Assembly (NCBI GenBank): GCA_000442015.1
Contig: KE561047.1
Span: 79,341 to 143,340 of the forward strand
Length of the DNA stretch: 64,000 nucleotides
Reading direction: 5' to 3'
Origin: Rozella allomycis CSF55
Lineage: Eukaryota
Shown here: positions 1 through 64,000 of the stretch, one piece after another
Numbering within the stretch: position 1 is the first letter of the stretch
Layout of the letters: each line of letters begins with the position of its first letter
The notes under the pieces: model-generated
Told to the model about the DNA's origin: nothing
What the model saw: only the letters and a program-made list of their open reading frames with translations
Databases searched by the model: none
Position numbers and translations under genes: made by a program

Positions 1-440
1 TTGGTCCTTTCTATAAATAGTATCCTTTCTATAATTAGTATCAGAATAGAGATCCGTCAGGATTAAGAGATCCTTTGAGAATTATGACTCCTCTCTTTGA
101 TAATTATTCTAAGAAGTGATGAGAATTCCTGATGTGACAATTGAAGTGGGATGAGAATCCCCGGTACGACAATTGTCACTTATATCTCAGATCCACCGCA
201 AATGGTTGTTATATTTGTATTAGTTGCTATTAAAGGTATCCAAAGATTCTTATGTTGACCTTGATCTCCGACCTTACTACAGGTGTCCCCCCTGAGGGTC
301 GTAGTCGGTTTTCAGGTAACATCTTTGAGATCCATCAAGAATGGTTATAATATTCATGTTGATGAATGTTAAAGGTGTCGTATAAGCCTTATCTGGAGTT
401 TGATATCCGACCTTACTACAGGTGTCCCCCCATGGGCTAG
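1..440. repeat. Non-coding region with nested direct repeats, probable mobile-element terminus or relic
   Basis: TCCGACCTTACTACAGGTGTCCCCC at 267-291 and 406-430 (period 139 nt, weaker similarity upstream). Shorter duplications at 5-42 and about 112-176. No long ORF. Confidence 0.55.
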
Positions 441-721
441 GTACGACATTAGACATGGGTTATGATGGTAATCAAGGGATAACTATGTTGCTCAAACACA
501 ATACATTTGTAATCTAAAAGCAGTCTTCACCAACAAGATGTGCAGTCGCAACTGTGGTCAAGAATATGTGAATGGACATATATATATACTTTTAAAGGTT
601 AGAATTAGATGTATTTTTAAGTTTGCTATAATCCATAGATCCTTTGAGCTTACATCTATTAAAGAAGAAAACACAATTTTGAAATTTAAAGATATAAATT
701 ACGCAATTTCGAAATCATCAA

Positions 722-1137
722 ATGTCCAAAGAATTGAAAAGCAAGATAAAAGAGCGTTTGAAAGAAATAAGAGAAGAAATTCCAATTGAAGATCGAGTTT
801 TCGTAACTAGATGGTTAAACAAAATCCGCAAACCAGAATTTGTTGAAGTCACAAAGGAAAACGTTCTCAGTGATCGTTTGAGGGCTGAATACGAACATGT
901 ACCTATCAATTAGTATATATTTTTTCTAGGCATACTCAATTTACCCAAGATGTTTCAAAACTTATCCACGCAGAGCTACTCTTAGTTTTGTTGGTGGTGC
1001 CTTGACGTTCTTGACCATCTTTGTATTCAATGTTAACTATAACATGATTAACGTAATAATAATATAATTTTCGTGATCAGGGAACCACTCATCAAGCTCT
1101 CTCAAGAAATACAAGAAAGATCAAAAAATTGGAATAA
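722..1137 (+). CDS. Hypothetical 118-aa single-pass membrane protein, 3 exons
   Basis: Exons 722-898, 930-1052 and 1081-1137 join in frame via GT-AG introns of 31 and 28 nt. One hydrophobic segment. Confidence 0.55.
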
Positions 1138-1174
1138 ATTTGTTCTTGAATATTATAAGTGTTCATTTATTTAG

Positions 1175-1793
<619 letters not shown>

Positions 1794-1878
1794 ATTTTCC
1801 TGAAAATTCCTGGCCTCAAAGATTCATTAGAAAACTACAAATACAAAAAAGGAAGAAAAGAGATTTATATGTTTATGT

Positions 1879-2717
1879 CTAATTTAATGAATTAACCGTG
1901 TCATGTATCCAGTCAAGGAAACTTGAAATTTTTGTGTAGACACCGGGATACCCAACTCGACCACATTCTATATTAAACATAAGAAAATAATACCATATCC
2001 CCAGGAGACGATACCGACTATAAATATTTTCCCAGAGCTGTCTGTGACGAAGAGGCCACCGCCCGAATCTCCTTGACAAGTGTCTTTGTTTGCAACGTCT
2101 CCGCCTACACAAAGTTGCTTTCCCATGAAGAAATACTTTTCGTATATCCTCTTACAGATTGAAGGATTAACGATTGGGAGATTAACGAATAATAATGTGG
2201 ACGACAATACAGGTACGCCAAACTTTTGATATCCCCAGCCCAATGCCATTGTCTTGGTACCTTCTCTAGATAGATCACCTTTATCTAGCATTGCGAATTT
2301 CAAAGGCTCGTCATATGAGACAATTTTACGAAGCTTCCATACAGAAATATCGTTTTCATAGTTAACACCATTGTACTTTGGATGTCTTGAAATTTGCACA
2401 ACTGTGAACACTGTAGAATTTTCTGCAGTAGGTGGTAAGTTTATGTTATGTCTATGGACAAATACTCGCAAAGATGATATCGGACATGATGAAATTACAC
2501 AATGACCAGCAGATATGAGAATAGTGTCAGATATTAATGCACCCCCGCAAAAATGGTAACCCGAACATTGAATTGAGGCGGCAAAAGGAAAAATAAACGG
2601 GATCACTGGCTCTCCTCCCACTATTCTTTCATCTATATTCTGAGATATTAAGAAATGACAGGACGAAGATCCAAGAAGGCAAAACAGTAGCCCAGATAAG
2701 ATTAGTTTCGCTTTCAT
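1879..2717 (-). CDS. Secreted trypsin-like S1 serine protease
   Basis: Signal peptide, RIVGG activation site, SAGHC, NDI, DTCQGDSGG, PGVYTKI. One 26-nt intron. Confidence 0.93.
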
Positions 2718-2828
2718 GCAAATTATTGTAAAGCGAATGTATGTTATTGTTTGTTTTTTGTTATCTTTGTTATTGTTGAATAAAAGTCTAAATTTTTGTA
2801 TAAACGAGTAATTAATGAAGTTGATTTA

Positions 2829-4663
<1,835 letters not shown>

Positions 4664-4787
4664 GGCCAGAAAAATCCGGAATCCAAAAAGTGACACGTGA
4701 AACTAAATTCGGTCTTAAAAATGCTTTCAAGTTTCATCTAAAAATTAACTATATAATTTTATTTCTATTTAGTAACAATGGCCCCAA

Positions 4788-5874
4788 TTAATACGACAGC
4801 ATTTGGGCCTTAATTTCGTTCTTAACATTTTCACATAAAAGCAAATCTTCAAGGGACGAAATTTCATAGCGTCTATCTATTAGTTTTCTAAGTTCAATGC
4901 ATTCTGATTCTGTAAAATCGGTCATGGCACAGTCGATTATCTCACATTGTTTCACTGTTAAAATAAGTTTCTGTTTTAATGTTTGAAATAACATACTTTC
5001 TTGTTACGCACTTCGATGATCTGTTTAAATTCTGGGGTTCTACCCCACACCCATTTCCAACTATGAAGTTCATCATTGAAGGGGATTGAATCAGACAAAA
5101 TCTCCTGTTCGTCAACGTATTTTATCATTCAAATATATCAAAGTTATTTACTGAAATGATAGACTGTGTCTCTTTTAGTTTTTTTATAACGTGTTGGACA
5201 AAATCATCATGACGGAAATCCCAATTCCCTATTTCATTGATATTTATGCAAGGCGATGGGACGCTATGAATAGCCTTTGTATCGAAAAAGACTGTTTTCT
5301 CGCTCAAACAAGATCTTAACTGTGATAAATCTGAATTTCTTAAAAGAGTTCCATGATGGTAAGACGAATTGTTTGTAATTCTAAAAGCGGACCCTGAAAT
5401 CTTCGTATGTATATATCATTTCTTTTACTTTTTTGTCTTTGTAAACAACATCAAATCTTGAGTTTACACGGAAATCAACGTTTAAGGCGTCTGTTAATGT
5501 ATCAGCGAGAAGTTTCGATGCATGCGATCTGTCAAAGTCTTGACGAGGCCTTATCCAAGAATAGCAACTGTTCCCCAGATCCTGAAATACTATTTAATAT
5601 ATTTTGTGAATTACATGGTACACAGTTCCTCCTCCACTATATCTCCTCAAAATTGGCACTTCATTCTTTTTACAAAATTTAATGTTGCACTCTTGCCATA
5701 TATTCTGATAACTTTTAAATAATTAATTACTTGGTTTCTACCTACCACCAGACATGTTCTATTTCGGTACAGAAGAAAAGTATTTGCAATGTTTTTGAGT
5801 GATTTTTGAAACAGGAATTCTTCGTAGCCTAAATTTATAAAAGGATTTGTGCATTTTGATACAATTATGTTCAT
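4788..5874 (-). CDS. Lipoate-protein ligase A / lipoyltransferase
   Basis: NPFINLGYEE, VVGRNQN, RRYSGGGTVYHDLGN, KISGSAF, HHGTLL, SWKWVWGRTPEF. 5 introns, one apparently GT-TG. Confidence 0.88.
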
Positions 5875-5898
5875 AAGAATTCCAAGTTAGCCCCTTGC

Positions 5899-6631
5899 AT
5901 GGATATTCAAGAGGCTCAAAGTCGTTTAGCTACTGAAACATCATGTAAAGAGAGACTTTAAATTTTTTAGTGAAATATGTCGAGGAAGTAGATGCAGATA
6001 AAATCGATTCTCTTACTTTTCTTCGTTATGTTTCCAAAAATCAGCCGTTCATTGTTAAAAGTATGTGATTTTGATGTGTGTGAAGAAAAGATGGTATAAA
6101 AGAATGGGACGCTTATAAAAAGTGGGAAGTTGATTATCTTTCTGCAAGGCTATCTGATTCTGAGATTACAATTGCAGTGACACCTCTTGGCAATGCAGAC
6201 AGTGCCGTTGGAGAGTATTTTGTTTTACCAGAAGAGAAAAAGATGTCATTTGGTCATTTCATTCTCAATCTTGAGAAAAACAATGACCAAATACATTATT
6301 TGCAGTCACAAAATGATAATTTAAGTCAAGATGTATTTGCTGCGATAAGGAAGGATGTTCCTGAGAGCATTGAATTCGCTAGCGAAGCGCTTGATGCAAA
6401 ACCAGATGCAGTGAATTTGTGGATCGGAAACGAAAAGTCTACGACAAGCATGCATAAAGACCATTATGAAAATCTGTATGCTGTTGTTAGAGAATGCAAG
6501 ATATTTACACTTTATCCTCCCAATTATTATCCATTTTTACAAGGTAGAGGATATTTTCCTAAAAGAAAGAAAAGGTATTGAATGTGAGGAGATATAAATA
6601 TAATGGAGGGTGGCAAATCATTCCTGAAGTA
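5899..6631 (+). CDS. JmjC (cupin_8, JMJD7-like) hydroxylase, 5' part, truncated at contig gap
   Basis: VTPLGNADS, YLQSQNDNL, AVNLWIG, TSMHKDHYENLY. Ends at N 6632. Confidence 0.88.
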
Positions 6632-6632
6632 N

Positions 6633-9539
6633 GTCATGTGGATAGGATACTTTTCTGAATAGACTTGCAATAACTTGTGCTGGTTTTAATAAAGTATGCT
6701 CTGCCTTGGGAACTTGTGAATACTCTTCTTCTAGATTAGGCGCTCTACTCAAAGCATCTGCTAGGAAATTTTCCTTACCAGCTATATATGAAATTCGAAA
6801 ATTGAAATCAGAAAAAAACATAGCCCATCGTGCTTGCCGGCGATTCAAAATTTTTGAGGTCATGAAAAATGTTAAATTTTTATGATCAGTTTGTACTTCA
6901 ATACAGTCTTGAGCACCAACTAAATAATGGCGCCAAACTTGGAAACAGTCCTTTATGGCTAGTAATTCTTTGTCGTGGATTTCGTAGTTTAATTCTGCCG
7001 TTGAAAATTTTCTAGAATGATAGGCAACTGGATGTAGGATATTCTCTTCGTCCTTTTGTAACAATACACCACCCAAAGCGTAATCTGAAGCATCTGTTTG
7101 TACCACAAAAGACTTAGATAAATCGGGAAATTTTAAAATTGGCATTTCAATAAATTTCTGTTTTAACATTTTAAAAGAACTACTGCAATCACAATTCCAA
7201 TCATATTTTTCATTCTTCTTTAGTAAGTTTGTTAAAGGTATAATTAATTTAGAATAATTAGGAATAAATTTGCGATAGAAATTTGTAACACCTAAAAACC
7301 TTTGTAATTGTTTTAAATTCTTTGGTTCTCCCCAGTTCATTATACAATCAATTTTACTCTTATGCATTGACACACCGTTAACATTAATATCAAATCCAAG
7401 GAAATCCACTTCTGTCACATGAAAAAAACATTTCTGTAATTTCGCAAATAAATGATGTTCTCTTAATCTTTGTAAGACAGTCTTAACATGTATCTTATGA
7501 TCTTTTAATGATTTGAAAAATATCAAAATATCGTCTAAATAAATAACAACGTACAAGTCCAATAAATCGTGAAATATGGTATTCATCATTTTTTGAAAAA
7601 CTGATGGGGCATTACAAAGTCCAAATGGCATTACCTGGTATTCAAACTGGCCATATTTGGTCCTAAAAGCCGTTTTCCACTGATCTGATTTTGAAACTCT
7701 TATTAGATTATAGGCACTTTTAAGATCCATTTTTGTAAATATTTTAGCTCCTTTTAGATTATCCAGTAAATTCTGAATGAGCGGAATTGGATATCTGTTT
7801 TTAACTGTAATATCATTCAATTTTCTATAATCTACAACCAATCTTAAGCTTCCATCTTTTTTCTTTACGAACATAATTGGGGATGCTGCAGGTGATTTGC
7901 TAGCCACAATAAATTTCTTTTTTAAGTTCTCATCTAAGTACTTTTTTAATTCTTTTGATTCATCTTGGGACAAATTATAGATAGGTCCAAACGGTGGTTT
8001 GGCGTTCGGCATAAGTTCAATCGCAATATCAAACTCTGAATGTTCTGGTAGTACATCAGCCTTGGTTTCATTAAAAACATCTTGATATTCTTTGTAGTCT
8101 TCTGGAAGCAGAGTTTCTTTTGAGGAATTTGTTCGCAAAATGGAAGTTGTAGAAGTCTTAAAACGTTCAGAAGATTTAGAATGATTTTGATTAGATTTTG
8201 TGGACATGGCTTTGATAGAATTTGAATGAGGTTCAGTTTTATTAGGAATACACGAACTATAATTAGAAATAGATGTACTATTATTAGATATAGATGGTCT
8301 AGTATTAAGAATAGAAATCATATTTTTAGAAATAGATGACATGTCTTTTGAAATAGATGACATGTTTTTAGAAGTAAATACCATGCTTTTAGTCTTCCAA
8401 TTAATATTTGGATTAGTTTTCTTCAACCAATCCATTCCCAAAATAATATTAAAATGTGGACTTTCGATAATTTTAAATGTGTGTTGATGCTTCGTACCAT
8501 TGATTGTGAAAATTAAATCTTTACAGTGATGAGTAATCACCAACTGTTCTCCATCTACAGTTTGTACTGTTTCGCTTTTGTGCATAGCGTAGTTTGGTAT
8601 TTTATATGCTTCTACAAAAGCACGATCAATGAAGGATGCAGACGCACCAGAATCAATAAGCGCATTTGTAGATAAAGCACTAGAATTAAACATAGAAATA
8701 GAAATAGAAAAGACTAGATGGTAAGAAGTTAAATTATTCTTTATGGACTGCAATGAACAATCTTTTGCTAAATGACCTCTTTGTCTGCAACGAAAACATC
8801 GACCTTCCCTTTTACATTTTTCACGCCCTTCTGAGGTCAACTTTGATATTTTATTAAATGTGGCATCAATCATCATTGGTTCTGAAAAATTCTCTTCATC
8901 ATGCATCTGAGGCTGATTCACGTTTGATAATGATTTCATTGCATACATTTTATTTCTTAATTTTCTTTCCTCAATTAATAATAGTAAATTATAGAATTCT
9001 TGCAAAGTTTTTGGTTCATTGTGATATTCAAGAGTTTCTTTGATGTTTGGATTAAGAGACTTAAATACAAAAGCTTGTATGGCCTCATCATTAAATCCTG
9101 ATAATGGTGCAAGTCTCTGAAATTCAGCAATCAATGCACTCACCGACCTACGTCCTTGTTTCATTTCCATTATTTCTTGCTGAATAGCCATTTTGTTTTC
9201 TCTGAGACCAAATTGTCTTTTCAATTGTGACACAAAGTCTTCATAAGTTCTTAGGTCTTCATCAATCAACCAATATGATTCCAACCAGTTGGATACTGGC
9301 CCACGACAGTATGAAGCTGCATATATAATCTTCTTGTTATCCGTATTGTACATTTGATCATTTATGTCAAACACAAAACTTAATTGTCGTATAAAGGCTG
9401 AAAGTTTCTTTGGGTTTCCATAGAAATATTCTGGCTCGCTAATCTTAGCTAAATTGACTTTTCCAGGAGCTGCCATAAGTTTCTCAGATATCTGACTCAA
9501 TGCTTGAGTTTGTGCAATAAAATATTCTTGTAAATCCAT
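6633..9539 (-). CDS. Ty3/Gypsy gag-protease-RT-RNaseH polyprotein, single ORF, 3' end lost at gap
   Basis: Zn knuckle CFRCRQRGHLAKDC, protease LIDSGAS, RT YLDD, RNase H QTDASDYALGGVL and ADALSR. Confidence 0.96.
8241..8385 (-). repeat. 21-nt degenerate tandem repeat in the protease-RT linker
   Basis: About 6 units encoding SKNMSSI/SKDMSSI/SKNMISI-like heptads. Confidence 0.8.
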
Positions 9540-9560
9540 GTTGTTTTAGTCTTGTTAAAG

Positions 9561-9680
9561 TGTAAGAATTAATCAACTAATTAATATAGAGGAATAATAG
9601 TTATGTTAATAATCTGAATTAACAAGACTAGGGTCTTGTATTCAGTGAATTTATTTATATTGTTTTCTTAAGCTTCAATC
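9561..9680 (-). repeat. Partial 5' LTR with TATA box, ending ...CTTACA
   Basis: Minus-strand TATAAA at 9654-9659. Terminal CA at 9561-9562, followed 2 nt later by a PBS-like 12-mer and then the gag ATG at 9539. Confidence 0.75.
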
Positions 9681-9681
9681 N

Positions 9682-9972
9682 CTTATTATCCATTTTTAAA
9701 AGGTAGAGGATTTTTAACTAAAAGAAAGAAAAGGTATTGAATGTGGGGAGATATAAATATAATGGAGAGTGGGAAATTATTCCTGAAGTAAACGATGGAC
9801 AGCCAATGACGCTACCATGGATTACAGCTGATCCTGAGAATTTACAAAGAGATCTTCCTCCGCCATTAGTTGCTGTGGTTGAAGAAGGCGATCTCTTTTA
9901 CTTGCCATCGTTGTGGTATCATAAAGTAGAACAAGATGGATTTACTGTTGCAGTGAACTATTTGTTAAAATG
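9682..9972 (+). CDS. JmjC protein 3' part (second, slightly divergent copy overlapping 6525-6631)
   Basis: GDLFYLPSLWYHKVEQ...AVNY. First ~110 nt are near-identical to 6525-6631 with several substitutions. Confidence 0.8.
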
Positions 9973-9973
9973 N

Positions 9974-11426
9974 TCACCCCCTCTTTTTGGTTGTCGTTTC
10001 GTCTTGTGATATTGATCGATTAAAGGCAAATGTTTCGTGAGTGTCTCAGGTGTTTCCCAGCTTCTTTCTGATGGAGGTTGATTTTTCCATTGAATTAAGT
10101 AATGTAATTTTTCATTTATAAATTTAGAATCTACTATATAATCTGGCTGTAATTCATTATCAGCATTGACTAATATAGGGTAATCCTGGAATTTTTTCTT
10201 TGTGAAAAATTGTTTTGAGGGATAATAAGGCTCCAATAAAGATACATAAAACACATTGTGGATATGATAATCTGGTGGAAGTTTGAGCTTGTAGGTAACT
10301 TCATTTATTTTTTCTACAATAGTAAAAGGTCCAATGAATGGGAAATCCAATTTCTTACATGGTCGCGTGGATTTTATGTTGTCTGTTTTCAAAAATACTT
10401 TGTCTCCTATATTGTAGAGTTTCAATAAACGCTTATTGTTTGCATGTTTTGCTTGTTCTTCCTGACTTTTCTTTATTGAATTCAATAAATATTTGTTAAC
10501 TCTCTTTAAATTCATTATAATGTTTTCTGCTTTAGGGACTGTTGAAACAAATGACGGGCAAAGATCAATGGATGGATGAAAACCATAATTAGCAAAAAAT
10601 GGTGTTAATTGCGTTGAGGCTTGAACAGTATTGTTATATGTGAATTCTGCAAAATAAAGCAATTCTGACCAATTTGTTTGTTCAAAATTAACATATGCTC
10701 TTAAATATTGTTCAAGAATCTGATTCGTTCTTTCAGTCTGACCATCGGTTTCCGGGTGAAATGCTGTGGATAATGCTGGTTTACAATTCAATAATTCCCA
10801 AAAACGCTTCCAAAATTTAGAGATGAATTGAGGGCCTCGATCAGAGATTATTGATTGTGGAACTCCATGAATTCGAAAAATATTTTTCATGTATAACTCT
10901 GCCGTTTGATGAGCCGTTATTGTTTTAGAACAGGGCAAAAAATGAGCCATTTTTGTCAGACGATCCACGATTACACAAATAGAGTCCATTTTACTACTTA
11001 GAGGTAAATCAGTGATAAAGTCCAAAGAAATAGAAGTCCAGGGTTTTTTTGAAAGAGGAATATTTTGAAGTAGACCATATTTAAGATGTTTAGGCTTTTT
11101 AATCATTTTGCAAGTAATACATGATTTAATATAATGCAGAATATATTTCTTCATTTGTGGCCAATAAAAATCTCGATTAACTAAATCATAAGTTTTTCGA
11201 AAACCAAAGTGTCCTCCCAATAAACTATCATGTCTTGTATTAAGTATATCTAACTTAAGTTCGTTGTCATCTGGTACATAAATTGAACTATTTTTGAATA
11301 AAAGATTGTTTTGAATAGAAAATAAAGGATACTTTTCAGGATGCTTTTTAACATTTTGAAAAATATTAGTTGAAGAAATTTGTGATTTAATCCTTTCTAT
11401 TAGAGCACTTTGTTGATTTTGAGATG
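9974..11426 (-). CDS. Retrotransposon integrase with C-terminal chromodomain
   Basis: HHCC Zn motif, SLDFITDL, SDRGPQF, TERTNQ (DDE), GPF motif, YLIQWKN..SWE. Ends in purine tract AAAAAGAGGGGGTGA. Confidence 0.95.
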
Positions 11427-11825
11427 NAAACGGTAGATGAAGGTCAGTAGCGATAGAAGAAAGGGGTAAAATGAAATTCATATCGATTAAATTTTATATT
11501 TAATCACAATTTCTATGGCTTTTTGAAACTAATGTCAAAACAGTTTTGTGTGAAGAAATTTATTGTGAATNCAGGGTATAAGAAGGGATCGGAAAATAAA
11601 TAGAAAATACGTTACTACTCAACTCTTTTCTAAGTTTTTAATTAGTTTTCTTTATTAATTGAATAATAATAATAAGAAAAATCAAATCAATCAATCCTAA
11701 AGAAACTACATTTATTAATTTTAAGACTATTGGTATGACATGCATTTTGGGATCAACTATCATTATTTCCAGTTCTTGAAAAGCATTTCAAATTAGATAT
11801 AAAATTATAGATAAATTAATCAATT

Positions 11826-13621
11826 TTATTCTATTGGTTGAGGTTGTAATGAGAGGAAATGTAAAATAAATTGAATCTTTTTCTTTTCCATAAATTTAAC
11901 ATCTGAGAGGGGCCTTATCAATACCGATGCGAAGATTGTTGCGATTTCTTCAACACTAATGGATTGATTCTCTTGATACAAAATTTCTCTTGCTAATGAA
12001 GTTAGATAAACAAAAGTGTTATAATGCTCCACGGGGAACTTTTGAACAATCTGTGCGTTAAAATCTATAAATTTACTAATCTGCATGCCGTGTAATTCTG
12101 AGAAGATTCAAGGCATAGAATTTCCCATTGATGTGGAACAACAGGGTCTGGCAGAGTTTCTAGAAATCGAATCAAACACTCGCACATTGATAAAACGCTC
12201 TCTATTTTATTCTAATTAAATTTTATGTTGTTCTTTACAGGAAGATTGAATGGCTCTCCTGTATCTAAGCATTCTCTANAACTTCTGAGAGGGGTTTTAT
12301 CAATACCGACGCGAAAATGGTTGCGATTTCTTTAACACTAATGGATTGATTCTCTTGATACAAAATTTCTCTTGCTAATGAAGTTAGATAAACAAAAGTG
12401 CTATAATGCTCCACGGGGAACTTTTGAACAATCTGTGCGTTAAAATCTATAAATTTACTAATCTGCATGCCGTTTAATTCTGAGAAGATTCAAGGCATAG
12501 AATTTCCCATTGATGTGGAACAACAGGGTCTGGCAGAGTTTCTAGAAATCGAATCAAACACTCGCACATTGATAAAACGCTCTCTATTTTATTCTAATTA
12601 AATTTTATGTTGTTCTTTACAGGAAGATTGAATGGCTCTCCTGTATCTAAGCATTCTCTAATGTAGTCTACCATGCCTTGTTCACCAGGAATTGTGAAAA
12701 GCCCTTCAGTCTTCAATCCAAAGTTATAAATGTAGTCCACCATTCGCCATATTTCTTTTGGTATATCTAATGGGGCGCTTCCTTTCTTTGGCCTTGACCT
12801 GACTGGCCCATGTATATGAACCAGGGTTGATAATGGCATTCCAAAGCAGGTTGGTTGAAAGTCACCAGAGACAGTCACAAAGAAGTCTTTGCCATTCTCT
12901 AAATTTAAAATAACGATATCTTCAATCTTGTCTGTTTGACTATTCAAGGCAGCAACAGTCTCATTTGTAATATTAACAACAAACGAAATGGGAATCGAAT
13001 CCCCTGGTAGAAGCATCCCAAATGCAGGCGTCACATTTAACCAAGGCTTGCAAAAGGTCTTATCGTTTAATTTGGGAACGAATCTAAAGGACACAATAAC
13101 CTTTTATGTAAAGATTAATAATCGTACGGGTCCAACATTAGAAAGAGTAATTTTCATAGTTTTTGGTCTTTTGTAATACACGCTGTCGTATATCAAAGTG
13201 TTCTTGTCCAAAGTTGCATCAGGCAGAGACTCATTTTCAAACTTGTCCAACGCTCTAATAACATTCTGATGAACTTTATCATATTTTTCCTTGTCTATTA
13301 ATTTAATCATTCAAAATAAAAACTAAAAATTACTTTGATGTTGAAAGAAGCGCTCACGGGTTTATGGTCACTCATTTTCAAACTTGGATGTGATTGATAT
13401 GATAGGTTCTCAACATCATCATTCTTACACCACAAAATTCGATCACACCACGAAGGAGTCCTTCGTTTCTCACAAAAATAAATATAAAATTAAAATTTTA
13501 CGATGTGTCGTAATTGTCTGTGCCAGGGTCAAATTTGTAACTTGGCGGGAAAGTTATTTGGGCTTCCTGGAATTGCTGAAATACCAAGTTTGCCCTTTTC
13601 TCTTTTAAAAGCAAATAATAT
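11826..13621 (-). CDS. OCRL/INPP5B inositol 5-phosphatase, C-terminal half (phosphatase end, ASH, RhoGAP-like), two overlapping contig copies
   Basis: [43 protein letters not shown]. About 11900-12278 duplicates 12280-12660. The second copy has TAA at 12474-12476 where the first has TAC. Confidence 0.85.
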
Positions 13622-13622
13622 N

Positions 13623-14058
13623 AATGCCTTGTTCAGTAGGAATTGTGAATAGCCCTTCAGTCTTCAATCGAAAGTTATAAATGTAGTCCAGCATTCGCCA
13701 AATTTCTTTCGGTATATCTAATGGAGCGCATCCTTTCTTAGATGTTTGCCTGATAGGGCTCCGCAGCAAACAAACAAACACAAATTACTTGGATTCTAAA
13801 TTTAGAATAACGATATCTTCGATCTTGTCTGTTTGACTATTCAGCGCAGCAACAGTCTCATTTGTAATAGTAACAACAAACGAAATGTGAATGGAATCCC
13901 CTGGTAGAAGCATACCAAACGCAGGCGTCACATTTAACCAAGGCTTGCAAAAGCTCTTATCGGTTTATTTGGGAACGAATCTAAACTAAAAAGAGTAATT
14001 TTCATAGTTTTGGGTCGTTTGTAATACATGATGTCGTGTATCAAAGTATTCTTGTCTC
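13623..14058 (-). pseudogene. Degenerate OCRL ASH-domain fragment
   Basis: Similar to about 12670-13210 with internal deletions and substitutions. Confidence 0.8.
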
Positions 14059-14155
14059 ATTTAATCAAATATATGTCATCATTTATTCTTTAATCCTTTC
14101 GTACATTTGATTCCTTTTCCATTACATATTCCGAATTTTCAGATATTATTTTTTG

Positions 14156-15535
14156 ATGTCTGGCATAGAACCTCCTACCACAGGAAAGGTCTTATTACAT
14201 ACAAATTATGGTGTGCTTGATATTGAACTTTTCTGCAAAGAGACTCCTGCCACCTGTAGAAATTTTGTACAACTATGCTTGGAAGGGTATTATGATAACA
14301 CTATTTTCCATCGCCTTGTGCCAGGATTCATTATTCAAGGAGGTGATCCTACAGGGAAAGGAAATGGTGGAGAGAGTATTTATGGGCGGCCATTTGAAAA
14401 TGAATTCCATTCACGACTAAAGTTCAACCGAAGGGGATTATTGGGGATGGCTTCCTTGAATGAAAACGAAAATACCTCACAGTTCTTTTTTACCCTTGGT
14501 GAAACATCGGAATTAACAAAGAAAAATACATTGTTTGGAAGGATCGTTGGCGATTCTATATACAACCTATTAAGAATGAGTGAAATAGAGCTAGAGGGAG
14601 AGCGTCCTGTATATCCTCCCATTATTCAGAAAGTTGAAGTTCTTGATCACCCATTTGATGATATTCAAGTTCGAGAACTAAAAAAGGAACCGACTATTAA
14701 CGAAAAGTCCACCAGTGAAAATAAACGTAAAACAATGGCAAAGAAAAACAAAAACCTATTATCATTTGGAGAAGAAGAGATGATAGTTGCAAAAGATGTC
14801 AAAATGAAATCTCTTCATGATTCTATCAAGAATGACCCTAAAATTCGCCCCGAAACTTCAATCGATTTAAATCACACAAAGAAAGATATTAAAGCCATCA
14901 ATACAGAGATTCATCCTTCGCCTCCTCAGAGAAACGTAGATAACATTCCTACTGGGAATGACAACTTATCAAAGCAAAACGATGATCAAAAATTGTAATA
15001 ATTTAGCTGATTTGAAATTTAGAAATATAAAAAAAGAAATTGAAAAAGTTAAACGAGGAATTCAAAAGCTTTCCCAGGTTGACAAACCAAAAACACAAAA
15101 TGAATCGTTGAACAAAGACGACGATGAATACACCAAAAATATTTTATATTTTAAGAAAAAATCCAATAAAATAGATGAAAAAGAAGTATATAGCTTTAAT
15201 TGAATTTAGAATAGAAACTTGCAATTTTGAATCGTTTTAAGAGGAAAATTGGAAAGGCCACCGAGGAAAAAGAAGAAGACGAGCAAAATCAAATAAATGA
15301 AACATCCCAAAAGAAAGTTGAATGCCTTTTGCATAATATTCCAAATCGTGAGTCCTGCCAAGATTCCTTCGGTGAAAAGATAGAAGAAACAGATGAGGGT
15401 TGGCTTGCGCACAAGTTGAAATTTGACAAGAGTTTGGGTTATAAAGACGCGAGGGATGATCCTTCAGAATTGGTCGTCATTGACCCTAGAAAGAAAGCCG
15501 AAGAAATTCTCGGCAAAAAGAAATTAAAAAAATAA
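14156..15535 (+). CDS. CWC27: Spliceosomal cyclophilin Cwc27
   Basis: EPPTTGKVLLHT, CRNFVQLCLEGYY, FENEFHSRLKFNRRGL, C-terminal WLAHKLKF and VVIDPR. 2 introns. Confidence 0.92.
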
Positions 15536-15550
15536 TCTCATTTTTATTAT

Positions 15551-16817
15551 TTATTTTGTTTTTTTGGCTATTAATTTCAAAAATATACTCTTTTTCGATT
15601 TTGTCTCAAGTGGAACTCTCTTTTCTAGTTGTTCTATTTTGGGTTGGGGAGTTTCATCATTATTTATTAAATGTAGAACTTTTAATTTTTTTGGTTTGGA
15701 TTTATTCCTAAATTCAACATTGAACTGGACGTCGGCATCAATATTCAGAAGGTCAGAGGGCAGGGGCTTTAAAGATTCGATCCATTTGTCCAAAACACAG
15801 TTTTGAAATTCTCCATTTAAAAGATTTCCTGGGCAATAATTTTTAATAAAACGCGACAAATCATTCTCACTATGCAACGCTTTGTCTTCTTCTTTGGCAA
15901 AGTCAAAACTCTTATTTGATATAATATCTAAAATTGTTTGAAATCCATGATCGAGTTCAATTGTTATCGACTTCCATTCAATGGCATGATAATTTTTGTC
16001 TAGAATAGGGAAGGTTACAGAGGACGTGAAAATTGGCAAAGGAATAAACCTTTTCTTGTGGAAATGATAAAACTCGAATTGATTTAATTTAATAATAATA
16101 CTTGGTAATCTTTAATGTCCACAATTGTTTGTGAAATTTGAACTAAAAATGACGGAAGCTCCTTTAATGAAACACTAAATCTCACCAAATACACAGCTTT
16201 GAATTCCTTTATACACTAAGAGCTGAATTTACATCCAATTTAACACTATAATCACATTGATAGTTTTCTGGCCATTTGTTTGTGACGACATTTATCTAAA
16301 TAAAGGATACCTGGAAAGTTACTTTAAAAAATATATTATCACAAAATTTATCTATTATATTTGTATCAAGTGTTATCATTAGGCCGCCACCTTTTAAGTA
16401 CACTAAATCACCTTTTAGCTCACTGAAAATCAATTTCCGCTCGTACCATGGAATTATTCGCGAATCAACTTCTTTGCCGTCATAAACAGATACAAATCTA
16501 TCAGAATATAAACAAGTTCTCCTTAGAATATTTCGATGATTCTCTAGAACATGACCTTTGTAATCTATGGCGTTTTGTCTTTTTAGGAGCTGAAGGATTT
16601 GGGAATCAATATTTTCCTTGCGTGGGTTCTGATAATTCATAACTTTTTTGTACAAAGCAGAAAATGGGTTGTCTTTAGCCTTTCCTGCTGTTAATATTCT
16701 TATTCCATCAATTTTCTGGTGCTGTTCGTAGACTCTTTTTAGAAAAGGATACTGGTAAATATTAAGGTGATTATCTTTAAATGCAAAACGAACGGCGGAA
16801 GGTAAAAATGCCCCCAT
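15551..16817 (-). CDS. Hypothetical protein, 4 exons
   Basis: ORFs 16296-16823 and 15551-16039 join in frame through three GT-AG introns of 26-29 nt. No recognised domain. Confidence 0.6.
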
Positions 16818-16881
16818 GGTCAAAATTTCCTAATTCCATAAATCAACTTTGAGGGATTTGTTATCGATAGACGGCGACCAT

Positions 16882-17469
16882 ATGTTTAAAAAGTCCCCGT
16901 ATCATTTAGCAAATTACATCATTAAATGCACCGACAACAAGAAAAGACAGATACACAATGTTAACAAAATCACTGTCAGTTTTCTTGGAAAATATTTCAA
17001 GCGACCAAAAGTATTGAATCCTCAGATTATGTTATTCATTGAAGCCAATAAAGCACCAAACCATTCTCTTAAGGAATATATACAAAAGTGGAATATATTA
17101 GAGGACTCTGAGAAACAAAAGTACAAGAAGCTGAAACAAGAACGCAATAAAGAGTCCCGAGCACAATTTGCTGAATACATAGAGCGTTGTACTCATACGA
17201 TCAATTCACAAAAAGCCTCTTCTATATTTAATAGCATTGTAAGCCAAGTAAAGCTTCCACCCGAAGAAGCTAATTTTATTGAAATCTCAAGCAAAGATCT
17301 ACCAAAGCCCCCGCCACGTAGTTTGTATCATTATATAATGGGAAGATTGAAGCATGATGAAATTTTCGCTGAGCTATCAAGCGAAACAATAGAGAAATAT
17401 AAAATTGATTACGAAAATGATATTTTGAATTATGAAAATGCCTTGAAACAATACATTGAGCGGCAATAA
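16882..17469 (+). CDS. Tandem HMG-box protein (TFAM/Abf2-like)
   Basis: KWNILEDSEKQKY and PKPPPRSLYHY..FAELSSETIEKY..YENALKQY resemble two HMG boxes. Confidence 0.6.
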   Translation: MFKKSPYHLANYIIKCTDNKKRQIHNVNKITVSFLGKYFKRPKVLNPQIMLFIEANKAPNHSLKEYIQKWNILEDSEKQKYKKLKQERNKESRAQFAEYIERCTHTINSQKASSIFNSIVSQVKLPPEEANFIEISSKDLPKPPPRSLYHYIMGRLKHDEIFAELSSETIEKYKIDYENDILNYENALKQYIERQ

Positions 17470-17572
17470 ATTAGTAACTATACGAGCAATAAAAAGGCAA
17501 AAAGAAATTTAATTGAATAATAAATAAAACACGAGGATCCAGTTTATGATTGCCGTAAACAAGAAAATTTAT

Positions 17573-18201
17573 TTATGCCAAAGTTTCTTCTCCACGCAAA
17601 TATTCTCCCAAATCTGCTTGATGGTAGCCAACAATAGCCGTTGGTTCCAAAGTTTTGCATTCGACGGCAGCCCTAGCTGAGACCGCAAATCCCATTGGCT
17701 GATCATTAGCAGAGCATATAATGACACCCTGATGTTGAGGACAATCTTCACTCATTTTTTGTATGTGTGCTTTTAAAACATGATTTCCGTATAGATATGA
17801 CATTTCACCACTTGGTTTTAACCAAACTTTAAACTAATCAAAATATACCACATTCAATTACACGTGCATATTGAGCCAAAATATCTAATGCAGTGATATG
17901 TAGATTAAATTTTCCAGACTTTGTAAATTTGCCCATACAAACACCAAGAGACAAGAGATTATCTCTGCTGACATTAGATGCAAGTTTAGCAAGTTTTTCA
18001 CTTCATTGAAGGAATTTTCAATTAAATACCTGACGTAATATACTCTATCTTTTTGTAAACGGAAACAAAACGGCTCATCTGGTCTATCAATAAGGTCTGT
18101 TATGTTTCTCCCAATACTAAAATATGATGAAAAATATCATTTTACTATTTAGATAGCTTTTCAAATAAAACTCTTGTTTCTGATTCTGTCAACTCACGCA
18201 T
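17573..18201 (-). CDS. NIP7: 60S biogenesis factor Nip7
   Basis: [42 protein letters not shown]. 3 introns. Confidence 0.93.
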
Positions 18202-18510
18202 TAGCCACAATTTTTTTCTCCAGAACTTTTTAACTCTAAAATTATCATTAGAAAAATAAAACCAAAAGTAAGCTCTTTTATTCAATTATCCACATCATCA
18301 TAACTCAATCATCTGAATTATGGACATTTACTAAAGAGTAATAAAGTGGACTTAAAGCCCACATTTTAACAATTATTCTTTTATAGATATATATTTTACA
18401 TTTATTCAAACCCAATTGAAAAAAGCGNTTGAAAAAAAGCGCATCAAAAAAACAATAACCGAAATTCAGTATATTTTTTTGAAAATTCCCAAGACCCCTG
18501 CAAAGAAAAA

Positions 18511-19100
18511 ATGGTAGGTGATCCTAAACTTTTAGTTTCATTGTTTAACAGCAATATAAATCCGATATTAATATGAGCGAATCTCACTGTAGACCACCCG
18601 TTTGAGAAAAACTAGAAAGAAGCGTGGACACGTCTCTGCCGGTCACGGTCGTATTGGTATGTGAATTTTAGTCATGTAAATCTAGGCAAGCACCGCAAAC
18701 ATCCTGGTGGTCGTGGTAAAGCTGGTGGTCAACACCATCACCGTATCAACTTTGACCGATTCCATCCTGGTTACTTTGGAAAGGTCGGTATGCGCCATTT
18801 CCACTTGAACAAAAATAAGTACTGGAGACCAGTTGCCAATCTCGACAAGATGTGGACCATGGTTCCAGAAGATGTCCGTGACAAAGCTCTTTCAGGAAAA
18901 TTGGAAAAGGTATTTTAACAGTTTAAGTGGTATTAAAGGGACAAGCTGTTGTTATCGATACTGTCAAGGCTGGTTTTGCTAAAGTTCTCGGAAAGGGTCG
19001 TCTTCCAGATGTTCCATTGATTGTCAAGTCTCGCTTCTTTAGCAAGAAAGCAGAAGAAAAAATCAAGAAGGCTGGAGGAGCATGTGTTCTTATTGCTTAA
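18511..19100 (+). CDS. RPL28: 60S ribosomal protein uL15 (L27a / yeast L28)
   Basis: [27 protein letters not shown]. Introns of 79, 29 and 29 nt. Confidence 0.95.
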
Positions 19101-19310
19101 ATAAACTCATTCACATATAAATATTAATTCATTTTAGCAATCAATTAAAATATTTTGATTAATATATAATATGATCACATTGAGTGAAGATAATACTGTA
19201 AATGGGTTTCTTTGATATCATGAGTGACCATACTTTTATTGTGATGAATAAGTGAAACATACAAGCCAATTTATTTGAGTCTTGCTAATTTTTATGTGGC
19301 TTGAGCAGGA

Positions 19311-19703
19311 ATGAGTTGTGCCACTTGTAGTTCCTGTGTATGTAAATCAGACAAAGAGATTACAGTTCCCTTTCCCGAAAATTTAAGTAATATTCACGAC
19401 TATATTCTTTTCATGTCCCCGACATCATATTCTTCACAAAGAATCTTGTCCGATCTAGCACATAATTTACCAACAGAAAAGGCTATTGAAGTATTTAAAA
19501 AGCTTTATCATTTAAACTTGTATGACCATTCACTGGCGATATATTTAAAGAATGTACCAGAGCCATTGCATGAAAACATTTATCAAGAACTGGAGGATTT
19601 GAATAGTCAGAAGGTTGCCAAAGTCAATGAGGAAATAGAGTTTTTTGAATGTTTTAATACCACTATTAAACTGAAACGAATGAGATTGCCCAAAGGCTAT
19701 TGA
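19311..19703 (+). CDS. Hypothetical 130-aa protein with N-terminal Cys cluster
   Basis: ATG-initiated intact ORF in a gene-sized gap. Confidence 0.55.
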   Translation: MSCATCSSCVCKSDKEITVPFPENLSNIHDYILFMSPTSYSSQRILSDLAHNLPTEKAIEVFKKLYHLNLYDHSLAIYLKNVPEPLHENIYQELEDLNSQKVAKVNEEIEFFECFNTTIKLKRMRLPKGY

Positions 19704-19777
19704 ATCTTTTCTTTTATGTCAGTATTGATTTTTGAATGAGAAATAGAGTAATAAATTAATTGGTATCATTTATATAT

Positions 19778-19978
19778 TTATTTGGCATTTTTTCTTTTTA
19801 AATATTCTGCTAATAGATGAATGGGATGAATTGTTGTTTCAGGATCTGTTCCTTCTGGCTGCAGCGAAGGATTGGAAGCAGAGTTTGTGTGTTTAACAGA
19901 TTTTAATAATTGTTCGATGGCGGGAAGCAGAGTTGGGAAGACTGATTCTTTTAAATATTCTTCCGAGTCGTCTGTCAT
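19778..19978 (-). CDS. Small Dpy-30/RIIa-like dimerisation-docking domain protein
   Basis: EYLKESVFPTLLPAIEQLL...PIHLLAEYLKRKN pattern. Confidence 0.6.
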   Translation of the reverse strand: MTDDSEEYLKESVFPTLLPAIEQLLKSVKHTNSASNPSLQPEGTDPETTIHPIHLLAEYLKRKNAK

Positions 19979-20090
19979 GTTTTCAAATATAAATATTGAA
20001 TGGTAACCAAGAAGATAAAATGAAAATGGAATTTAAAAGGATATTTCATTTAAATAAGAGAGAGAAATGGAATTTAAAGGTCAATTTTAT

Positions 20091-22455
20091 TTAAGCAGCA
20101 AACAAGAGTTCATAGTATTTTGGATAAGGCCAGATACTATCTTCAACGTAGTGTTCCATTTGATCAACAATGTAGCGAATCTTGTCAAATATTTGAGTGA
20201 ATTCAGAAGCTTTTTCCACTTGTTGTTCAGGTTCTTTTAAATCATTGACTTGTTTGACTAGAGTATCAAGGGAATCAAGAGCAGTGAGAGTCTTTTCAAT
20301 CCACTCAGAAAGAGTGCGCAAGACTTTCTTTTCAGGGGCAGATTCTTTGAGTGCTTCAAGAGCGGTGACACCATCAGCCAAGTCACGGCGATATTTGAAG
20401 ACCGCTGGGAGAACATTAGTTTGAACCATGTATTTGAGAGTGTTTGCTTCAATTAAAAGATCTTTGGTGTATTTTTCAATCAAGACATGATAACGAGATT
20501 CCAATTCATCTTCAGTAAAGACTCCAGTTCTTGTTAACATTTTCTTGTTTTCAGGCGTCAACAGTTGGGCAAAAGCGACTGGAGCAGAACGAATGTTCAA
20601 GAGGCCTCTCTTTTCAGCTTCTTTGACCCATTCTTCAGAATACCCATTGCCTTCAAATCTAATATTTTTAGTTGCAACAATAAAATCTTTAACAACAGAG
20701 AGAATATCTTCCTTTGATGGAACTTGTTTGCTTCCCTTTTTCTTTTCTAAAGCATCACAAACTTGAACTAAACCATCAGCAACAGCAGCGTTTAATAAAC
20801 TCACAGGGAATGAAGGGGATTGTTTAGCACCGACAGCTCTAAACTCAAATTTATTTCCAGTGAATGCAAAAGGCGACGTTCTATTTCTATCAGTTAAATC
20901 TCTAGCGATTGCTGGAAGAGAAGCAATCTTCAAATCAAGAACAGTCCCACCAAGTTTAACAGTTTGAACTTTGTGTTGCGCTGGTGGTCTGTAATCTCTT
21001 CCTTGTTCAATTGAATCCAAAACTTCAGAAAGTTGAGCACCAAGAAACGCTGAAATAATTCCAGGCGGAGCTTCATTCGCACCCAATCGATGTTCATTAG
21101 ACGCAGATGAAATTCCCGCTCTCAACACCCCAGAGAATTTATAAACCCCTTGCAATGTAGCAACTAGAAATAAAAGAAATTGATAATTGTTTTCAGGGGT
21201 TGCTGTTGGATCCAACAAATTCTCTCCCTTGTCAGTGCAGAGAGACCAATTGCAATGTTTTCCTGATCCATTCACTCCCTTAAATGGCTTCTCATGAAAC
21301 AAAACTTTCAACTTGTGACGATGCGCTACTCTGTGCAACGCATCCATCGTCAACAAATTATGATCAACAGCAACTATTTCTTCTCTCATCATTTTTATTA
21401 CTTGTTGCTTCTTCAAATATCGGCGCCATTTCAAACTGCGCTGGAGCGACTTCATTATGGCGTGTCTTCACAGGAACTCCCAACTTCCACAACTCCAATT
21501 CAACTTCAGAAATTGTTGACAAAACCCTCGATGGAATTCTTCCAAAATAATGATCTTCCATTTGCTGATGCTTTGGTGGAACTTTTATTCATCATTTCTA
21601 TTTCATTACCAACCCCTAGCATTGTTCTTCCACAAATCTTCAAATCGGGGCGCAACGCATACAACCCTCGATCAACCAAGAAAAATTCTTGCTCAGTTCC
21701 AAGCGTTGTAAAAACTCTCTTCACATCACTCTTTCCCAACAAATGCAACATTCTTGTAGCCGCACTGGAAATCGCTTCAGTTGATCTAAGCAAAATTGTC
21801 TTTTCATCCAACGCTTCTCCATTATAGGAAATAAACACAGTTGGAATATAAAGCACTTTGGTTCCATGCGGCCCTTTCATCATCCTTAATTCATTTTACC
21901 TTCTTGAACAAACATTGGTGATGAGGTATCCCACACTGTATACCCTCTAGCCTCAAAAGTTGCTCTCATCCCTCCATTCGGAAAACTAGACGCATCCGGC
22001 TCTCCTTGCAACAACTGCGATCCACTAAACGCATCAATCGCTTTAATCTATCCCTTCACCCAAACCACTCTTACCTCCAACCCACTAGACGTAGTATTAT
22101 AAGCAATAGTCAAAAAAGAATCATGCTTCTCAGCAGTGGAATCAGTTTGCGGCTGAAACCAATGCGTAAAATGCGTAGCCCCCTTGTTCATCGCCCACAC
22201 TCGCACAGCATGCGCAATAGCATCGGCCACCTGCTTCGTCATGGTACGCCCGCCCTCCATTTGCTTCTTGAACTCTGCATACACAGGCTTTGGGAGCTCC
22301 TTTTCCATCTTGGCCATCGTAAACACATTCTCGCCAAAGAATTCACTCAATGGAAGTGGCTGAGATGTACTCTCAGATTTAGGGTATGATACGGAACGGG
22401 ATGGACGAGATATTATCTCTTGCACTGCTTCAGTTCGCGCTGTTTGAACAGTCAT
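20091..22455 (-). CDS. Glutamine synthetase type III
   Basis: [78 protein letters not shown]. 4 introns of 26-28 nt. Confidence 0.93.
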
Positions 22456-22745
22456 ATATTGGACAGGGGTTGGGTGGCAGAGCTGATAATATATCACATT
22501 GACAATTGATTCAACCAGACATTAATAAAAAATCTAAAACTAAAATAATATTTGTACACTATTGAAAATGTTTAGGTTGAATTGCCGAATACATCGCATA
22601 ATGATAATGATTCACACCTCGATAACCATCGAGCATCTAATTTTGACTTAATAAATCGTATTGAAACAATTTTAATAAATCTATTACCCAAATCATCGTT
22701 TTGCAAACTCTCTTACATCATTTCAAAACCCTTGTAAAATTGTGA

Positions 22746-24808
22746 ATGTTTTATAGACAACTTCAGCGACGATTATTCCACAATTCGCGTCCATTTTATC
22801 AAACAATTACAAATCAAAATCACACTTCTGGTCCCAAGCAGGTAACATGAATTAATGTTATCCACAGGGTATGGGAATTAAGAGTTACACTGTAATTGAC
22901 CACACATTTGATGCAGTTGTGGTTGGCGCTGGTGGAGCAGGTAATATTTGCTGCATACATAAAAAAGGACTGAGAGCGGCATTTGGATTGGCTGAAGCTG
23001 GCTACCAAGTTGCGTGTGTAACAAAGCTGTTTCCTACGCGTTCGCATACAGTTGCAGCACAGGGAGGGATTAATGCAGCGTTGGGGAATATGGGAAAGGA
23101 TGATTGGAGATGGCACATGTATGATACTGTGAAGGGGAGTGATTGGCTTGGTGATCAAGTAGATTAAATGCTGATGGGATAATAGGATGCGATTCATTAT
23201 ATGTGCAGAGAAGCGCCAAACACGGTGATTGAATTGGAGAACTATGGAGTTCCATTTTCTAGAACAAGAGAAGGCAAGGTGTATCAAAGAGCGTTTGGAG
23301 GCCAATCATTGGAATATGGAAAGGGTGGACAAGCGTATCGTTGTGCTGCGGTTGCGGATAGAACAGGTCATTCAATTCTTCATACACTCTATGGGCAATC
23401 ATTGAAATTTAATACAACATTTTTCATTGAATATTTTGCGCTTGATTTGTTAATGGAAAACGGTAAAGAAAATACTGAATGATGATTAGGTGAATGCAGG
23501 GGGATTTTAGCGTACAATTTGGAGGATGGAACACTTCACAGATTCAGAGCGCATAAAACAGTTTTAGCGACCGGTGGGTATGGACGAGCGTATTTTTCAT
23601 GTACATCAGCGCATACGTGTACCGGCGATGGGAATGCGATGGTGGCGAGAGCTGGACTGCCACTGCAAGATATGGAATTTGTTCAGTTTCATCCAACAGG
23701 CATTTATGGTGCGGGATGTTTAATAACCGAAGGTAAACTTAGAGTAGAGAATTAAGAAAGGGTCGAGAGGTGAAGGTGGCTATTTGTTGAATGGCAAAGG
23801 AGAAAGATTTATGGAAAGATACGCGCCAAGTGCGAAAGATTTGGCTTCAAGGGATGTCGTTAGTAGATCAATGACACTTGAAATAAGGCAGGGGAGAGGA
23901 TGTGGCCCTGAAAAAGATCACATTCATCTTCAGTTGTCACATTTACCCGCAAAAGTATTAAAAGAAAGATTGCCAGGTATTTATCTTTTTTAAAGATCAT
24001 AAAAGGGATTTCTGAAACTGCATCAATCTTTGCAGGGGTGGATGTCACAAAAGATCCAATTCCAGTTCTTCCAACTGTTCATTATAACATGGGTGGAATC
24101 CCAACAAAATACACTGGAGAAGTTTTAACTGTTGATAAAGATGGAAAGGATGCTGTTGTACCTGGATTATACGCAGCTGGAGAAGCAGCGTGTGTTTCTG
24201 TTCACGGCGCTAACAGACTAGGCGCCAATTCTCTATTAGACATCGTTGTGTTTGGCCGTGCGTGTGCTCTACACATTCAAGAAACATTGAAGCCAAACAC
24301 ACCACATAAAGAACTCTCTGCTACAGCTGGCGAAGAATCAATTTCAAACTTTGATAAAATTAGATTCATGAATGGCCAAATCCCAACTTCTCAAATCAGA
24401 TTACAAATGCAAAAAGTTATGCAAAACAACGCAGCTGTTTTCAGAACTCAAGAAACTTTGGACGAGGGTGTTGAAAAGTTGGATAAAGTTGCCTCTTTAA
24501 TGAGCGATGTCAAAAATGCTGATCAGAGTTTGATTTGGAATACAAATCTCGTTGAAACTTTGGAACTGCAAAATTTAATGACAAACGCTGTTCAAACAAT
24601 GTATTCTGCAAGAGATAGAAAAGAAAGCAGAGGTGCTCATGCAAGGGAAGATTTCAAAGAAAGAGATGACGTTAATTGGATGAAACATACCCTCTCTTGG
24701 CATGATGATAAATCTCTTAAAACTACAATCAGCTACCGCGCTGTAAATATGAAAACTTTGGATGAAAATGAATGCAAGTCGGTTCCTCCAATGAAAAGAG
24801 TTTATTAA
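22746..24808 (+). CDS. SDH1: Succinate dehydrogenase flavoprotein subunit
   Basis: [32 protein letters not shown]. Introns 22842-22867, 22941-22967, 23159-23185, 23463-23489, 23733-23760, 23977-24005. Confidence 0.97.
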
Positions 24809-24931
24809 ACTTTCTTTTATTACATTTATCATTATTATTCATCTTATATTCGATTTTTATTCTTTTGTTCATTCCATTTCATTTAATGGTCTCCTTGGCA
24901 TTGTAATTACACGGTATCCAAGAAAAGGTAG

Positions 24932-25768
24932 ATGTCCAGCACTACATTGTCCTACCTGGCAGGAATAATAACAAGCCAAATCTCACTTAACACTATACTT
25001 GCCGTTAAAAAGTACCAGGTAGACTACAAAGAAGGCGTCAAACATCAAAGACATATTATGACCGCTTTATGCACAGTGACCCTTATCCTTTATTCTGCAA
25101 CTTCAATTCACTTGTGCTTAAATCCAGATCAAATTCCAACAAACAGGGCGGCCGCTTATCTACTTGTAATTGGTGTGTCAACCTCTGGTGTTCTCTTGTC
25201 TATGATATCCTCTTTCAAATACGCCTCTGTTGTCAAAAATTCAAAAAGAAGAAAAATATTATCAAGATTCATCGTAATCACACTCGCAATCACCGTCGTT
25301 TTCATGGTCATTATGGGCTCAAGAGATGTATACTACGCTCCAGTACTTCCTGCAAAGTTCTCTATGGCATACTCCCTGTCAACTATAGTTCCTGTCCTTT
25401 TAGGTATCTTCATTAACAGCTTCTTATTTACCTATGCAATCATTACTCACATTCGCACATTCGCCACTCCGAACAGGTCCACCTACTTGAAACTTGTCAC
25501 TACCGCCAACACATTAAACGTTCTCAATCTTGCATTCTGTGCCTTAATTATCTTTGTTGCATTGAAATTTGGGGGAACTCCCTTAATGACTCCGTTGGTT
25601 GTCTTTTCAGAAAACGCAATATTGATAGTTTTGACTCTGGGCGACTTTTATACTAATAGCGTGTCTAACAAACCCACAAAAGTTAATAATAGCTCGGTTC
25701 GAGGAAAATCTACGGCTGGTCAGCCTCTTGTTCCAGCACATCCGCCAGTTGCATCCAGCGCTCTTTAA
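24932..25768 (+). CDS. Intronless ~7-TM membrane protein, paralog A
   Basis: About seven hydrophobic segments and a Ser/Lys-rich tail. Aligns throughout with 26297-27139. Confidence 0.8.
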   Translation: MSSTTLSYLAGIITSQISLNTILAVKKYQVDYKEGVKHQRHIMTALCTVTLILYSATSIHLCLNPDQIPTNRAAAYLLVIGVSTSGVLLSMISSFKYASVVKNSKRRKILSRFIVITLAITVVFMVIMGSRDVYYAPVLPAKFSMAYSLSTIVPVLLGIFINSFLFTYAIITHIRTFATPNRSTYLKLVTTANTLNVLNLAFCALIIFVALKFGGTPLMTPLVVFSENAILIVLTLGDFYTNSVSNKPTKVNNSSVRGKSTAGQPLVPAHPPVASSAL

Positions 25769-26296
25769 CATAATAAACTCTGAAAAACAAAATATCGTCA
25801 TATTTTGTTTTTTATGTTTTATTTGGAGTTAAGAGGTACTACATTAATAAATCTTCCTCGGAGTCAGAAAGGCACTGCTATTCCTTGATTTAAACAGTTC
25901 ATTCGTTAAATATGGAATTCATTATATCAAGTAAATTTGGATTTGAAAACTTCAAGATGTCTTTTCCCAACTGAATAAAACCAGCCTCGCCAATCAACTG
26001 ATTCAACTCCTCTTCCTGATTAATAGGTTCGTGTACGAATGGTATTCTCTGAATGTAAACTTCATAATAGCAGTGCTTTTGGTTCCTTTGGGATTTTGAG
26101 ACGTCGGGTACATTCCATGTTAATCGTTTCTTATTCCATAATACTCTTCGATGTAGCGTTAATTCTTGAACCCAAGAAACTCACTGAAGTATAGTAAATT
26201 GAAACGGATTAATGAAAGAAACATTATGATTTAAGACTTAAATGTGCTGTCTGTACTTAATAATACCGTTGTTTTGCGGTAACTAAGATTCACCCA

Positions 26297-27139
26297 ATGT
26301 CATCATCTACATTGCCTTTTCTTGCTGGAATTATTGCCTCTGGAATATCTTTGAATATTATTCTTTCTATTAAAAAATATTATAGAGACCATTCAGAGGA
26401 TGTCAAGCATCAACGGCACAAGTTAACAGCCCTAGCGACGTTAACTCTTCTGCTCTATTCATCAACGTCAATTAATTTATGCTTGCATCCAGATGAAATT
26501 CCGACGAATAGAACAGCCGCGTATTTACTTGTAACAGGTGTATCAACGACAGGGGGATTGCTATCAATACTTTCATCCCTCAAATATACATCAGTGGTGA
26601 CGAATGCAACAGTAAGAAATCGACTGTCAAAATTTATAATTATTATTTTAGCAGCTACAGTCCTATTTATGATAGTTATGGGTTCTAGAGACGTATATAA
26701 TGCTCCAATACTTCCCGCTCGTTTTTCAATGCCATATTCTCTCTCCACCATAGTCCCCGTCCTTTTGGCTATCTTTGTAAATGGTGTACTGTTTTCATAC
26801 ACCATTATAACTCATATGCGCCAAATTGCTACTACAAACAAATCTACGTACAAGAAACTGGTCACTACAGTCAACATTTTAAACGTATTAACACTTCTAT
26901 TCTGGGCTGAAATCATTGTTGTATCTTTAATATATGGAGGAACTCCATTAATGACTCCGCTAGTGGTTTGTTCACAAAATGCGATTTTGTTGGTCTTAAC
27001 TCTTGGGGATCTTTACACTAAAAACGTTTCCAGAAAATCAAAAAAAGGAAGCAGCAGCAACTTTAGGAGTAAAACTGAAGGAATAACGGGTTCTACAACT
27101 CTCAATAAAATGAAAAGCGACATTAGTGTGCTAAAATAA
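26297..27139 (+). CDS. Intronless ~7-TM membrane protein, paralog B
   Basis: Shares IPTNR.AAYLLV.GVST, MGSRDVY.AP.LPA.FSM.YSLSTIVPVLL and GGTPLMTPLVV with paralog A. Confidence 0.8.
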   Translation: MSSSTLPFLAGIIASGISLNIILSIKKYYRDHSEDVKHQRHKLTALATLTLLLYSSTSINLCLHPDEIPTNRTAAYLLVTGVSTTGGLLSILSSLKYTSVVTNATVRNRLSKFIIIILAATVLFMIVMGSRDVYNAPILPARFSMPYSLSTIVPVLLAIFVNGVLFSYTIITHMRQIATTNKSTYKKLVTTVNILNVLTLLFWAEIIVVSLIYGGTPLMTPLVVCSQNAILLVLTLGDLYTKNVSRKSKKGSSSNFRSKTEGITGSTTLNKMKSDISVLK

Positions 27140-27503
27140 ATATACTTGAATGTCCATAATAAGAAATTAGTGAAAAAGATCTAATTTTGAAATTTTGACC
27201 GCGAACAATTGCAAGGGTGGATGGAAATTTTACAAAGGTGGCTAACGCGCATTCTCTGCACGTGACTAACAAGAAACTCATGCTCCAGCTTTTTGTCATT
27301 TTCACTGTCGTAACGTTCGCTCTATGCCACCCACCACGCGTTTCTAAATACAATCTGGCTCCCATGGCTGCAGGGGCAGTTAAAAAGGGTAACTAGTCAC
27401 TTTTATAATTAGAGTAGTCGCTGAACTGAAACGATCAACTTCAACTGCAAACGACACCCCATTATGCGCCAACATTGCATTTCTAAGGTTTCTCAAGAAC
27501 GAA

Positions 27504-28137
27504 TTGACAACTGCCAACGTCATAAATGAAGCGCAACTGCCTGTCATCGCCCGACATATCAGTTGCTTGCCAAGTAAAGAGTTAGAAAAAATTCCATGGA
27601 CTACAATGGAACCAAGGAAATTTCAAGGCCTGGTATCTAATCTTCCAAAAGATTTGCAGTCTGTTGTTTCTATAAAAGCTGAAAATGTATTTATTCCTAA
27701 GGGTATCGCAAATATTAATACTCTGCACAAAATTGTGGATGTTATTGTTGATCCAAAAAAGGATATAAATGATTGGGGCCTTTCTGATTTGTTTTCTTTT
27801 CTAAAAGTAACTGAACATTGAAAGTTGCAATAAGGTCGCTTATATCGCCGATTTAAAAGCCGGCAAGTACGAAAATATTAAAGACAGGTTTTCAAAATTG
27901 ATCAGTGAAAGATCTTTGGACTCGATCTTTCAAGTCATAAACTTTGATTTGGTCAAAGACGACTTTATCATTAATTTTATGCCAAGCTGGCTCGACAAAA
28001 GTGATTACTTGAGACTTGTATATTCAAAAGAAATGAGAGAAAGAGGAATTGCATCGATAGTTTTTCAAAAAAGGTTAAGAACAGCTGAAAAAACTCCCTT
28101 GTCCGTTAGCGGTTCATTTTCCAGAGATCTCGTCTAA
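27504..28137 (+). pseudogene. Frameshifted hypothetical gene or relic
   Basis: Two coding-like frames with a shift near 27815. No standard-size intron reconciles them and there is no clear ATG. Confidence 0.4.
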
Positions 28138-28200
28138 GTTTAATCAATAAATGTTCCAAATTATCATTTATTCTAGGGGAAAAATTGTCATCGTAAATAA

Positions 28201-29071
28201 TTATGGTTTATTAGAATCCCCCTCTTCTAGTTGAGGATTTTTTTCAACTGGGAGTGCGTCCATATCAATTTTTAAATCTTCAATGAAATATGTTTCTGGA
28301 AGCTCTCCTCTTTCTTTTCTCGCTTTCAATTCATTGATTATCGCAGTGCTTTTGTGAACAAAATCAGGATATTCACGGACTCTTTTCCCATTAGGATACA
28401 AAAGATCAAGTGACCAATTAGCGATTTGCTCTTCGGTGTTTTCTGGTTTTATGTTTTTCAAATCATAATCAAAAAAGTTTTTGGGCTTCCATCTAATAGT
28501 GAACATTTTACAGCGTCTTGTGTAGTGACGCTTAATGACTTCCACTTTTGTCACCAATGGCGAATACATTGGAAAAATCATTTCACAATATACGCCGAAA
28601 TATTTGCCTCTAAGGGTGAAAGTAGAGTCAAAACTATTTCTTTTTATGTCTAGAAACACACCAACAAACTCTTGAACAGGGTCGTTCTTACTGTACTTGT
28701 ACTGAACCCGCATTAATGTGCCTACATTAAATAGAACGTCTTAAATTACCGGGATGAACTTTTAGCGGCCCAAATTTTGTTTGAAAATATTCTTTCCTGT
28801 GATCCTGAAACTTATTCAAGGCTTCCTCGCGCAATTTATCTCTATGATAGCTCAATAAAAATGGAGGCTTAACAGTGGGGAAATCCGTGATTTGAGGAAG
28901 GTCTTTTATTATTGTACCATTGAATTACCTATTTTAACTTTTGTGAGCTGAATTACCGTAAAGCTGCACATGAAAACTATCAATGAATCGTGTAGAACGG
29001 TGAATAAATCTTACTTGACAAAGATAGTAAGTTGATTTGGGAATAGTCAACCGGAAGGAAATAAAATTCAT
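28201..29071 (-). CDS. Mitochondrial ribosomal protein bL19m
   Basis: FVGVFLDIKR..FDSTFTLR..GVYCEMIFPMYSPLVTKVEV. Start uncertain (29071 with presequence-like N-terminus, or 28971). Confidence 0.8.
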
Positions 29072-29800
29072 GATGACAGTCCGATAGAAGGATGGCTTGG
29101 CCACCGTAAATATTAAATTAGGCAATAGAGATATCGTATCAATTATAATTTCCTTTAAGTTCGACCATTTAGTTAAAATTAATTAGAGAAAATATCAAAT
29201 TGACAATTATGAAATCTTGTCAAGAAATCATCAACGTTCCCTCCCTTTCCCCTCCCCCCTCTCCTCTCCTCTTTTTCCCTTACGCCGCGCGGGCATTTCA
29301 TCATAGAATATAGATTTACGTGTTTGTTGGTTAATTGTTTGTTGGAGACCTAACTTGGAGTTTATAACATATAGTCAAAATATTTATTTGAAGTGGTAAA
29401 CGTGCTAGGTGGCATGGGCGCACTGTCACGAATACTTTCCTTGATTGTAACGCTCAGCAAAATAGTCGGTGCTTTTGACCTTTACGATGATGATATAGAG
29501 CAATCAGAGATCTGAATCTGACAGGCAAAAAGCGAAAATGTAGCGAAGATCAACCAAGCGCAATTAACAAGAAAATCTGTAATGTTTCAGGTTGAGTACA
29601 ATCAACATGGAGTTAATTTCATTATCATTTTATAAATAAATCATCTTCAAATCTTATGCATGACATTTCAATTTTGGGCTTTTCCATGTTAGGTACTGTT
29701 TACATAATTCATGGCATAAATCGGCGTTTAACATTTAAATGACCTCCGAAATTCTTGCCTTAATTGAAAACATTTTGCTTGGTTACGGTATTTGTTGTTA

Positions 29801-31504
29801 ATGGGGAACAAAGAAACTTGGAAAATTGGATTGTCACCCGTTCTTGAAGCGAATGAAGATGAAGAAAAGTTTGGTTTTGCACCATTGACATTGTAAAAAA
29901 TACTCACAAATTAAACAGACCAAAAAATTTATTGTCTTCAACAAAATCAAAGAAACTGAATTTGAAATCAGTACAGGATAGACCCAAAACACCACCATTG
30001 CTGACAAATCCCAAGCCATTATTTACTGCGAAAGTCCCCAAGGACTCATCGACAAGCCTGGAAAATCTCTCAGGCTCTGGTTCTGATATTGATTTACAAG
30101 GATTACAGAAGCGGCAAAGTTTTCTGCGATCAAGCCTATCATCAAGCACATCTTCTTTGACCAAAAAGCCAAAAGAGAGTAAATGGAATTTCTTTCTAAA
30201 GTTGTTTAAAAAGAAAGATACTCTTCGAAAAGATGGAACAGCCAGCACTGATATTGCCACAGAGACAGAGAAATTCGTCTCTGATGATGTTAAAAACCTT
30301 AAACTAGAAGATACCGACTACAAGCACAATTCAAATGAAAGTGAAAATGATTTAGCTGAAGTCGACATTGTTGAACATTGTAGAATAAAGAGAAGAAAGG
30401 ACTATGTCGGGTATGCCACAGGCCTTAGACCCTTAAATGATGAATTTGCGAAGAAATACACGCTATGTGACTTATTAGGCGACGGTGCGTTCGGATTCGT
30501 AGTTGTAGCGAATAGAATTATAGATGATGCTGAAGTCGCTGTGAAGTTTATTATGAAAGACCAGTTACTCGATTCGCAGTGGATAGTAGATGATAATCTT
30601 GGCAAAGTTCCTTTGGAAGTTTATTACTTATATAGATTAAAACATCCAAACATTATATCGTTTTTGGACTATTATGAAGATGATGATTATGCATATCTTG
30701 TAACCGAATTGTTTGGAACAGAATGGCACATATCGAACAGCAAGTTGAATATGAGGAAAAATATAGGCTTACGAAAATTGGGGCACGCAAAATGCTCTGG
30801 GAACAACCTATTGACTTTTGTCCCAAAGAATGCCCGAAATCCAGATTTTTATGGAACCAATGTCCCTGTTTCCATTAAGCACAAAACAAGAAATTCCTGT
30901 GACTTATTTGAGTGCATTGATGCCCATTCTTTCTTTCCAGAAAGGATAGTCAGATTTATTTTTCAGCAAATTGTGTCAGTAATCGGTTACCTTCATAGCT
31001 TGGATCTTGTACATCGGGACTTGAAAGAAGAAAATATTCTTGTTGATGAAAACTACAAAATCAAATTAATTGATTTTGGGGCCATTAATACTATCCCTAC
31101 ATCAGAAAGTGAGTATTTCACAGGTCTTGGAGGAACACCAGACTACTCGGCTCCTGAAATCCTTCTAGGCAAACCATATCGTGGTCCAGAAGCTGAAGTA
31201 TGGAGTTTAGGGATTTTACTGTTCGCATTAGTTTTTCGCCAAAGTCCATTTCAGACAACTAAGCAAATTGTAAAAGTTGATATTCAGTATCCATTCATTT
31301 TGAATGATCGACCATTGGGTAAACATGAAAATCGGCAATTACAAAGGTGTTTTAGATTTAATTCACAAATTGCTTCAGTTTGACGAAAATATGCGTTTAA
31401 AGATAATAGATATTTGGAAACACCCCTGGATGGCTGAAAAGGATGACAGTATATACGCTGACAGGGAGCTCAAACCTAACGCTAGGATATTCAATGAAGA
31501 TTAA
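29801..31504 (+). CDS. Ser/Thr protein kinase (PAS-kinase/CAMK-like)
   Basis: LGDGAFG, VAVKFI, DLFECI, HRDLKEEN, DFG, GTPDYSAPE. Introns of 26 and 28 nt. Confidence 0.9.
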
Positions 31505-31572
31505 ACTCATTCACCTTTTAACCGTTAGATTAGAAATAAAGAACTTTTGTAAATCATAATTATCGATGGCTT

Positions 31573-32172
31573 ATGCAATTTTACACTCGTTGCAATTTAG
31601 CTTACAATCCTCTGCGTCGCTCCTTTTTCAACGCACAGAAACGATATTATTTCTTTATTCAAAATCGAGCTAGCATAAAACCATTATTGCCTAATTTCCA
31701 AAGACATTTTACATCAAACATGGAAAAAAATGATCCATTAAATCAAGAAAAGAATCTGTCCAATATTAAAAATAATGTCAGTATCGGTCCCAATGAGGCA
31801 GACAAAGTCAAAGAAATTGATGGAAACAACGCAGGGAAAATGACGAGAGTGAAACAATTCATGAAGGAATACGGTATTTTAGGATTTGTTTCATATATGA
31901 CAATATCTACGACGTCAGTATTGACAATTTATATGCTATTAGCAGCCGGTATCGATGTCCCTATTTTGCTTGAGCGCGTTGGAATCAATTTACCTAATCA
32001 AGGCGCCAAACTTGGCTTAATTGTTACTGCTGTGTTAGTGAACAAGATTATACTCCCTTTTCGCATCGGGGCTGCAATTTGGATTACACCAAAGCTTGGC
32101 AAATTCTTGGTGAAAAAAGGTTGGACAAGGAACAAAACATTGATAAGCAAGTTTCAGCAAAAAACAGAATAA
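31573..32172 (+). CDS. DUF1279/FAM210-like mitochondrial membrane protein
   Basis: Presequence-like N-terminus, KQFMKEYG..., NKIILPFRIGAAIWITP. Confidence 0.8.
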   Translation: MQFYTRCNLAYNPLRRSFFNAQKRYYFFIQNRASIKPLLPNFQRHFTSNMEKNDPLNQEKNLSNIKNNVSIGPNEADKVKEIDGNNAGKMTRVKQFMKEYGILGFVSYMTISTTSVLTIYMLLAAGIDVPILLERVGINLPNQGAKLGLIVTAVLVNKIILPFRIGAAIWITPKLGKFLVKKGWTRNKTLISKFQQKTE

Positions 32173-32238
32173 ATTAATTGACATTTTCCTGAGCGATTAT
32201 TATCTACTGTGCCACACCTGGAGTTTCAAAATTGTAAA

Positions 32239-34297
32239 ATGAAAGGGAGGAGAATGAGAAATTCACAATCAGCACCTAATATTGCGTCAATTGCACCTAA
32301 AGAAAAGGTTCTTATACACAGAGCGTCGGATCTATACACTGAGACTCTAGTTAAAGCACGAAGAACATCAAGAGATTCTTTAAGCTGTGCTTTTTCACAA
32401 AACTGGGTGATTTCTTTTGTGTCTGTAAATTTTGATTTGGAGATTGGACCAAGTAAAAGACCCTGATATCTTGAAAGAGCGATTGATTGTATTTACCCTG
32501 ACACAGATTTATCTAAACAAGAAAAGGACACGATGTAGGATATTAAGAATGTAGAAATGTAGATCCTTTAGTTCTTTTCCAGATTCTAATTCATTTTTGA
32601 TTGGAGATTGTACATTTATATTTCGTTACAGAAAGCCGAAACCAAATAACAAAAGATGCTTTATCCCTGCGGGTAAAATGATGAATTTCTTTTGAAAGAA
32701 TTTGGAGAAATTGGCGATTACATTTATGGATACGTATTCTTTAGGCAGACAAGAGATTTGACAATTAGGAGAGGCTTTTTACAAGTAAGGCCATTACAGA
32801 GAAGAAGAATAGAAATCGTTAGTTTTATTATCAGTGTTTCCCTTTCATTCTCTAAATTTACGTCTTATCAAAATATTAAGTCCTCATTTTTTTGAGCATG
32901 GCAAGTCTATTCTGGAAACAGCATGTCGTGATTTATCATCATGGTATTGGAAAGCAATTTGTTACAATTAGGCCAAATCCAACTAGAGGTGCTATTTTTG
33001 AACTTCCTTTCCTCAATCACGTTTTGCAAGTAGAAATATTAAAACCCGACGCACCGATTTTTATTGAAACATCATTTTACAAAAACATGTTGGACAAAAG
33101 CCCTGATTATTTAAACGCTTGCTTGATAGAAAATGGTCTATTTAAGTCTTTAAAAACGATTCTAAAAGATTTATGTGTTTGCTGGGAATTAATGTTGATG
33201 GGAGAGCCTATCGTTGTATTTTCAACATCACCTGAATTTTGTAGTCTAGGAGTTATTTCGCTTGTAGATTTAATTCAGCCTGTAATAAATTAAGACTATT
33301 AAAATGAGATTCCATACGGTGGTGATTACAGACCATATTTCACGATTCAGGATAACGATCTAAATGCCCTTGTTTCTCAAAGAATTTTACCAGGGCTTAT
33401 TCTTGGGGTTACAAATCCATTCTTTTTAAAAACTCTCTCGCATTGGCCAAATATTTTAAGAATAAATCACTCATCTAATGGAAGATCCAAAAGCCCTGCT
33501 GGATTCATGCAAGCATTGAGTATGATGACGTCTCTGGACATTCAACCTGTATTTCATATTAATCATTTTTAAAGGGAATAACGACAAAACATAAAAGATT
33601 TGTGAAAAGGGATGTCGATTTTTGGAGATCAATAGATTCAATGGTTTCGACGGGATTAGACTTTTCCGGTAATAATTGAGAATAGCAAAAATAAGAACCT
33701 CAAGTCAATAATATGATACGACGCCATTTTCATGAACTAACTGAAAAGTTTCTGGCGCCATTGAATCGTTACTTTTCAACTTTAATTCCTCAAGTAACGT
33801 AAAGTTGAAAAAAGTTTCTTAATTAGATTGAATTCACACAAAAATGATTTTACCATAAAATCTTTTAGCAATGACGACTTTTTAAAATCCTTGATTGAGC
33901 ATGGGCCTCAACTGAGTTTTAAAGCGAGTTATTCAAATGATTGGTTAGAGCTTTACAGGAAGTTTCTGAAAAGTAACAATTTCCCTCTATGGCTTCAAAA
34001 TCGTCAAAATTCAACAAAAATTCAACTTCATCGCCAATATTGGGACAATTTAATGAAAGGGGATCAATTAAAAACTATGATACTACAGAATAAGACAAAT
34101 GATATTTTAAATGTTATTTTATATTTACTGTCAAGAAAGGTAACATGTAAATTGAATAAAGAAAGAATGATCGAGCTTGTAACTATTCTAAAACCAACAA
34201 AGACGAAATTAATAGACAAATAGAAACTATAATGAATCGTTTGCCTGAATCAATGAAAGCCTCAATAAGTGACTTTCTGTCAACTGTACCAAAATAA
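32239..34297 (+). CDS. DENND6/FAM116-like DENN-domain protein
   Basis: VNFDLEIGP, SFPDSNS, YGYVFFRQ..RRGFLQKSLV, WELMLMGEPI, DYRPYFTI, LGVTNPFF. 9 GT-AG micro-introns. Confidence 0.88.
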
Positions 34298-34298
34298 A

Positions 34299-35387
34299 CT
34301 AATTTTGATTTTTATTTATTTGAATTCGATTTTTTCTCTCGGCTTTAAATTTCGGTTTATTTTGAACTCTTAGCGTTTTCTTCTTCGGTTCAGATGGCTC
34401 ATAAGCTTCCAAAGTTTTTGCCATGATCATTTCAGGTGTCAATTGATGCGTAAGTCTGTAATCTTCTTGATAAATGTTAACCCAGTCTGAATTAGTTAGT
34501 CTTTGAGATAAAAGGAATGTCAAATATCTTTTTTGGGTGTCACTTAATTTATCTGCATAAGGTTTATTCTCTTTGGAAGCTGACGTATCTATGTATTTAA
34601 ATATTTCGTCGGTGTTAATGAATGCCATGACAGATTTTCTTGTATAGCCCAAGTTCAGCTCATGGGAGCCTTGCGACCAAGGCTGTAAAATCCTTAAAAT
34701 ATTGACAGGCATTGTAAACGATTTTTCTGCTATAGTTCTAAAAGCGGTAGCAAACGTAACATATATCGAGGAAAAACATGAAGAGCCCATGGTGTTTAAT
34801 CGTTGCTGTATTTCTGAAGCAAAAACATCGTTGTCTCCTTCCATCCACGTATTGAATAGACCAACGAACTGAATTATTCTGTTATCCTTATCGATAAAAA
34901 TCTGATTAGCGTCTAAATTTGTGTAAATTAAACCGACTTTCCGCAAATCTTCGAGAGCATACAGACCTTTCGTAAAAATATCAAGGAACCTTCCAGGGTC
35001 GAATTCTAATGAAGAATCCATCTTATAAAAATCCATTAATGTAATTCCAACAACTACATCGTAAATTAAGTATGCGTCCTTAGATTCTTTTCCAGAAATA
35101 CATCTGAGCCTAGGGAAGAACTTTGAAAAATGTAACAAATCCAAGGCACGAACTTCCCTCTCGAGGAATAAATCCTTTGAAGTACTGTGAAACCGTTTCA
35201 AATAATACAATTCCCGAGTTTTCTTAAACATAACTATACTCATAGAGAAAATATTGTTGGAGCCATAGGCGCCAAGATCTTCCTCCACAAAACTCTCGGG
35301 ATCACATTTTTCGATTTTGTCAAAGTCGTAAGCTATACTGTAACATGAAGCGATTTTTAGAAATAAGAAAATCAACGGTAAGAACAT
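34299..35387 (-). CDS. Signal-peptide-bearing kinase-fold (pseudokinase) protein
   Basis: MFLPLIFLFLKIASCYS signal. YLKRF, EREVRAL, FPRL, GITL and GLIYTNLDANQIFID align with kinase subdomains II-VIb. Confidence 0.7.
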   Translation of the reverse strand: MFLPLIFLFLKIASCYSIAYDFDKIEKCDPESFVEEDLGAYGSNNIFSMSIVMFKKTRELYYLKRFHSTSKDLFLEREVRALDLLHFSKFFPRLRCISGKESKDAYLIYDVVVGITLMDFYKMDSSLEFDPGRFLDIFTKGLYALEDLRKVGLIYTNLDANQIFIDKDNRIIQFVGLFNTWMEGDNDVFASEIQQRLNTMGSSCFSSIYVTFATAFRTIAEKSFTMPVNILRILQPWSQGSHELNLGYTRKSVMAFINTDEIFKYIDTSASKENKPYADKLSDTQKRYLTFLLSQRLTNSDWVNIYQEDYRLTHQLTPEMIMAKTLEAYEPSEPKKKTLRVQNKPKFKAERKNRIQINKNQN

Positions 35388-35733
35388 TCTTACAAAACCC
35401 TTGAATTGCCGACACACGTGACTCGAGAAAAACTAAATTTCGATTTAATAAAGGACACCTTCATTAACAAAATCACATAATAATTTTAACTCGAGGAGTC
35501 TAGGGCTACATTCTAAAGTTCTAAACTAGCAAAATATTCAGAAACTGTGATGATAATTTGATACCAGAAAATACGGGCAGTCACCTAAAACAATTGATCC
35601 ATGGTCAAATACAAATGAAATAAAAGTAGGCCGTGAAAATTACAAAAGACAATCATGTCCAATCATTTGTTGACACGCATTGCTAAGCCGCTCCCAAAAG
35701 CACAAAAAGGAAACGCCGCCCCGAATAACAACT

Positions 35734-36303
35734 ATGAACAGAACAAATCCACTCTCCAAACTCCCTCTAGAAAAAATAAATGAAAGAAAAATGAAAAATC
35801 GGCTATCAGCGTTAGAGTCACGTCAAAGAAAAAAGAGGAAAATGGAAGAGATGGAGTTTGAAAATATCAGTCTCAAAGACGAAAATGAATTTCTTCGAAA
35901 TAAAATCAGAATCCTGGAAGAAAGTCATGCAAAGTTGCAAGAGACTGTTCAAGAACTATCCAACCGCATGAGCGTCACAGAAAAACCGTGCCTCAATCCT
36001 GACCCTTCACCTGATGTTTCACCGTGGACTAACACCGCCAAAGATGTATTTTTGGGTAAAGATCAAATCCAAAATGAAGCTGTGTGGACAGTAAGCCGCA
36101 AACCATTAAAAGACCTCCCATGTCGTACTTATCGATTTCCTGGTCGCCTTCTTGCAGTTTGCAGTCTAAAGTATTCCGAGCATCCGGAACAGCTCTTTAC
36201 CCGATTAATACATGCGTTGTGGACTCCCCAAAGGATTATTCTTTTGATGCTTGCTTTGATCAAGTTTTTCAGGATTTATTTTCGCAAGTTTTTTAATAAA
36301 TGA
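35734..36303 (+). CDS. bZIP transcription factor, XBP1/HAC1-like
   Basis: ERKMKNRLSALESRQRKK basic region plus leucine zipper. Two overlapping C-terminal frames. Confidence 0.8.
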   Translation: MNRTNPLSKLPLEKINERKMKNRLSALESRQRKKRKMEEMEFENISLKDENEFLRNKIRILEESHAKLQETVQELSNRMSVTEKPCLNPDPSPDVSPWTNTAKDVFLGKDQIQNEAVWTVSRKPLKDLPCRTYRFPGRLLAVCSLKYSEHPEQLFTRLIHALWTPQRIILLMLALIKFFRIYFRKFFNK

Positions 36304-36443
36304 AAATTGACTCGACATTTTATAATTTATTACTAGATTGGACTCTATTCCCCAAAACATTCACTATATTAGATATTGAACGGTTAAAAGTAAGAAGAAA
36401 AAAAGGTATTAATACTTGCAACTTTATTCATTTTACATTAAAA

Positions 36444-38527
36444 CTACAGCATTGTGCAAAATGAAAATGTTTTTCTCCTTTTTGTTATTTTCACTGTGTG
36501 CCGTTGAACATTTGAATCATGATAATAAGAAAGTCTTTGAGCTTCTAAATCTAATTTAAACATGCCATCGGACACTTGAATATTAACCTCCTCGGGATTT
36601 CTATAATGGTATTTAGGCAAAAATATTTCCGTAGGCAAAGCGTCATTGCCAGACATGCTGGTAAATTCAAATATGAAATCTCCATTGTGACAATTAAAGG
36701 ACAAAATCTTTGGGATACCATTGATTTTCAAAGGATATGGCCGGATAGCAGCTTCTAAAGCTCTGCCCCCTTTAAACTTTGTTATTAGTGAAGAATTTAA
36801 TTCATTTTCTTCAAGCCTGACTTCATTGTTGTAAATCGAAAGATCCTCTCCATTCCATTGATCTCCCCACATATTATTATTGTCAGATGTGTAATTCCAT
36901 ATTGTACAATTGAGTAAATTATTTTCTATCGCATGTAAGCAGGAGTCAAGGGCGCTGATTTGATTGGAGTAGTCATGGCTTAAGAACGATCTCTTTTGGT
37001 CCATGTCATAAGGGATTCCCATTTCACCAATTAAGCATGGATGTTGACCTTTTAAATAAGATGAAAAAATTCTACCTATTAAATCTGTACCTTCTTTTAA
37101 TATGTGTGCCAGTTGTCTTGAAAAGTTCCCTTTAATGCCTGGAAGGCCAAATGAAAAAGAGTGAAGCAATGTGGGATACCGGCCGTTTTTGTATCCAATG
37201 AAATCAACAGTAAGAAAAGCTGAAAATGCTTTTCGAATCAGTGTATAACCTATCAATTTTATATTATCTCTTTACCATCATACCAATGAGGGGCGTACAC
37301 GATGCGATCATGAGGGTCATTTATTGACCATCGAGGAGGCGATTCATTAACTGCAGGCTCTATAAATATTATCGCCTTGTTGTGGACTTTTCGTATTTCG
37401 TTCACATACTTCAATGCAAATGGTTTCCAAAAGTCTTCATGGAAATCAACTTTTAGCCTTGTCACAGGATCTTGAAAAAAGTAATCTTTCTTTAATATTT
37501 TTAATGTTTGTCTATCCCAGACGCCATGTTTTGCCCATATGCATTCACTTTCATTGTTCCAGGCCCTTACATTCCCTTTGTTGGCAATAACTGATTTATC
37601 AAATCTAAATCCAATCCGAGTAAATTTCCAATTTTCAATGCTTATGCTATTCCCTTCACCTAATATCATGCCCTCAAATGGTGTGGGTGTATTTCCTAAT
37701 CGTAGGTCGTGGTTGTAAGCGAACTTGGTTATATCTTCTATCCCAATGTAACCGTGAGATGGTTCATTGAATGTATCATAGCCAACAACAACAGTATCAT
37801 TTAATTCATGACGAACAATGGCAGAAACAAGTTGGAGAATGGAATTGATATAGTGTGATTGTAAGTATTCTTGAACTTGTACATTGTCGATGAACATATT
37901 CGGAGCAAATGTTTTCCCAGCAAAAAATAATGTGAACATAGTGCAACTAGCTAATTTGTAGTAATTTGAGGGCCAAATCATTTTTGGGTAATCTGCCGGG
38001 TTGGCATATAAATTATGAACTATAGCTGCTTCTGATTCGACCAAGTTTTCAAGAACAAAACCACATTTTTCTAATGTCCATCCAGGCGCTCCACTTCCAC
38101 CTGAGAATCTCGACCAAACATCTTGATGCGGATCAATGAAGACCTTAATTCCGTGCGCTTTAGCTTTTTTCAATATTTGTACGATGTATTCAATATATTC
38201 GAAGTCGTATATGCCACTTGTGAACGTATTGATTATATCTTACGGTCCTTTGTGTTCAATCGCCTCCCATGTAACGCAAAACCGGATGAAATACATTCCC
38301 CAGTGTGCCAAACGCTCAAAGTGTTCGTCTGCTTCCTCCAAGGGAAAGGGCCGGCCAACAAAACTGACATTACGATGGTCGAAAAACCCGTCTTTAACAT
38401 GTGAAGGGATATAAGGAGAATACGGAAGCTTACAATTTCCTGACAAATTAACTCCTCTTAACATTAAAACTCTTCCGTGTCTGTCTGTGAACCACCTTCC
38501 GTTAATGTTCAAAGAATTGTCATCCAT
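36444..38527 (-). CDS. GH5 endoglycoceramidase-related glycosidase
   Basis: LRGVNLSG, TWEAIEH, IDPHQDVWSRFSGGSGAP, NEP and IGEMG catalytic motifs. 2 introns. Confidence 0.92.
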
Positions 38528-38899
38528 ATTTGTTGATGCTATTTATGGAAGGGGTTGGAATAAGTCTATATATTCCCCAAAGTCTAATCAAGAAAGTGAC
38601 ATCATTTATTTCTGAATCTTGTTTCAATAATTACGAAAAGTCCAAAACGCATTGATGAATGAAAATCTTGTACTATTCATATCCTTTTTGTAGTGACGAA
38701 AAAAAACATTAAGAGTGTTAAACTTAATTTTAAAGTGCAGATGTTAAATATTATACAAAGGACCATTCTGTAACGATTCAAATCACGCGGAGGCCAGATA
38801 GTCAAAGAAAAATGTAGAGTACTTTGCTTTCACTTTTATAGGATCTTAATTACAAACAATGAAGATGAAAATTCAGTGGAGCATATTCTAGATGATAAT

Positions 38900-64000: not shown

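Follow-up and report, generated by a model that had tools for sequence, protein, structure and literature searches.

Introns of the U2 type are treated as ending invariably in AG, and the closest described exceptions come from human and yeast. Human U2-type TG acceptors have been described in 36 genes, where they are alternatives beside an AG and never the sole site (Szafranski et al. 2007, PMC2374985). In Saccharomyces cerevisiae, BG 3' sites appear as a low-level error phenotype of mutants from which Prp18, or the conserved loop of this protein, is missing (Roy et al. 2023, PMC10711555). That loop is described as highly conserved and as contacting the 3' site at -3 and -4 (PMC10711555; 10.1101/212811), and its deletion is reported to free non-AG sites, BG most of all (PMC10711555). 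In the yeast P-complex structure, both terminal bases of the intron are paired, the G with the opening G of the intron and the -2 A with the branch A (10.1101/212811). A further point of reference is Stentor coeruleus, which has introns of 15-16 nt with GU-AG ends and a branch A whose position, 10 or 11, shifts with length (PMC9505925).

Among annotated fungi, minor non-canonical ends amount to 0.257% in total (PMC7072748 Table 1), and Rozella is unnamed in the main text and supplement of that paper. For Rozella, the accessible parts of three papers report intron density and introns of ~30 nt without microsporidian motifs (PMC8476143, PMC6349667, PMC13393502), and these parts do not mention non-AG ends. 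Our literature search returned no paper on TG acceptors in the Rozella lineage; most subscription papers, probably including the genome papers, lay outside its reach.

Here, we analysed 64,000 nucleotides of the Rozella allomycis CSF55 genome (contig KE561047.1, positions 79,341 to 143,340), hereafter the window, which belongs to contig C699 in a eukaryotic assembly of 11.86 Mb. It contains an OCRL/INPP5B-type 5-phosphatase gene whose product is 37-50% identical to proteins of fungi, amoebozoans and animals. Coverage by full-length homologues in tblastn revealed the domain order 5-phosphatase, ASH and RhoGAP-like, and on the exons Pfam detected PF22669 and, only weakly, PF21310 (E=0.024). Read across its copies, the gene has 13 introns, all of 26-29 nt, in the order seven GT-AG, three GT-TG and three GT-AG.

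Unlike the OCRL/INPP5B family elsewhere, the gene is represented here solely by partial and broken copies, and the public models mis-splice it. Copy A (12280..13611, minus strand) is the 3' half, comprising the end of the 5-phosphatase, the ASH domain and the RhoGAP-like part, with a reading frame that is continuous across the TG junctions and with GT-AG introns at 13101-13127, 12594-12620 and 12433-12458 (all minus strand). It begins at an assembly N, lacks the 5' half and carries a late TAA stop at 12476-12474. Beyond an N lies copy A' (11826..12278, minus strand), a near-identical (97.6%) duplicate of the copy A 3' end, which has TAC in place of the TAA and stays open until the stop at 11828-11826. 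A rearranged, deleted fragment of the ASH/RhoGAP part occupies 13623..14060 (minus strand), and the start of the public model P0030 falls inside it. Copy B (38812..40550, plus strand) is the 5' half with seven GT-AG introns of 26-28 nt. It is a pseudogene: a TAA lies at 40164-40166, followed by deletions of 32 nt and 10 nt with a 2-nt insertion between them, and the copy is truncated. Thus, the lesions of which the initial annotation had warned in both copies are real. More broken OCRL fragments are located at L010/L011 (C699:49486-51624) and at L027 (C661), and the C661 fragment has the same TAA as copy A, indicating that the gene was duplicated several times. Genome searches for the TG-flanked exon and for an intact 5' half found no intact full-length copy and no further copies of that exon. 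Ty3/gypsy-like retroelement frames (window 6633-11424, minus strand) lie directly downstream of copy A, a dispersed repeat at ~11420-11730 has numerous matches across the genome, and a tRNA-Asn gene (window 40586-40659, minus strand) is located at the point where copy B breaks off.

The first GT-TG intron of copy A, with a length of 29 nt (GTAAAA...TTTTG; 13473-13501, minus strand), interrupts YDTS|EKRR and has an A at intron position 23; PF22669 positions 241|243 flank its split codon. The second (26 nt, ...GAATG; 13308-13333, minus strand) interrupts FNIK|IKLIDK and has an A at both positions 23 and 24. The third is cut by the N at 13622, so that its final 10 bases remain (...ATTTG, acceptor 13612; 13612..13621, minus strand), and these are identical to copy B, where the whole 28-nt intron is found at 40194-40221 (plus strand; FDQ|LLKE; A at position 24). 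Copy B also carries the orthologues of the first two, at 40300-40328 (29 nt, plus strand) and 40460-40486 (27 nt, plus strand), respectively. For these five full introns and the acceptor at 13612, the coordinates, lengths and ends given in the initial annotation were exact to the base, including the TG at all three sites of the second copy. The donors start with GTAA or GTAT, like the bulk of the genome (consensus GTA, 96%).

To locate the junctions, all of the in-frame intron lengths for each donor were scored with an HMM built from 27 homologues outside Rozella. The top-scoring cut was TG at three of the three OCRL junctions, exceeding the AG alternatives by 14-21 bits. The 28-nt intron of copy B (40194-40221) scored 68.6 bits, as compared to 54.8 for an AG at 40 nt. 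The 29-nt intron (13473-13501) reached 443.6 bits versus 422.6 for an AG at 41 nt, and the 26-nt intron (13308-13333) reached 443.6 bits versus 423.8 for an AG at 44 nt. The residues that the AG models delete are present in 25/25, 26/26 and 27/27 of the homologues spanning the sites, and one L, one K and one R among them are invariant. Therefore, where homology places the OCRL junctions, the intron ends in TG and not in the AG that defines a U2-type acceptor.

It had been proposed that AG alternatives would need introns of 40-44 nt and would delete phosphatase residues, and both points were borne out. A self-trained gene model, which also yields false calls, was trained on 853 kb (contigs C699, C861, C769 and C723, ~7% of the genome, chosen by size, window included). 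When only GT-AG was permitted, it called 1,527 introns, 1,451 of 26-31 nt, one of 25 nt and a single one of 40-44 nt. The comparison of the two copies is consistent with the same boundaries. Copies A and B differ at 8/43 intron-interior bases and 13/229 exon bases, and the stretch between the TG and the in-frame AG behaves like exon, since only 2/42 of its bases differ (Fisher two-sided p=0.09). The TGs themselves are unchanged (0/6 bases), which is no more than chance when set against 8/43 for the intron interior, and the conservation of TG was thus rejected as proof of selection. What the identical TG in two diverged copies does rule out is a sequencing read error; beyond this, the earlier argument from conservation is weaker than it was put. 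Taken together, homology, the length distribution and exon-like conservation support GT-TG splicing at the three OCRL sites as the best reading.

An alternative would be that only AG is used, in which case the OCRL copies are pseudogenes or tolerate deletions of 4-6 residues, the TGs are decaying and a functional AG copy lies in an assembly gap. The lesions in both copies and the failure to find an intact one in the assembly fit this account, as do the public models, which take the AGs. P0030 and P0001 do so at two OCRL sites and thereby lack residues conserved in the homologues. However, decay would need three independent A-to-T changes without other damage to the acceptors, and the introns would belong to the nearly empty 40-44-nt class. 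Moreover, copy B has lost the in-frame AG located 18 nt downstream of the 40460-40486 intron, and the 77 codons compared between the copies contain eight synonymous and five non-synonymous differences, which point to past purifying selection. The record P0001 bears on this question as well. It is 98% identical (~2% of residues differ from copy A), derives from a separate 2,882-base contig, and was modelled with both AG skips, yet the adjoining 27-nt GT-AG intron was called. Given that its predictor recognised that intron, the P0001 locus, judged from its protein model, probably also lacks an AG at both TG sites. On balance, exclusive use of AG is improbable.

GT-TG splicing as the preferred reading also extends beyond OCRL, as eight of the 35 non-OCRL candidates are backed by homology (seven TG and one CG). 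In the HMG-CoA lyase and FabG-like reductase genes, reading through the 27-nt intron produces an exact 9-residue insertion relative to PDB chains. In a scan of 67 exons, Pfam positions run gapless over the TG junction in Rad26/SNF2 (235|236), CWH43 (121|122) and ATG4, and they are continuous over the CG junction of TVP23. For a CDK gene, the 26-nt TG intron scores best (454.0 versus 449.1 bits), and for SLY1, compared with nine homologues, the 29-nt TG intron scores best (639.6 versus 633.9 bits). In the backed TG/CG introns, the next in-frame AG lies at 40-81 nt or is absent within 100 nt, and its use loses conserved residues every time. The genes in which no in-frame AG follows within 100 nt are SLY1, Rad26 and TVP23; SLY1, moreover, is a single-copy gene, and both observations further argue against the exclusive use of AG. 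Thus, the GT-TG reading proposed for OCRL is the best by homology, but its restriction to OCRL was too narrow, as intact, single-copy conserved genes share such ends.

The other non-OCRL candidates lie outside families or in variable regions, with no family spanning the junction. The junction of an FHA candidate was off by one position, CK2-beta was ambiguous, and a Ras TG candidate was rejected as a false call, since the length expected from the Ras motif is obtained with an AG at 30 nt. Two candidate GT-TG introns in the window come from the gene model alone. One, in a lipoate-ligase gene (26 nt; 5126..5151, minus strand), has its junction in a variable region without coverage in the PDB alignments, and the other, in a TBC-domain gene (28 nt; 59984..60011, minus strand), has a rival in-frame AG at 34 nt. 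A TBCK-like gene carries two candidate GT-TG introns (L089:7112-7138 and 8443-8469, minus strand); a homologue search for it returned none, and its PDB match was weak. Other genes with two non-AG candidates are found at C861:3120-3330. The candidate GT-CG introns are located at L066:5749-5774, L057:3713-3740, L073:4185-4210 and L036:3303-3330, among which TVP23 is Pfam-backed and CK2-beta is the ambiguous case. The first 8 bases of the FabG-like TG intron (L071:903-929, minus strand) equal the first 8 bases of the following exon, as if the intron had been gained via tandem duplication.

To assess the non-AG ends without regard to family, 15 non-AG ends were allowed at one penalty, and 38 GTA donors without an AG at 26-33 in any frame were collected. 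At these AG-less donors, TG occupied 19/76 in-frame slots versus 8/152 out-of-frame slots (p=3e-5), and CG occupied 4/76 versus 1/152, a weak excess (p=0.04). The same all-ends-equal parse showed no enrichment of GG, AA, AC, AT or TT at these donors. Under a stricter penalty, an in-frame TG or CG was present at 14 of 19 donors, and in a TG-blind test, in which the donors came from runs with TG forbidden, the in-frame TG count was 15/47 versus 11/94 (p=0.005). The resulting rate of the TG/CG class ranges from ~1% net of chance to 2.7% in the permissive count (34 TG and 5 CG among 1,464). Kinase-domain introns gave one TG in 49, in a survey whose distant HMM preferred wrong ends in 6/31 well-separated cases. 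A phase-blind dinucleotide count after GTAA/T showed an AG peak at 26-28 and no TG peak, but is too weak for a class of 1-3%. RNA run X1, compared with window 13100-20000 at 80% likeness, gave 14 short partial matches and no joints, leaving the introns and a ribosomal-protein control gene both uncovered.

These counts bear on two ways in which an AG might be hidden from the assembly. Sequencing or assembly errors, or rare diploid alleles, could have turned AG to TG, and the patchiness of the assembly (15 single-N joins with shuffled fragments in the window) would be compatible with such an origin. However, the same TG occurs in two diverged copies and is implied in P0001 too, and errors would also yield AA, AC, AT and GG, none of which is enriched, making this origin very unlikely. 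Similarly, the pre-mRNA could be altered to AG before splicing, by U-to-A editing or base insertion, leaving a canonical spliceosome at work. The ordinary appearance of U2AF35, U2 snRNA, Slu7 and Fyv6 would suit such a process, which would nevertheless have to cover both TG and CG. We know of no case in which nuclear pre-mRNA undergoes U-to-A or C-to-A editing, and we regard this explanation as highly improbable. We also considered U12-type (minor) introns and rejected them, because the donor consensus RTATCC occurs in 0/11 of the homology-backed TG/CG introns. It is found in two modelled introns of the sample, which suggests that a minor spliceosome may exist.

The positions of the acceptors follow a distance rule. 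In 1,414 of 1,429 introns, the first AG from position 26 onward serves as the acceptor, and unused AGs are skipped at position 24 (81 cases) and position 25 (42 cases). An A lies at position 23 from the donor in 62-88% of the introns for each length from 26 to 30. It is present in 715/1,070 introns of at least 27 nt and in 312/351 of those of 26 nt, as compared to 360/1,070 at position 12. The gene model has no donor-anchored term there, and the A is therefore not built in. An A at position 23 (or 24) whatever the intron length, together with a hard 26-nt floor, was observed in all four of the sampled contig pieces, and no branch consensus was found around it in the sampled introns. Ten of the eleven homology-backed TG/CG introns have an A at position 23 or 24. 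This A resembles a branch point whose place is set by its distance from the donor. The arrangement resembles that of Stentor coeruleus in its very tight length, lack of a branch consensus and fixed-place branch A, but the Rozella introns are 26-31 nt long, keep their A at 23/24 as counted from the donor and include some with non-AG ends (PMC9505925). No overall depletion of TG was detected ahead of the used AGs (42 seen, 41.7 expected), a count confounded by the A at position 23, and this suggests that TG is a fallback acceptor and not the equal of AG.

On these grounds, we infer with a probability of roughly 80% that the OCRL introns exemplify a minor, genome-wide class of U2-type, distance-defined GT-TG/CG introns. 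The class shares with the human acceptors a U2-type GT donor and TG as the last two intron bases; it differs in that TG is here the sole site giving the full protein, with the next AG 4-41 nt off, and in that the class would account for ~1-3% of introns (PMC2374985).

The genome encodes a U2 spliceosome, as U2 snRNA, U2AF35, Prp8, Slu7, Prp18 and Fyv6 were all found. The U2 snRNA has the usual branch-pairing stretch. The AG reader U2AF35 is likewise intact and agrees with the S. pombe chain in the second zinc finger, and its normal appearance speaks against the TG reading. Slu7 and Fyv6 are ordinary-looking, a segment that we take to be Prp8 is present, and Prp18 has a full gene model with a PF02840 match above the cut-off. 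Loss of U2AF35, Slu7, Prp18 or Fyv6 as the cause was thus rejected, all four being present. A second U2AF35-like gene, which we take to be of the ZRSR2 type, is located at L110:612-1755 (minus strand).

Prp18 (L117:1561-1753; G000:C1022) carries an altered loop between helices 4 and 5, which reads SLGNAAWPMGVMGPINLNERHARDL as compared to SIGNVAWPIGVTS-VGIHARSAHSK in yeast. With yeast as the sole comparison, the first half of the loop is kept, while the second half is changed and the loop is one residue longer. To our knowledge, that second half hardly varies across animals, plants and most fungi. A metagenome scan with the Prp18 exon returned five loci, none of which proved on inspection to be Prp18. 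The ends seen in Rozella share with those of the yeast mutants a retained last G and a relaxed -2 position, and the AUG, UUG, CUG and ACG-type sites match the ATG, TTG, CTG and TCG found here. They are unlike the yeast case in that the genome is natural, Prp18 is present with an altered loop, constitutive use is inferred from sequence and GG is not enriched (PMC10711555). The altered loop as a contributor to TG/CG use is a lead rather than a result, and we consider such a contribution possible but rather less than probable.

A mechanism can be outlined from these sequence statistics. In the first step, the spliceosome would bind a GTAA-type donor and then choose as branch point an A at intron position 23 or 24, in an intron that has neither a branch consensus nor space for a pyrimidine tract. 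In the second step, the first AG at position 26 or beyond would become the 3' site, with AGs at 24-25 bypassed, so that the 3' site would fall 3-8 bases past the putative branch A. In the third step, when AG is lacking in ~26-33, ligation would occur at a TG, or less often a CG, at 26-29, as the homology comparisons suggest. The fallback would retain the terminal G and its pairing with the opening G of the intron but would lose the pairing of the A with the branch A. It would be the sole productive acceptor in ~1-3% of introns and, in OCRL, in three consecutive introns of 13. The distance-defined TG reading fits the pairing in the yeast P-complex; on the other hand, the same paper reports that a U at -2 strongly impairs step 2 in yeast, which stands against it (10.1101/212811). 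A more far-reaching version, which we put forward only tentatively and hold to be on the less probable side, is that a ruler replaces recognition of the 3' sequence. It would combine the branch A at 23-24 and the remodelled Prp18 loop, with UG or CG serving as constitutive sole site in ~200-600 introns, including those of essential genes (scaled up from a 1-3% share of the ~1,480 introns in the 853-kb sample to the full 11.86 Mb). If true, a class of sole TG/CG introns at 1-3% would provide a natural test of geometry versus Prp18 proofreading in the choice of the 3' site.

The clustering in OCRL could have a meaning of its own, compatible with membership in this minor class, namely that a run of three weak acceptors is a selected throttle that lowers or stage-limits output. 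The expected number of TG-TG-TG runs genome-wide is 0.01, 0.10 and 0.32 at class rates of 1, 2 and 3%, and two non-AG introns occur in 4/513 modelled genes, which favours this idea; at the upper rate, however, such a run is not rare. As the window was picked for its TG run, the run may be a chance cluster, and we consider selection for a throttle unlikely, although less so than the exclusive use of AG.

The TG/CG class would also explain wrong public models, such as those of OCRL and SLY1, in a genome on which many studies of early fungal evolution draw. The SLY1 model, P0181, skips an exon and drops at least 60 residues, and P0030, wrong at the TG introns, is besides chimeric across the N at 13622.
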